A DNA stretch of 62,444 nucleotides, counting the filler. It is 6 parts of 6 records of this genome, joined end to end, with 100 filler letters (N's around TTAATTAATTAA, not from the genome) between each part and the next. Parts side by side here need not be neighbours in the genome. Positions count along the whole stretch, not along the records: positions 1 to 20,461 come from SRR20825006_2917; 5 more parts are not named here. The stretch is one strand, 5' to 3'. A program made the translations under genes and the position numbers. The notes beneath the pieces were generated by a model. That model was not told the DNA's origin and made no database searches. It saw only the letters and a program-made list of their open reading frames with translations. Positions 1 to 62,444 of the stretch are shown here, one piece after another (within the stretch, counting starts at the first letter, position 1; the number at the start of each line of letters is the position of its first letter).

Positions 1-70
1 CCTCGTGGGCTTGCCCCGAGGTAGTTGATTATCCCTCTTAATGCCTCGCAGTTTTTCCGCAAGGAGTTTA
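1..70 (-). repeat. REP-like / IS200-IS605-like hairpin repeat (one good copy at 1-30, degenerate copy at about 40-70), truncated by the contig end
   Basis: Reverse complement of 1-30 is AATCAACTACCTCGGGGCAAGCCCACGAGG, a bulged hairpin. It is 25/30 identical to 49776-49805 on another contig. Confidence 0.55.
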
Positions 71-967
71 CTTTTTTTTGTTTATTGAATTCTCTTTAGA
101 ACTCCATGGATATAATTCCTGATTTATAAATTTCTTCGGATATTCATCGTCATCATGAAAACCTAATTCAATATCCCTTCCGCTGTAAGGAATGTAATTA
201 GTTTTGAATATATAGTCCCATATACTCAATGTAATTCCGAAGTTAACCCCATATTTATTTGGCATTTCTTTACTATGATGCCAAATATGCATTTTAGGAT
301 TGTTTAAAATGTATTTAAACGGACCATAATCCCAACCAATATTTGCATGGTTTAGATGTCCAATAGTAATATTAAAAAAATGAACAATAGCCACTGCTTC
401 GATGTTATAACCTCCAATAATAGCAATAGGAAAGTATAAAATAGATTTATAAACTACTGGTTCCATCCAATGATAGCGAAAGTGAGCTGCAAATCCCATT
501 TCTTTTACGGAATGATGTGTTTTATGAAAATTCCAAAGAAATGGAATCCTGTGTAATAAAATATGTGTTCCCCATTGAATAAAATCGGCTACTATAAAAA
601 AGATAAATAGGCCTAATAACCAAGGTAGTTTTGAAGCATCAAAAAGTTGAAAATTAGAAAGTGAAGCTCCGAAAACATTTAGGAAATCATTAAAAATCTC
701 GGCTGCGGTATTGGATAGTGCAATTAATGCAATAAGATTTAATAAGAAAAAATTAAAGAAGAGATAGAAGGTATCTAACCAAAAATCTTCTCTAAAAATT
801 TTCTGATTTTTTCGCCAAGGAAATAAAATTTCGAGCCCCCAAATGGTGAAAGAAATAATGAGTAGTCCATAAAAGTAATTCTCCCAATGGAAGCTGGTAA
901 TTTCAGAAATCAGGTAATTAAAATATCCTGAATACGAATTTTTTATAATGTCGAAATACTTTTCCAA
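68..967 (-). CDS. Sterol desaturase / fatty acid hydroxylase family membrane di-iron protein
   Basis: His boxes HILLH, HKTHH, HLNH and HIWHH plus hydrophobic helices; TTG start. Confidence 0.9.
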   Translation of the reverse strand: MEKYFDIIKNSYSGYFNYLISEITSFHWENYFYGLLIISFTIWGLEILFPWRKNQKIFREDFWLDTFYLFFNFFLLNLIALIALSNTAAEIFNDFLNVFGASLSNFQLFDASKLPWLLGLFIFFIVADFIQWGTHILLHRIPFLWNFHKTHHSVKEMGFAAHFRYHWMEPVVYKSILYFPIAIIGGYNIEAVAIVHFFNITIGHLNHANIGWDYGPFKYILNNPKMHIWHHSKEMPNKYGVNFGITLSIWDYIFKTNYIPYSGRDIELGFHDDDEYPKKFINQELYPWSSKENSINKKK

Positions 968-1097
968 AGGATGCTCTTCTTAGCTTTTAAAATCTATTTT
1001 TATGATAAGGATTTTCCATAAAAAAGTCGGAATATTATTCAATAACTTACTTTTTAAAACATATGTTATTGGTTAGATTTTACTGTTAAGTTATAGT

Positions 1098-2066
1098 TTA
1101 ACAACATCCACCGCCGTCGTAATGCCAAGTAGATTCAGAAATAAAAATATCATTTCTCTCTAAATTTTTCAAGGTGTTAGCAGTTTTATCACAAACAGCA
1201 AGGGGTTGGTTTTGTAATAGAACATGTCCGTTTTTATCATCAAAATAATCCTCTTTACCGTAATAAATGGCAGCTTTTCCAGTAAAAACACAAGGGCCGT
1301 CTTTCGGCATTGGATCTTTTATGGCAGCCACTTCAATCGATTCAATGTAAATTAATTCTTCTGTATTGTAGTGCAATGGATCTAGAATTCTATATGGTTT
1401 TCTAGCTCTTATTTCGATGGTTCCAAAACCAGCATCGGTAAGCATTTTTACATATTCTTTTATAGGGAGGCTTCCACTTAAACACAATGCTCTAAGCTTA
1501 TCGTTGTTTCGGAGTTCCTCGCTCATTGGTTGCTCACAAGTGGGATCACTCATTACAAGTCGCCCATGTGGTTTTAAAACCCGATACATTTCTGAAATAG
1601 CCTTTTTTAATTCTTCAGTTTTAAAAATATTAAACAAACAATTTTGCGCTGCCACATCAATACTATTATCTGCAACAGGAAGGTGTAAAGCATCGCCTTT
1701 TTTTAAGTCTATAAAATCACTTTTAAACCAATTGTTTTGGGTTTCGGCTTCTTTAAAATTTTTACGAGAAGCTTCTAACATTTCATCTACAACATCTACA
1801 CCAATAACCCCATTTTTTTGACGAGAAAAATAAGCAAACTGTAAAAGTTCCATGCCTCCGCCTACACCAACATATAGAATTTTTGGATTGTTAACCAAAT
1901 CTCTTGGGTGTACAGTGCTCCCGCAACCATAGTTCATCTCTTGCATTATTTTCGGAATTTTTAATCCCGGTAATTCCCAAATAGGATTTGTGGTGCAACA
2001 AAGTCCAACATCTGGAGTTAAAGCAGCATTTTTATATACGTCTTTTGTAGTTTCTAAATAACTCAT
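1098..2066 (-). CDS. arsM: Arsenosugar-associated arsenite S-adenosylmethionine methyltransferase
   Basis: SAM motif LYVGVGGG, Cys motifs LCC, YGCG, SNC-like QNCLFN and C-terminal GGGCC; clustered with arsS. Confidence 0.85.
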   Translation of the reverse strand: MSYLETTKDVYKNAALTPDVGLCCTTNPIWELPGLKIPKIMQEMNYGCGSTVHPRDLVNNPKILYVGVGGGMELLQFAYFSRQKNGVIGVDVVDEMLEASRKNFKEAETQNNWFKSDFIDLKKGDALHLPVADNSIDVAAQNCLFNIFKTEELKKAISEMYRVLKPHGRLVMSDPTCEQPMSEELRNNDKLRALCLSGSLPIKEYVKMLTDAGFGTIEIRARKPYRILDPLHYNTEELIYIESIEVAAIKDPMPKDGPCVFTGKAAIYYGKEDYFDDKNGHVLLQNQPLAVCDKTANTLKNLERNDIFISESTWHYDGGGCC

Positions 2067-2878
2067 AGCTGCTTAATTAGTTTTTTGAAGAGTGTAATCA
2101 TTTTTGGTTCTGCTTCCCCGGCAATTCTAATAATTTCATTAATATCTACAGGTTCTAAATTATCTGGATCTCCTTCATCTGTAATTACAGAAATAGCGGC
2201 AACTGGCAGTTTTAAATGGTTGGCAACAATAACTTCTGGAACGGTACTCATTCCTACAGCATCGGCGCCAATAATTTTAAGGTATCTGTATTCCGCTTTT
2301 GTTTCTAATTGCGGACCAACTACCGAAACATACACCCCTTTTTGGAGGGAAATATTTTCTTGTTTTGCTGTGTTGATAATTGTATTTCTCATGTCAACGT
2401 CGTAGGGCTGACTCATATCCACAAATCGTTCTCCAAATTCGCTAACTCCTTTAAATGCTAGTGGAGAACCGCCTTGTAAATTAATATGGTCTTCAAGAAG
2501 CATTAAATCTCCTTTTTTATAATCTAAATTTATAGAGCCTGCAGCATTAGAAATAAGTAGTTTTTTAATTCCGAGTTCATGCATAGCACGAATTGGATAA
2601 GTAATATCAATAAAATCGTAACCTTCATACAGGTGAAAACGACCTTGCATAACCACTACTTTTTTACCTTCAATTTCACCATAAATTAATTTTCCGCTGT
2701 GGAATTCTACGGTAGCCAAAGGAAAAAATGGAATATGATTGTAATGAGCTACAATTGGATTTTCAATTTCATCTACCAATTTTCCTAGTCCAGTTCCTAA
2801 AACAATCCCAACTTCTGGAGCTTCAAAGCCCTTACTTTTTAAATATGCTGTTGTTTCTAGTAATTCGTTTTTGGTCAT
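2063..2878 (-). CDS. Purine nucleoside phosphorylase (trimeric PNP/MTAP family)
   Basis: Motifs GIVLGTGLG, MQGRFHLYEG, GPQLETKAE and GADAVGMSTVPE; its stop overlaps the arsM ATG (ATGA). Confidence 0.92.
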   Translation of the reverse strand: MTKNELLETTAYLKSKGFEAPEVGIVLGTGLGKLVDEIENPIVAHYNHIPFFPLATVEFHSGKLIYGEIEGKKVVVMQGRFHLYEGYDFIDITYPIRAMHELGIKKLLISNAAGSINLDYKKGDLMLLEDHINLQGGSPLAFKGVSEFGERFVDMSQPYDVDMRNTIINTAKQENISLQKGVYVSVVGPQLETKAEYRYLKIIGADAVGMSTVPEVIVANHLKLPVAAISVITDEGDPDNLEPVDINEIIRIAGEAEPKMITLFKKLIKQL

Positions 2879-2881
2879 AAT

Positions 2882-3490
2882 TTAATCTTTTAAAAATTTT
2901 TGAAATGCAGGATGTTCCTCAATATCTTCATACACATCCACATCATTAAGTTCTTCTAACAAAGCTACATTAATGGTTTTTAAATCTTCTAAAGTCTCTC
3001 TTAAAACAGTATCTGTGCCCCATTTTTTTTGTTGAAATATTTTAGGATACATTCTTTTTAAACCTAAAAGGTAATAACCTCCATCTGTAGCCGGTCCAAT
3101 TACCGCATCATAATTATTGAGTTTTTGGAAGGCTTCTTCAATGTGTTTTTCAGTAATATCGTACATATCACTACCAATAATTATTACATTTTGGTAACCT
3201 TCTTTGAAACTTTCGTCAAAAGCATGCATCATTCGTTCTCCGAGGTCACTACTACATTGCAGTTTTTTTTCAAAATGTTCTAGATTCCACAAATCTTTTT
3301 TCGGAATTTCTTCAGAATAATATACAACTTTATTACTGTTAACCCTTTTGGCAACTTTGGCGGTGTGTTCGAGTAAAAAAATGTATATCTCAAGGGCCTT
3401 TTTATCACCTATATCTTTAGCAAGTCTAGTTTTTACTTTTCCTAATTCTGGATTACGGATAAATATGATTAAAATATTTTTTTCTTTCAT
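2882..3490 (-). CDS. DUF2064/TIGR04282-type nucleotide-diphospho-sugar transferase-fold protein (arsenosugar-cluster associated, CofC-like)
   Basis: Motifs RNPELGKVKTRLA, DLGERM, IIIGSD, GPATDGGYYLLG and DVD. Confidence 0.85.
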   Translation of the reverse strand: MKEKNILIIFIRNPELGKVKTRLAKDIGDKKALEIYIFLLEHTAKVAKRVNSNKVVYYSEEIPKKDLWNLEHFEKKLQCSSDLGERMMHAFDESFKEGYQNVIIIGSDMYDITEKHIEEAFQKLNNYDAVIGPATDGGYYLLGLKRMYPKIFQQKKWGTDTVLRETLEDLKTINVALLEELNDVDVYEDIEEHPAFQKFLKD

Positions 3491-3506
3491 TTAAAAGCAC
3501 ATTATT

Positions 3507-4562
3507 TTAGACTACTGTTCCTTGGCAGCTACTTCCTGCGCCAGCAGTACAACCATAGCAATGTTGAGAGATAATAATATCTCTATTGTTTAAAATATCT
3601 TCATTGTACTCACTAACATGTTTTACTTTACTATCTACTTTGAGGTCGAGCATTTGGTTGAAGTCGCAATCATAAAGCCAACCATCCCAACTAATGGAAA
3701 TAGTATTGGTGCACATTACATTTTTTACTGCGGAAGGGTTAAAAGCTTCTACTAGGGAATACATATAATCTTCGTAGTTTTCTGAAGCGATGAGGTATTC
3801 CAAAAATCTAGAAATAGGAAGATTAGTAATGGCAAACAGATTGTGAAACTGAATTCCGAAATCGTCTATTAATGCTTTTTTGAAATCCTTTTCCATGGAG
3901 GCTTGATTGGTAGGTAAGAAAGCGCCAGCAGGATTGTAAACCAAATCCAGTTTTAAATTGCTATTCGGCATTCCGTAGCCAACAGCATTTAATTTTTTTA
4001 AAGCTTCTATTGATTTGTTAAAAACTCCCTGTCCGCGTTGTTTATCGGTCTTTTCTTTGGTCCAATGTGGCATGGAAGAAATTACATGGATATTGTGTTT
4101 TTTAAAAAAATCTGGAAGGTCGTTGTATTTTTTGTTCGCTTCAATAATGGTAAGGTTGCTTCGTACAATAAAATCTTCCACTCCAATTTTGGAAGCCTCC
4201 TCTACAAACCATCGGAAATTAGGATTCATTTCTGGAGCTCCTCCAGTTAAATCTAGCGTATGAGCCCCCGTATTTTTTATAATATCTAGACATTGTTGCA
4301 TGGTTTCCTTTGTCATTATTTCCTTACGGTCGGGGCCTGCATCTACATGGCAATGGGAGCATACTTGGTTGCACATATATCCCACATTAATTTGTAGGAT
4401 TTCTGTTTTATTTGGACGAAGCGGAAACTGATTTGTCTCTGCAATTTTGTCTTTAAAAGTAGGTAGTTCTCCATTCGCAAAAATTCCATTAGAAAGTATT
4501 TCTAATTGCTTTTTCGATTGAGAAAGTTGGTTTGCTCGTTTATGTAACGATTTTTTTAGCAT
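3507..4562 (-). CDS. arsS: Arsenosugar biosynthesis radical SAM enzyme
   Basis: CNQVCSHC radical SAM motif, DLTGGAPE, YDCDFNQML and Cys-rich C-terminus HCYGCTAGAGSSC. Confidence 0.9.
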   Translation of the reverse strand: MLKKSLHKRANQLSQSKKQLEILSNGIFANGELPTFKDKIAETNQFPLRPNKTEILQINVGYMCNQVCSHCHVDAGPDRKEIMTKETMQQCLDIIKNTGAHTLDLTGGAPEMNPNFRWFVEEASKIGVEDFIVRSNLTIIEANKKYNDLPDFFKKHNIHVISSMPHWTKEKTDKQRGQGVFNKSIEALKKLNAVGYGMPNSNLKLDLVYNPAGAFLPTNQASMEKDFKKALIDDFGIQFHNLFAITNLPISRFLEYLIASENYEDYMYSLVEAFNPSAVKNVMCTNTISISWDGWLYDCDFNQMLDLKVDSKVKHVSEYNEDILNNRDIIISQHCYGCTAGAGSSCQGTVV

Positions 4563-4756
4563 GTTGATATGTTAGCGTATAATGTCTTTTAAAATTGTCC
4601 TGTAAAGGAAATAAGCCTTACATTTTAGAGTTGTAAAGTTATGAAGTTACGTTGTTACACAGTACAGCTACTGCTAGAGAAGTTGTAGCAGATTCATATT
4701 TTTGAAAAATATAACCCTTAATTCCGTAATAACAACTAACAATCCATATTTTACAA

Positions 4757-5092
4757 TTACATGGACAACTTATCGTATTTCTTCATCATTTGAACCCCAT
4801 GGACCAAAGTAGCGCCACTCTCAATAGCAGCTCCAGCATGCACGGCTTCCATCATTTCTTCTTTAGTAATCCCTCTTTGGAGACCGTCTTTTGTATATGC
4901 ATCTATGCAATATGGGCATTTTACAACATGAGATACTGCTAATGCAATTAAAGACTTCTCTCTGGCTGTAAGAGCTCCTTCTTCAAAAACTTTTCCGTAG
5001 TAATCAAAAAATTTTTCTCCTAACTCCTCACTCCATTCTGTTATTTTAGGGAATTTTTTTAAATCTGCTGGGTCGTAATATGTCTTTTCCAT
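4757..5092 (-). CDS. Carboxymuconolactone decarboxylase/AhpD-like protein associated with arsS
   Basis: REKSLIALAV and a CPYC redox motif; lies upstream of arsS. Confidence 0.85.
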   Translation of the reverse strand: MEKTYYDPADLKKFPKITEWSEELGEKFFDYYGKVFEEGALTAREKSLIALAVSHVVKCPYCIDAYTKDGLQRGITKEEMMEAVHAGAAIESGATLVHGVQMMKKYDKLSM

Positions 5093-5231
5093 AGTTTAAT
5101 TGAGTATAAATATTGATTTTGTGAAATCCTAGTAGTATTGGACGTTTTTATTGCTATTTCTTACAAGAGAAAAATATTAAATTGTAATTTAGTTGCATAA
5201 GTAAAAGTAAAAGAAATAAAGAGATTCTAAG

Positions 5232-6011
5232 ATGAAGAAAGGATTTTTAATTGATATGGATGGTGTAATTTATGGTAATGACACCTTAATTCCTGGCGCT
5301 GATAAATTTATAAAAACATTGCAAAAAGAGAATATCCCTTTTTTGTTTATGACCAATAATAGTCAGCGTACCCCTTTAGACACAGTAAATAAAGTGGCGA
5401 GGATGGGGATAAAAATAAAAGAAGAAAACGTCTATACAAGCGCAATGGCTACGGCTTATTTTTTATCTTTTATGAACCCAAACGGAACAGCTTATGTTTT
5501 AGGTGAAGGTGGATTAATAAGCAGTTTACATCAACACGGATATACATTAGTAAATCAAAATCCAGATTTTGTGGTGGTTGGAGAAGGAAGAAACTTCACT
5601 TTAGAAATGGTAAACAATGCAGTAGATATGATCCTCTCAGGAGCAAAATTAATAGCTACCAATTTAGATCCATCTCCTATGAAAAAGGGATGGTCTAATT
5701 TAGGAATAAAAGCTATTGTTGCCATGATTGAAGAAGCTACTGGAAAAAAAGCTTTTTCTGTAGGGAAACCGAGCCCCGTAATGATGCGTTCTGCAAGAAA
5801 GTATCTAGGTTTAGAAGCTCGAGAGACTATTATAATTGGAGATACAATGGATACCGATATTTTAGGAGGTGTCCAATTAGGATATACTACTATTTTGACG
5901 CTTTCTGGAGTTTCTAAAGAAAACGATTTAAACGATTATGCATTTAAACCAGATTTGATAATAAATTCTGTTGCGGAGCTAGATTTAAAAAAGGCTTTGG
6001 AACTTCAATAG
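5232..6011 (+). CDS. HAD-IIA family hydrolase (NagD-like)
   Basis: Motifs DMDGVI, TNNS, GKPS and GDTMDTDILGG. Confidence 0.9.
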   Translation: MKKGFLIDMDGVIYGNDTLIPGADKFIKTLQKENIPFLFMTNNSQRTPLDTVNKVARMGIKIKEENVYTSAMATAYFLSFMNPNGTAYVLGEGGLISSLHQHGYTLVNQNPDFVVVGEGRNFTLEMVNNAVDMILSGAKLIATNLDPSPMKKGWSNLGIKAIVAMIEEATGKKAFSVGKPSPVMMRSARKYLGLEARETIIIGDTMDTDILGGVQLGYTTILTLSGVSKENDLNDYAFKPDLIINSVAELDLKKALELQ

Positions 6012-6090
6012 AATTCTTACCTTTAAAACCAGTCAACCAGAAGCATTTCTGTTTCGGAAGGAATAGTATGCTTCAAAATGAAAACTTAGA

Positions 6091-7422
6091 ATGAGTAAAG
6101 TATTACAATGGGCCATCATCATCTCGCTTGGTGGTTTTTTATTTGGTTTTGATACCGCAGTAATTTCTGGAGCAGAACAATCAATACAGCAAACATGGGG
6201 TTTAAGCGACTTGATGCATGGTTTTGCAATTGCAGTTGCGCTTTACGGTACATTAATAGGAGCTATTTTTGGAGGATTTCCTTCGGATAAATATGGAAGA
6301 AGAAAAACCCTTTTTTGGATTGCAATTTTGTTTCTCGTATCGGCCATAGGTTCAGCTTTAGCATTAGATATATACTCCTTTGTAATCTTTAGATTTATTG
6401 GAGGAATTGCTGTTGGAGCATCCTCTGTAACAGCGCCTATTTATATTTCAGAAATTTCTCAAGCGCAAAATAGAGGGAAATTAGTAGCGTCTTTTCAATT
6501 AAATCTAGTTTTAGGTATTTTAATGGCTTATGTGTCTAATTATGTTATTAGCTTACTAAATTTAGAAAATGCTTGGAGATGGATGTTGGGAGTAGAAGCA
6601 ATTCCAGCTTTAGCTTTTGCACTTTTAGTAAGAAAACTCCCAAGAAGCCCAAGGTGGGTGTTGTTAAAACACAATGCCGAAGAAGAAGCACTACAGACTT
6701 TAAAATTAATTAATAATGATAATTATGAAGCGGAATTACAGGAAATAAAAGCCTCCGCAGCAATGGATGCAACTAAAACATCACTTAAAGAAAGGTTTTT
6801 ATCTAAGAAATATAGTTTTGTTATTCTCTTGGCATTCTTATTTGCATTTTTTAATCAGCTTTCAGGAATTAACTCTGTAATTTATTATGCACCAAGAATA
6901 TTTAGAGATGCTGGGCTGGGGAGCGAATCTTCAATGTTTTCTACGGTAGGAATTGGGATTATAAATTTAATATTTACCCTTGTTGGAATGTATCTAATAG
7001 ATAGAAGCGGACGAAAAAAGCTTATGTATATTGGTTCTATCGGGTATATTATTTCGTTATTTTTTATAGGAAGAGCTTTTGATACAGGAAATACTGAAGG
7101 GAGCATAGTGCCTATATTATCATTTATATTTATTGCATCTCATGCTATTGGTCAAGGAGCTGTAATTTGGGTTTTTATTTCTGAAATATTCCCAAATAAA
7201 GTAAGAGCTTACGGAATGTCTTTAGGAAGTTCTACACATTGGATTTTTGCAGCATTGATAACAAACTTTTTCCCTTACTTTACAGAAGTTGTAGGGCCAG
7301 CGCCAATATTCTATTTCTTTGCTGGAATGATGATTTTACAATTGTTATTTGTAATCTTTTTAATGCCAGAAACAAAGGGAAAATCTCTTGAGGATTTGTC
7401 GAAATCACTTTTGAAAAAGTAA
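6091..7422 (+). CDS. MFS sugar porter family transporter
   Basis: GGFLFGFDTAVISG, DKYGRR, PRSPRW, NQLSGINSVIYY, PETKG; about 12 TM segments. Confidence 0.93.
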   Translation: MSKVLQWAIIISLGGFLFGFDTAVISGAEQSIQQTWGLSDLMHGFAIAVALYGTLIGAIFGGFPSDKYGRRKTLFWIAILFLVSAIGSALALDIYSFVIFRFIGGIAVGASSVTAPIYISEISQAQNRGKLVASFQLNLVLGILMAYVSNYVISLLNLENAWRWMLGVEAIPALAFALLVRKLPRSPRWVLLKHNAEEEALQTLKLINNDNYEAELQEIKASAAMDATKTSLKERFLSKKYSFVILLAFLFAFFNQLSGINSVIYYAPRIFRDAGLGSESSMFSTVGIGIINLIFTLVGMYLIDRSGRKKLMYIGSIGYIISLFFIGRAFDTGNTEGSIVPILSFIFIASHAIGQGAVIWVFISEIFPNKVRAYGMSLGSSTHWIFAALITNFFPYFTEVVGPAPIFYFFAGMMILQLLFVIFLMPETKGKSLEDLSKSLLKK

Positions 7423-7633
7423 AATGTTATGTAAGTATTGGAGCGTTAAACTTTGATTATCGAGCAAAAAGCATTTATAAATTTAAAGAAGTACATTTTT
7501 AGTGTTAAATAAGCTGAAAAATTTAATCTAATCTTTTGTTTTTGGTTAACTTAACCATTATTATTGGAGGTGTAAATTGCCTTGATGTATTAAATACCAA
7601 TTGCCGAGTCAATAAGAAAACGAAGTGTCAATT

Positions 7634-7873
7634 ATGAATATTTTACTTTTTGGGATCACAAGAGAGATAGTTGGAGATGCTTCTTTATATATTTCTGCGG
7701 AAGAAAAAATAAAAACTGTACAGCAGCTTAGGCTTTTTCTGATGGAGCAGTATCCAGCACTCAAAAAACTTTCTTCGTTGGCAATTGCTGTAAATAATAA
7801 GTATGCGCAAGAAGAAGATAATATCACAATTGATGATGAAATTGCACTGATTCCTCCAGTTAGTGGCGGATGA
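7634..7873 (+). CDS. moaD: Molybdopterin synthase sulfur carrier
   Basis: Ubiquitin-like size with C-terminal PPVSGG; first gene of the Moco cluster. Confidence 0.9.
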   Translation: MNILLFGITREIVGDASLYISAEEKIKTVQQLRLFLMEQYPALKKLSSLAIAVNNKYAQEEDNITIDDEIALIPPVSGG

Positions 7874-7898
7874 TTTTATGAAGCTATTAAAAAATTAT

Positions 7899-8882
7899 AT
7901 GTTAATAGACAACCATAATAGAGTTATAAATTATTTAAGATTGGCGGTTACAGACCGTTGCAATTTACGTTGCAATTATTGTATGCCAGAAGAAGGGATT
8001 GATTTTGCAAAGCGCAAAGATTTATTTTCAATGGAGGAGCTTTGTAGGTTGAGTAGTATAATGGTTTCTCAAGGGATTAATAAAATTAGATTAACAGGCG
8101 GGGAGCCTTTTGTTAGAAAAGATTTAATGGTTTTATTTCGTCATTTAGCTTCTTTAGAAGGTTTAGACGATATTTCTGTTACTACCAATGCTACTTTAAT
8201 TGGACCCTATATAAACGAATTAAAGTCCTTAGGAATAAAAAACATCAATGTAAGTTTAGATGCTATAAATAAAGATGTTTTTGAGAGAATAACCAGAAGA
8301 AATCAGTATGAAACGGTTTATGAAAACCTTATAAAATTGATTTCTGAAGGTTTTAATGTGCGGATTAATTGTATTGCCTTAGAGGGGCAGAATATTGAAG
8401 AGATTATTCCATTAGTAGAACTCACAAAATATTACAATGTCTCAGTTCGGTTTTTGGAAGAAATGCCTTTTAATGGAGGTTCAAAAAGCTTCAATACTAT
8501 TAAATGGGACTATAAAGCTATTTATGAGCATATTGCCAATCGTTTTGATGCGATTGAAAAATTAGTTTCAGAAAAAACATCTACCTCTATAAATTATAAA
8601 ATCAAAGATTATAAAGGAACTTTTGGGCTTATCCCGTCTTTTTCGAGAACATTTTGCGGAAGTTGCAATCGCCTACGGATTTCTGCTACTGGAGATGTTA
8701 TTACTTGCCTGTACGGAAAACCAAGGATGAATATTAGAACCCTATTAAGAAGTGAAAATTCAGAAGAAAAAATAAAACAACATATTCTAGCAACCATAGG
8801 AAGTCGTTCTAAAACAGGCTTTGAAGAACAAGAAAAATACAAAGGTGTTTTTAATAATTCGATGACCTCAATTGGAGGGTAG
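7899..8882 (+). CDS. moaA: GTP 3',8-cyclase
   Basis: CNLRCNYC, LTGGEP, FCGSCNRLR...C and a C-terminal GG. The start may instead be 7878. Confidence 0.93.
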   Translation: MLIDNHNRVINYLRLAVTDRCNLRCNYCMPEEGIDFAKRKDLFSMEELCRLSSIMVSQGINKIRLTGGEPFVRKDLMVLFRHLASLEGLDDISVTTNATLIGPYINELKSLGIKNINVSLDAINKDVFERITRRNQYETVYENLIKLISEGFNVRINCIALEGQNIEEIIPLVELTKYYNVSVRFLEEMPFNGGSKSFNTIKWDYKAIYEHIANRFDAIEKLVSEKTSTSINYKIKDYKGTFGLIPSFSRTFCGSCNRLRISATGDVITCLYGKPRMNIRTLLRSENSEEKIKQHILATIGSRSKTGFEEQEKYKGVFNNSMTSIGG

Positions 8883-8889
8883 TTTTTGA

Positions 8890-9074
8890 AGTACAAAGTG
8901 TTTAGAATAAAGTATTAAGTACAAAGTATCAAGTACGAAGTATTTAGAGTAAAGAGCAAAGAGATAAAAGTATTTAGAATAAAGTATTAATTATCAAGTA
9001 TTTAGAATAAAGAATATAGAGCAAAGACAAGTAAAGTCTAGAATCTTAATACTTCGTACTTGATACTTTATACT
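8890..9074. repeat. Intergenic heptamer-periodic repeat with a 27-bp inverted repeat
   Basis: AGTACAAAGTATCAAGTACGAAGTATT (8918-8944) pairs with 9048-9074 with one mismatch. TTTAGAATAAAG occurs three times in the region. Confidence 0.8.
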
Positions 9075-9092
9075 ACCTGCTAAAAACAAAAA

Positions 9093-9563
9093 ATGGGTAA
9101 ATTATCACATATAAATGAAGCTGGAGAGGCAACTATGGTGGATGTTTCTACTAAAGAAGTAACAGCAAGAGTAGCAACTGCTTCTGGAGAAGTTATTTTT
9201 CCTGCTGAGGTTTTTTCAGAATTAGAGAAAAATCAGTTTTCAAATAAAAAAGGAAGCATAATTCAGACAGCAGTAATTGCAGGAATTCAAGCGGTAAAAA
9301 AAACGGCCGATTTAATTCCGCTTTGCCATCAGTTAGCTTTGTCTAAAATTCAGATTGATATTAAACCTAAAAAAACTTCGTTTATTATTAATTGTACTGT
9401 AAAATGTACGGAGCGTACAGGGGTAGAAATGGAGGCGTTAACAGGTGTTTCGGTGAGTGCACTTACAATTTATGATATGTGTAAGGCGCTTTCTCACGAT
9501 ATAAAAATTGCCAATATTCAGCTTGAGAAAAAATCGGGAGGAAAAAGTGACTTCAACAGGTAA
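9093..9563 (+). CDS. moaC: Cyclic pyranopterin monophosphate synthase
   Basis: Motifs MVDVSTK, LIPLCH, TGVEMEALT, YDMCKA and KSGGKS. Confidence 0.95.
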   Translation: MGKLSHINEAGEATMVDVSTKEVTARVATASGEVIFPAEVFSELEKNQFSNKKGSIIQTAVIAGIQAVKKTADLIPLCHQLALSKIQIDIKPKKTSFIINCTVKCTERTGVEMEALTGVSVSALTIYDMCKALSHDIKIANIQLEKKSGGKSDFNR

Positions 9564-10143
9564 ATTATATGGATTGGTATTGGCGGGGGGATTGAGTACC
9601 CGAATGAAAACAGATAAAGGCTTGATTGCATACCACGGAGTTCCTCAACGTACATACCTTTATAAATTGCTAAAAGAGGTTTGTGATGAAGCCTATATTA
9701 GCATCCGTAAAGAGCAAGAAAACGAATTTACTTCCGAAGAAAAATTAATAATAGATGAAGATGTGTATAAAGGTCCTTTTAACGGGATTTTAAGTGCGCA
9801 TCATTTTGATAAAAATAGTGCTTGGCTTATCATTGCCTGCGATTTGCCTTTAATAAATAAGCGTGCCATAAAGCAATTAATTGTAGAAAGAGACGTAAAT
9901 AGTATTGCAACGGTTTTTACTGCTTCCACTAAAGAAATGCCCGAGCCTCTGTGTGCTATTTGGGAGGCCGGGGGTTTAAAGCAAGCTGAGGTTTTTATTG
10001 CAGCGCAAAAATCGTTCGCTCCAATAAAGTTTTTGAGGAATAGTAATGTCAAAATTGTGAAACCACTTCAAGATGACGTACTTTTAAATGTAAATGAAGA
10101 AAAACAACGTATAGAAGTTGTGAAAAAACTGAAAAATAAGTAA
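9547..10143 (+). CDS. mobA: Molybdenum cofactor guanylyltransferase (MobA-like)
   Basis: LAGGLSTRM, DK, GPFNGI, ACDLP and EPLCA; probable GTG start overlapping moaC. Confidence 0.82.
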   Translation: MTSTGKLYGLVLAGGLSTRMKTDKGLIAYHGVPQRTYLYKLLKEVCDEAYISIRKEQENEFTSEEKLIIDEDVYKGPFNGILSAHHFDKNSAWLIIACDLPLINKRAIKQLIVERDVNSIATVFTASTKEMPEPLCAIWEAGGLKQAEVFIAAQKSFAPIKFLRNSNVKIVKPLQDDVLLNVNEEKQRIEVVKKLKNK

Positions 10144-10147
10144 GAAA

Positions 10148-11221
10148 TTGAATGCTAATAGATACATAAGACAAACTGTATTGAAGAGTTTTGGTGTTAA
10201 AGCTCAAGAGAAACTAAAACAAGCCAAAGTTTTAGTGGTTGGTGCTGGTGGATTAGGAGTTCCTGTACTGCAATACCTTAACGCTATGGGAGTTGGAGTT
10301 TTAGGAATTGTGGAAAGCGATACCATAGACCTTTCCAATTTACAACGACAAGTTATATACGGAGAAGGAGATGTTGGACTCTCAAAGTTAGCTGTTATAA
10401 AGCAAAAACTAGAGGCTCAGAATTCTGAAACTAAAATCAATGCATACGATACTTTTTTACATAAGGACAATGCATTAGAAATTATAAAAAATTACGATCT
10501 TGTTGTAGATGCAACCGATAATTTTCCAACGCGGTATTTAATTAACGATGCTTGTGTGTTGTTAAATAAGCCTTTTGTTTATGGGGCTTTACACGAGTTT
10601 GAAGGCCAGGTAAGTGTTTTTAATTACAAAAGTGGGCCTACATATCGTTGTTTATTTCCAACCATGCCAAGCAAAGGAGAAATGCCAGATTGCAATGAAA
10701 ATGGAGTTTTGGGAATAGTACCCGGAATTATAGGAAATTTACAAGCTTTAGAAGCAGTAAAAGTGATTACTGGAATAGGAAAACCATTGTCGGGAACCTT
10801 ACTTATTTTTGATGGATTAAGTCAACAATATCAAAAAATAACTTTTGACGCTCAACAAGAAAATTTAAAACGAACAGCGCTAGAAGCAACTTATGAAAAT
10901 GTTTCTTGTGATGTTGATGCTGTAATTTCTGCGGAAGATTTTTCGACTTTATTAAATCAGAAAAAACCTCTTCAAATTATAGACGTAAGAACCCCTTTAG
11001 AGTTTGAAGATTTTCATTTTGATACTTCGAAGAACATCCCTTTGCAGGAACTTTCCGAGAGAATTTCAGAAATTGATAGCTCTAAACCTGTGTATTTAGT
11101 TTGTCAATCTGGCGTTAGAAGTGGAAAAGCCTTAGTGCAATTAAAAGATAAAATAAACACCACTTTCCTTGAATTAGAGGGTGGTTTAAATAATTATTTA
11201 AAACATGCAGTTAACACCTGA
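10148..11221 (+). CDS. moeB: MoeB/ThiF adenylyltransferase with C-terminal rhodanese domain
   Basis: GAGGLG, SNLQRQ and DATDNF; rhodanese motifs IDVR and CQSGVRS. Confidence 0.9.
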   Translation: MNANRYIRQTVLKSFGVKAQEKLKQAKVLVVGAGGLGVPVLQYLNAMGVGVLGIVESDTIDLSNLQRQVIYGEGDVGLSKLAVIKQKLEAQNSETKINAYDTFLHKDNALEIIKNYDLVVDATDNFPTRYLINDACVLLNKPFVYGALHEFEGQVSVFNYKSGPTYRCLFPTMPSKGEMPDCNENGVLGIVPGIIGNLQALEAVKVITGIGKPLSGTLLIFDGLSQQYQKITFDAQQENLKRTALEATYENVSCDVDAVISAEDFSTLLNQKKPLQIIDVRTPLEFEDFHFDTSKNIPLQELSERISEIDSSKPVYLVCQSGVRSGKALVQLKDKINTTFLELEGGLNNYLKHAVNT

Positions 11222-11993
11222 ATCTCTTAGTATTTTAGCCTTATGTTTTTTTATAATTGCAGTGCTATATTCTTCGGTAGGATTTGGTGGGGGAAGTAGT
11301 TATTTAGCATTATTGACCCTGTTTTTTGCAAGCTTTTTTGTAATCCGTTCCGTAGCGCTTGTGTGTAATTTAATTGTGGTTTCTGGGAGTACTTATCTGT
11401 ATTACAAAAATGGACATTTTGATGTCAAAAAGTTTATTCCGTTTGTGGCTACTAGTATTCCTCTAGCATTTATAGGGGCATCTTTTCGGCTTAAAGAATA
11501 TGTGTTTTTTATCATTTTAGGAGTGGCTTTAATGACTTCTGCAATTTTATTAGTTACACAAAGTATAAAGGAACGACAACGAAAAACAAGGCTTACAGCA
11601 AAGAAGTATCCAATTTGGGTAACTTATATCTTGGGAGCTGGAATCGGATTTTTATCAGGACTTGTAGGTATTGGAGGGGGAATATTTTTAGCCCCAATTT
11701 TAAACCACATGCGATGGGAATCGTCTATCAAAATAGCAGCTTTAGCTAGTTTTTTCATTTTGGTAAATTCTATCTCTGGAGTTGCAGGCTTAGTTTCTAA
11801 CGGAATGTTTGTTTTTCCGTGGAAGGAAGGGCTGGTACTTTTGGCAGTGGTTTTTATAGGAGGACAAATAGGAATCCGAATTAGTTTAAATAAATTAAGT
11901 GGTCGTGGAATAAAATTACTCACAGCTATTTTAGTGTTTATTGTAGGAGTCCGTGTTTTATTAAATAACGGACTTGGATTAATTGATTTTTAA
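11205..11993 (+). CDS. TauE/SafE (TSUP) family membrane transporter
   Basis: Duplicated GFGGG / GIGGGIF motifs; multi-TM. Confidence 0.85.
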   Translation: MQLTPESLSILALCFFIIAVLYSSVGFGGGSSYLALLTLFFASFFVIRSVALVCNLIVVSGSTYLYYKNGHFDVKKFIPFVATSIPLAFIGASFRLKEYVFFIILGVALMTSAILLVTQSIKERQRKTRLTAKKYPIWVTYILGAGIGFLSGLVGIGGGIFLAPILNHMRWESSIKIAALASFFILVNSISGVAGLVSNGMFVFPWKEGLVLLAVVFIGGQIGIRISLNKLSGRGIKLLTAILVFIVGVRVLLNNGLGLIDF

Positions 11994-12004
11994 ATAAAAA
12001 AGGT

Positions 12005-13195
12005 ATGATTTCTTTTGAAGAAGCACATAAAAAAGTGATGGAAAAACTACTTTCTTTTGAAGAAGAGAATGTTTTTTTTACCAATAGTTTAGGAAGAATT
12101 TTAGCTGAAGATATTTTAGCCGATCGAGATTTTCCTCCGTTTCATCGTGCTACAAAAGACGGAATTGCAATTAATTATGGAGCGGGAGAGAACACTAAAA
12201 AGCAATTTAAAATTCAGGGAATTATTGCAGCTGGTACTCCAAAAGTAAAATTAAATAATACTAATGACTGTTTGGAAATAATGACGGGAGCGGTGCTTCC
12301 AGAAAATGCAGATACCGTTGTAATGTATGAAGATATTACTATTGAAAATGGAAGCGCAATTGTTAATTCAGAAATAAAAAAAGGACAAAATATCCACAGG
12401 CAAGGAACCGACGTTGAGCAAGGCGCTGTTGTAATTATGAAGAATACAAAAATTACAGCTGCTGAGATTGGGATTTTAGCTTCCGTAGGAAAAGTAGAGG
12501 TAAGGGTTAAAAAGTTACCAAAAATTGCTTTAATATCAACAGGAAATGAGTTAGTGGCAGTACATGAAACTCCCAAACCACATCAAATTAGAAACTCAAA
12601 CATGCTTTCGCTGCATGCTTTGTTAGAGGAAGAAAATATACTAGCAACGCATGTACATTTAAATGATGATAAGGAGGAAATAAAAAATGGTTTAAATGAA
12701 TTATTGCGCACCAATAATGTTTTAATGTTGAGTGGTGGAGTGTCTAAAGGGAAATTTGATTTTATCCCCGAAGCTTTTGAAGAGTTGGGGGTAGAAAAAA
12801 TATTTCATCGGGTTGCCCAAAGGCCAGGAAAACCTTTTTGGTTTGGAATCCATAAAGAAACAAACACCGTTGTTTTTTCATTTCCTGGAAACCCTGTTTC
12901 TACCTTTGCTAATTATTATGTGTATTTTAAAGATTGGCTTTATGAGTCGCTTGGAATAGAGAACGAAAAAGAAAATATTGTTCTAGGAGAAGATTTTTTT
13001 AACCCTACAAAATTAACCCTTTTTGTTAGAGTAAAAATTGAAAGTAAAAATGGAATTACGTATGCTTTTCCAATAAAAGAGAATGGTTCTGGAGATTTAA
13101 TGAGCTTAGCACATACAGATGGATTTATAGCACTTTCTCCAAATAAAGAATTGTATAAAAAAGAAGAAGTGGCTCCATTTATAGCAACCAGATAA
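12005..13195 (+). CDS. moeA: Molybdopterin molybdotransferase
   Basis: GRILAED, IMTGA, STGNEL, SGGVSKG, PGKP and PGNP. Confidence 0.93.
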   Translation: MISFEEAHKKVMEKLLSFEEENVFFTNSLGRILAEDILADRDFPPFHRATKDGIAINYGAGENTKKQFKIQGIIAAGTPKVKLNNTNDCLEIMTGAVLPENADTVVMYEDITIENGSAIVNSEIKKGQNIHRQGTDVEQGAVVIMKNTKITAAEIGILASVGKVEVRVKKLPKIALISTGNELVAVHETPKPHQIRNSNMLSLHALLEEENILATHVHLNDDKEEIKNGLNELLRTNNVLMLSGGVSKGKFDFIPEAFEELGVEKIFHRVAQRPGKPFWFGIHKETNTVVFSFPGNPVSTFANYYVYFKDWLYESLGIENEKENIVLGEDFFNPTKLTLFVRVKIESKNGITYAFPIKENGSGDLMSLAHTDGFIALSPNKELYKKEEVAPFIATR

Positions 13196-13201
13196 TGTGT
13201 T

Positions 13202-14239
13202 ATGACGCATGAATTTAAGCAAATAATAGAAAGTTATTTAAAGGCGAAATCGAAAAACTTAAAGTCGGTTTTAGCAACTGTAGTAGCTATGGAAGGCTCG
13301 TCGTATAGGAGGCCTGGCGTTAGAATGCTTATTCGAGAAGATGGTAAAATGACAGGCGCAGTTAGTGGCGGATGTGTTGAAAAAGAAATTCTTCGTCAGA
13401 GTCAGTCGGTTTTTACTACCCGAATTCCTAAAATAATGACATATGATGGGCGTTACCGATTAGGTTGCGAAGGGATTTTATATATATTAATAGAACCTTT
13501 ATCATTACAAAAACATTTCTTACAAGCTTTTGAAAAAGTATTGGATAATAGACAAGCATTTTACATTACTTCATATTTTAAAAGGACAGATGAGGAGAAT
13601 GTAAATTTTGGTTCTTGTGTTGTTTTTGATGATGAAAATCAGTTTTATTTAAATGAGGATAATAAAGACAATAAGGTTAAGGAAGGTTTAGAAGTTTTTA
13701 ATCAAAAATTAAAACCGTCCTTAAAATTAGTACTTATTGGCGCCGAGCATGATGCGGTTCAATTAGGTGTTCTAGCGTCATTAAATGGTTGGGAAGTAAC
13801 TATAGTTGCCCCTGAGAGCGACCCAAAAACTTTATTAAATTTCCCTGGAGCAAAGCATATAGAAAATGTGAGTCCGCAAACATTCAACCAAAATATAATA
13901 GATAAGGAAACTGCGGTTGTTTTAATGACGCATAGTTATTCCAAAGATTTACAATACCTTTTAAGGTTAACAGATTTAAATTTAAAATATCTCGGAATTT
14001 TAGGACCAGCTAGACGTAGAGAAAAGCTTTTTCAAGAAATATTAGAGCATAATCCAGCTATAGATTCATTATTTTTTGAAAAGATCCATGCCCCAGCAGG
14101 AATTAATATTGGAGCAGAAACCCCTCAGGAAATAGCAGTTTCTATTATTGCAGAAATATTGGCTGTAGTAAGAAAAGAGGAAGTTTATTTGTTGAAAGAC
14201 AAAAAAGGAAGAATACATTCTGAAGAAAAAGAAATATAG
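13202..14239 (+). CDS. xdhC: XdhC/CoxI family molybdoenzyme maturation factor
   Basis: GSSYRRPG, SGGCVE, MTHSY, YLGILGP and GAETPQEIAVSI. Confidence 0.9.
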   Translation: MTHEFKQIIESYLKAKSKNLKSVLATVVAMEGSSYRRPGVRMLIREDGKMTGAVSGGCVEKEILRQSQSVFTTRIPKIMTYDGRYRLGCEGILYILIEPLSLQKHFLQAFEKVLDNRQAFYITSYFKRTDEENVNFGSCVVFDDENQFYLNEDNKDNKVKEGLEVFNQKLKPSLKLVLIGAEHDAVQLGVLASLNGWEVTIVAPESDPKTLLNFPGAKHIENVSPQTFNQNIIDKETAVVLMTHSYSKDLQYLLRLTDLNLKYLGILGPARRREKLFQEILEHNPAIDSLFFEKIHAPAGINIGAETPQEIAVSIIAEILAVVRKEEVYLLKDKKGRIHSEEKEI

Positions 14240-14255
14240 GTTTTAAAGCTTTTCA

Positions 14256-14852
14256 ATGAAAAAAGTAGCTATTTTAATTCTAAGTGCAGGGGCTTCCAAA
14301 AGAATGGGAACTCCTAAGCAACTCTTGAAATGGGGCAAAGAAACATTATTAGAAAATGCAGTTTCTACAGCTGTAAATGTGGAAAATGCATCATCATTTG
14401 TGGTTTTGGGAGCTAATGCCGAGTTAATTCAGCAAAAAATAACTTTGAATGCGGAAGCTTTATACCATAAAGATTGGGAGCAAGGCCTTGGAAGTTCTAT
14501 TGCTTTTGGGGTTGGAACGCTTCAAAAATTAGATTTTGATGGGGTATTAATTATGTTGGCAGATCAGCCTTTTGTAACTTCTTATTATTTAAAAGAATTA
14601 ATAAATAGTTTTAATTCAGGAGAAAAAAATATTATAGCTTCTCGCTTTGCTGGAAGTGTAGGGGTGCCTGCAATTTTTTCTGCTGAATATTTTGAGGATT
14701 TAAAGAAGTTGGATACAGATACTGGTGCAAAACATATTATAAAATCTCACTTTCAAGATGTAGAAACCTTTCAAGCTGATGATTTGGTAATAGATATTGA
14801 TACTGTTGAAACATATAAGCGGGCATACAAAATTAAATTCAATACTGATTAA
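14256..14852 (+). CDS. MocA-like molybdenum cofactor cytidylyltransferase
   Basis: AGASKRMG.PKQLL, LADQP and DIDT; adjacent to xdhC. Confidence 0.8.
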   Translation: MKKVAILILSAGASKRMGTPKQLLKWGKETLLENAVSTAVNVENASSFVVLGANAELIQQKITLNAEALYHKDWEQGLGSSIAFGVGTLQKLDFDGVLIMLADQPFVTSYYLKELINSFNSGEKNIIASRFAGSVGVPAIFSAEYFEDLKKLDTDTGAKHIIKSHFQDVETFQADDLVIDIDTVETYKRAYKIKFNTD

Positions 14853-14932
14853 TAGGATTTCTAGATTCAAAATAAATCCGTAAATTTAAGTTACACATTT
14901 AGCGTAATTTCAAAATTAATCTTCTCGGAAGT

Positions 14933-15835
14933 ATGGAATTTATTGATTATTACAAAATTTTAGAAATTGATAAAAGTGCTACTACAGCCGAAATAAAAAA
15001 GGCATATAGAAAACAAGCAAGGAAATACCATCCAGATTTAAATCCTAATAATAAAGAAGCTGAGTTAAAATTTAAAAGACTCAATGAAGCTAATGAGGTT
15101 TTAAGCGACCCAGAAAAGCGTAAAAAATACGACGAGTACGGAAAAGATTGGCAGCATGCTGAAGAATTTGAAAAAGCGAAGACTCAACAGCAAAGGAGTC
15201 AACAATATGCCTCTGGAGATTCATATTCTTATAGTGGAGGCGCTACTGATGAAGACTTTTCAGATTTTTTTGAATCGATGTTTGGAGGAGGAGGTTTTAG
15301 AAATCAGCGAAGGCAAACAGCCTTTCGTGGTCAAGATTTTAATGCTGAACTACAATTGCAACTACGAGATGTGTATACCTCTCAAAAACAAACTTTAACC
15401 GTTAACAATAAGAAAATCCGAATAACAATACCTGCGGGGATTGAAAACGGACAGACAATAAAAATAAAAGGGCATGGAGCTACTGGAAGTAATGGCGGTC
15501 CAAATGGCGACCTTTATATTACATTTTCAATTATAAATAATACTCCTTTTAAGAGAGAGAAAGCAAATCTTTATAAAACAGTTCTAATAAACTTAACAAC
15601 TGCCGTTTTAGGAGGAGAAATTACAGCAGAAACCTTTGATGGAAAAGTTAAATTAAAAGTAGCACCCGGAGTTCAAAACGGACAACAAGTTAAATTGAAA
15701 GGAAAGGGTTTCCCTGAGTATAAAAAGGAGGGGAGTTTTGGAGATTTATATATTACCTATCAGATAGATTTACCTTCAAATCTTACCGAAAAACAAAGGG
15801 AACTTTTTGAGGAATTGAAAAAGACAGATCTTTAA
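14933..15835 (+). CDS. cbpA: DnaJ-class chaperone, CbpA type
   Basis: J domain with HPD and a DnaJ C-terminal domain, no zinc finger; followed by cbpM. Confidence 0.88.
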
Positions 15836-15846
15836 TGTGGTAAGTT

Positions 15847-16137
15847 ATGGAGACAAAATATAGAATTAGTATTCACGATTTTTGTAAGAATTATCAAGTA
15901 GATGAAGTTTTTGTGTCGCATTTTATTGAGGCAAAAATCATTCAAATTAAAAAAGAAGGAGGTAGGAATTTGATTACAGAACATCATTTCCTTAAACTAG
16001 AAAAAATGGTGCGTCTGCATCAAGATTTAGGAATAAACTTAGAAGGCTTGGAAGCTATTTCCCACTTGTTAAATCGGGTAGAAAGCATGAATGAAGAGCT
16101 TCAATATTTAAGAAACAGATTACAATTGTATGAATAA
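15847..16137 (+). CDS. cbpM: Chaperone modulator CbpM
   Basis: RLHQDLGINLEG motif; directly downstream of cbpA. Confidence 0.85.
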   Translation: METKYRISIHDFCKNYQVDEVFVSHFIEAKIIQIKKEGGRNLITEHHFLKLEKMVRLHQDLGINLEGLEAISHLLNRVESMNEELQYLRNRLQLYE

Positions 16138-16248
16138 AATAAATCTATTTTTCATCTAAATCATTTTTATAGAAATATTATTGTATTTTTGATATAGATT
16201 ATCCCCCCTATAAATCCTTCAGTTAATTTTACTTAATCTAAATTCGTT

Positions 16249-17041
16249 ATGAAAACATTAAGAATAAGAGTGTGCTTATTTATGTGCTTTTTAATAAGCA
16301 TTTCAGTTTTTTCTCAAGAAGCAGAGGGGAATGCGGCGCAAGCAAACAATCCGCTTGCAAATATGACTGCGCTGAACTTTCACGATTATTACATGCCAAA
16401 ATTGTCAAATGCTCCAGACGATGCATATATGAATACTGCATGGGTACGCTTTGCTAAAACCGCTTTCTGGCGGGAAATTATTACTAAGAGTATCCACTCC
16501 TATAAGTACTATTGGATTACCCGAAGTAAATGGAAATGTAAAAACATTAAATGGTTTAGGAGATATGAATGCATTTATGTCCTATAATTTTGTTTCAAAC
16601 CCTACAACTACTATGGGTGCAGGGCCTTTAATAACAGCACCAACTTCAACTAATCAAGCCTTAGGTACAGGGAAATGGCAAGCAGGTTTTGCTTTTGTTG
16701 CTTTCTTTGCTAAATCTCCAATTTTCCAATATGGAGCTTTAGTTACTTGGCAAACCTCATTTGCTGGACAAAGTGATAGAGAAAGCACTAATAATGCAGC
16801 ATTCCAACCTTTTTACTTTTGGCAATTAGGTAAAGGATTGTATTTAAGAGGAGCTCCAATTTGGTATTTCGATATTAAAAATGATGCGTACAGTGTGCCA
16901 ATAGCGTTGGGGATAGGAAAAGTTATTAAACTTAATGATACAATGATTAATTGTTTTATAGAACCGCAATATTCTATGCTAACAGCAGGAACTCAGCCAA
17001 TTTTTCAAGTATTTACGGGGATTAATTTACAGTTTATGTAG
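16249..17041 (+). pseudogene. Frameshifted exported/outer-membrane protein (signal peptide, ANNPLA motif, C-terminal INLQF)
   Basis: ORFs 16249 and 16451 join as ...AWVRFAK/PLSGGKLL... if one A of AAAA at 16456-16459 is removed. This could be a sequencing error. Confidence 0.7.
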
Positions 17042-17089
17042 ATTTTTGGAGGTATTAGAAAGGTAAATAATCACTTAGCTTGAAACACT

Positions 17090-17707
17090 ATGAAAATATT
17101 TAATAAATCTACTAATGCTGTAATATTAGGAGGGATATTTTTTCTAATTCCCTTACTCATTTTTATTGTTCTAATTACACATGCTATCAAGCTTGCTACA
17201 CCTTTAGGTAGAAAATTGGTTGATATTTTTAATATTCATTCTGTTTTTGGAGCTGCTACAGTAACCATATTTACAGTAGCAATTTTAGTTTTTATTTGCT
17301 ATCTAAGTGGATATCTAGTGCAGAAAGGACTTGTGAATGATTGGGGGCAAAAAGTTGAGGATAAATTGTTTTTACTTTTTCCAAGTTTGCAAATGTTGAA
17401 GTATAGATTGCTTGGAGATAAGCCAGCAAAAAAAGATGATGATAATTGGAAATCCATTCTTTTAAAAGAAGATATCTTCTACCGAATAGCTTTTATTACT
17501 AGTTATAAAGATGGTTTTTTTAGTGTTTATGTTCCAGATGCTCCCAGAATGGATGCAGGAGAAATACGTTTTATAGCCAAGGTAGATATAGAGTTTATCC
17601 CAATTTCTATGAAAGATGCAATGAATTCTTTAAACAGCTTTGGGAGAGATGGTACTTTGGAAAAGTATATGATTGATGCCATACATAAAGAGAATAATAA
17701 GGCGTAA
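17090..17707 (+). CDS. DUF502-like membrane protein
   Basis: GGIFFLIPL TM pair and a C-terminal VYVPDAP...GE. Confidence 0.6.
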   Translation: MKIFNKSTNAVILGGIFFLIPLLIFIVLITHAIKLATPLGRKLVDIFNIHSVFGAATVTIFTVAILVFICYLSGYLVQKGLVNDWGQKVEDKLFLLFPSLQMLKYRLLGDKPAKKDDDNWKSILLKEDIFYRIAFITSYKDGFFSVYVPDAPRMDAGEIRFIAKVDIEFIPISMKDAMNSLNSFGRDGTLEKYMIDAIHKENNKA

Positions 17708-17873
17708 GAAATTAATGCTTTAGAAGAGTAAGGATAATATTTCAAGTTTGAAATAAAGGATAAATATTCATTTTAAATTTTTCTCAGTTTTGTTTAAACG
17801 GAGATATTATTATAGGAGAGGTTTTATACAATGGATTACTGGTTCTGTTATTTTTCCTGTAAAAATATAATAT

Positions 17874-18929
17874 ATGAGGTATATCAAAAAAGACTTTTTT
17901 TTTAAGATAGGGTTACTATTGATTGTTGCAATAGTAAATTGTAATGATGTTTTTGGGCAAGATTTAGCTATTCGGAAGATAGATCAAGCTTATAGAGACA
18001 GTTTGATGAGTCATGATTACCCTTATGTTTTACCTATTTATGGAGACAGAGTCCAGAAAACAGGTCATGATTTGCCACTTCCTTTTGGGATAATGGTAAA
18101 TTATATTGCTCAAGACACTAAATTAAATATTGATAATATAGCGTTGAGATTGGACGACTCCGAATTTGTAGATATGGATTTTTTGGAGTTTGAAACTTTT
18201 GAAAATACTGCAAATGTTGTAAACGTACGATTAGAAGCTTGGTTGTTTCCCTTCTTAAATGTATATGGCTTATATGCGCATTCAGAAAGCAATAACGCCA
18301 TAAAGTTAACAAACCCTTTCGAATTAGATATCCCAACTAATCCCACTGCAGATACTTATGGATTGGGAACTGTTTTGGCATATGGAGCAGGAAATTATTT
18401 TGCTATTTTGAATTTCAATGCAACTTGGTCGGATGTAAGTTCTTTAGACGATAAGGTATTCGGAACAGTTACTTCTTTTCGTGTAGGCCGTAGTTTCGGA
18501 TTTCATAAACGGTTTCATAATATTAATTTTAGTATAGGAGCTCAACATCAATATTTGGCAAGAGATTCATCTGGCGAGCTTCGCATAAGTGATATGTTTT
18601 CTAAGGTTGATAAAGGGAAAATCCAAGAAATAAAAAATGATATTTCAGATACAGCAAATAATTGGTATGATGGTTTGAAACCAGCTCAAAAGGTAGTTGT
18701 AAATCAAATTGTAAAAGAAATTGACGACTGGCTGGAAGGAAGAACACCCGGAGATAGAACATTGGGCTATCAGTTTGAGAAAGAGCCTTTAGGGCATGTG
18801 TCTTTACAATTAGGGGTTCAGTATAACCATGGAAAACGTTGGTGGTATCGTCTTGAAACTGGGGTTGGAAAAGGGAGAAACCAAATTATGCTATCGGCAA
18901 ATTATCGCTTCGGAATAAAGAAAAAGTAA
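17874..18929 (+). CDS. Hypothetical exported, probable outer-membrane beta-barrel protein
   Basis: Signal peptide, LPLPFG and WLFPFLNVYG motifs, C-terminal NYRF beta-signal-like segment. Confidence 0.6.
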   Translation: MRYIKKDFFFKIGLLLIVAIVNCNDVFGQDLAIRKIDQAYRDSLMSHDYPYVLPIYGDRVQKTGHDLPLPFGIMVNYIAQDTKLNIDNIALRLDDSEFVDMDFLEFETFENTANVVNVRLEAWLFPFLNVYGLYAHSESNNAIKLTNPFELDIPTNPTADTYGLGTVLAYGAGNYFAILNFNATWSDVSSLDDKVFGTVTSFRVGRSFGFHKRFHNINFSIGAQHQYLARDSSGELRISDMFSKVDKGKIQEIKNDISDTANNWYDGLKPAQKVVVNQIVKEIDDWLEGRTPGDRTLGYQFEKEPLGHVSLQLGVQYNHGKRWWYRLETGVGKGRNQIMLSANYRFGIKKK

Positions 18930-18968
18930 ATTGAATTATATAATAGGTAGTAATTAAAAAAAATAATA

Positions 18969-19616
18969 ATGAAAAAATTCTTTTATCTATTGGTTTTGTT
19001 TTTAGGAATTGGTAGCGCTCAAGCTCAAGATATTTATGTTAACTTTTATGGAAGTTATGCTTTTGATGATAGTTTCGATTCGTATTATGATTATCAGGCT
19101 TATTACGAAGGAAAAATAAAAGGAGGCTTTCAATGGGGTGGAGGACTGGAATATAAACCGAGTCCGTATATGGGGTTTGAATTTACTTATTTACGTCAGG
19201 ATACAAATTCACCAACTTGGTATCAAACTTACAATACGATAAGAGAGCAATATACCAATTTTGATTTAGGGATAAATTACTTAATGTTGGGTGCAAATCG
19301 TTATTTTTCGAGACCTAGTTCTCAATTCCAAGGATATGGAGGATTAATGGCGGGAATGGTAATAGCAAACTTAGACAATCCAGATAATGGAAGAAGCTCT
19401 GATGCAACAAAATTTAGTTGGGGAGCTAAATTAGGAGGGATTTTTTGGATGAACGACTATTTTGGAATTCGGATGCAAGCGCAATTGCTCTCAGCAGTTC
19501 AGGGAGCTGGTGGTGGATTTTATTTTGATGGATATGGACCCCAAGCAACCGTAGTAACATACTCTACATTTTATCAATTTAGTCTTGGAGGAGGGGTTGT
19601 TTTTAGCTTGAATTAA
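18969..19616 (+). CDS. Outer-membrane beta-barrel protein
   Basis: Signal peptide ending AQA; Gly/aromatic-rich beta strands; terminal GGVVF. Confidence 0.7.
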   Translation: MKKFFYLLVLFLGIGSAQAQDIYVNFYGSYAFDDSFDSYYDYQAYYEGKIKGGFQWGGGLEYKPSPYMGFEFTYLRQDTNSPTWYQTYNTIREQYTNFDLGINYLMLGANRYFSRPSSQFQGYGGLMAGMVIANLDNPDNGRSSDATKFSWGAKLGGIFWMNDYFGIRMQAQLLSAVQGAGGGFYFDGYGPQATVVTYSTFYQFSLGGGVVFSLN

Positions 19617-19643
19617 AAGTCTTAGAAAGAATTTATAGGGGGA

Positions 19644-20270
19644 TTATTTAATGGTCTGCTGATAATATTGAGTCTTGATTGTGCCTAATTCTTTCTCAAT
19701 ACGTTTGAGTCGCTTTCTGGCTAATTCATTAGATTTACTATTGAAATTCTTAGTGAAGGTATTAGCAATAAATACGGCATCATATAAAGAGTCCTTTAAA
19801 TATACTCTCATTATACTTACGGAACGATTTATTTCTTTATCAATTAAATCAGTACCAAGTTTGTAATAAATATTAAAAATGCGGTTTTTATCTTCATCAG
19901 GGATAGAGTCATGATGGTTTATTAAAATTCCTACCACTTGCCCAATGGTAGTATCTCTTGAAAAAGTTCTATGTCCTAAAGGAGTTTCAACTGTCAAATC
20001 AAAATAGGGGAGCGCGCTATTTTTTTTTTCTTGATAGCCTGTTACATAAGCAATCTCAGGATTAGGAAAAGTAGAGAGGGAATAAATAATTCCCTTAGTG
20101 CCAGGGAAACTTTGTTGTTCTCGCTTTATACGCTCTTTTATTCCTTTTCGGATAGGAAGAATTTCATTCTCATACCTATATTTTTTAATACTGTTGGTGA
20201 GCAAAGGTTTAAGTACAAACAATCCAAGAATGAGTATAAGTCCCCCAAATCCCATATGCTTTTTCTTCAT
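19644..20270 (-). CDS. Hypothetical protein with N-terminal membrane anchor
   Basis: 208-aa ORF in AT-rich DNA with a hydrophobic N-terminal segment. Confidence 0.55.
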   Translation of the reverse strand: MKKKHMGFGGLILILGLFVLKPLLTNSIKKYRYENEILPIRKGIKERIKREQQSFPGTKGIIYSLSTFPNPEIAYVTGYQEKKNSALPYFDLTVETPLGHRTFSRDTTIGQVVGILINHHDSIPDEDKNRIFNIYYKLGTDLIDKEINRSVSIMRVYLKDSLYDAVFIANTFTKNFNSKSNELARKRLKRIEKELGTIKTQYYQQTIK

Positions 20271-20393
20271 AGTACTTTTTCTTCAAATTTACAGGTTTTA
20301 TAAATTTAATCCCAATAGGAGTTGGATGGGGGATAATTAATTTTACAACAATTGGGAATGATCCAGGATCCAAAATTCTGTACTATATGAAAT

Positions 20394-20423
20394 AAAAAAA
20401 GGCTCCCGATTTCTCGAAAGCCT
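20394..20423 (-). terminator. Probable intrinsic terminator downstream of the tRNA
   Basis: AAGGCT...AGCCTT hairpin flanked by an A7 tract (U-tract on the minus strand). Confidence 0.55.
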
Positions 20424-20435
20424 TATCTTTTCTAG

Positions 20436-20461
20436 TAGCGGGAACTGGACTCGAACCAGTG
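20436..20461 (-). tRNA. tRNA 3' half, probably tRNA-Met (initiator type), truncated by the contig end
   Basis: Reverse complement CACTGGTTCGAGTCCAGTTCCCGCTA gives a T-arm with GTTCGAGTC and an acceptor strand. The anticodon is not in the window. Confidence 0.8.
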
Positions 20462-20561
20462 NNNNNNNNNNNNNNNNNNNNNNNNNNNNNNNNNNNNNNN
20501 NNNNNTTAATTAATTAANNNNNNNNNNNNNNNNNNNNNNNNNNNNNNNNNNNNNNNNNNNN
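20462..20561. other. Artificial contig spacer
   Basis: N44-TTAATTAATTAA-N44; composition shifts on either side. Confidence 0.98.
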
Positions 20562-20604
20562 GATGCATGAGGGGAAGAGTATTCGGTCGGTTATTCATTT
20601 CTGA
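20562..20604 (+). CDS. frmA: 3' end of S-(hydroxymethyl)glutathione dehydrogenase / class III alcohol dehydrogenase (partial)
   Basis: Translates as MHEGKSIRSVIHF*, the characteristic FrmA/AdhC C-terminus. Confidence 0.8.
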
Positions 20605-20773
20605 TAAGACATAAAACCACCCTTCCAGTCTGGGCAGGGACGCCCGCTTTCCAGATTTCTGCGCATTTCGGTTAGGCTCTGCGCATACGTGATAACCCTT
20701 ACATCAAAACCCTCAGCAGAATGAAGTTGACCACACAAACGTGGCACAACAACAAACTGACTGAGGGCATGAG

Positions 20774-22459
20774 ATGTACAACAACAATGCACTGCTTCGT
20801 CGGTTGGGTATGGCCCTGGGGCTGATGGCAGCCTCAATGATGGCCTCCGCTGATAAGGCCGGCAAACCCAACTTTCTCCTGATTGTGGCCGATGACCTGG
20901 GCTACTCGGACATTGGCGCCTATGGCGGAGAAATCGAAACCCCAAGCCTGGATGCCTTGGCGGATGAAGGCATCCGTATGACCAACTTCCATACCGCACC
21001 AACTTGCTCGCCTACTCGGTCCATGCTGTTGTCCGGCACTGATAGCCATCAGGCCGGTATCGGTAACATGGCTGAACTACTCACGGCAGAGCAGAAAGGT
21101 AAACCCGGTTACGAGGGGTATCTGAACGATCTCGTCGCGACCCTTCCAGAAGTCCTTCGAGACAATGGTTACAGTACGTCGATAGCCGGTAAATGGCACC
21201 TCGGTCGAACGGAAGAGCTGAGCCCTGCAGTCCGTGGTTTCGATAACTCCTGGGTGCTTGTTCAGGGTGGCGCCAGCCATTTTGATGATGGGCGCGCCAT
21301 TATTGGTGTCGATCCGAAGGCAATCTATCTGGAGGATGGGAAGCAGGTTGAGGCGCCAGAAGGTTTCTATTCATCTGACTTCTACGCCGACAAGGTCATC
21401 GAATATATCGACGCCGCAGAAGATAAGCCTTTCTTTAGTTTTCTTGCATTTACCGCGCCCCATTGGCCGCTGCACGCACCAGAGTCCTACATCAACAAAT
21501 ACGAAGGCCGATATGGTGAGGGCTATGAGGCCATTCGCAAGCAGCGTATGGGTAAGATGAAAGAGATGGGGCTCATAGGCCATGAGCTTTCAGCCAATGT
21601 TCCGTTTGATGAACTTCCCACCTGGAATGAACTGACTGACGAGCAGCGCAAGGTTGAAGCTCGCAAGATGGAAGTCTACGCCGCCATGGTCGACAACATG
21701 GATCACAATATCGGCCGTGTGATGGACTATCTGGAGAAAACGGGCGAACTGGACAACACCGTTGTGCTTTTCATCTCTGATAACGGTGCTGACGGCAATA
21801 GCCCGGAAGTCCTGCCCAGGAATAGGGAGTGGATTGCCTCAGAGTACGACAACAGTTACGACAATATCGGTCGCCCTGATTCTTACGTCTGGTATGGCGC
21901 CCAGTGGGGGCAGGTCAGCGCTACGCCATATCCAATGTGGAAAGCATACCCATCCCAGGGCGGCTTGCTGGTTCCTGCCATTCTTAGCCTGCCGGGTGAG
22001 TCCGGTGGCGAAATCAACCACGAGTTCTTTCACGTGATGGATGTCATGCCCACCTTTCTGGAGCTGGCGGGTATTGAGCAGCCCACAAGCCCCTATAACG
22101 GCCGTGAAATTTTCGATATCCAGGGCATGTCCATGCTCCCCGGCCTGAATGGTAAAGCCAAGACAAACCGTGTTGTTGGTTGGGAGTTGCTGGGCCGTGC
22201 TGCGGTGCGTAAGGGCGACTGGAAAATCCGGTTACTGGAAGAGCCCTATGGCCAGGGAGAGTGGCAACTCTTCAACCTGGAAGAAGATCCTGCTGAAACA
22301 ACCGACCTGGCTGCGGAGAAGCCGGAAAAGCTCAAGGAAATGTTAGTGGAGTGGGAAGCCTACATTCGCCGCAACGGTGTCTTTCCTGCTGATGCTGCGG
22401 ACATGAGGAAAGTAGGTTACAGCTTCACCACCTGCCTGTACGGCAAGTGTGTTGAGTAG
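20774..22459 (+). CDS. Arylsulfatase (Cys-type formylglycine sulfatase, AtsA-like) with signal peptide
   Basis: ADDLG, CSPTRSMLLSG, GKWHLG, APHWP and SDNG. Confidence 0.93.
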   Translation: MYNNNALLRRLGMALGLMAASMMASADKAGKPNFLLIVADDLGYSDIGAYGGEIETPSLDALADEGIRMTNFHTAPTCSPTRSMLLSGTDSHQAGIGNMAELLTAEQKGKPGYEGYLNDLVATLPEVLRDNGYSTSIAGKWHLGRTEELSPAVRGFDNSWVLVQGGASHFDDGRAIIGVDPKAIYLEDGKQVEAPEGFYSSDFYADKVIEYIDAAEDKPFFSFLAFTAPHWPLHAPESYINKYEGRYGEGYEAIRKQRMGKMKEMGLIGHELSANVPFDELPTWNELTDEQRKVEARKMEVYAAMVDNMDHNIGRVMDYLEKTGELDNTVVLFISDNGADGNSPEVLPRNREWIASEYDNSYDNIGRPDSYVWYGAQWGQVSATPYPMWKAYPSQGGLLVPAILSLPGESGGEINHEFFHVMDVMPTFLELAGIEQPTSPYNGREIFDIQGMSMLPGLNGKAKTNRVVGWELLGRAAVRKGDWKIRLLEEPYGQGEWQLFNLEEDPAETTDLAAEKPEKLKEMLVEWEAYIRRNGVFPADAADMRKVGYSFTTCLYGKCVE

Positions 22460-22492
22460 CACCGCCTCACAACAACAAGCAGGAGAACTCGT

Positions 22493-23485
22493 ATGACAAT
22501 TCGTAAAACTGTTTTGGCAGCTGCGGTTTCCGCAGCTGTCGCGACCCCCGCACTAGCGGTAGAGCTGGAGCAACCGGAGGCATATGGCTATTTGAGCGCC
22601 GGTGCCCTGAAAATTGAAAGTGCTGATGCCGAGGCTGAGGCTTTTGAACTGGAGCTGGGATTGAGGGGCAAGGCGGTCATCGACAAAGGGCTGAACCTGA
22701 ATTATGCCGTTGAAGTGGATCTGGCCGCGGCCGCCAACGATGCCGACAGCCGCAATCCGGGGGGAGAGGCGGACGTCCACGTCAAAGAAGCAAAGTTCTG
22801 GTTGCCGACACGTTACGGCATGTTTGTAGTGGCGCCGCGTGGAACGAGTGGGCAGTGGGTAGACATCTATAGCCCCATCAATCATTACGAATTCAACGAG
22901 CCCCACGCTGATCTTCACCCAGACGGGATTTTTGCCCAGCCGGACAGGACCTCCGGGACATTTGCCTATCACACACCCTGGCTAATGAAGACCAAACTGG
23001 TAGTGGCGGCAATCACGCTGAATGACAGCAACGATCAGGATGTGGACGGCAGAGCCGTTCGCCTGGTTCATCGGGGTGAGAATCTTAATTTTGCGGTTGG
23101 AACAACGATGTTGATGCAGGAACAACTGCCACCATTCGCCACAGACGATTACCAGATCTCCGCTGCCGGTGCCAGCTACAGTCTTGGGGGCCTGACACTG
23201 GGTGCGGTTTGGGAACACAACTCCAACTCACCTTACCCCCTGGCGCCTGATGGTAAGGCCGATTATGACTCCTTCGGTGTATCGGCCAACTACGTCGCGA
23301 GTAGTGGGGCGGGAGTCGCCATTGGGTACAAGGAAAAGAACCATGACTATGACGCTGCGGATGAGAGCGTCTATACCCTCAAGGTGGAGCAGCGAGTGGC
23401 ACCGCAGATGAAAGTCTGGGCCGAGACCGGCCAGTACGACACTCTGCCAAGCAACTATGCGGTGGGCTTTAGCTTGTCTTTCTGA
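22493..23485 (+). CDS. Gram-negative porin family protein
   Basis: Signal peptide, amphipathic beta strands, C-terminal Phe. Confidence 0.75.
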   Translation: MTIRKTVLAAAVSAAVATPALAVELEQPEAYGYLSAGALKIESADAEAEAFELELGLRGKAVIDKGLNLNYAVEVDLAAAANDADSRNPGGEADVHVKEAKFWLPTRYGMFVVAPRGTSGQWVDIYSPINHYEFNEPHADLHPDGIFAQPDRTSGTFAYHTPWLMKTKLVVAAITLNDSNDQDVDGRAVRLVHRGENLNFAVGTTMLMQEQLPPFATDDYQISAAGASYSLGGLTLGAVWEHNSNSPYPLAPDGKADYDSFGVSANYVASSGAGVAIGYKEKNHDYDAADESVYTLKVEQRVAPQMKVWAETGQYDTLPSNYAVGFSLSF

Positions 23486-23518
23486 AATTGAAAGCGTCTT
23501 GCCCGGCCAGCGGAGGAC

Positions 23519-24508
23519 CTATCCCTTCCTGGACCGGGCCTTTTTAGGCAACACGAAATGCGCATTTCGGCGCTGCCGCACGGTTTCCGAAGGCAGCTCG
23601 CCAAAGGCCTCCTGATACTTGCATGTGAAATGGCTGAGGTGATTGAAACCGTAGGAAAACGCAGCATCGCCGATGTTGATATCCGGATCTGAAAGGAGCA
23701 TTTCCCTTACGCCTTTGAGCTTATGACGAAGAATGAATTTAGCGGGGGTGGTATTCAGGTAGGTTCGAAAACCAGACTCAAGGGAGCGCCTTCTGGCTCC
23801 GGTCACACGAAGCAGATCGCATACTGACATGGGTTCCCGAATATTCGCCAGAACCCAGTCTGTTGCGAGCCGGATACGCGCTGGCAGAATAGTCAGGTTT
23901 TGAGTTCCAGGCCGGTGGAGCTGATCTGATAACTGAGCTACCAGGAGACTCTCCCATTGTTCCTGAACAGAAACCCCGATGTTCCCCTGGTAAATCTGGT
24001 GCTGCGCTGCCAGGCACTCAATGCCGTTTTTAAGCAACTGGGCATCCTGGTGGTTTCCCGGCACAAGGGTTGTATCGTCTCGAAGGAGTTCCAGGCTTGG
24101 AACACCCAGTTTGTCTATCAACGTTTGTCTGGAAAGGTTTATAACGACGGATCTGGTGGATTTTTCCCAGACCAGATCGGCGAGCTTACCCGGCGCGATT
24201 AAAAGCAAACTGTTGGGGGTAATATCCTGGTTCAGTGCGTTGCAGTGAATGCGACCTGACAATACCAATATCGCATGGAAGGTTGACTGTGCATCAGACT
24301 GGACATGGACTTTCTCCGACCATTGAGCGCCAAAGAGAGTAGAGCCTCCCAATGGTTGGCAGGTCAGCAGATTGTTAGCGCTCCCACTCGCGGACAGCGG
24401 TGACACCTCCCGGTCATCAATACGGGAGTTGATAAAACAGCGAGCCTCTTCGAAATCGGAGGACTGAACGCCTATGTTGTGGAAAAAAGGAACGTCGTCT
24501 TTCTTCAT
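23519..24508 (-). CDS. AraC family transcriptional regulator (AraC-binding-2/EutR-like N-terminus)
   Basis: C-terminal HTH with YGFNHLSHF...FGELPSET. Confidence 0.9.
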   Translation of the reverse strand: MKKDDVPFFHNIGVQSSDFEEARCFINSRIDDREVSPLSASGSANNLLTCQPLGGSTLFGAQWSEKVHVQSDAQSTFHAILVLSGRIHCNALNQDITPNSLLLIAPGKLADLVWEKSTRSVVINLSRQTLIDKLGVPSLELLRDDTTLVPGNHQDAQLLKNGIECLAAQHQIYQGNIGVSVQEQWESLLVAQLSDQLHRPGTQNLTILPARIRLATDWVLANIREPMSVCDLLRVTGARRRSLESGFRTYLNTTPAKFILRHKLKGVREMLLSDPDINIGDAAFSYGFNHLSHFTCKYQEAFGELPSETVRQRRNAHFVLPKKARSRKG

Positions 24509-24715
24509 AGCGCGGTATCGTTATTTTTGTAGGCTCTGTTCGGAATTTTCATCCGTTTTGTTGAGTATTACAGGCAATTGACAGGCCAGCTGTAATGGAG
24601 TTCGGCTTGGGCCTTGCAGGACAAAGTCGAGGGAAGCCAACGAGGCGGCCCAGGCTTGGACCTAATCGATAGTCGGTTAAGCATCTGGTAAAAAATCGAC
24701 GTTCACGACGCGAGA

Positions 24716-26800
24716 TTGAACGATATGATCAACCCTGTCCGGTGTTTGTCGGTGTTTTTTTGTCTGGCATTGATCAGCGCAGTTGCTGTCGCTAGACCGG
24801 CAGATTGCGCCGGTTGTCATGCAGATGAGGTGAAACAATGGAGCGAGTCGCAACACGCAGCGGCGATGATGCCTGCCAGCCCGGATTCTGTATCAGGCGA
24901 TTTCTCCGGGGCGACCTACAGCGACGACGATCTTGAGGTCCGATTCAGCCGCTCTGAAGATGCCTACGTTATCCAGACCATTGAAGACAGGAAAACTCTG
25001 CAATGGACGGTCCGGTATAGCTTCGGTATTTATCCGTTACAACAGTATCTGATCGGTACCGGTGATGGCAGGCTCCAGGCGTTCAACATTGCCTGGGATT
25101 CCCGGGACGAGTCCGAAGGTGGCCAGCGTTGGTTCAGGCTGGATCAAGCGGGTGAAAACCATCCCGGTGATGCCATGCACTGGACCGGCATCTACCAGAA
25201 CTGGAATAACCAGTGCGCGGATTGCCACTCCACCGGGCTCGAGCGCAACTACGATTCGCAAAGCGACACTTACAATACCACCTGGGATCACGTTGCAGTG
25301 AGTTGCACTGCCTGTCATGAAACGGCACAGGCACACGCCGAAGCCAGGCACGAGAAGAGGTCCGTCGGCGCTGGCGTCGATCTGGCGGCGATGGGAGCCT
25401 GGCTGGTCAGTGAAGGTAGCCGCCCGCCACGACACACGGGGGTATCATCCAGGGATGCCCAGGTGACTACCTGCGGGCGTTGCCACTCGTTAAGAACCAG
25501 TCTGGCGGACACTAAGGGCGGCCAGGTCCATGACCAGTATAGCCTGACCCGGCCAGAGCAGCCGCTGTATTATTCCGATGGCCGGGTGCGGGAAGAAGTC
25601 TTTGTGCTGGGCTCCTTTGAGCAGAGCAAAATGTTCCAGGCCGGCGTAGTATGCAGCGACTGCCACAACCCCCATAGCGGCGAACTTAAAGCTAAGGGCA
25701 ACGCCGTCTGCACCCAGTGCCACAACGCTGGCGATTTCGATACGCCGGAGCATCACCATCATCCTGAAGACAGTGGTGGGGCCCGGTGTGTGAACTGCCA
25801 CATGCCTGAAACCACCTTCATGAAGATTGATGACCGCCGTGAGCACAGCTTCATGGTGCCACGGCCGGATGTCTCCAAAGCCAGTGGCAGCCCGGATGTG
25901 TGCCTGGCGTGCCACTCTGACGAGGAGCGCGACTGGTCAGTAGACATAGTGGATGACTGGTTCCCGGAACTCTACGAAGCCGATACCTGGTATCACGTTC
26001 AGCAGCAGGATATGGCAGAGGTGGTGGTTTATCTTAAAAGCTCTGACAAACCGGCATTACGCCGGGCTACGCTGTTGGAGCAACGGGGTGAAGTGTTGGC
26101 CCGGAACAAACCATCACTTGTTGCGAACCTGCTCCGGAGCGAACATGCGGTAATTCGTGAAAGTGCCTACCGGGTGCTGCGACATGGGGCCCAAGATCAG
26201 GGCCGGAAACGGGCGGCGGCCGGCCTCAATGATCCGGCCCTTGCAGTACGAATTGCTGCTTTCGAAACACTGGTGAGGCTGGGGCAAACCCTGGATTCAG
26301 ACGCCTGGGAAAACGCCCGGAATGAATACGAGCACTTCCTGGATGTCCAGTCAGACCTTCCCTCCGGCCTTGTCCTGAAGGCTCGCTACCTGTTGGCGAA
26401 GGACATGATCGACAAGGCCGAGAAGACGCTGGACCGTGCCCTGGAGAAAGACCGTGGTTATGTTCCGGCAGCCATTCAGTTAACGGATGTTCTCCGCGCC
26501 GGAGGTCGTAACCGTGAAGCGATCCAGTTGATTGATTCAACACTGGAGGCATTTCCGGGTGAGGCGCGACTGATTCACCTGCGTGGCTTGATAAACCTGA
26601 AGCTGAAGGACTACAACGCAGCACTGGATAATCTGGAGCAGGCTGCTGAGCTTGCGCCCGGGCAATGGTTGTTCGGTTATCGCTATGCAGTGGCTCTGTA
26701 CCAGATGGGCCAGAAAGATAAGGCCCGAGAGGTGACCGCGTCGCTGCTGAGCCGTTTTCCCGACAACCGTCGCATTCGGGCCCTGATGAGCCATCTTTAA
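24716..26800 (+). CDS. Multiheme (8 CXXCH) c-type cytochrome with HEAT/TPR C-terminus
   Basis: CAGCH, CADCH, CTACH, CGRCH, CSDCH, CTQCH, CVNCH and CLACH; signal peptide; TPR-like helices. Confidence 0.88.
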   Translation: MNDMINPVRCLSVFFCLALISAVAVARPADCAGCHADEVKQWSESQHAAAMMPASPDSVSGDFSGATYSDDDLEVRFSRSEDAYVIQTIEDRKTLQWTVRYSFGIYPLQQYLIGTGDGRLQAFNIAWDSRDESEGGQRWFRLDQAGENHPGDAMHWTGIYQNWNNQCADCHSTGLERNYDSQSDTYNTTWDHVAVSCTACHETAQAHAEARHEKRSVGAGVDLAAMGAWLVSEGSRPPRHTGVSSRDAQVTTCGRCHSLRTSLADTKGGQVHDQYSLTRPEQPLYYSDGRVREEVFVLGSFEQSKMFQAGVVCSDCHNPHSGELKAKGNAVCTQCHNAGDFDTPEHHHHPEDSGGARCVNCHMPETTFMKIDDRREHSFMVPRPDVSKASGSPDVCLACHSDEERDWSVDIVDDWFPELYEADTWYHVQQQDMAEVVVYLKSSDKPALRRATLLEQRGEVLARNKPSLVANLLRSEHAVIRESAYRVLRHGAQDQGRKRAAAGLNDPALAVRIAAFETLVRLGQTLDSDAWENARNEYEHFLDVQSDLPSGLVLKARYLLAKDMIDKAEKTLDRALEKDRGYVPAAIQLTDVLRAGGRNREAIQLIDSTLEAFPGEARLIHLRGLINLKLKDYNAALDNLEQAAELAPGQWLFGYRYAVALYQMGQKDKAREVTASLLSRFPDNRRIRALMSHL

Positions 26801-26805
26801 TCAAT

Positions 26806-26831
26806 AAAAAAGGGCTCGCAAATGCGAGCCC
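26806..26831 (-). terminator. Intrinsic terminator between convergent genes
   Basis: GGGCTCGCA-AA-TGCGAGCCC perfect stem preceded by an A6 tract. Confidence 0.8.
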
Positions 26832-26847
26832 AAGGGGTACACCAGCC

Positions 26848-27058
26848 TTAACTGCCGGTTGCGCGGAGATGCTGGACGTTGAACATACTGGGGCGGGACA
26901 TTTCGGGGTCGACCTGGCCCTTGAACTGACCGGTTGTGCAGTGGCTTGCCTGCACATCAATCATGCTGAAGCTGTCGTCGATCGACACTCCGGTACCCTT
27001 GTTTTTGGGCAGATGGTGGTCGGGATGAGCCTGGCCGATGGTGAAGGTCTTCCACAGG
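26848..27058 (-). CDS. C-terminal fragment of a probable DUF1329-family periplasmic protein (partial)
   Basis: Minus frame reads LWKTFTIGQAHPDHHLPKNKGTGVSIDDSFSMIDVQASHCTTGQFKGQVDPEMSRPSMFNVQHLRATGS*. The family call is from recollection. Confidence 0.5.
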
Positions 27059-27158
27059 NNNNNNNNNNNNNNNNNNNNNNNNNNNNNNNNNNNNNNNNNN
27101 NNTTAATTAATTAANNNNNNNNNNNNNNNNNNNNNNNNNNNNNNNNNNNNNNNNNNNN
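27059..27158. other. Artificial contig spacer
   Basis: N44-TTAATTAATTAA-N44. Confidence 0.98.
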
Positions 27159-27687
27159 GGACATCGCGGAGTACTCCGCGATGTCCGCCTTCGATGCGGT
27201 GGTTTGTCTTGGCCCTGGGTATCACGTGGGGAGCGCCGAGGAGTTCCGAGAGGTCTGCGCTCGCGTCGTCGAGCTGACGCGAGCAGGCGGGCATGTGTTT
27301 CTCTCGTTCATCCCGCGTCTGACGGGCGTCGCTGGTCTGGTGGCTCGGGCAGCGTCGAGCAAGGAGCAGATCCTGCCGGGGACCTTGACCGAGGTTCTCG
27401 CCACAGGTGTGTTTCGCAATGACGCTGAGGTGGGCTTCGCGGAGGCCTACTTCGCCGATCCCGAGGAGGTGCGTGCAGGGTTCGAGGCGCTCGGAGTCGA
27501 CACACGCGACCTCTGCTCGGTGCGTGGCTTTTCGGCTTACTATGGCGCCGCGCTGCGGCAACTGCGTGACGAGAACGAACCCCTGTACCGAGAGGTCCTG
27601 CAGTTGACCCGAGAGACCGCGTCGCTCCCGGAGGTTGTGTCGAGCTGTTGGCACGCGATGTACATCGGGCAGGTGCCATTGGTCTAG
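27159..27687 (+). CDS. Class I SAM-dependent methyltransferase, C-terminal part (partial)
   Basis: FDAVVCLGP.YH, then a 'L..GG.vf' motif; frame is open to the contig edge. Confidence 0.7.
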
Positions 27688-27699
27688 AGTAGTTGTAGT

Positions 27700-27719
27700 C
27701 GAATATCTTCAACACCCTC
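27700..27719. repeat. 20-bp IS/MITE-like terminal repeat, inverted partner of 35729-35748
   Basis: CGAATATCTTCAACACCCTC is the exact reverse complement of 35729-35748. Confidence 0.7.
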
Positions 27720-28296
27720 TCACGCCGTAGCCAGGGATGTTTCTGGTCACCAGTTCGCGTAGCTTCTCGAGTCGGTCAGGTCGGAGCGGCTCGAGCTCGT
27801 AGCTAAAATCATAGAGACCTCCCGCGAAGGTATTCACGATCCTACTAGGGAGGCGCCTGCGGCGCTTATCCTTACTGGTGATCATGGCATAAGCGAAGGT
27901 CTCCGAGAGCCCGGGGATGGCGGCGTCATGTTCCTCGTGCCCTTGCAAGAGCGAGAATGACATCGTTTCGATATCTTCCCAGGCGATGTAGTGGCGATCG
28001 AAGGGACCCGCGTCGATGATGATCCCTCGATGCGTGAAGAGCATGACGGGTTTGTTCGTGAGCCATTGATACACGTCATAGAAGGCAGGCGCTGCCATCA
28101 GGAAGAGCGTGGGACCCATCCAGGCGCATGTCGCCGCCTGCCAACTCAGAAGCGCCGCGGGTCGCGTGATGACCACCGCCAACAACCCTGACATCATCGT
28201 CGCTCCCAGCACGAAGTAGAGGATCATAAATGGGAGATCGCGCGTGAATTGCCTTCTGTGCAGGTAGAGCGCGATGTTCGCGTCGTATTCACTCAT
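27709..28296 (-). CDS. Hypothetical membrane protein (2 TM plus small PH-like soluble domain)
   Basis: Two hydrophobic helices then GIIID...IAWEDI; the stop codon lies inside the 20-bp repeat. Confidence 0.55.
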   Translation of the reverse strand: MSEYDANIALYLHRRQFTRDLPFMILYFVLGATMMSGLLAVVITRPAALLSWQAATCAWMGPTLFLMAAPAFYDVYQWLTNKPVMLFTHRGIIIDAGPFDRHYIAWEDIETMSFSLLQGHEEHDAAIPGLSETFAYAMITSKDKRRRRLPSRIVNTFAGGLYDFSYELEPLRPDRLEKLRELVTRNIPGYGVRGC

Positions 28297-28329
28297 GGGC
28301 AAAACCTCGCTGGAGATGGTCTCGGTGAT

Positions 28330-28393
28330 GAAATCGTGCGTAGTTTATTTATTGGTTGGTTGACCAACCAATAAATAAACTACGTACGATTTC
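28330..28393. repeat. 64-bp near-perfect AT-rich palindrome
   Basis: GAAATCGTGCGTAGTTTATTTATTGGTTGGT-TG-ACCAACCAATAAATAAACTACGTACGATTTC: 31-bp arms with one mismatch. Confidence 0.9.
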
Positions 28394-28430
28394 GCGATCT
28401 GGCAACCGCTTTCGATTTTCGATAAACGGG

Positions 28431-29699
28431 TTATATCGTGTCGAGTTCGTCTTCGATCTCTGCGAGCGCCTGGATCAGGATCTCCTCTCCCTGGAGCAGG
28501 AGGTCGTTGGCGTCCTTCGCTCCATCGATGCTCGGCGTGGTGTAGACGTGCAGGTGCGCCTCACACCACGCCTCTCCATGTTGCTCGAGCGCCGCGGCGC
28601 GAATGCGCTCCACGAACTTGTCGGCGGCGTCGACGTTTGTCGGATCGTGATCCTTGAGGATGACCACGTGAGGAAGCTCGGCCCAACCTTCGACCCATTC
28701 GGGGCGCCAGGAGAGGGCGCCTGGAGCACCGATCGCGGCTCTTCCAACACTTCGGATACTGAGCGTGTCGAGCTCTCCTTCGACCACCCAGAGGATCCCT
28801 TTATGTGGTCCACACGCGTTTGGGAGTCCTTCGGGGGTCGCCAGGAAGGGGTTCTCGACTTGGTTGATGCTGCCGCGAAGGGAGAGATATTTGACGCCAC
28901 CATAGGTCGTGTCGTGGCTCAGGCGGCGAAACCGCAACCCCTCGCATCTTCCTTCGCGCCAGGAGGGTATGAGCAGCAAGTATTCGACGTAGGGGTGCGC
29001 CATTCCGCTGTTCGTCAACACGCCACACGCCGCCAGGGTTTCGTCATCCCATTTCTCTCGGGCAGCCTCGACCTGCTTTGACCAGCGATCATAGTGCGCC
29101 GAGACGAGCCCGTGCGCTCTGGCGAGCGCTGCGCTCAAGCCGCGTCGCTCGAGGTAGTAGCTGCCGGTGGGCGTGAGCGTCAGCGTCGAGATGAGGTCTG
29201 CCCAGACCGCCGGTGCGTCCGGGTGTTGCGCGCTGCGCTCGAGCGCAGCGCTGCTGACGCTGGCGCCAGAGAAATCTGGCACCTGCGCGCTCGACGCGCG
29301 CCATCGTGTGGACGCAGCCCTGGCCTGACCCTCCAGCCTGATGCGTTCGGAGTCCATGAAGGCTTCGAGCTCGGCGTCATAGTCGATCCCCAGAAGTTCG
29401 AGCGCGCGTCGGATCTGAGCATCGAAGCCGCTGACACCCTCGAGGAGCTCGATCAAATCGAAGATGTCCCCATTGATACCGCACGAGAAGCAGTTGTAGT
29501 GCGTGTCGCGGATCGAACAGGAGGGGTTGCGATCCTCGTGCGTCGGCGAGGGGCAGCGGATGTTGAATTGCGTGCGGTTGTGGCTCCCCCTGGGCGCGAG
29601 CCCCTGGATGCGAACAAACTCGGTGCAGGTGAGCTCGAGCGCTCGCGCCTTGATCTCGCGATTAAACAGATCCCACTGAAATCCTTCCTTGTGAGCCAT
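28431..29699 (-). CDS. CHC2 zinc-finger plus TOPRIM primase-like protein
   Basis: CPSPTHEDRNPSC...CFSCG, YLERRG, VVEGELD, KDHD and KDAND. ATG at 29699 with an AGGAGA RBS is preferred over 29861, which would overlap the nitrilase. Confidence 0.82.
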   Translation of the reverse strand: MAHKEGFQWDLFNREIKARALELTCTEFVRIQGLAPRGSHNRTQFNIRCPSPTHEDRNPSCSIRDTHYNCFSCGINGDIFDLIELLEGVSGFDAQIRRALELLGIDYDAELEAFMDSERIRLEGQARAASTRWRASSAQVPDFSGASVSSAALERSAQHPDAPAVWADLISTLTLTPTGSYYLERRGLSAALARAHGLVSAHYDRWSKQVEAAREKWDDETLAACGVLTNSGMAHPYVEYLLLIPSWREGRCEGLRFRRLSHDTTYGGVKYLSLRGSINQVENPFLATPEGLPNACGPHKGILWVVEGELDTLSIRSVGRAAIGAPGALSWRPEWVEGWAELPHVVILKDHDPTNVDAADKFVERIRAAALEQHGEAWCEAHLHVYTTPSIDGAKDANDLLLQGEEILIQALAEIEDELDTI

Positions 29700-29727
29700 C
29701 GCGTCTTCTCCTCGCTTCGCCGCGAGC

Positions 29728-30429
29728 TCAGCTCGCAGCAGATGGTAAATCGATGACGAGCAAGCCAGGTTGGGTTCCAAGGTGCTCACGATCCGCGCCA
29801 TCGACATCAAACCAGCCAGAGCCTCCCGCGGCAACAAAACCTTCACACGGTCCTGCTCCATTCACCAGGAGCGTGGGGGTGTGATGAGCGCGTGAATGTT
29901 CGGAGAGCGCGCTCCTGGCGCGCTCGAGCCCGCGAGCGTGTTTGGCGACAGAGGCGATGATCAGATGCGGCGAATGGGAGGTGATGCGTTGCCGGTGCTC
30001 GGGGATGAAGAGCTCGTAGCAAATGGCAATCCCGACACGCGTTTCGCCGCATTCCAGAAGCGGCTCGCGGTCTCCTTCGACGAAGAAGGGCGTCTCGTCC
30101 TCGTGCAGGTGGCGCTTGGCATACCAACAGGTTCTCCGACCCGGATCGATCGAGAGCGTGGCGATGAGCACGCCCGCATCAGTCGCGAGCGGCGCCCCGA
30201 CGAGGGCCGATATGGCGTTTGCCTGGCACGCTTCTTCGAGCGCGGTGATGCGCATCTCATCCAACCTGAGCGGCGCCTGCGTTGCCGTTGTGGGGTGGTA
30301 TCCCGTCAATGAAAGCTCTGGGAACGCGACCAGAGCACAACCTTCTTTTGCTGCAGCAGTGATCGCATCGATATGACGCTCGAGAAGATCGCGAGGGTCT
30401 GAGGAGAGTTGAGCGAGCGCGATACGCAT
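29728..30429 (-). CDS. Carbon-nitrogen hydrolase (nitrilase superfamily)
   Basis: MRIALAQ, FPELSLTGY, YAKRHL and ICYE provide the E-K-C triad. Confidence 0.88.
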   Translation of the reverse strand: MRIALAQLSSDPRDLLERHIDAITAAAKEGCALVAFPELSLTGYHPTTATQAPLRLDEMRITALEEACQANAISALVGAPLATDAGVLIATLSIDPGRRTCWYAKRHLHEDETPFFVEGDREPLLECGETRVGIAICYELFIPEHRQRITSHSPHLIIASVAKHARGLERARSALSEHSRAHHTPTLLVNGAGPCEGFVAAGGSGWFDVDGADREHLGTQPGLLVIDLPSAAS

Positions 30430-30459
30430 GAGGAGCTCCTCGTCGCGTGGCATTTCGGG

Positions 30460-31824
30460 CTAGCGAAAGACGATGACTGCGTTTTGGTGATTGTTCGGTT
30501 CATAGAGTACACCGACAGGATCACCAGCGACGAAGAATCGCCCTCCCTGAGCACCGACGGGCGTCGCGTTGCGGTAGGTCTTGCCATCGACTTCGTAGCG
30601 AAAGATGGCGTTGTTGCCAGCCGTGTTGTTGTTCAAGGAGCCACCCGAGCCAAGGATCTGCCCCCGAGTGTAGACGCCATGAACAAAGAGGTCGTGGTAT
30701 TTTCTCTTACGAGAGTTCCAGATACCTCCGGCGATGAGCAACCAGATGCCTCCCGTGCAGGTCAGGAGCATGAGAAACAGCAAGAAGCCGCCAGCCGAGG
30801 AGCTGTTCACCTTCGAGCCTGCGGCCTCGAAGTGTCCGCCGATGTTTGTCGAGAAGAACTCGGGGACGAGCATCTTGTAGATTTCTTTATCAGGGCCATT
30901 TGGATCGCGTGGCGGCGAGCCGAGGGTGACGACTTCGGGGTGATCGCCACCTGCTGGAACAAGCGCCTGGCTTGGCGCGGTCGAGGTGGGAACGAGCGCT
31001 GTGTTCTGGGACGCGGCCATGAGGATCGCGCGAGCTTCGAGCGCGGACTGAGGGCGCGCGGAGGCTGCGGTCTCGAGGCATCGATCGAGCAGAGAGCGGA
31101 TCTCAGGAGAGCAGGGGAGGTTCTCGGGGACCTCGACCCTGCCATCATCGAAGGGAAACTCGGAGGGGTGCTTCCCGGTGATGACGTGGAGCAGCGTCGC
31201 GCCCAATGCGTAGAGATCGCTCGCGGCGCTGACCTTGCCCATGTATTGCTCGGGCGGCATGTACCCGTGAGTTCCAGCGACGGTCGAGCCCTGCTCATCT
31301 TTTTCCCTCCAACCATCGCATACGCTCCCGAAGTCGATCAGCACGGGCGCGCCCATCGGTTTGATGATGATGTTGGAGGGTTTGATATCGCGGTGGTAGA
31401 CAGGCGGAGATTGGCTATGGAGGTGGTGGAGGATATCGAGCGAGCCGAGCACGATTTGCATCAGCTCTGGAGGCGCGTGCCGCGAGCCCTCGTCGAGCAT
31501 CTGGCGCAGTGACTTTCCGGGGATGTACTCCTGGACGAGGAAGAAGGTGCTCGGTCCATCCTCGGGTTCCTGACGAAAGACCTCGTAGTAGTCGGGGATG
31601 CCGCTGTGCGAGAGGCTCTCGAGGACGCGCGCCTCGCGCTCGAAGAGCTCGAAGGATTTCCAGACATCGAGCTCTGTGAGGCGCATCGCCTTGATGGCGA
31701 CATCTCTGGATTCCTGAAGATCCTGACACAGGTAAGTCGTGGCGAAGGCTCCTCGCCCCAGCGCGCGCTCGACGCTATAGCGCTCGTCCAGCAGTGTTCC
31801 CACCTCGAGCGTGTTGGCTCCCAT
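30460..31824 (-). CDS. Membrane-anchored Hanks-type Ser/Thr protein kinase
   Basis: LGRGAFA, VAIK, HRDIKPSN, DFG, GTHGYMPPEQ and SDLYALG, followed by a TM helix and a small C-terminal beta domain. Confidence 0.92.
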   Translation of the reverse strand: MGANTLEVGTLLDERYSVERALGRGAFATTYLCQDLQESRDVAIKAMRLTELDVWKSFELFEREARVLESLSHSGIPDYYEVFRQEPEDGPSTFFLVQEYIPGKSLRQMLDEGSRHAPPELMQIVLGSLDILHHLHSQSPPVYHRDIKPSNIIIKPMGAPVLIDFGSVCDGWREKDEQGSTVAGTHGYMPPEQYMGKVSAASDLYALGATLLHVITGKHPSEFPFDDGRVEVPENLPCSPEIRSLLDRCLETAASARPQSALEARAILMAASQNTALVPTSTAPSQALVPAGGDHPEVVTLGSPPRDPNGPDKEIYKMLVPEFFSTNIGGHFEAAGSKVNSSSAGGFLLFLMLLTCTGGIWLLIAGGIWNSRKRKYHDLFVHGVYTRGQILGSGGSLNNNTAGNNAIFRYEVDGKTYRNATPVGAQGGRFFVAGDPVGVLYEPNNHQNAVIVFR

Positions 31825-32073
31825 GCGGTCGCTCCTTCTTCGGTGATGTGTAGGGCAAGGAGAGCACCCGGAGCTGCTCCGAGACGATGCCGACAAGCAC
31901 ATCGCGTGTGTCATCGATGCGAGTTCCTGTGCGTTGTTTTGACGTACAGCACCCCATGTCGAAAATCCACTGACAAACCGCGAAAAGCCGCCCGGGTGTA
32001 GCCCGGGCGGCTAGAGTCCTCTCCATGTTTTGGAGCACGTGATGTGTATTGCATCGCGTGTCCGCGAGGCGGT

Positions 32074-32595
32074 TTAGTCAGGGGGGAGGTTGCGATCGAA
32101 GGTTCCCGAGAGCTGGTAACTGCTCGTGCCCTCGCTGCCAGTGCAAAGCACGCTCAGGTTGAAGGTTCCCTTGACGCCACCGGCGCCGTTGCTGTCGAGC
32201 GTGATGGTGTGTGTGCTCGTTCCGCAGTCGCCTTCACCATCCTCGGCGATACGCACGGAGACAGAAGCCTCGGTCACGCCTGTGAAGTCACCGGTCTGTC
32301 CGCTGCCAGCGGACTTGAGGTCGAGCAGAATGCGCGTGTCTTCCATGCTGCCGGTGTACGTCTCGGCATCCGGGGTGAGCACGATCGTCAGCTTGTCCGG
32401 TGAGGAGGTGGTGGCGAGTACGGCGTCGCCTGAAAACATGGCGCTGACATCTCCGGAGGCGGTCGCCGTCCAGCTCGACACGAGCTCGGAGGGGGTCGTC
32501 GTATTTTTGCCGTCCTCATCATCTCCGCATGACGTGAAGAAGAGAGCGAGCAACGCCGATGAGATGAGGGTGATACAGGTCGATGTTTGGCGCAT
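32074..32595 (-). CDS. Hypothetical lipoprotein
   Basis: Signal LLALFFTS-C followed by GDDED; Ser/Thr/Gly-rich beta domain. Confidence 0.7.
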   Translation of the reverse strand: MRQTSTCITLISSALLALFFTSCGDDEDGKNTTTPSELVSSWTATASGDVSAMFSGDAVLATTSSPDKLTIVLTPDAETYTGSMEDTRILLDLKSAGSGQTGDFTGVTEASVSVRIAEDGEGDCGTSTHTITLDSNGAGGVKGTFNLSVLCTGSEGTSSYQLSGTFDRNLPPD

Positions 32596-32843
32596 GATGA
32601 TCCTTATTTGAAGAGTCACATGAAGTGATACTTGAGACGCGCCCGAAGGTATGACAACGGCGTTGTCGACAGGGAGGCCATCTCCTGTCCGCTCGATCAT
32701 CACGCCTCGAACTCGAAGCGCGTCATTCTGTGCGTCGTCTACACGGATCATGATCATCACGCGAGGCTTGTTCAAGCAAGAAGTTACTCGGGAGGCGAGG
32801 TGGAGCGAGCATGTCGCTGAGTGCAGATTTATCGGCAGTTATA

Positions 32844-32871
32844 TAGTCTGATAATGATAATTATGTTTACT
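32844..32871. other. dif-like XerC/XerD recombination site
   Basis: TAGTCTGATAA-TGATAA-TTATGTTTACT fits the 11-6-11 dif layout (ATAA-N6-TTATG; E. coli GGTGCGCATAA TGTATA TTATGTTAAAT). It lies in an AT-rich intergenic patch. Confidence 0.65.
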
Positions 32872-33157
32872 AAATTGAAATTTCAGACCAATGAGATAGT
32901 CAAAAACTACATAACCTACGCCGTGATGACGAGGTACGCGTCGAGGACAAGCTCTTCGCGCTCGAGCACCTGTTGCTCTCGATACGGATAAGAGCCAATG
33001 TCATCGCTACAAGCACTCTAAAGATAAGGCAGAGATCCCCTGGATGAGGCCATGGCGCGGTGTGAAGGTGTCGCGCTAACCTGAGATCGAGACCAAGGGG
33101 GTGGCTCCAGTTGTGTGAAGCCATATCCTGATCGAGAACCAGAAAGGAGCAGAGAAG

Positions 33158-33751
33158 ATGTGGGACGAGCGATATTCAGAGGCATTCGCAGCGTATGGCA
33201 AACAACCCAATGACTGGCTGCGAGAGGTCGCCGAACAGATCCCCGAAGGGCCCGTATTGTGTCTCGCCGAGGGCGAGGGGCGTAACGCTGTGTTCGTGGC
33301 AGAGCTCGGTCACGCGGTCACGGCTGTGGATCAATCGAGCGTCGGGTTGCAAAATGCCGCAGAGCTCGCCAGCGAGCGCGGCGTGTCGCTGACGACGATC
33401 ACCGCAGATCTCGCGGACTTTGACCTCGGTGAGAATCAGTGGGCGGGGATCATTTCGATCTGGGCACATGTGCCCAAGCCACTGCGCGAGAAGCTGCACG
33501 CGGCGTGCGTCGATGCGCTGGTGCCCGGAGGAGTGTTTATCCTCGAGGCGTACACACCTCGCCAACTACAACAGCCCGGCGTCGGCGGTCCTCCCACCGA
33601 AGCGTTGCTCATGACACCGGAATCACTCGAAGCAGAGCTCGCCGGGCTCGAGTTGCTTCACTGCGCCGAGATCGATCGCGATGTACAAGAGGGGCGGTAT
33701 CACACCGGGCTCTCGTCCACCGTGCAGGTGCTCGCTAAAAAGCCAGCCTGA
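33158..33751 (+). CDS. Class I SAM-dependent methyltransferase (TehB-like)
   Basis: MWDERYS...YG..PN, LCLAEGEGRNAV and LVPGGVFILEAY. Confidence 0.88.
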   Translation: MWDERYSEAFAAYGKQPNDWLREVAEQIPEGPVLCLAEGEGRNAVFVAELGHAVTAVDQSSVGLQNAAELASERGVSLTTITADLADFDLGENQWAGIISIWAHVPKPLREKLHAACVDALVPGGVFILEAYTPRQLQQPGVGGPPTEALLMTPESLEAELAGLELLHCAEIDRDVQEGRYHTGLSSTVQVLAKKPA

Positions 33752-33759
33752 TGGCTGGT

Positions 33760-34590
33760 TCAGGGCAAAAACTGCGACCACACGGGGCGCGTGAACAACA
33801 GCGCGAGGAACATCATCGCGGGTCCGCGCTTGTTCTTGCTCCAGAGGAACTCGAACTGACCGCGAAGAAACTTCGGGCCAAGAAACGCGTCGGCCAATTG
33901 CCTCGACTCGCGCGCGTTGATTTCCTTTAACTCCTCGCGCGTGAATCCCGCGCGATACGAGCGCTCGCGGCCCTGCTCGATCCACTCGAGCGCGAGCGCT
34001 CTGGCCTCTTCGAGCAAATCATCGTGCGCGACGACGTGTGTCGCCAACCCGATGTCGGCGGCCTCCTTTCCTGTCGGTTGCCACCCCTCCTTGCCGAGCA
34101 TCCTCCAGGCGGTCTCTTCGCCCATCAACGCCGGGAACATCTCGCTCGAGCATCCCTCCGGGGTCACACCGAGCTTTGCGAATGGCGTCGAGAACGTCGC
34201 CTTCTCGGACGCCATCAGGGCGTCACACAGCGTCGCAGAGGTCACGCTCGCGCCGATCGCTGGACCGTTGGCGGCGATGATGATCGGCTTGGGGAAGTCG
34301 ATAAACATGTCGAACAACCCCTGGTTCTGCTCGATGATAAAGGCGTGCAGTTTTGCCGGGTGATCGAGCTTGATCACCGCGCTCAGGTTCACGCCCGCGC
34401 AGTAGTAAGGATCTGCACCGGTCAGGATCAGGACGCTCGTGTCAGGATCATTGGCCGCGTCCGTCATCGCGTCGCGTAGCGCCATCATCATATCCATCGT
34501 CCAGCCGTTAAGCCGCCGAGGCATGTTCAATGTAAGGGTGGTGACGTTGTCGCGGGTCTCTCTCAAGACCAGATCTTCTCGTGCGCTCAT
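33760..34590 (-). CDS. Enoyl-CoA hydratase/isomerase family protein
   Basis: YCAGVNL, FPKPIIIAANGPAIG and PFAKLGVTPEG. Confidence 0.88.
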   Translation of the reverse strand: MSAREDLVLRETRDNVTTLTLNMPRRLNGWTMDMMMALRDAMTDAANDPDTSVLILTGADPYYCAGVNLSAVIKLDHPAKLHAFIIEQNQGLFDMFIDFPKPIIIAANGPAIGASVTSATLCDALMASEKATFSTPFAKLGVTPEGCSSEMFPALMGEETAWRMLGKEGWQPTGKEAADIGLATHVVAHDDLLEEARALALEWIEQGRERSYRAGFTREELKEINARESRQLADAFLGPKFLRGQFEFLWSKNKRGPAMMFLALLFTRPVWSQFLP

Positions 34591-34812
34591 CGGTATCCTC
34601 GCAGGTCAAGTTGTCGACCCGAACCTCATATACCATTTCCATGTTCACGTCATGTCATCGCGCTGTGATTGCTCTATGGTTTGCGTACACGCAAACCAGC
34701 GCTGGCTTTTTGAGAGTGGTGATGCGTGATCGCCATCCTTACGCTCGCGTATGCTGCGTTGCCTGGAAGTTGGCGGGCGAAGGTCAGGTTCGCGATCCGA
34801 AAAGAGGCAGAT

Positions 34813-35673
34813 ATGAGCTCTTATGATTGGAGAGATCTTCAACTCGTCGCGGCGGTGAGTGAACACGGTTCGCTCACCGCCGCGGGCAAGGCGTTGAACG
34901 TCGCGCCATCCACCATCTCCAGGCGTCTGGATGCGCTGGAAGCTTCCCTCGGCGTGGAGTTGTTTTCGAGGCACCCCAACGGATACACGCTCACGGAGCG
35001 TGGAAATCACCTCGTCAAGGCGCTCTCGCCGATGCTCGAAGGCGCCGAGGAGTGGGCGCGCCGAGCGTTTAGCTCCGAGATCCAGGAGTTCTCGTATGTG
35101 AAGCTCTCCGCGCCATCGCTTGTGCTCGCGCAGATGAGCGGACTGTTCGCCGAGTTCTTCGAGGAACACCCGAACATCAAGCTCACGATCCTCGAAGAGA
35201 ATGACATCTCGGATCTTGGCCAGGGCGGCGCAGACCTCGCCATTCGCGTGATCCACCAGCCAGAAGATCATCTGTGGGGCTACTTCCTCGGAGAGATCGA
35301 GCTCGCGGTCGCGGCCTCGCCAGAATACCTCTCCTCCTTGAACTCGATGGAGGACGCGCGCTGGATCGTCAACGATTACAGCGTCGCCAAGAAGACCGTC
35401 TCTCGCTGGGAGCGCTCCAGCGTCGATCCTTCAAAACAACTCGTCGAGACCAACTCTCGTCATGTCGCGCTCGAGCTCGTTCGGCTCGGCTGCGGTCTGG
35501 GCGTGTTGCCAAAGCATGTCGTCGAGCTCGACCCTTTGCTCGTCGTGGCTCGGGAGATCGAACTCGAGCACCCGCTGCGGTTGTGGTTTCTCACCCTCCC
35601 CGAGCGCAAGGATGACCCGGAGCTCCAGAAGGTGATGCGCTTCTTTGCTGCAAAGGGTCGGCTGTTGCTTTGA
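34813..35673 (+). CDS. LysR family transcriptional regulator
   Basis: GSLTAAGKALNVAPSTISRRLDALE HTH and DLAIR; ATG after a GAGG RBS. Confidence 0.92.
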   Translation: MSSYDWRDLQLVAAVSEHGSLTAAGKALNVAPSTISRRLDALEASLGVELFSRHPNGYTLTERGNHLVKALSPMLEGAEEWARRAFSSEIQEFSYVKLSAPSLVLAQMSGLFAEFFEEHPNIKLTILEENDISDLGQGGADLAIRVIHQPEDHLWGYFLGEIELAVAASPEYLSSLNSMEDARWIVNDYSVAKKTVSRWERSSVDPSKQLVETNSRHVALELVRLGCGLGVLPKHVVELDPLLVVAREIELEHPLRLWFLTLPERKDDPELQKVMRFFAAKGRLLL

Positions 35674-35728
35674 GGGGAGTGCTCCAGTGATTTTCTGCTC
35701 CACCGAGCGTGGTGCCGAGCAAGCGAAG

Positions 35729-35748
35729 GAGGGTGTTGAAGATATTCG
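35729..35748. repeat. 20-bp IS/MITE-like terminal repeat near the contig end
   Basis: GAGGGTGTTGAAGATATTCG, the inverted copy of 27700-27719. Confidence 0.7.
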
Positions 35749-35758
35749 GACCGAGTCT

Positions 35759-35858
35759 NNNNNNNNNNNNNNNNNNNNNNNNNNNNNNNNNNNNNNNNNN
35801 NNTTAATTAATTAANNNNNNNNNNNNNNNNNNNNNNNNNNNNNNNNNNNNNNNNNNNN
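35759..35858. other. Artificial contig spacer
   Basis: N44-TTAATTAATTAA-N44. Confidence 0.98.
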
Positions 35859-35913
35859 CCGCGTATACGTGATCAATAAAAAGAACCCGCGTTTCAAGGC
35901 GCGCCAGGGTTAA
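35859..35913 (+). CDS. rpmJ: 50S ribosomal protein L36 (Cys-minus type), 3' part
   Basis: Translates as RVYVINKKNPRFKARQG*. Confidence 0.9.
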
Positions 35914-35941
35914 TTCCCGGTACCTTGTTCTCTCAGGTTTT

Positions 35942-35980
35942 ACAAAACGCCGCATCGGTTTATCCAATGCGGCGTTTTGT
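35942..35980. terminator. Bidirectional intrinsic terminator
   Basis: ACAAAACGCCGCAT...ATGCGGCGTTTTGT between convergent rpmJ and cyclase genes. Confidence 0.8.
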
Positions 35981-36005
35981 GTTTTGCGGCTTGCCAACCC
36001 TTTTC

Positions 36006-37847
36006 TTAATCAATGCCATCTATCGGAATGGTATAGACAGCAGTTGTTTCGCTGCGTCCGCGCAGCAGAATTTCATCGGCAAGGCGGGCCTGGGCCGGGT
36101 CTGAAAGCTGATCGAATGTGGTGCTTGCGATCAGGATGCGTGTGCCCAGTTCCTTGTTTTTGGCTTCCAGTCGGGCGGCACTGTTGACCGCATCGCCATG
36201 CACGGTAAATGTCAGCCGATCCGGTGCGCCGACATTGCCCGCCACCAACAGGCCGGTATTGATCCCGCAACGACAGCGCAGTTCTTCGCCGTCAAAAAGA
36301 TCATTGTGAACCAGTTTTTGCAGGGCCACAGCCGTGCGGACCGCCGCATCGGCGTGATCGGGCACTTCGTCAAAGGCATTGAACACGGCAAGGATGGCAT
36401 CGCCCTGGAACTGGGTAATGATGCCGCCATTTTGTTCGATGATTGCCGTTGCCTTGGCAAAATAGGCATTCAGGATGGTGACGATCCGTTGCGGGGCGAT
36501 CTTTTCGCTTAGGGTCGTAAAGCCGACCAGATCGACAAACAGGATGGATGCCTCGCACTGGCGGGATTGGATGTTGCCGGTGTCATCGTCAGAGGCCAGC
36601 AATTGCTGGGCGATGGCCGTTGGCAGGAATTTGCCAAACAGCCGTCCGATGCGTTCGCGGTCACGCAGGGTGATGGCCATATTGTTGAATGATCGTGATG
36701 CATCGTTAAATTCGATGATATGGCTGCCGGGTAGGATCGGCAGATCGTCAAGCATGCCGGTTTCAAGTTGCCTTGTTGCGGCGGAAAACCGTTTCAGCGG
36801 GCGCGTGAAATAATGCGCGATCATGACGGCCAGTATGATCGCAAGAACCATGATTGCCGTTCCGATCAGTGTCGCGAGCTTCAGGCGTTCCCATTCGCGG
36901 GTAAAAACGGTCGGATCAAAATGCATGCCCATTACAATTGGAAGACCCGCCGATTCTTCAAATTTCCGGGTGATGATAACGTGGTATCCGCCCGCGGTTT
37001 CGAGTGCCGAGGCCGTCGAACCATTGGTTCCATCAGGTGTTCGGCCGTCGTTGAAATCAAATGTCTGCCACTGGTCCATCTGTGCAAGAACCGGATCGGC
37101 AAGGTCGTCGATACGGGGCAGGACGCCAAGAACATCATCGGTTCCAAGATTTGCGGGCGGGTGCAACTGGTGCCAGTCGGGCAAGGCGGGATGGGCAATG
37201 ACATGATCATTGACGATGACAAATGGCGTGCGTCCGGCCTCTGTCGGGTCCGTTTTCAGATCGCGTGAAAAATCGCCAAGTGATACAAGCTGCACAAGCG
37301 ATCCGATATATTCCCCCCTTTGAAACAGCGGGATCATTTCGGTGATCACGACCTGATTGACCAGGCTGTTCCAGCGTGGAAACTGCGTGATGCTTTGGCC
37401 CGGGCCAAAGGCGATCAGGGATCGGGCGATGATGTCTTCCTGGGGATCGGCCTGGCGCGAGACAGTCCTGTCCGTCTTTGGATCGTACCACCGGAAACGA
37501 CCATCGGGCATCAGAAGCCCGATGGCGGTCACATCGAGTTCATTGGTCACAAGGGCCGCCAGGGTATTGTCCCAGATGGCAGTGTCATCGGGTGAAAGAT
37601 CGCCATTTGCCACTTCGCGGGCGACCCAGATATTGCGGCGTTGCATCCGTTCGATCCGGTTGCGCATGGCATTTTGCGCGTCTTTCAGGTCGGCATGGGT
37701 CATCGCAATCCATAGATTGCGGGTGTTGTCATAAGCCGTATCAAGGCCAAGGCGAAGTGCAAGCCCCACACCGAGTACGCTGGTCATAAAAAACGCGCCC
37801 AGCAATACGCCAAGTATCGAAAAACGCCCCCTGCGTTTGGTCATCAT
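36006..37847 (-). CDS. Class III nucleotidyl cyclase (TM-periplasmic sensor-TM-HAMP-cyclase)
   Basis: LFVDLVGFT, QFQGDA, GINTG and TVHGDAVNSAARLE. Confidence 0.9.
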   Translation of the reverse strand: MMTKRRGRFSILGVLLGAFFMTSVLGVGLALRLGLDTAYDNTRNLWIAMTHADLKDAQNAMRNRIERMQRRNIWVAREVANGDLSPDDTAIWDNTLAALVTNELDVTAIGLLMPDGRFRWYDPKTDRTVSRQADPQEDIIARSLIAFGPGQSITQFPRWNSLVNQVVITEMIPLFQRGEYIGSLVQLVSLGDFSRDLKTDPTEAGRTPFVIVNDHVIAHPALPDWHQLHPPANLGTDDVLGVLPRIDDLADPVLAQMDQWQTFDFNDGRTPDGTNGSTASALETAGGYHVIITRKFEESAGLPIVMGMHFDPTVFTREWERLKLATLIGTAIMVLAIILAVMIAHYFTRPLKRFSAATRQLETGMLDDLPILPGSHIIEFNDASRSFNNMAITLRDRERIGRLFGKFLPTAIAQQLLASDDDTGNIQSRQCEASILFVDLVGFTTLSEKIAPQRIVTILNAYFAKATAIIEQNGGIITQFQGDAILAVFNAFDEVPDHADAAVRTAVALQKLVHNDLFDGEELRCRCGINTGLLVAGNVGAPDRLTFTVHGDAVNSAARLEAKNKELGTRILIASTTFDQLSDPAQARLADEILLRGRSETTAVYTIPIDGID

Positions 37848-37941
37848 ATTCCCCGTATGCCCCCAATGGCCCGGTTTGTTTTTCCGGGTTATCGGCAAAG
37901 CTTACTGATGATTGAACGCAATGAAAAGCATATCGCGCGGG

Positions 37942-39819
37942 TCAATTCCGGCAGGTATAGATTAGAGTTTCGGTATGACGGCCACGCAACTGGATTTGTC
38001 CGGCTTTTACCACCCGCTCGGGATCGGAAAGGAGATCGCGGGTGCTGTCTGATAGAAGGATGCGGGTTCCCAGTTCCTTGTTTTCCCGTTCAAGCCGCGA
38101 TGCTGTATTGACGGCATCGCCGTGCACGGTAAAGGACAGGCGGGCACTTGCACCGACATTCCCGGCGATCATGCGCCCGGTATTCACCCCGCAGCGGCAA
38201 TGAATGGAAAGTCCGTCAAACTGGCGGGTTTTGACGGCATGCTGAATGGCGATGGCCGAATCAAGGGCCGCATCGGCATGGTCATGCAATTCATCAAAGG
38301 CGTTAAATACCGCAAGAATTGCGTCACCCTGGAACTGGGTAATGATGCCACCATGTTCTTCGATAATGCCGGTCGCGCAATCAAAATAGGCATTGAGCAT
38401 CGAGATGATCTGTTGCGGTTCAAGTTCTTCACATAATGTCGTGAAGCCTTCGATATCGACAAACAGGACAGTTGCCTCGCACTGCTGCGGCGGAAGAACC
38501 CCGGAATCGGTTCCCGATGCCAGAAGTTTGCGGGCAATGGAGGCCGGCAGGAATTTGCCAAACAGGCTGCTGATCCGTTCGCGGTCATGGACGGCCTTGA
38601 TCATGTGATTGAATGATCGTGCGGCATCATCATATTCGCGAATACGGCTGCCTTTAAGGTCGGGGAAATCGTGGTTTTCGATGCCATCTTCCTCAAATGC
38701 CCGGGCGGCGGCGGCAAAACGGCGGATCGGTTTGGTAAAGTGACGGGCAATGATCACGGCAACGATGATCGATAGCAGCAAAACAGTCCCCCCCATCACC
38801 GATGCCAGAACCAGTCTGTTCCATTCGTCATCAAACAGTTCTTCTTCGAAATGGATCCCGATGATGATCGGCGAGAAGGGGGTATTCATCATCTGTTTGG
38901 TGACGATCATCGAATAGCGGCCATCAAGATCAAGGCCGGACAGGCGAAGGTTTTTGGCTTCGGGGCGTTTTTTGCTTTCATCGCCAATATCAATGGACTC
39001 GGACTTGCCGATATTGGCCAGAACCGGATCGCCGATATCATTGATCGTCGGAAGGGGAATAGGGCTGCGTGCTATATCCGCGCCATTTACCAGTGCCGAT
39101 GCAGCACTATCGCCCCATTCACGAAGACGTGGATGGGCCATGACACGGTTTCCGGCGATCAGGATAAACGGAACACCAGGCAAGTCCTCGCGCCCACGGA
39201 TAAGGCTGTTGGACAGGTTTGACAGTGACAGATACTGGATGAATGTTCCGACGTAGCGGCCGTCCGCAAACAATGGAATCCAATCAGCAATCACTGTCTG
39301 CTTGAAATAGGGGTCCCATCGTGGAAAACCGGTGTGATTAACCGTTGGTCCGCGCAAATGCGCCAGTTCTGAAAAAATAACATCATCGCTGGGCAATGTA
39401 CGGCGGATTTCGCTCATATTTTCGGGATTATAGCCGATAAACTGGCGGTCGCCGGTAATCAGACCATAGGCCATCACATCGATTTGCGACGCCGAAAGCG
39501 CGCGCATCGCATTGTTCCAGCCATACTGAAAGCTTGGATCCAGAGCGCCACTTGCCACCTGATCGGCGACCCAGACCGCACGTTTACCCACATTGTCCAT
39601 CCGTTCATGCATGGTTCGCTGGACCGATGTCAGGTCCAGATCGCTAAGCATGACCCAAAGGTTGCGGGTGTTTTGATAGGCGGCCCCAAGTCCGACATAA
39701 AGGGCAATACCGACACCAAGAATGCTGGTGACAGAAAACCCGGCAAGCAGAACAGTCAGGACGGAATATCTGCGTTTTTCAGCCAATTTTTTGAAAATTC
39801 CCGAACAGAGGCTCCCCAA
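37942..39819 (-). CDS. Class III nucleotidyl cyclase, paralog of the adjacent gene
   Basis: LFVDIEGFT, QFQGDA and TVHGDAVNTASRLE; same architecture. The start is uncertain. Confidence 0.9.
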   Translation of the reverse strand: MGSLCSGIFKKLAEKRRYSVLTVLLAGFSVTSILGVGIALYVGLGAAYQNTRNLWVMLSDLDLTSVQRTMHERMDNVGKRAVWVADQVASGALDPSFQYGWNNAMRALSASQIDVMAYGLITGDRQFIGYNPENMSEIRRTLPSDDVIFSELAHLRGPTVNHTGFPRWDPYFKQTVIADWIPLFADGRYVGTFIQYLSLSNLSNSLIRGREDLPGVPFILIAGNRVMAHPRLREWGDSAASALVNGADIARSPIPLPTINDIGDPVLANIGKSESIDIGDESKKRPEAKNLRLSGLDLDGRYSMIVTKQMMNTPFSPIIIGIHFEEELFDDEWNRLVLASVMGGTVLLLSIIVAVIIARHFTKPIRRFAAAARAFEEDGIENHDFPDLKGSRIREYDDAARSFNHMIKAVHDRERISSLFGKFLPASIARKLLASGTDSGVLPPQQCEATVLFVDIEGFTTLCEELEPQQIISMLNAYFDCATGIIEEHGGIITQFQGDAILAVFNAFDELHDHADAALDSAIAIQHAVKTRQFDGLSIHCRCGVNTGRMIAGNVGASARLSFTVHGDAVNTASRLERENKELGTRILLSDSTRDLLSDPERVVKAGQIQLRGRHTETLIYTCRN

Positions 39820-39831
39820 CCCGGGGGCAGT

Positions 39832-40269
39832 TTATCGTCTATCAAATTTCGTGGAAAGGATGATTGAGCTTGCCGTGCGTTTAATTCCGGGCAAGGCCCC
39901 GATTTGGTCAAGAACGGTATCAAGTTCTTCGGATGTGTCGGCGGCAATTTCGGCGATCAGGTCATATTCACCGGAAATCGCAAGGCACCGAATGCAGTGG
40001 GTTATTTTCTGAAGCGCGCCGACCACCCCGGCAGACTGTTTCTGTTCGACCTGTATCATGACTTCGGCAAGCAAAAGCGCACGTGCTTGTTCGCCAAGCT
40101 GTATTGTGTATCCGGTTATGACCTTTGCCTTTTCAAGGCGTTCAAGGCGTTCCTGAACAGCACTTCGTGACAGATCGACATCACGCGCAAGGGCCGCAAT
40201 CGGGGTGCGGGCGTTTTGTTGCAGCCGGGCGATCAGGCGGCGATCAATGTCGTCAATGTTGCGTTTCAT
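39832..40269 (-). CDS. Lrp/AsnC family regulator
   Basis: DDIDRRLI..LQ.NAR, SRSAVQERL and SGEYDL. Confidence 0.92.
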   Translation of the reverse strand: MKRNIDDIDRRLIARLQQNARTPIAALARDVDLSRSAVQERLERLEKAKVITGYTIQLGEQARALLLAEVMIQVEQKQSAGVVGALQKITHCIRCLAISGEYDLIAEIAADTSEELDTVLDQIGALPGIKRTASSIILSTKFDRR

Positions 40270-40446
40270 CGGTGTAGCCCGTGATTTTAACGGTTAAATC
40301 ATGAGAAATGACAGTATCGCCGGGTTGTAACCGGCAGTCCAGCGGAAGACCATCAAGACAGCATAACAATAACGTTATCAGGGCCGTAATCAGGCGGGGC
40401 CACGCATCATATGCGGTCAAAGGCGTCAAAATGGGAGTTTGCTGAA

Positions 40447-41529
40447 ATGAAAAAAGTTCTGATCCTTGGGGCAGGTAAAATCGGTCGTATTGCTGCTGTC
40501 ATGCTGCGTGAAAGTGGCGAATATGCGGTGACGCTGGCGGATTCCAACGGGCATATGCTTGAAATTTGTGCCAAGGATGATGCGGCAACGCTGGTCAAGG
40601 TTGATGTCACCGACGAGGCGGCATTGACGGAAGTGGCCAAAGGCCATGATGCAATCCTGTCAACCTGTCCGTTTTACCTTAATGTCGCGATTGCGCGTGT
40701 GGCGCGCAGTGTTGGGGCATCTTATTTTGATGTCACCGAAGATGTTGAAACCACCCGTGCCATTCGTAATATTGCCAAGGATGCCGATGGGGCGTTTGTG
40801 CCGCAATGTGGTTTGGCACCGGGCTTTATTTCGATTGCGGCACATGATCTGTTCAAGCGGTTTGATAGCGTTCAGAACCTGCGCCTGCGCGTCGGTGCCC
40901 TGCCGCAAAACCCGACCAACCGGTTGAAATACAACCTGACATGGTCGACGGATGGTCTGATCAACGAATATCTGAACCCGTGCGAAGCCATCCACAAGGG
41001 CAAGCGGATCGAGGTTCTGCCGCTTGAAGGATATGAGCGTTTCACCATCGATGGCACCGAATACGAGGCATTCAATACATCGGGCGGGGTCGGTGCGCTT
41101 TGTGACATGCTGGAAGGCAAGGTCGAAAACCTTGACTACAAGACCGTGCGTTACCCCGGGCATCAGGAAATCCTGAAAATCCTGATCGAAGACCTTGGGC
41201 TTGGCAAGCGCCCCGATCTGATGAAGGAGATCTTTGAAAAGTCGCTGCCGATCACAAGTCAGGACGTGATCGTGATTTTTGCCGATGCAATTGGTACCCG
41301 CGATGGCGAGCTTTGCGAGGAAAACTTTATCCGCAAGGTTCATGGCACGGCAATCGGTGGCAGGAACTGGTCGGCGATCCAGATCACGACGTCGGCCGGG
41401 CTTTGTGCGGTGATGGATATGGTCCTGACCGGCAAACTGGCGGGCAAGGGATATATCCGGCAGGAGCAGGTTTCGCTTGATGATTTCCTTGCCAACCGTT
41501 TCGGTCGCTACTTCAGCCTCGAGGACTGA
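40447..41529 (+). CDS. Saccharopine dehydrogenase-family oxidoreductase (lysine 6-dehydrogenase-like)
   Basis: GAGKIG, CGLAPG, VGALP, WSTDGLINEY and YKTVRYPGH; divergent from Lrp. Confidence 0.88.
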   Translation: MKKVLILGAGKIGRIAAVMLRESGEYAVTLADSNGHMLEICAKDDAATLVKVDVTDEAALTEVAKGHDAILSTCPFYLNVAIARVARSVGASYFDVTEDVETTRAIRNIAKDADGAFVPQCGLAPGFISIAAHDLFKRFDSVQNLRLRVGALPQNPTNRLKYNLTWSTDGLINEYLNPCEAIHKGKRIEVLPLEGYERFTIDGTEYEAFNTSGGVGALCDMLEGKVENLDYKTVRYPGHQEILKILIEDLGLGKRPDLMKEIFEKSLPITSQDVIVIFADAIGTRDGELCEENFIRKVHGTAIGGRNWSAIQITTSAGLCAVMDMVLTGKLAGKGYIRQEQVSLDDFLANRFGRYFSLED

Positions 41530-41574
41530 TGAATAACCCCCGCATCATGCTTTTTGGCATGATGACAAACTTTG

Positions 41575-41606
41575 CCATCCGGTCTTGTCAGGCCGGGTGG
41601 TTTTTT
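41575..41606 (+). terminator. Intrinsic terminator
   Basis: CCATCCGGTC...GGCCGGGTGG stem followed by T6. Confidence 0.7.
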
Positions 41607-41666
41607 GTGTGTGCTTGCCATAGTCAGAGCCCATATTTTGTGGCAAAGACGTGGTTTGTTAACGCT

Positions 41667-41766
41667 NNNNNNNNNNNNNNNNNNNNNNNNNNNNNNNNNN
41701 NNNNNNNNNNTTAATTAATTAANNNNNNNNNNNNNNNNNNNNNNNNNNNNNNNNNNNNNNNNNNNN
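41667..41766. other. Artificial contig spacer
   Basis: N44-TTAATTAATTAA-N44. Confidence 0.98.
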
Positions 41767-41797
41767 GGACGGGAGTTCGAATCTCCCCGACTCCACT
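41767..41797 (+). ncRNA. ssrA: tmRNA 3' end (partial)
   Basis: GGACGGGAGTTCGAATCTCCCCGACTCCAC has the GAC before the T-arm and the CTCCA acceptor strand typical of tmRNA. Confidence 0.75.
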
Positions 41798-41818
41798 TTT
41801 TGGACGACAATCCATATC

Positions 41819-41860
41819 AAAAACCCTGTAATCAGTTGATTTACAGGGTTTTTTATTTTT
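41819..41860 (+). terminator. Intrinsic terminator after tmRNA
   Basis: AAAAACCCTGTAA...TTACAGGGTTTTT stem with a T-tract. Confidence 0.75.
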
Positions 41861-42053
41861 TATCACTTTATATAATAGCAAATGATACGGCACTAAACGA
41901 TACCTATATGGATACCCCCTTAATTCTCCAAAAAAAAGGTCTCGCTTTAATTATAAAATATTAATTTTCAAATAATTACAAATGTTAAAGCGTTTTTAAT
42001 TTTTATGGCTTTTGAATAGTTTTAGTCAATAAACCAGATTAAAATTTTCAATT

Positions 42054-42136
42054 ATGAGAACGGATTACCATGTACATTTTTATATTAGAAAGACAAAAAT
42101 TAAAAAAATGGCGTAGTTCAAGTAGATTTTAAGTGA
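42054..42136 (+). pseudogene. Relic of a Bacteroidetes tyrosine-integrase N-terminus (arm-binding domain)
   Basis: MRTDYHVHFYIRKTKIKK, then NGVVQVDFK after a frameshift in an A7 run; about 260 bp downstream of tmRNA. Confidence 0.45.
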
Positions 42137-42392
42137 TCTAAAAAAGGAATGGCGCTACAAACTAAGTTTATAACGCCATTAAGAATCTTTTACAAAGATA
42201 TTTTTATTTGCTCCAAGTACTTTAATAGGTTTATACAAGTTAATCGGATGGAAGTAAATTGTACATAAAGAAATTGAGATTATTATCTATTAAATTTCCC
42301 TTCTGAAAACCCCATAAATACTATTAAACTTTCATTATTATCCCCTCCATGAAGAGAATCTTTATCATTGCAATTATAGAGACTCTCTTTTA

Positions 42393-44486
42393 TTAATTCA
42401 AAATAACTCCTATTTCTCCTATGGTAGTTTCTTTACTTTCTTCTGTTGTTTTATTGGCAATTAGTTTTATCCATTTTGCCTTGGCAGGAGCAAATACAAC
42501 TTCTTGCTTAATTCTATTATTAACAATATTTCCAAATTCTCCTTGAGAGGTTTTCTTCCAGTTTTTTCCATCTGTAGATACTAAAAAAGTATAGTTAGTA
42601 ATTAAACCATACGGAAACCTAGCCTGCATTGGCGTATATGTAAATCCTTTAATTATAAGTTCCTCTCCTAAATTTATTACCGTTTCTTGAGTCTTATTTA
42701 TATTTTTATCGGAGCTCCAAAATGTATTCGGATCATTATCTATTATTTTAGCCGCCGCTTTTTCCCCAGATGTTACTCTGTCTATTACCCACTTTTGCTT
42801 TGTATATTCTAACTGGATTTTCTTAACCTCCGTTTTTTCTCCCGTTTCTGTATTGACAGACACATACTGTAACACAGTAGGATTTTTAACCATAAAAGGA
42901 GCTGTATAATTAATGCCAGAAGTAGTTGGTTTGGAGCCATCCAATGTATAATACACTTCTATAGCACGATCTTGGATATGCATTGCAACCTCTCCCTGCT
43001 TATTGCGAGTAACTTTTGGTAATACCAACAAGTTTGGTGCTTTATACAATGCTACCTTGGACAACGTAATTGCTCCTTTTGCTTTTTTAATAGAAACTCT
43101 TACTTTGGATGCCTCTACAGCTTCAAATCTTAAAATTCTTTTATAACCAATGGTGGTCTCTTTAGCTACATTTTTCCATTTATTATTTACAAAAACAGCC
43201 ACTGTAAACTCTTGAATTCTTTGCCCTAAAGGAATATATTCTTGTAATAAAATTCTATTTACTGTAGTTGGTTTTTTAAATGTAAAAAGCAATTCGGCAC
43301 TAGTTACAGCATCATCTGTTGCCCAATAGGTTTCTGTATTTTGATCTATTACATTTGGCACATCAAAATTCTCACTCTCCCCCCTAACGTTAGATGCCTT
43401 TATCTTTGCATTTATTGCCAAATTTTCGGCAAAATCTTTATCTAACTGTGTACGAAGTAACATTAATTGCTGCTGATCTAATTGGTGTACCAATCCACGT
43501 TTATCTACTGGCAAGTTCAATAAAAGTGAGGCATTTCTACCAACAGATTTGTAATATATATCGATTAACTCTTCCAGTGTTTTAACTTGATGATCTTCTG
43601 AAGCATGGTAATACCAACCTGGTCTAATAGATACGTCTGCCTCTGCTGGCAACCAATGTGTTCCATCTTCATGTCCGCCTCTTAATTCTTTGTATCTAGG
43701 CCATCCTGGGTAAATTTCATCTCTCCGCATGATACTCCAATTAGTAGCATTTGCCTTTCCATTTTCATTCCCTACCCAACGGATATCTGGTCCGCCATCG
43801 CTAAATATAACCGCATTGGGTTGCAATTCTCTAACAATATTAACCGCTTTATCCCATTGGTAATACGTTTTATTATCAATTTTTCGTGTCTCATTTGTTC
43901 CTCCATAATATCCAGAACCTCCATTTGCTCCATCAAACCAAACCTCAAAAATAGGACCATAATTAGTTAATAATTCGCGAAGCTGCTCATGAAAAATAGA
44001 AACATATTTTGCATCTCCATAATGCTCATTATTTCTATCCCAAGGCGACAAATAAACGCCAAACTTTAATCCATACTCTTTACAAGCCTCAGAAAGTTCT
44101 TTAATAATATCTCCCTCTCCATTTTTATAAGGTGAATTTTTTATAGAGTGTTCGGTGGTTTTTGTTGGCCATAGGCAAAACCCGTCATGATGCTTTGCGG
44201 TAATTATAATAGCTTTCATTCCTGCTTCTTTTGCTACTCTTGCCCATTGCCTCGTATCTAAATTTGTTGGGTTGAATTGTTCAGGACGCTCGCCTCCTAA
44301 TCCCCATTCCATATCTGTAAACGTATTCATGTTAAAGTGAATAAAAGCGTAATACTCCAACTTTTGCCACTCTAATTGTCGAGCAGATGGTGTTGGTTCT
44401 ACGGGAACTGGAGCTACTACTTTAGGCTTACATGAAAGTATTGTTATTATTAAAAATAGTAATATGGTTGTATTGGCAGGTCTCAT
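42393..44486 (-). CDS. Alpha-L-fucosidase GH29 lipoprotein with F5/8 type C modules
   Basis: FIHFNMNTF, TAKHHDGF, YLSPWD, WFDGA and SVGRN; lipobox LSC. Confidence 0.92.
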   Translation of the reverse strand: MRPANTTILLFLIITILSCKPKVVAPVPVEPTPSARQLEWQKLEYYAFIHFNMNTFTDMEWGLGGERPEQFNPTNLDTRQWARVAKEAGMKAIIITAKHHDGFCLWPTKTTEHSIKNSPYKNGEGDIIKELSEACKEYGLKFGVYLSPWDRNNEHYGDAKYVSIFHEQLRELLTNYGPIFEVWFDGANGGSGYYGGTNETRKIDNKTYYQWDKAVNIVRELQPNAVIFSDGGPDIRWVGNENGKANATNWSIMRRDEIYPGWPRYKELRGGHEDGTHWLPAEADVSIRPGWYYHASEDHQVKTLEELIDIYYKSVGRNASLLLNLPVDKRGLVHQLDQQQLMLLRTQLDKDFAENLAINAKIKASNVRGESENFDVPNVIDQNTETYWATDDAVTSAELLFTFKKPTTVNRILLQEYIPLGQRIQEFTVAVFVNNKWKNVAKETTIGYKRILRFEAVEASKVRVSIKKAKGAITLSKVALYKAPNLLVLPKVTRNKQGEVAMHIQDRAIEVYYTLDGSKPTTSGINYTAPFMVKNPTVLQYVSVNTETGEKTEVKKIQLEYTKQKWVIDRVTSGEKAAAKIIDNDPNTFWSSDKNINKTQETVINLGEELIIKGFTYTPMQARFPYGLITNYTFLVSTDGKNWKKTSQGEFGNIVNNRIKQEVVFAPAKAKWIKLIANKTTEESKETTIGEIGVILN

Positions 44487-44498
44487 TAGTTTGTTTTT

Positions 44499-46019
44499 TT
44501 ATAACGTTTCGGCTGGGTATTTTACAGTCTTCTTTGTTTTTTTATCTATTGGTAATTGTGCTTTTACCTGTTTTAAATAATTAGTTAGCTCGCTTGCAAG
44601 CTCGCTAACTACTTTACGCTCCTTATGCGATAAATTGTTCTCTTCTCCAATATCATTAGGAATGTTATACAACTCAAAATGCTGGTCTTTATAAAAATAG
44701 ATAAGCTTCCAATCTCCTTTTCTTATCATGCTTGAGGTTCCTATTCCAGGGCCATTTCCTCCCCATCTATTTGGATAATGCCAAAACAGGGATCTATTAT
44801 TGGATGTTTTATTTTTCTTTATTAGCGGAACAAAACTTTTTCCATCAACTTGTTGTATCGTTTCTACTTTTTCTATTCCAGCCATTTCTAGTATTGTTGG
44901 AAAAAAATCTTCAATAATTAAATACTCATTTGTAACAGATTCAGGTTTTATCACTCTAGGCCATTTAACAAGCATTGGTTCTCTAATTCCTCCTTCATAC
45001 ATAGAACCTTTTCCGCTTGCTAAGGGTTTGTTGTGTGTATGCAACTCGCCTCCTCTTTTGTGTGCGCTTAATCCTCCGTTATCCGACATGAACAAAATAA
45101 TAGTGTTTTCAGCTAAATCATTTTCATCTAAATAATTCATAATATCCCCTAAGCTTTTATCCATTCCTTCTACCATTGATGCGTATTTTGCTTCCTCCTC
45201 ATCAAGTCCTTTATCTATATATTTCTGCAAATACCGATTATCTCCATATAATGGAATATGCACTGCATAGTGAGCCATGTATAAAAAGAAAGGTTTGCTT
45301 TTTACACTATCTAAAGCAATCAAGGCTTCCCGAGTTAGAGCCTCTGTTAAAAATATATCTTTGCCATAATATTTTTCAAGACCTGGCACATCATTTAGGT
45401 GTTTTTTGTCTCCATTATTCCCAAAATCTTCAGTACCTAAATAACTATGTGGAGAACCTGCTGCGTGCCCTGCTATATTAACAGTAAATCCAAGATTTAA
45501 AGGGTTTTCACCTGGAGTGTCTATTGCTCCAAAGTGTGCTTTCCCTACATGAATTGTTTGGTACCCGTTATCTTTTAAAATTTGAGGTAACGTAGTGGCT
45601 AGCACTGTTCTTCCCACTCCTTCTTCAGGAGAAATTCCGTTAACGTTCCAAGCGGGAAAACTCAAGTCTTCATCTTCATAATCGGTTGCTTTATTTTTTT
45701 CTAATGTCCAATTTGTCACGCGGTGTCTAGCGGCATTCATCCCTGTCATAAAACTTACTCTTGTTGGCGAGCAAACAGGTGTTGCGTAAGCCTGTGTAAA
45801 CTTCATGCCCTCTTTTGCTAATCGTTCCATATTTGGCGTTTTATAGAGTTGATTAAAAGGTGTTTTCTTGTTCCAGAACGGGACAGATGTATCTTGCCAA
45901 CCTAAATCATCTACCATAAAAACAACGATATTTGGTGGGTTTTCTTCTGATGAGTATTTTTCTACCTCTTGAGCATTCAGTTTAAAAAAGGTAATACTCA
46001 GTAAAACTAATAGCAACAT
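44499..46019 (-). CDS. Formylglycine-dependent sulfatase (S1)
   Basis: VDDLGW, CSPTRVSFMTG, GKAH, SDNGG and GKGSMYEGGIR. The start may be 46037. Confidence 0.93.
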   Translation of the reverse strand: MLLLVLLSITFFKLNAQEVEKYSSEENPPNIVVFMVDDLGWQDTSVPFWNKKTPFNQLYKTPNMERLAKEGMKFTQAYATPVCSPTRVSFMTGMNAARHRVTNWTLEKNKATDYEDEDLSFPAWNVNGISPEEGVGRTVLATTLPQILKDNGYQTIHVGKAHFGAIDTPGENPLNLGFTVNIAGHAAGSPHSYLGTEDFGNNGDKKHLNDVPGLEKYYGKDIFLTEALTREALIALDSVKSKPFFLYMAHYAVHIPLYGDNRYLQKYIDKGLDEEEAKYASMVEGMDKSLGDIMNYLDENDLAENTIILFMSDNGGLSAHKRGGELHTHNKPLASGKGSMYEGGIREPMLVKWPRVIKPESVTNEYLIIEDFFPTILEMAGIEKVETIQQVDGKSFVPLIKKNKTSNNRSLFWHYPNRWGGNGPGIGTSSMIRKGDWKLIYFYKDQHFELYNIPNDIGEENNLSHKERKVVSELASELTNYLKQVKAQLPIDKKTKKTVKYPAETL

Positions 46020-46020
46020 T

Positions 46021-48366
46021 CTATTCCAAATTCCCATTGAGTTCTGTTTTCTGATTAGCAACTAAAGTAACTAATTGTTTTTTATTGTTGTATACTACTT
46101 CTACGTCTTTATTTTTTGCTGAAAGTAAATGTAAAGAAACTAATTTTCCGTTATTCCAAGTAATATCAACCTCTATATTTCCTCTTGCTTTAAGCCCAGA
46201 AATAGTTCCCGATTTCCATTGCTTTGGGAGGGTTGGTAATATTCTAATAAATCCTTCGTGCGATTGCAATAAAAGCTCTGCTATTCCAGCTGTATAACCA
46301 AAATTACCATCTATTTGAAAGGGCGGATGCTCATCAAATAAGTTTGGTGCAATTGATTTTTCAAAAAATTTATTGATATTTTCTTCAGCGGACACAGCAT
46401 CCAATAAACGCGCATTGAAATTAATCATCCATACCCTACTCCAACCAGTTCCTGCTCCTCCATGCTCCAATCTGTATTCTATAGATTTTTGTGCTGCTTT
46501 AAAAGCATCTGGAGTTTCTGGTGTAATTTTATTTCCAGGATATAATGCGTACATATGAGAAATATGCCTGTGCCCTTTTTCTGCTTCTTCATAATTTTTA
46601 TCCCACTCTAACACCCTTCCATCTGCTCCAATTTGAACCCCTGGACGTAGGTTTTCGGCTTTCTTTTTCACTTCTTTAATCAACTCATCATCTATAGCTA
46701 ATATTTCTGAAGCACTTATTATGTTTCTAAAAACCTCCCCTATAATTTGTTGCCCCATAGCAGTCCCTCTTGAAACAGCAGCTGGTTTTCCATCGTTGGC
46801 TATATATGAATTTTCTGGAGAAGTCTCTGGATACGAAAACCATTCTTTTGTGCTTTCATCATATTGAAGCCAATCGAGATAAAAAGTAGCCACCTCTTTT
46901 AAAAAAGGATACCCCTGCTCTTTTAAAAACACTTCATCTTCTGTAAACAAATAATATTCCCAATAATGCTGAGCTAACCAACCAGCACCATGAATCCAAG
47001 CTCCCCAATATGGTGTTCTTGCTCTCATAAAAGTTGGCCCCCATAAATCGGTTGCATGATGCGACATAGACCCTCTATTAATTCCGTACTGTTTAGCAGT
47101 TTCTTTACCACGTATAATTAAACGATTTCCAAAATCAAAAAGAGGAAGCTCACATTCAGCTAAATTAGTTATAGGAGCCAACCAATAATTCATTTGCAAA
47201 TTAATATTTAAATGATAATCGGCATTCCAAGGTGCTGTAATATGATTATTCCATATGCCTTGTAAATTTGCTGGATTTGTACCCTTTCTTGAAGAAGAAA
47301 TTAATAAATATCTTCCATAATTGAATAAAGTTTCTTGTAAACCAACATCAACCACACCAGCTTTATAACGCTCTATACGCTTATCTGTAGGGAACTCCTT
47401 ATTAGAATTGTCTGTTTCAATATGCAGAGAAACTCTATTATATAAATTTTTAAAATCTTGAATATGATTATTCACTAAAGCTTTATAACCTTTAGATTCG
47501 GCATTTTCAATAACAAGCTCAGCTTTCTCTATATAATCGGGATGATAATAGGATGTCTCGGTAGCAATAAGCAACAACACTTCTTTGGCATTTCTAACAG
47601 TTAACCTGTTTCCATTAGAAGTGATTATCCCAGATTTACTTTTAACCTTTAAGCGAGTTTGAAATTTAACTCCATTTTTAATAGGTATTGGAACACTCTC
47701 TACAACTCCTCCCATTTGTGTAACTTCTCCATTCATCAACATTAATTGCTTTTCTGGAAAAGTAGCAACCTTTACTGTTTCAACCCCTTCATCTTTTGGT
47801 CTTGACATTTCAATATCGAAATCCATCCCTTTTTGATTAGAAGTTTCTAATTTAATGACCAATACATTATCTGGTTGCGATGAAAAAGCTGTTTCTTTAA
47901 AAGTATTTCCATCCACACTATAAGAAACATAACTAGTTGCTTTCTCAAAATCCAAGCTTCGTTTATAATTAGTTACTTCCCCTCTGTTTTTAAAATGCAA
48001 AAATAAATCGCCTGCCGTTTGATGAGAACGAACTATATCTTGTCTTGAGAATTTATCTATAATTAGCGAATCTGCTTCATGTACTTTTCCTTCATCAATT
48101 AATTTCCTTATCAGAGCTAAATCTTCTGCTGTTCCTTTCGCATTAGATAAGTTAGGGCTTCCCGGCCACATAGAATCTTCATTTAATTGAAAATGTTCTG
48201 TTTCAATACCCCCATAAATCATCGCTCCCATTCTCCCATTTCCAACTGGCAAAGCTTCCATCCAAGTATCAGCAGGCTGAGAATACCATACCCCTGAATT
48301 GCTTTGACCTACAGCATTTAACGACATAATCATTATTGAAGTAATAAAAAGTATTCGTAACATCAT
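46021..48366 (-). CDS. Glycoside hydrolase family 95 (alpha-1,2-L-fucosidase-like)
   Basis: ALPVGNGRMGAM, YGRYLLISSSR, NINLQMNYW, HRHISH and FQIDGNFG. Confidence 0.93.
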   Translation of the reverse strand: MMLRILFITSIMIMSLNAVGQSNSGVWYSQPADTWMEALPVGNGRMGAMIYGGIETEHFQLNEDSMWPGSPNLSNAKGTAEDLALIRKLIDEGKVHEADSLIIDKFSRQDIVRSHQTAGDLFLHFKNRGEVTNYKRSLDFEKATSYVSYSVDGNTFKETAFSSQPDNVLVIKLETSNQKGMDFDIEMSRPKDEGVETVKVATFPEKQLMLMNGEVTQMGGVVESVPIPIKNGVKFQTRLKVKSKSGIITSNGNRLTVRNAKEVLLLIATETSYYHPDYIEKAELVIENAESKGYKALVNNHIQDFKNLYNRVSLHIETDNSNKEFPTDKRIERYKAGVVDVGLQETLFNYGRYLLISSSRKGTNPANLQGIWNNHITAPWNADYHLNINLQMNYWLAPITNLAECELPLFDFGNRLIIRGKETAKQYGINRGSMSHHATDLWGPTFMRARTPYWGAWIHGAGWLAQHYWEYYLFTEDEVFLKEQGYPFLKEVATFYLDWLQYDESTKEWFSYPETSPENSYIANDGKPAAVSRGTAMGQQIIGEVFRNIISASEILAIDDELIKEVKKKAENLRPGVQIGADGRVLEWDKNYEEAEKGHRHISHMYALYPGNKITPETPDAFKAAQKSIEYRLEHGGAGTGWSRVWMINFNARLLDAVSAEENINKFFEKSIAPNLFDEHPPFQIDGNFGYTAGIAELLLQSHEGFIRILPTLPKQWKSGTISGLKARGNIEVDITWNNGKLVSLHLLSAKNKDVEVVYNNKKQLVTLVANQKTELNGNLE

Positions 48367-48534
48367 TATTTATTAATTTGTTTTGATTAATTTTCATTTA
48401 ATATACATAAAATAAATAATAATTTTCGATAAAATATACAATCGATTGTAAATTTTTGTACTTTTTATATATATTTGATTATTATAAAGCAATAATATTT
48501 CTCTTATTTCTAACTATAAAAATAAATACTAGCC

Positions 48535-49725
48535 ATGATTAAATCCTTAAACACCCTAATTACATTAGTACTCGTTGTAATTTTGAGCGCATGTAAAGAA
48601 CAAAAAAAAGAAACAGAAACTGTAAAAAAAATGGATCTTACTGAAACCATTACAGAACAGTATAACAAAGCATATCCAGAGGTAAACAAACATATTGAAG
48701 ATAAAAAGTTTATTCCACGTGCCATAAAAGAAGATTCGACAAAATTTGTTGGCGTATACGACTGGACAAGTGCATTTTACCCAGGTACATTATGGCATTT
48801 ATATAAAATTACAGGGGATGAAAAATGGAAAGAACGCGCTACCTTATACACAGAAAAATTAGACACCATTCAATACTGGCAAGATAACCACGATGTTGGT
48901 TTTATGATTGAATGTAGTTTTGGAAACGGAATAAAGTATGGTAACAAAAATTACGAAGATGTAATTGTACAAGCCGCAAAATCCCTCTCTACTAGATTTA
49001 ATAAAAATACAGGAGTTATAAAGTCTTGGGAATGGAGTAAAAAATGGGAATATCCAGTTATTATAGATAACATGATGAATTTGGAGTTATTATTTAATGC
49101 TACTAAAATTTCTGGCGACTCTACCTATTACAACATTGCAATTACTCATGCTAATACAACAATGAAAAATCATTTTAGAGATAATTTTAGTTCATACCAC
49201 GTAGTAGATTACAATCCAAAAAATGGTAAAATAATTAAAAAGAACACACATCAAGGAATTAGCGATGATTCTGCATGGGCTCGTGGCCAAGCGTGGGGGC
49301 TTTATGGTTTTACAATGTGTTATAAAGAAACTCATAATGAAGCATATTTAAATCAAGCCAAAAACATTGCAGCATTTATAAAGAACAATCCTAATCTCCC
49401 GCAGGATAAAATTCCGTATTGGGACTATAATGCTCCTGCAGGGAATAACACTCCTAGAGATGCATCTGCAGCTGCAATTACAGCTTCTGCTCTTTATGAT
49501 TTAGCTACTTATGTAGATCAAAATGAAGCTAACGAGTATATTTCTTTTGCTGATGAAATTATGACTAGCTTAACTTCTCAAGCTTATTTAGCTAAAATAG
49601 GAACTAATAGCGGGTTTATGTTGATGCATTCTGTTGGAAGTAAACCTCATGGAGAAGAAGTCGATTCTCCTTTAAACTATGCAGATTATTACTTTACAGA
49701 AGCATTGATTAGAAAAAACAAATAA
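48535..49725 (+). CDS. Unsaturated glucuronyl hydrolase GH88 lipoprotein
   Basis: WTSAFYPG, HDVGF, IIDNMMNLE, WARGQAW, RDASAAA and YADYYF. Confidence 0.92.
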   Translation: MIKSLNTLITLVLVVILSACKEQKKETETVKKMDLTETITEQYNKAYPEVNKHIEDKKFIPRAIKEDSTKFVGVYDWTSAFYPGTLWHLYKITGDEKWKERATLYTEKLDTIQYWQDNHDVGFMIECSFGNGIKYGNKNYEDVIVQAAKSLSTRFNKNTGVIKSWEWSKKWEYPVIIDNMMNLELLFNATKISGDSTYYNIAITHANTTMKNHFRDNFSSYHVVDYNPKNGKIIKKNTHQGISDDSAWARGQAWGLYGFTMCYKETHNEAYLNQAKNIAAFIKNNPNLPQDKIPYWDYNAPAGNNTPRDASAAAITASALYDLATYVDQNEANEYISFADEIMTSLTSQAYLAKIGTNSGFMLMHSVGSKPHGEEVDSPLNYADYYFTEALIRKNK

Positions 49726-49775
49726 GACGGACACTACATACATCTTAAAGTAAAAAATAATCTAAATGAATTCTT

Positions 49776-49829
49776 AATCAACTACCTCGGGGTTAACCTA
49801 CAAGGTATTCAAAGGAAACAAATTTAATT
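49776..49829 (+). repeat. Degenerate copy of the REP/IS200-like repeat seen at 1-30, running into the contig end
   Basis: AATCAACTACCTCGGGGTTAACCTACAAGG. Confidence 0.55.
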
Positions 49830-49929
49830 NNNNNNNNNNNNNNNNNNNNNNNNNNNNNNNNNNNNNNNNNNNNTTAATTAATTAANNNNNNNNNNNNNNN
49901 NNNNNNNNNNNNNNNNNNNNNNNNNNNNN
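49830..49929. other. Artificial contig spacer
   Basis: N44-TTAATTAATTAA-N44. Confidence 0.98.
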
Positions 49930-52037
49930 ACCGGTCTCCCTGTTTGAAAAACCAGATTGGTTCCAAAACTCCATTGGTCGTTCAATTGGTAGGCTCCCGA
50001 TATGGATATGTCATGCGTCCTATCAAAAGAGGCACTGTACCAATCTCCATTGTTGATACCGGGTCCCCCGGCTGTTCCTCCCAAGGTTTTTTGCTCTGAT
50101 TTTGAGAGGGTGTATGCAATCCAACCCGTAAAGTCGCCCTCGTTCTTCCGAAGCAACAGTTCCAACCCGTAGGCTCGCATTTTGCCATTTAAAATTTCAG
50201 TTTCAATGGTGTTTTGACCAACTAGCTCGGAACCATCTATATAATCGATTCTGTTATCCACAGTTTTATAGTAGGTCTCCACTTCCAGCGAATAGGTCTT
50301 GTCCTTAAAATTGCGAAAGTATCCCAGCGCATACTGGTTGGCCAATTGTGGTTTGATAAAGGGGCCACTGGGCGTCCAGACATCCAAAGGGGTGACAGAG
50401 GATGTATTGGACAGTAGATGAATGTACTGGGCGGTGCGTGAAAAACCTGCTTTTAAGGATGAATCCTCGTTTAACAGGTATGCCAAGGAAACCCGGGGTT
50501 CAAAATTCCCGAAGGATTCAATGACATCCCTTTTTTCAAAATTGGTTTCGCCCGTTACCGTTCCCCTTTCATAAATGCCCAGTTCCGGATTGTACACTAC
50601 GGGCTGATTGTTTGCGTAGGTGTTGATGGGTTGCCCACCAAATCTAGAGAAAGCACTGTATCGCAAGCCATATTGTGCGGTAAGTTTAGGGCCCAGTTTT
50701 TGCTCTGCGCTCAAATAAAATCCGCTTTCCAGCGCTTTTTTCTGGTCTAACTTTAATGGATTGACGGGTGATGTCTCGGCAGTGGGGTTCACTTCCCCTG
50801 GATTGAAATCATAATAAATACCGTTGATGCCAAAATCCAATTTGAAGTCATTGCTCAAATAATACTTAAAGTCATATTTAAGATTGTAGTTGGTGATGGA
50901 GGACACCCAATCAAATTCATCCTGTGCAAACTCCAGGTCGTAGTCATATCGACTTAAAATTGCCGAAAGATTGGAAAACAAGCGATCACTAAAAATATGG
51001 TTCCAACGTAGGTTGCCCGTGGCATTGCCATAACTACTGTCAAAACTATTGCCCAGTTTAAAGGCATCCCGTCCAAAATAACCACTTAAGAAAAGTTTAT
51101 TGTTACGATTGATGCTGTAATTAGTCTTTAGGTTCAGGTCGTAAAAGCTGACACTGTTATTTTCTCCTGCGGCCTTGAGCAACAGATCCACATAGGAACG
51201 CCGACCGGCAATCAAAAAGGAGCCCTTATCCCCAAAAACGGGTCCTTCGGCCGTCAGCCTGCTTGATAGGACGCCAATGCCCCCGTTCAGTTCAAAGTTT
51301 TTACTGTTCCCATCCTTTTGTCGAATGTCCAACACCGAGGAAACCCTTCCCCCAAAGCTTGCTGGAATACCCCCTTTGTAGAGTTTTACATCTTTGATGG
51401 CATCCGCATTGAATACAGAGAAGAATCCGAACATGTGCGAAGTATTGTAAATAATGGCTTCATCCAGCAGTACAAGATTTTGGTCCTGTGCGCCGCCCCT
51501 TACATGGAATCCTCCCGTTCCTTCTCCATTATTGGTGACCCCGGGCAGCATTTGAAGGGATTTCAATACGTCCAACTCCCCCAAAACCACGGGCATTTGT
51601 TTCACGGTGCCCATGTTCATCTTTACCACGCTCATTTCGGGTTTGCGCAATATGGCCCGTTCTGGTTCATCTGCCATAACGACCACTTCATCCAATTCTG
51701 TCGAGAATTCGGATATTTCCACATCTTGCACGATGTCACGATCCAAATTAACCTCAATATTTACCTCATTATACCCCATATAGGAAATGCTCAACACATA
51801 TTCCCCTTCCGGAGCTGTAACGGAATAAAATCCATATTCATTGGTAACACCGCCAACGGTGGTACCATTCAAGAATACAGAGGCTCCGAAAAGAGTTTCC
51901 CCATTGCTTTTGTCGGTAATGGTACCGCTGATGGTGTGGCTGGTCTGGCCTATGGCCAGGATACAGCCCAAAAAGAAAAACCACAGCAACCAAACGTTAC
52001 ATTTGATTACCGGGTCCAACTGTGATTTACTGTTCAT
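49930..52037 (-). CDS. TonB-dependent receptor with N-terminal carboxypeptidase-regulatory-like domain (3' truncated)
   Basis: ISGTITD, LQMLPGV, VRGG..DQNLVLLD and YKGGIPA.FGGRVSSVLD. Confidence 0.92.
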
Positions 52038-52080
52038 TTTTGTGATGTTTTGATGTTTGTACTTGAAATTTTCACCATCA

Positions 52081-52108
52081 TAGACAGGTCAAAAAATGAA
52101 GGGTTGCA
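52081..52108 (-). promoter_or_regulatory. Putative ECF sigma promoter of the TonB receptor gene
   Basis: TGCAACC-N16-GTCTA on the minus strand. Confidence 0.65.
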
Positions 52109-52185
52109 TGCATTGGCTTTTTTACGGAAACTTTACGTCCATATTTATAATAGATACATTTTTTATAAGTTTTTTTTCTTCATAG

Positions 52186-52213
52186 TGCAACCCTTTACTT
52201 TTGCGGTTGTCTT
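52186..52213 (+). promoter_or_regulatory. Putative autoregulatory ECF sigma promoter
   Basis: TGCAACC-N16-GTCTT, 31 bp upstream of the sigma gene start. Confidence 0.65.
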
Positions 52214-52244
52214 TAGCTACAGATAAGGCATCAACCTAAAACCT

Positions 52245-52784
52245 TTGGAGACCGAAATCCGTTTTACGCACAAGGCCATAGTGGAGCAATGCAAAGCCGG
52301 CCATAGCAACTCACAATACGAGCTGTATTCCCGCTATGTGGATGCCATGTACAATGTGGGATTCCGATTTTTGGGCAATGCGGAAGATGCAGAGGATATT
52401 GTACAGGATAGTTTTGTGGATGCCTTTAAAAACTTGGACAGCTTCAAGTACGAGAGCAGTTTTGGAGCATGGCTGAAGCGAATTGTCATCAATAAATGTA
52501 TTAACTATTTAAAGGCCAAGCGTATCCCTGTAGTGCCGATGGATGCACATGAGTTTCATCTGACGGATGAAGAGCCTGTTGAAGCTGAGGCGACAGATTT
52601 GGACAAGGTGAAAAAAGGGATTTCACGGTTACCGGACGGTTATAGGGAAATCATCAATCTGTACCTTATTGAGGGATATGACCATGTGGAGATTGCAGAA
52701 ATCTTGGGTATTTCCACCAGTACTTCAAAATCACAATACCACAGGGCAAAGAAAAAATTATTGGAAATCATCAATGCAATGTAA
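52245..52784 (+). CDS. ECF RNA polymerase sigma factor
   Basis: DAEDIVQDSF, FGAWLKRIVIN, EGYDHVEIAEILG and TSKSQYHRAK. Confidence 0.93.
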   Translation: METEIRFTHKAIVEQCKAGHSNSQYELYSRYVDAMYNVGFRFLGNAEDAEDIVQDSFVDAFKNLDSFKYESSFGAWLKRIVINKCINYLKAKRIPVVPMDAHEFHLTDEEPVEAEATDLDKVKKGISRLPDGYREIINLYLIEGYDHVEIAEILGISTSTSKSQYHRAKKKLLEIINAM

Positions 52785-53326
52785 TGGACAATTTTGAAAA
52801 ACATATTAGGGACCATGCAGCCCAGTTCAACGAACGTAGGGCGGACAAGGACAAAATGTGGGCGAAGATTTCAGAGGAACTGGGCCAAGAAAAGCCCAAG
52901 GTAATCCCGCTCTGGAAAAGGCCACTATTTCGTGTGGCGGCCTCCGTACTATTATTGCTGGGTCTCGCTTCGTTTTTTGGACTTTCAGTATTGAGCAACA
53001 ATGCTGAAAAAACACAATACGCCTCCAAAGAACTGATGGAAATAGACATGTATTACAAAGACCTGGTCTCCTACCAAGTGGAATTGGTAAAGAACAATCA
53101 GGCTCTTTCCGAAGAAAACAAGGCCGAGTTCCTATCCTTCATGGATGAACTCGATGCAGAATACGAAGTTCTTAAGAAAGAGATGCAAAAAAACCTTGAC
53201 AATGAGCTAGTACTGGAAGCCATAGTGAGCAATTACAAAAAACGCATTGAACTCATTGAGAATTTGTTGCACCAGTTAAACGAATCTAAAAAACAAGATG
53301 AAGATGATCACGCATACACGTTATAG
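52784..53326 (+). CDS. Probable anti-sigma factor (single TM)
   Basis: Overlaps the sigma stop; W..I motif then a RVAASVLLL TM helix. Confidence 0.7.
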   Translation: MDNFEKHIRDHAAQFNERRADKDKMWAKISEELGQEKPKVIPLWKRPLFRVAASVLLLLGLASFFGLSVLSNNAEKTQYASKELMEIDMYYKDLVSYQVELVKNNQALSEENKAEFLSFMDELDAEYEVLKKEMQKNLDNELVLEAIVSNYKKRIELIENLLHQLNESKKQDEDDHAYTL

Positions 53327-54395
53327 AATGGTCCTATGGATAGCCTTGTTGCTGGTATCAGTGGATTGTGCCGTAGCACAGGAAAAGGTTCATAAAACCA
53401 TAGAGGAAAGCTTTCCGTTCACCAACTCGGGGGCGTTTCAAATAGAGAACAAATATGGTACTGTAACGCTTAAGGGATGGGATCAGAACAAAGTCCAAGT
53501 GAATATTGAGGTTACCGTGAACCATCGTAAAAAAGAAAATGCAGAAGACTTGTTGGGACGTATCAGCCCAAAAATCAAAGCGAGCAACAGCTATATTTCC
53601 ATTGTTTCTGAAATCAGCAATAAAAATACGGGGTGGCTTGCCGATCTGTTGAATCGTGCCAATCCCATTGACTTTGACCGTAGCCACGTACAAATAGATT
53701 ATGAGATCCATCTTCCCAAAAAAGCTGGACTTAAGGTCACCAATCGTTTTGGGGATGTGATCATTGAAAACTGGACAGGCAGCCTAAACACCTTGATCGA
53801 GCATGGCGACCTTTGGATTGGGGAGAATCTGAACAAGGCGGATATCGTTTTGAAATATGGAAAAGTCCGCGCCAAGGATTTAAACTATGCAGATCTTGAC
53901 TTGAAAATCGGGGAATTGAACATGGAAAACTCAAAAAATCTGCGATTGAAAAGCGATGGCTCGGAAATACATGTCCATTCAGTTAATTCGTTGGAGATAT
54001 ATTCCAACAAGGACAATATCTCCATAAACGAAGTAGCGTCCCTATTTGGAAACTTGGATTTTACCACCTTCAAAATGGAACGATTGGCAGGTGATGTGGA
54101 CCTTACCATGAAAATTGCCGATTTTCAAGTGTACAACATTATAAACCCATCTGCTGATATATCCATACAGCAAGAATCGGCGGATATCACACTAACCGTC
54201 GATCATTTCCCCCACGACTTTATGGCAACCTTGGAGCAAGGTGTGGTACGCTTGCCCAAATCATTTGAGAACGTCAGTTCAGAAATGTTGGACAAGGGCC
54301 GTAGGCTCCGAAAAATCAATGCCACTTATGGCAAGGAGCGGAAAGGAAAGATTTCCATACAAGGCGAAAAAGGAATTGTGACCATAAACGATTAA
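53298..54395 (+). CDS. Exported DUF4097/adhesin-like beta-repeat protein
   Basis: Signal peptide, IENKYG.V...GWD and repeated N.FGD-type strands. Confidence 0.6.
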   Translation: MKMITHTRYRMVLWIALLLVSVDCAVAQEKVHKTIEESFPFTNSGAFQIENKYGTVTLKGWDQNKVQVNIEVTVNHRKKENAEDLLGRISPKIKASNSYISIVSEISNKNTGWLADLLNRANPIDFDRSHVQIDYEIHLPKKAGLKVTNRFGDVIIENWTGSLNTLIEHGDLWIGENLNKADIVLKYGKVRAKDLNYADLDLKIGELNMENSKNLRLKSDGSEIHVHSVNSLEIYSNKDNISINEVASLFGNLDFTTFKMERLAGDVDLTMKIADFQVYNIINPSADISIQQESADITLTVDHFPHDFMATLEQGVVRLPKSFENVSSEMLDKGRRLRKINATYGKERKGKISIQGEKGIVTIND

Positions 54396-54412
54396 AAAAA
54401 AAATCAAAAAAA

Positions 54413-54440
54413 TGCAACCCTTCATCAAATGGGTTGTCTT
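54413..54440 (+). promoter_or_regulatory. Third copy of the ECF promoter motif
   Basis: TGCAACC-N16-GTCTT, 31 bp upstream of the ATG at 54472. Confidence 0.65.
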
Positions 54441-54471
54441 TAAAACAAAATCAATCAAAAATCCAATAAAA

Positions 54472-55137
54472 ATGAACAATCAGAAAACTACGATTTTCTT
54501 ACTTTTTTTGCTAATGGGCACTATGGGGTTTGCCCAAAACGATGACGACCAATATATTACCTTCAATGACCGAAAGAATGTGGTGCACGGGGTCTACTTG
54601 GGGCTATCCACCTACTTTGGAGAAATTGAGGGAGAGGATACCTACATCGGAGGACTAAAAGTGGCCTATGTGGCCAACAGACAGTTTGAAGTGGGTTTTA
54701 TGGGCAACGTGCTATACTCCCAGCAGAACATCTTTAATCCTAGAACAAACAACAACGATGATATTGTGGCTGTGTACGGAGGACTGCATTTGGAACCTAT
54801 ATTGTTTGGCAAGAAAAGGGTAAGTCTATCCTTTCCAATATTGATTGGTGGTGGCGGTGTGGGCTACGTAGATCATAATGCCGTGGTGAACGATGAGAAC
54901 GTTGATCTTAATGATGACGATATAGACGCTGTATTTGTGCTTGAGCCAGGAATGAATGTATTGTTCAATATTTCCAGATTCGTGCAATTGGAGGCTGGTT
55001 TCCGATATAGAATGTCCAGCAAAATAGAGTTGGCACAAAGCCCAGTGGACCGTCTCAATGGTTTTTCAGGTGGCATTGGGGTGAAATTAGGAGTGTTCAA
55101 TATGGGGCGTAACCGTTACAAAAAGCAGTTGAACTAA
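54472..55137 (+). CDS. Outer-membrane beta-barrel-like hypothetical protein
   Basis: Signal peptide ending GFA-Q; Gly-rich beta strands. Confidence 0.65.
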   Translation: MNNQKTTIFLLFLLMGTMGFAQNDDDQYITFNDRKNVVHGVYLGLSTYFGEIEGEDTYIGGLKVAYVANRQFEVGFMGNVLYSQQNIFNPRTNNNDDIVAVYGGLHLEPILFGKKRVSLSFPILIGGGGVGYVDHNAVVNDENVDLNDDDIDAVFVLEPGMNVLFNISRFVQLEAGFRYRMSSKIELAQSPVDRLNGFSGGIGVKLGVFNMGRNRYKKQLN

Positions 55138-55326
55138 TGGAAAATTACAGCAACCGTCTTCACCATCCTATAAAAACACTACGGGTCTACACAAAAAATG
55201 AGCAAGTATTTGCCTTGTATGAAAATAGCGGATGGGCTGTCATTCCATTTCAATGGGTGCCTATTCCATTTTTCAACGTTTAGCATTTCTTGCGTACAGT
55301 ATTACATCAATCAAAAATCAAAACAA

Positions 55327-56049
55327 ATGAAAAAACGAATCAGTTTTACACTGCTTTCCGTACTATTGACCCTTTTTTCTTCCTGTGATTACGAGAAGAT
55401 ATATGCCGAAGGCGAAGTGACCTCTATCAAGTATGACATAAATGATTATAATGGACTCAGGATTTCTGATGCATTCCATGTTTATGTGCATTTTTCCGAA
55501 TCTGAAGAAGAAATCCGTATTTCGGCCAACAACAATCTGCACGAAAAAATTGTCGTAGAAAAAGATGGTGACGAATTGATTATCCGATTAAAAGATCGCA
55601 CTTCGGTAAGTGGTAAGGCTGTGATGAACGCATACATCACCACCAAAAATCTTTCCAAGTTCAATATTGATGGTGCGAGCAGATTGATTTTGGAAAATCA
55701 ATGGGAAGTACAGGATGGACATATTACAGTCTCTGGGGCCTCTGATTTTAAGGGGGAATTGCTCGCTGATCGATTACAAATGAATCTCGAAGGAGCCTCT
55801 TCCGTTGATCTTTTTGGTAGTGTCTCATTCTTGGATGCGGAAATTTCAGGAAGCAGTGACTTGTTGGATTACGACCTTAATATTTCCAATCTGGACATAA
55901 ACTTGTATGGGGCGAGCACGGCCTTTCTTTCTGTAAATGAAAGTATTTCCATAAAAGCTTCAGGTGCCAGTGTATTAAACTACAAGGGAGATGCGACGAT
56001 ACAGGAAAGTGAGCTTTCTGGCTCCTCCAGTATTATAAAAAAGGATTGA
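55327..56049 (+). CDS. DUF2807 / head GIN domain lipoprotein
   Basis: Lipobox FSSC and repeated SGAS/GSS beta-helix units. Confidence 0.8.
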   Translation: MKKRISFTLLSVLLTLFSSCDYEKIYAEGEVTSIKYDINDYNGLRISDAFHVYVHFSESEEEIRISANNNLHEKIVVEKDGDELIIRLKDRTSVSGKAVMNAYITTKNLSKFNIDGASRLILENQWEVQDGHITVSGASDFKGELLADRLQMNLEGASSVDLFGSVSFLDAEISGSSDLLDYDLNISNLDINLYGASTAFLSVNESISIKASGASVLNYKGDATIQESELSGSSSIIKKD

Positions 56050-56065
56050 ACACCACCTCATGTGG

Positions 56066-56662
56066 TCAATGTCTCTTTTCCAGAACTTTGACCACATCCT
56101 TGAGACTATAATTTTTTGCCTTCAGCAAAATCAAATAATGGAACAACAGGTCGGCGCTTTCGTTCAAGAAAAGCTCCTCGTTGTCATCTTTGGCCTCTAT
56201 CACAGTTTCCACAGCCTCTTCCCCTACTTTCTGGGCTATTTTGTTAATGCCCTTTCGGAACAGGGAAGCCACATAACTATCCGGATTCTCTTGGTCATTT
56301 TTTCTGGATTCGATGATGTTTTCCAGCGTTGACAAGAAACCGTACCCTTGAATATTTTCTTCTGCCCAGCAGGTGTCGGTGCCCTCGTGGCAAGTAGGGC
56401 CAACTGGATTCACTTTAACCAAAAGGGTGTCGTTATCACAATCCACTTGCATATCCACAAGGTTTAAGAAATTGCCACTTTCCTCACCTTTGGTCCATAA
56501 ACGCTGTTTGGAACGGCTGAAAAAAGTGACTTTTTGGGTTTCTCGGGTTTTTTCAAACGCTTCTTGGTTCATGTAGCCCAACATCAACACATTTTTGGTG
56601 GTTGCATCTTGAACAATAGCTGGTACAAGTCCGTCTGAATTTTTATTGAAGTCTATTTGCAT
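56066..56662 (-). CDS. hisIE: Bifunctional phosphoribosyl-AMP cyclohydrolase / phosphoribosyl-ATP pyrophosphatase
   Basis: WTKGEESG, DCDNDTLL, CHEG..TC and KVGEEAVE. Confidence 0.96.
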   Translation of the reverse strand: MQIDFNKNSDGLVPAIVQDATTKNVLMLGYMNQEAFEKTRETQKVTFFSRSKQRLWTKGEESGNFLNLVDMQVDCDNDTLLVKVNPVGPTCHEGTDTCWAEENIQGYGFLSTLENIIESRKNDQENPDSYVASLFRKGINKIAQKVGEEAVETVIEAKDDNEELFLNESADLLFHYLILLKAKNYSLKDVVKVLEKRH

Positions 56663-56664
56663 TG

Positions 56665-57420
56665 TTATATTCTTACAGGAATTCCTTCTTCCTTTAATTC
56701 TTTTTTGAGTGTATTGATTTCGATTTCCTTAAAATGAAAAACGCTGGCAGCCAAGGCAGCATCCGCTTTTCCATCTTTAAAAGTATCCGTGAAATGTGAT
56801 ATGTTTCCCGCACCACCTGATGCAATCACTGGAATGTTAACCAATCCGGACAATTTTGCCAAAGCTTGGTTGGCAAAGCCATTTTTGGTGCCATCGTGGT
56901 CCATCGAAGTAAACAAAATTTCACCAGCACCACGTTCTTCCACTTCTTTAGCCCAATCAAAAAGATTCAGTTCCGTAGGTACCTTCCCTCCTACCAGATG
57001 GACTTTCCATTGTCCGTCTATTTGTTTGGCATCAATGGCAACAACGATACATTGTGAACCGAATTTGCCGACCAATTCATTGATCAATTCCGGTTTTTTT
57101 ACCGCGGATGAGTTGATGGAAACCTTATCGGCCCCGTTTTTGAGGAGAATATCCACATCTTCCACGGACGAAATCCCGCCGCCCACGGTAAAGGGTATAT
57201 TGATGGTCTCCGCTACGTGATACACCAGTTCCGCTAAAGTTTTTCGTTTTTCTTCGGTCGCTGAAATGTCCAAAAAAACCAATTCATCGGCACCTTCTTT
57301 GGCATAAATGGATGCCAGTTCCACAGGGTCTCCTGCATCGCGTAGATCAACAAAGTTGATTCCTTTTACGGTGCGTCCGTTTTTAATATCAAGACAGGGT
57401 ATGATTCTTTTTGTAAGCAT
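56665..57420 (-). CDS. hisF: Imidazole glycerol phosphate synthase cyclase subunit
   Basis: [17 protein letters not shown] and TSMDHDGTK. Confidence 0.97.
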
Positions 57421-57439
57421 TTATTTTTATTTGATTGAA

Positions 57440-57766
57440 CTAATGTGAGACTACTTTTAAACCAATAATCGAAGCAATCAAGGTGGTTATAAAAAATAAT
57501 CTCCAAAATGTTGCGGGCTCTTTAAAAACAAAAATTCCAAACAGTACGGTCCCCACTGCACCGATACCGGTCCAAACCGCATATGCTGTACCTATTGGTA
57601 ATTCTTGTGTTGCTTTGACCAACAAAAACATGCTGATTGTAAGGCAAACTACAAATCCTATGTACCAATACGTCATTTCCGTCCCGGTTGTTTCCTTGGC
57701 CTTTCCAAGACAGGCTGCAAATGCAACTTCAAAGAGTCCTGCAATTATCAATAGTATCCAGTTCAT
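57440..57766 (-). CDS. SMR family transporter (SugE/Gdx-like)
   Basis: AGLFEV, LPIGTAYAVWTGIG; 4 TM segments. Confidence 0.88.
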   Translation of the reverse strand: MNWILLIIAGLFEVAFAACLGKAKETTGTEMTYWYIGFVVCLTISMFLLVKATQELPIGTAYAVWTGIGAVGTVLFGIFVFKEPATFWRLFFITTLIASIIGLKVVSH

Positions 57767-57782
57767 AGGCTGTATTGGAATG

Positions 57783-58301
57783 CTAGCTTTCGTTTTTTGC
57801 ATTCAGGTTGACCCCACCGTAAAAACCAAGGTCTTTATTTTGTAAAATTTTGGTCCATAGTGCTATTTGCCCTGTGTGGTATGACAAATGTTCCGTAACA
57901 TGGATAATGTTGCCCACTCCGGAAAAATTAAACCCTTGAACGTTTCGTTTACGCAATAATTCATTGAGCGGGGCATCGTAGAACGCTCTTTTGGCGTCCG
58001 AGATGGTGTTTTCCAGTTTTTTGACAAGCTCTGCTTTGGAATAGCCTGAATCTGTGGAAAATTCTTCATCCCTTATGCGTTCATCCTCCAAATTTTGAAT
58101 GGATGCAATCCCATATTGGGTGATGTTTCCGCACAGGTGAAGAATAAGATTGGCAATACTATTGCTCGATTCATTCGGTTTTTCCCAAAGTTGTTCCTCA
58201 GACAATTGATCTAAACAGATTTTGATCATGCGAAGACTCTCGTTCATTCGATAGCCTGCGTTCCATACCAATTCTTCCTGGAGTTCTCTTTCTTTATCCA
58301 T
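57783..58301 (-). CDS. DinB/DUF1572 family protein
   Basis: [18 protein letters not shown] and HLSYHTGQI. Confidence 0.85.
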
Positions 58302-59025
58302 TTTTAAGAATATATTGTTCCAACTGTTTTAAACTGATCTTGCCTTCATAAATGGCTTTGCCTATGATTGTACCTTCACAACCAAGTTCGGCAAGTCTGG
58401 GGAGTTCGTCAAAAGTGGAAATTCCACCACTGGCAATTAAATTTAAGCCTTTTTTGGTTTGGGCCAACATTTTTTGATACAAGTCGAACGCAGGGCCTTG
58501 CAGCATGCCATCCTTGCTTATATCCGTGCAAATCACATATTCGATACCTTCGGATTGATACTGCTGAACGAAAGGAATCAGCTCCAAATCCGACTCTTCT
58601 TGCCAGCCCGAAACCGCTACTTTCTCGTTGTTGGCATCGGCACCTAGAATGATTTTTCTAGCCCCGTATGTTGACACCCAGCTCAAAAAAGTTTCCCTGT
58701 CTTTTACTGCAATGCTTCCACCGGTAATTTGATGTGCTCCGCTTTCAAAGGCAACATGCAGGTCGTCTCCTGATTTTAATCCACCGCCAAAGTCAATTTG
58801 CAAACTGGTTTTTAAGGCAATGGTCTCCAATACTTTGTAGTTGACAATATGTTTGGATTTAGCCCCGTCCAAATCTACCAAATGTAGGTGCTGGATACCG
58901 TGTGCCTCAAACTCCTTTGCAACTTCCAACGGATTTTCATTATAGATTTTTTTGGTGCTATAATCACCTTTTGATAGGCGTACACATTTACCATCAATGA
59001 TATCTATAGCTGGAATCAATCTCAT
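58294..59025 (-). CDS. hisA: ProFAR isomerase
   Basis: [22 protein letters not shown] and TDISKDGML. Confidence 0.97.
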
Positions 59026-59028
59026 TTT

Positions 59029-59445
59029 CTAATCATATTTTACTCGTTCTATGGACATCCACATTTTTGAATCTCCCACTTTTTTAAAGCCCATGTTTTC
59101 ATAAAAACTATGGGCATCCAATGTTTTTAGTGCTACAGTGTTGACTTTCTTCACATCAGGCTGGTCCAAAATATATTGCACCAATTTTTTCCCAAGTCCT
59201 TTGCCCTTGTTGGGATCAAAGACGACAACATCCATAATATAGGAAAAAACCAAACCGTCTGTCATCATTCTGGCGTAAGCAACCTGCTCACCGTTCTTAT
59301 TGAACATTCCAAAGCAGATACTTTTTTCAATGGCCATCAAGGTTTCGTCCCAGGTTCTTTCCTTTCCCCAGTATGTGGAGGTTACCTCTTTATGGATTCT
59401 TGGGATATCCAATTTCTCCTTGTCCTTCAAAATATGGAACTCCAT
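59029..59445 (-). CDS. GNAT family N-acetyltransferase
   Basis: DVVV...KGKGLGK and AHSFYE.MGF. Confidence 0.85.
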   Translation of the reverse strand: MEFHILKDKEKLDIPRIHKEVTSTYWGKERTWDETLMAIEKSICFGMFNKNGEQVAYARMMTDGLVFSYIMDVVVFDPNKGKGLGKKLVQYILDQPDVKKVNTVALKTLDAHSFYENMGFKKVGDSKMWMSIERVKYD

Positions 59446-59446
59446 G

Positions 59447-60031
59447 TCAGGTAATATTTAGAAAATTGTTCAATATTTCACTACCTATATCGCTGCTTTT
59501 TTCGGGATGGAACTGTACCCCATAAAAATTTTCTTTCTGCAGAGCTGCACTATATTCCACATCGTATTCGGATTTGGCAATAGTTTCAGAGCCAATCGGA
59601 GCATAAAAACTGTGCACCAAATAGATATAGGATTTATCAGGAATATCGGTAAACAACTTGCTTTTTAAGTCCGAAATCTGATTCCATCCAATTTGTGGCA
59701 CTTTCACTTTGTTGGAGAATTTGACCACATCCAAATCAAAGATGCCCAAGCCTTCCGTGTTCCCCTCTTCTGATGAGTGGCACATCAGCTGCATACCCAA
59801 ACAGATGCCCAAGACGGGTTGTTTCAAAGTCGGAATCACCTGATCCAGTCCAGTCGCCCTCAACTTTGACATGGCTGAACTTGCTTCCCCAACTCCAGGA
59901 AAAATTACTTTATCGGCATTTCGGATTTCTTCTGCATCATGGCTCAAAACAGCTTCGTAACCTAAGCGTTGTATGGCAAACATGATACTTTGAATATTTC
60001 CTGCTCCGTAATCGATTATTACAATCTTCAT
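59447..60031 (-). CDS. hisH: Imidazole glycerol phosphate synthase glutaminase subunit
   Basis: DYGAGN, PGVG, GICLGMQ and QFHPEKS. Confidence 0.97.
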   Translation of the reverse strand: MKIVIIDYGAGNIQSIMFAIQRLGYEAVLSHDAEEIRNADKVIFPGVGEASSAMSKLRATGLDQVIPTLKQPVLGICLGMQLMCHSSEEGNTEGLGIFDLDVVKFSNKVKVPQIGWNQISDLKSKLFTDIPDKSYIYLVHSFYAPIGSETIAKSEYDVEYSAALQKENFYGVQFHPEKSSDIGSEILNNFLNIT

Positions 60032-60047
60032 GTATTCTTTAATCTTT

Positions 60048-60108
60048 TGTCATTTCGAGCAAAGCGAGAAATCTAGATTTATCAGTCGCAAGCTCCTTCG
60101 AAATGACA
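60048..60108. repeat. REP-like palindromic element (TGTCATTTCGA...TCGAAATGACA)
   Basis: Perfect 11-bp inverted repeat bounding 61 bp in the hisB-hisH spacer. Confidence 0.7.
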
Positions 60109-60113
60109 GTTTT

Positions 60114-61250
60114 TTATAGCATACCCTTGGTAGAGGGCAGCACCATTTTTTCAGCATCCCGTTTTACCGCCATTTTAATGGACTTGGCAAAAGCTTTGAA
60201 TATGGCCTCGATTTTATGGTGTTCGTTGGTTCCTTCGGCCTTGATGTTCAAATTGGCTTTGGCGCCATCGGTAAACGATTTAAAAAAGTGCATGAACATT
60301 TCCGTTGGCATATCACCCACTTTTTCACGTTTGAATTCGGTATCCCAGACCAACCAATTCCGTCCTCCAAAATCAATGGCAACTTGTGCAAGACAATCGT
60401 CCATGGGCAAGGCAAAACCATAGCGTTCAATGCCCAACTTATTGCCCAAAGCTTTGGAAAACAGCTCGCCCAAGGCAATAGCGGTATCTTCAATGGTGTG
60501 GTGTTCATCCACCTCTAAATCGCCATCTACTCTGATTTCCAAATCCATTTGTCCGTGCCTAGCTAGCTGGTCCAACATATGGTCAAAAAACGCCAGACCT
60601 GTATTGATGTCACTTTTTCCTGTGCCGTCAAGGTTAATTTTGATATAGATATCGGTCTCGTTAGTTTTTCGGGTTATTTCCGCAACACGATTTTCCAATT
60701 TTAGAAATTCATAAATTTTCTCCCAATCGTTGCTTTCCAAGGCGATGTACTCATCCAATTCTTCACGTTTTACTGTAATTTCCCCTGTGCCCAAATGTGT
60801 TTCATCATTGATAAAGATTCCTTTGGCACCCAGATTTTTGGCCAATTCAACATCTGTCAAACGGTCACCAATCACAAATGAATTGGCTAAATCATATTCA
60901 TCGGAAAAATAGGAGGTCAACATACCCGTACCTGGTTTTCGGGTATTGGCGTTGTCTTTTGGAAAGGTCCTGTCAATAAAAACATTATCGAAATTTACAC
61001 CTTCGCTCTCAAAAGCTTTGATGATGAAATTATGTACGGGCCAAAACGTATTCTCAGGAAAAATGTCGGTCCCAAGGCCATCTTGATTGGTGATCATCAC
61101 CAGTTCATAGTCCAACTCTTTGGCAATTTTGCCCAAATAAGTAAATACCTTAGGGTAAAAAACCATTTTTTCAAAAGCATCTATCTGCTCATCTACAGTT
61201 TCCTTGATGATGGTTCCATCACGATCAATAAACAATACTTTTTTGCCCAT
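60114..61250 (-). CDS. hisB: Bifunctional histidinol-phosphatase / imidazoleglycerol-phosphate dehydratase
   Basis: FIDRDGT, HHTIED, HHKIEA and PSTKG. Confidence 0.97.
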
Positions 61251-62296
61251 TAGTTCAATTCTTTTAAAATGGCTATCAATTTTTTGTTCTCCTCTGGTGT
61301 GCCTACGGTAAATCGCAACGTATTCTCACAGAGCGGCTGCGTGCTTCGGTTACGCACCACCACTTGTTTATCCAATAATTGTTGGTAGCGTTTGTTGGCA
61401 TCGTCAACTTTGGCCAATACAAAATTGGCGTCGGTTGGATATAATTCCCTTACAAATTCCAAACCGTTCAAAGCATTGATCAATTCATCTCTTTCATCAA
61501 GAATCTGTTGCACCTCTCTATTGACCAAGTCTTGGTTCAACACCCGTTGTAAGGCACGTTGCTGCGTCAATTGGTTGACATTGTAGGGTGGTTTGATTTT
61601 GTTCAAAACACCGATAATTTCTTCTGATGCATAGCATATGCCCAATCGGATACCAGCCAGTCCATAGGCTTTGGACAGCGTTTGGGTCACAATCAAATTG
61701 GGATAGTCATCCAATTTCGACAACCAACTTTCATCCTTTGAAAAATCGATATAGGCTTCGTCAATCACCACCAAGCCCTGAAAGTATTTCAGCAATTTTT
61801 CGATGGCTTCTTCTTTGAAAGCGTTGCCCGTAGGATTATTTGGCGAACAAATGAATAACAACTTGGTTTTGATATTCACCGCCATTAAAATTTCATCCAC
61901 ATTGGGTTCGAAATCATTGGTTAACAGAACCTCCTTGTTTTTAACTGCATTGATGCCTGCCAGCACCTTGTACATTCCGTAAGTTGGTGGCAGCGTGATA
62001 ATATTATCCTGATTCGGTTCACAAAACGCCCTGTAGATCAAATCCAAGACCTCGTCGCTCCCATTCCCGAGTAAAATTTGATTTTCTGACACTCCTTTCT
62101 GCTCCGCCAACAACGATTTTAAACTTCGCTGGTAAGGGTCTGGGTAGCGGTTGACGCCATTATCGAAGGGATTTTCGTTGGCATCCAAAAATATCATCTC
62201 CGAACCATCCGAGACATATTCATCACGTGCGGAAGAGTACGGTTGTAGCTTAAGAACCGATTCCCTCACCAATTTATTTAAATCAAACCCTTCCAT
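61250..62296 (-). CDS. hisC: Histidinol-phosphate aminotransferase
   Basis: DANEN, GNGSDE, PNNPTG, DEAY and [14 protein letters not shown]. Confidence 0.97.
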
Positions 62297-62444
62297 TATT
62301 TTAAACTTTTTAATCTAAGGGTTACCGCATTTTTATGTGCCTGCAATCCTTCCGCTTCAGCCATCAGTTCAATGGCAGTTCCGATACCTTTGATGCCTTT
62401 TTCGGATATTTTCTGAAAGGTCATGCTCTTCATAAAACTATCCA
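62296..62444 (-). CDS. hisD: Histidinol dehydrogenase, C-terminal part (partial)
   Basis: DSFMKSMTFQ...AEAEGLQAHKNAVTLRL; stop overlaps the hisC ATG. Confidence 0.92.
   Translation of the reverse strand, partial: DSFMKSMTFQKISEKGIKGIGTAIELMAEAEGLQAHKNAVTLRLKSLK

Follow-up and report, generated by a model that had tools for sequence, protein, structure and literature searches.

The window, the whole stretch of 62,444 nt (filler included) that was analysed, derives from a marine flavobacterium and carries five co-oriented open reading frames, all on the minus strand between positions 1098 and 5092. They encode, in order, a CMD-like protein, ArsS, a DUF2064 protein, a purine nucleoside phosphorylase (PNP) and ArsM (Table). 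Reading the junctions in the sequence, we found a gap of 16 nt between arsS and the DUF2064 gene, a gap of 3 nt between the latter and the PNP gene (TAA att ATG), and an ATGA overlap of the PNP stop with the ArsM start; the listing of open reading frames and the junctions thus agree with the arrangement proposed by an earlier, sequence-only reading of this DNA. The spacing is looser at the two ends, with 194 nt between the CMD-like gene and arsS, and 130 nt between arsM and a downstream fatty acid hydroxylase gene. The identical array is present in G001, a genome with 98.9% identity over 12 kb, which served as the near-identical proxy for all genome-wide statements made here, and the conservation of the gene arrangement exceeds chance. 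A scan of positions 1-5400, the consensus of which presumably may not suit the host lineage, gave promoter-like (22 vs 23.0) and terminator-like (3 vs 3.4) counts close to those of shuffled sequences, and is silent on the limits of the operon.

Table. Genes of the array and its downstream neighbour, with positions in the window
Product	Position	Strand	Family assignment and remarks
AhpD/CMD-like CxxC (CPYC) protein	4757..5092	-	First gene of array; TIGR04169, PF02627
ArsS radical SAM enzyme, Cys form, not selenoprotein	3507..4562	-	TIGR04167, PF04055 + PF12345
TIGR04282/DUF2064, CofC-like nucleotidyltransferase-fold protein	2882..3490	-	TIGR04282, PF09837
Type A PNP homologue, MTAP-like specificity residues	2063..2878	-	NF006054, TIGR01700
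Arsenosugar-type arsenite methyltransferase ArsM	1098..2066	-	NF038099
Fatty acid hydroxylase / sterol desaturase family membrane protein	68..967	-	Possible sixth member; PF04116, 94.6 bits

Four adjacent genes of the array match curated NCBIfam models of arsenosugar biosynthesis, all above their cut-offs: ArsS (442.4 bits, cut-off 300), ArsM (581.3 bits, cut-off 400), the CMD-like protein (193.7 bits, cut-off 120; 'arsenosugar biosynthesis-associated peroxidase-like protein') and the DUF2064 protein (220 bits, cut-off 134). The operon is therefore of an already catalogued kind, a reduced flavobacterial version of the ArsM/ArsS arsenosugar gene set. The TIGR04283 family 2 glycosyltransferase (GT2) is absent from the window, and its best match in G001 reaches 44.1 bits against a cut-off of 182; among 151 family genomes, 106 carry it at E <= 1e-40 (104 over the cut-off). 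A rhodanese partner gene was likewise found neither in the window nor in the corresponding stretch of G001. The translated ArsS shows the cluster motif CNQVCSHCH and a C-terminal HCYGCTAGAGSSC, and the CPYC motif noted earlier was recovered in the translated CMD-like protein, whose gene adjoins arsS in 35 of the 40 ArsS loci fetched at the phylum level, in 41/80 cross-phylum loci and, as a fusion, in one protein (P0032). Among 24 long ArsS homologues scanned, chosen by length among the best 150 of 4515, fusions were to ArsM, CMD, flavin reductase or VTT/TVP38, and none was to a phosphorylase or to TIGR04282. The TIGR04282 protein weakly matches CofC (TIGR03552, 37.3 bits, cut-off 105; PF01983, 37.4 bits), has as its sole solved relative 3CGX, a 'putative nucleotide-diphospho-sugar transferase', and occurs fused with TIGR04283 in other genomes, in both orders. 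Homologues of the fatty acid hydroxylase follow arsM or sit within ArsS clusters in several Flavobacteriaceae loci, and were seen in 7/80 cross-phylum loci. In an Acinetobacter plasmid cluster, a 'sterol desaturase family protein' adjoins mtnP.

The remaining gene, the PNP, was not scored by any of the curated arsenosugar models. It is a PNP by descent, passing the trimeric PNP models NF006054 (338.3 vs 218) and TIGR01697 (292.9 vs 197.1) clearly and the inosine/guanosine-type TIGR01700 marginally (298.4 vs 293.35), and falling below the methylthioadenosine phosphorylase (MTAP) model TIGR01694 (110.1 bits vs 274.85). Its specificity residues, in its own numbering, are Asp234, Ile246, Leu191, Phe59 and Ile249. 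In our alignments Asp234, within ISVITD, occupies the column of human Asn243, which is Asn in 8SWU and in two PNPs of the N/H type (L094 and L105), and Ile246 occupies that of human His257, the His of the NHEEV/SHEEV motif in 8SWU. Both hallmarks of the human-type enzyme are thus absent, and the Asp plus hydrophobic residue typical of MTAP is present, aligning with the Asp and Val/Ala of two MTAPs encoded in arsenosugar clusters (see below). We take these two columns to form the base site and the 5'-alkylthio pocket of human MTAP. In human PNP, the purine is held by Asn243 and the 5'-OH by His257 (PMC4308819), and the double mutant E201Q:N243D is reported to cleave adenosine analogues (PMC2799393). 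The operon PNP retains Glu at the human Glu201 position, as read from its GPQLETKAE motif.

The PNPs of this kind, which we call type A, form a single, Bacteroidota-only clade with moderate support (0.71). In 60 full-length members, Ile, Val or Leu occupies the His257 column in 60/60, Leu the Phe200 column in 60/60 and Ile the Val260 column in 59/60; the canonical-looking type B PNPs of the same family (n = 8) have His, Phe and Val at these columns. The Asp at the Asn243 column is common to both types, and since type B PNPs of ArsS-less genomes carry it too we rejected the notion that it is an operon-specific adaptation. As an aligned pair, the Asp and aliphatic residue of type A match those of true MTAPs.

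A survey of PNP and arsS across Bacteroidota, which the sequence-only reading had suggested together with a tree, revealed that, of 69 type A loci checked, 58 have TIGR04282 next to the PNP, spanning several families and two gene orders. Among 117 family genomes with both a PNP and ArsS, 78 have the PNP on the ArsS strand and no more than 3 kb downstream of it; in a further 13 it is 8.6-9.9 kb downstream. Where the cluster is split, so that ArsS lies on a different contig or at a distance exceeding 300 kb, the PNP follows TIGR04282 in 24/24 genomes and never accompanies ArsS; ArsM then follows the PNP in 19 of these. The PNP is therefore bound more tightly to TIGR04282 than to ArsS. Type A PNPs also occur in other Bacteroidota families in the order ArsS-PNP-TIGR04282-GT2 and in further orders (L065-L067, L123, L151, L171, L174), and type B PNPs are never ars-linked (8/8).

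Outside Flavobacteriaceae, most ArsS clusters have no linked PNP or MTAP: we detected none in 28 loci of the phylum that belong to other classes, none in 59 cross-phylum loci without a Bacteroidota-group taxon in the title, as against 16 of the 21 with such a taxon. Three replicons of the plasmid collection (plasmids of Burkholderia glumae and Acinetobacter portensis, and a Cupriavidus replicon), the only places where we saw MTAP linkage, carry a genuine MTAP near arsS, next to TIGR04283/TIGR04282 and not next to arsS itself. Two of these MTAPs score 312-315 bits with TIGR01694 (cut-off 274.85) and the third was identified by phmmer (241 bits); no MTAP was found within ~10 kb of chromosomal ArsS in 120 loci (L063-L182). 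These proteobacterial MTAPs are an independent recruitment, analogous to that of the type A PNP.

In marine food webs, most organoarsenicals of note are arsenosugars, and to our knowledge ArsM and ArsS, acting in the first two steps, are the only characterised enzymes of their synthesis. Our literature searches returned no named enzyme for removing adenine from the arsenic nucleoside, no paper combining arsenosugars, ArsS and a phosphorylase, nothing on later arsenosugar steps under DDMAA or TIGR04282/TIGR04283/DUF2064, and nothing on 8SWT/8SWU. A review (PMC10456119) carries forward the idea of a hypothetical "adenosyl nucleosidase", and the ArsS product is established as DDMAA (PMC13598754). 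The operon PNP is a candidate for this adenine removal.

On balance, we think it probable that the operon PNP is a PNP-fold enzyme remodelled to MTAP-like specificity, having an Asp of the adenine type and an enlarged aliphatic 5' pocket, that would phosphorolyse DDMAA to adenine and 5-deoxy-5-dimethylarsinoyl-alpha-D-ribose-1-phosphate. Since a sugar-1-phosphate is the kind of substrate used by CofC-like nucleotidyltransferases, TIGR04282 would convert this product and an NTP to NDP-arsenoribose, from which the TIGR04283 GT2 of most relatives would transfer the arsenoribose to an acceptor; in this species the last step would run without that GT2. PNPs and GT2 enzymes generally invert the anomeric centre; if both do so here, the two inversions would yield a beta-riboside, as in natural arsenosugars. 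A ribose-1-phosphate intermediate also fits the TIGR04283-TIGR04282 fusions and an MtnK-like kinase found beside the TIGR04282-PNP module in one genome (G002). The same PNP would clear 5'-deoxyadenosine-type by-products as well.

The phosphorylase step feeding a CofC-like protein, as the sequence-only reading had it, thus gained comparative and sequence support from the MTAP-like residues, the linkage to TIGR04282 and the MTAPs of three proteobacterial clusters; its view of the PNP as an extra, dedicated paralogue did not survive. G001 has no trimeric PNP besides this one, the first of the findings which that reading had listed as speaking against it, and the PNP is single-copy in 135 of the 136 family genomes with a match. 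MtnN is missing from 127 of 128 type-A-only family genomes and present in 6 of 7 type-B-only ones, and the PNP outlives the ars genes: in the congener G044, CMD-ArsS-TIGR04282 and ArsM-fatty acid hydroxylase are deleted around a PNP left in place, and eight other genomes also keep it without a nearby ars gene, making nine of the 12 ArsS-less family genomes with a type A PNP. These three observations argue for a housekeeping role alongside the proposed arsenical one, the PNP probably serving the whole cell in the removal of 5'-deoxyadenosine-type nucleosides. Classic methylthioadenosine salvage is weakened as the purpose of the PNP, because neither MtnA nor spermidine synthase was found in G001.

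The same observations could be read as by-product clearance and nothing else, the type A PNP being a general 5'-deoxyadenosine/adenosine phosphorylase in place of MtnN, DDMAA no substrate of the pathway, and adenine removed by something else. General clearance can explain the MTAP-like site, given that MtnN is mostly missing from type A genomes, and the PNP would then owe its place in the operon to the inhibition of ArsS by 5'-deoxyadenosine, which affects all radical SAM enzymes. We hold this to be unlikely, though a serious contender: a PNP serving ArsS in this way is at odds with split clusters in which it stays with TIGR04282/ArsM, with the retention of a rhodanese-TIGR04282-PNP-x-TIGR04283 module in three ArsS-less genomes (G002, G106 and G144), with plasmid MTAPs that abut TIGR04283/TIGR04282 rather than arsS, and with the lack of a detectable MtnA for onward salvage in G001.

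Two further ideas are broader. The TIGR04282-PNP pair (with rhodanese and TIGR04283 in relatives) may constitute a general, undescribed route from 5'-substituted adenosines, among them DDMAA and also 5'-deoxyadenosine or related by-products of radical SAM and SAM chemistry, through NDP-activated 5-substituted riboses to glycosides. Such a 'by-product glycosylation' pathway, with arsenosugars as one output, would replace known salvage or disposal in MtnN-less Bacteroidota; we consider this rather improbable. Somewhat more doubtful still is that the late module (TIGR04282 and PNP, with the rhodanese and TIGR04283 of relatives) handles non-arsenical 5-substituted riboses, arsenosugar being only one input. 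Its occurrence without ArsS in G002, G106 and G144, and its position in G002 beside the MtnK-like kinase and an ADP-ribosylglycohydrolase-like gene, speak for it, but 117 of 129 type A genomes also have ArsS, the gene directly after the PNP is arsM here and in most relatives, and no non-arsenical product is known. That an ordinary purine-salvage PNP merely hitch-hikes by inherited synteny, as its passing of curated PNP models and its single copy might suggest, is very improbable, because neither the canonical Asn nor the canonical His is conserved, the linkage outlasts changes of gene order across Bacteroidota families, MTAPs were recruited analogously in Proteobacteria, and type B PNPs stay unlinked.

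Should the type A PNP and TIGR04282 have the roles proposed here, purified proteins could be used to assay two or three missing steps of arsenosugar synthesis, the many marine Flavobacteriaceae with ArsS (118 of the 151 genera sampled) would be candidates for bacterial arsenosugar production, and the PNP would clearly exemplify the convergence of a PNP scaffold on the specificity of MTAP.

Compared with the NCBIfam arsenosugar set (TIGR04167, TIGR04169, TIGR04282, TIGR04283 and NF038099), the operon shares ArsS, the AhpD-like protein, TIGR04282 and ArsM, and differs in the PNP placed between TIGR04282 and ArsM and in lacking, as far as the window and G001 extend, TIGR04283 and the rhodanese gene. 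NCBIfam names TIGR04282 a putative glycosyltransferase; its resemblance to CofC/FbiD (2-phospho-L-lactate guanylyltransferase) lies in the fold family, the weak profile match and the presumed logic of joining a phosphomonoester and an NTP into an NDP-linked product, although its score is far under the CofC cut-off. The PNP keeps the GTGLG, RFHxYEG and VGMSTVPEV motifs of canonical trimeric PNPs (human/calf, PunA and 8SWU-like, and the 8SWT-like type B), but departs from them by Asn243 to Asp (shared with type B), His257 to Ile, Phe200 to Leu, Val260 to Ile, a Gly to Phe change before the His of the His64 region, and a 244-256 gate loop rewritten as ECDPDNLxP. With MTAP/MtnP it has in common the trimeric NP-I fold family, Asp at the base column, an aliphatic residue where PNPs place the His that binds the 5'-OH, and the cluster position held by genuine MTAPs in three proteobacterial replicons, whereas its identity to those MTAPs is ~21-23% and its Glu (GPQLETKAE) stands where MTAP has Ser (GPAFSTLAE). 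The best solved match to the operon PNP is PDB 4LNA (E 1.8e-83), a structural genomics entry named 'purine nucleoside phosphorylase', which has the Asp as well as Leu in the columns of both His257 and Phe200 (GPQLETRAE), so that the crystal structure of one type-A-like enzyme is already at hand.

All five genes of the array point the same way, as the sequence-only reading had it, and lie on the minus strand; the spacings it gave (gaps of 16 nt and 3 nt, and an overlap of stop and start in ATGA) hold when the junctions are read. Four of the five encoded proteins pass curated NCBIfam "arsenosugar biosynthesis" models (TIGR04169, TIGR04167, TIGR04282 and NF038099), and the operon as such is therefore of a known, annotated kind. 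The fifth protein passes the purine nucleoside phosphorylase (PNP) model NF006054 and only just passes the inosine/guanosine-type TIGR01700; it is the PNP that remains to be explained. No second PNP occurs within the 62-kb window. Genome-wide statements for the window species rest on the proxy genome G001 (same array, and 98.9% identity across the first 12 kb), in which we found only two PF01048 proteins, the operon PNP and a 291-aa uridine-phosphorylase-like protein, and no MtnN, MtnA or spermidine synthase. The species is without the glycosyltransferase TIGR04283.

Coordinates of the operon, its neighbours and selected loci of relatives
Feature	Stretch	Position	Strand	Basis
Fatty acid hydroxylase / sterol desaturase family membrane protein	window	68-967	-	
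ArsM	window	1098-2066	-	ORF; NF038099
PNP homologue	window	2063-2878	-	ORF; NF006054
DUF2064 protein	window	2882-3490	-	ORF; TIGR04282
ArsS	window	3507-4562	-	ORF; TIGR04167
CMD/AhpD-like protein	window	4757-5092	-	ORF; TIGR04169
HAD-IIA (NagD-like) phosphatase	window	5232-6011	+	
Sugar-porter MFS transporter	window	6091-7422	+	
Small ORF	window	7625-7873	+	
MoaA-like radical SAM ORF	window	7863-8882	+	translation; 23-bit match to ArsS (weak)
Stretch with SusC-type insert	L053	4505-11868		
TIGR04283/TIGR04282 fusion, one protein	L085	7019-8302		
TIGR04283/TIGR04282 fusion, one protein	L098	6990-8354		
TIGR04283/TIGR04282 fusion, one protein	L166	10965-12299		
Module of G002	L011	3444-9479		

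The fatty acid hydroxylase gene downstream of ArsM, which may encode a further pathway member, has homologues in ArsS clusters of Flavobacteriaceae, Pedobacter, Pyrinomonadaceae and Planctomycetota (7/80 cross-phylum loci), as well as beside mtnP on an Acinetobacter plasmid. The phosphatase and transporter genes are divergent from the operon; an MFS gene also abuts CMD in a relative (L060), and the HAD gene still neighbours the PNP in a congener that lost its ars genes (G044). The overlapping small and MoaA-like ORFs beyond the sugar transporter appear to have no tie to the operon finding.

Alignment of the window PNP with 57 family and 7 other-Bacteroidota-family sequences (type A), and with 8 sequences of the family's other PNP (type B), separated the two by identity to the window protein (50-100% and 45-49%, respectively) and by residues at the 5'-pocket positions. 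At the positions of human His257, Phe200 and Val260, type A carries Ile/Val/Leu, Leu and Ile, and type B carries His, Phe and Val; the gate loop reads ECDPDNLxP in type A, as opposed to a VSHEEV region in type B. A protein search across 151 genomes agreed with this split (129 type A matches of at least 50% identity and 8 type B matches of 46-49%), about 72 of the type A assignments being by identity alone. A tree built with FastTree unites type A in one clade with moderate support (0.71). In human PNP, Asn243 makes a bidentate purine contact and His257 contacts the 5'-OH (PMC4308819), and the E201Q:N243D enzyme is active on adenosine analogues (PMC2799393). The Asp found at the Asn243 position was ruled out as a special feature of the operon, being lineage-wide and present in type B too. 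The 5'-pocket changes, on the other hand, occur in type A only. Asn/His/(Phe or Tyr) is the combination in two canonical PNPs of other lineages, whose position near ArsS is by chance.

Among the 151 family genomes, about one per genus, ArsS occurs in 118 and PNP in 136, in single copy everywhere but G050. Both occur in 117 genomes, and in 78 of these the PNP is on the same strand as ArsS, within 3 kb downstream of it; in the others its place differs (8.6-9.9 kb downstream in 13, nearby but on the opposite strand in 2, at a distance above 300 kb in 10, on a different contig in 14). In all 24 "unlinked" genomes TIGR04282 directly precedes the PNP, with ArsM next after it in 19, and ArsS is absent from the fetched flanks; the closest partner of the PNP is therefore TIGR04282, not ArsS. 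All six fetched loci of the 8.6-9.9 kb class hold two TIGR04282-like genes; in the annotated one (L053), an insert whose genes include one for a SusC/RagA receptor and a symporter-like one separates an ArsS-side partial TIGR04282 copy from a rhodanese-TIGR04282-PNP part. The operons of relatives often include a 164-aa protein with a rhodanese domain (NF045521 'rhoda_near_glyco', 184-203 bits), encoded between ArsS and TIGR04282 in L058, L060 and L061; neither the window nor the 20-kb G001 stretch yielded one.

We lean, with some reserve, towards a PNP that would phosphorolyse the ArsS product 5'-dimethylarsinoyl-5'-deoxyadenosine (DDMAA), removing adenine, would pass the sugar-1-phosphate to TIGR04282, and would in parallel clear 5'-deoxyadenosine-type nucleosides. 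A ribose-1-phosphate intermediate is supported by TIGR04283-TIGR04282 fusions in three genomes, in either domain order, by the sole solved relative of TIGR04282 (3CGX, a "putative nucleotide-diphospho-sugar transferase"), and by the neighbourhood of a module in the ArsS-less genome G002. There, rhodanese, TIGR04282, a type A PNP, an unknown 256-aa protein and TIGR04283 follow one another, downstream of genes for an MtnK-like kinase, which falls short of the TIGR01767 cut-off at 129.5 bits, and for an ADP-ribosylglycohydrolase-like protein, in what looks like a 5-substituted-ribose module running without ArsS. In two other loci (L076 and L099), TIGR04282 has long extra regions that no NCBIfam model matched at E <= 1e-8. 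The main rival, by-product clearance as the sole task of the PNP, is improbable in our estimate, and the tendency of the PNP to travel with TIGR04282 rather than with ArsS counts against it.

The proposed role in DDMAA breakdown would not be the only one. MtnN was found in 8/151 genomes: 6 of the 7 with type B only, 1 of the 128 with type A only, and G050, where both types occur. Type A is kept in 12 of the 33 ArsS-less genomes, 9 of these lacking any ars neighbour, and in the congener G044, which lost the MFS gene, CMD-ArsS-TIGR04282 and ArsM-fatty acid hydroxylase, the PNP stayed in place. The near-absence of MtnN alongside type A and the retention of the PNP after ars loss thus argue that it is not a dedicated extra copy, and provide genomic evidence for a second, housekeeping role beside the arsenic pathway.

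Beyond the family, a phosphorylase linked to ArsS is a minority feature, the core present in all sampled lineages being CMD-ArsS or ArsM-ArsS. In a phylum sample of 40 ArsS loci, a type A PNP lay within the cluster in 3 of the 12 that belong to the same class but another family, and in 0/28 of those outside the class. A second sample, of 80 loci from a diverse ArsS profile, gave four with a full-length type A PNP and one more with an 83-aa fragment, all five among the 21 loci with Bacteroidota-group taxa in their titles (from which taxa were read); the remaining 59 had none. Gene order differs in these outside loci (e.g., ArsS-PNP-TIGR04282-GT2), so the adjacency is more than frozen synteny. 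ArsS itself is fused to ArsM, in both orders, in P0024, P0039, P0043, P0056, P0062, P0077 and P0114, and to a CMD (P0032), flavin reductase (P0047) or VTT/TVP38 membrane domain (P0121); TVP38 and FAD-oxidoreductase genes flank arsS on Pseudanabaena and Acinetobacter plasmids.

Searches of the literature outside subscription journals turned up no enzyme to which adenine removal has been assigned. The analysis newly contributes the 5'-pocket signature of type A, its complementarity with MtnN, the split-cluster behaviour and the check for methylthioadenosine phosphorylase (MTAP) on plasmids. An ArsS tblastn against plasmid records hit six organism groups, five of which were inspected. On Burkholderia glumae bglu_2p, at 6 kb from arsS, lies a tight MTAP-TIGR04283-TIGR04282 array; the order on a Cupriavidus replicon is ArsM-ArsS ... 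GT2-TIGR04282-MTAP; and on an Acinetobacter portensis plasmid arsS ... TIGR04283-TIGR04282-methyltransferase is accompanied by a convergent mtnP and a sterol-desaturase gene. The B. glumae and A. portensis proteins pass the MTAP model (312-315 bits versus 274.85). No phosphorylase was found near arsS on the Hymenobacter and Pseudanabaena plasmids, and the 120 chromosomal loci had no MTAP closer to ArsS than about 10 kb. These arrays indicate that MTAP is an independent recruit to ars clusters. At the Asn243/His257 columns genuine MTAPs from ars clusters have Asp and Val/Ala, and 4LNA, the best solved match of the window PNP, has Asp, Leu and Leu at Asn243/His257/Phe200.
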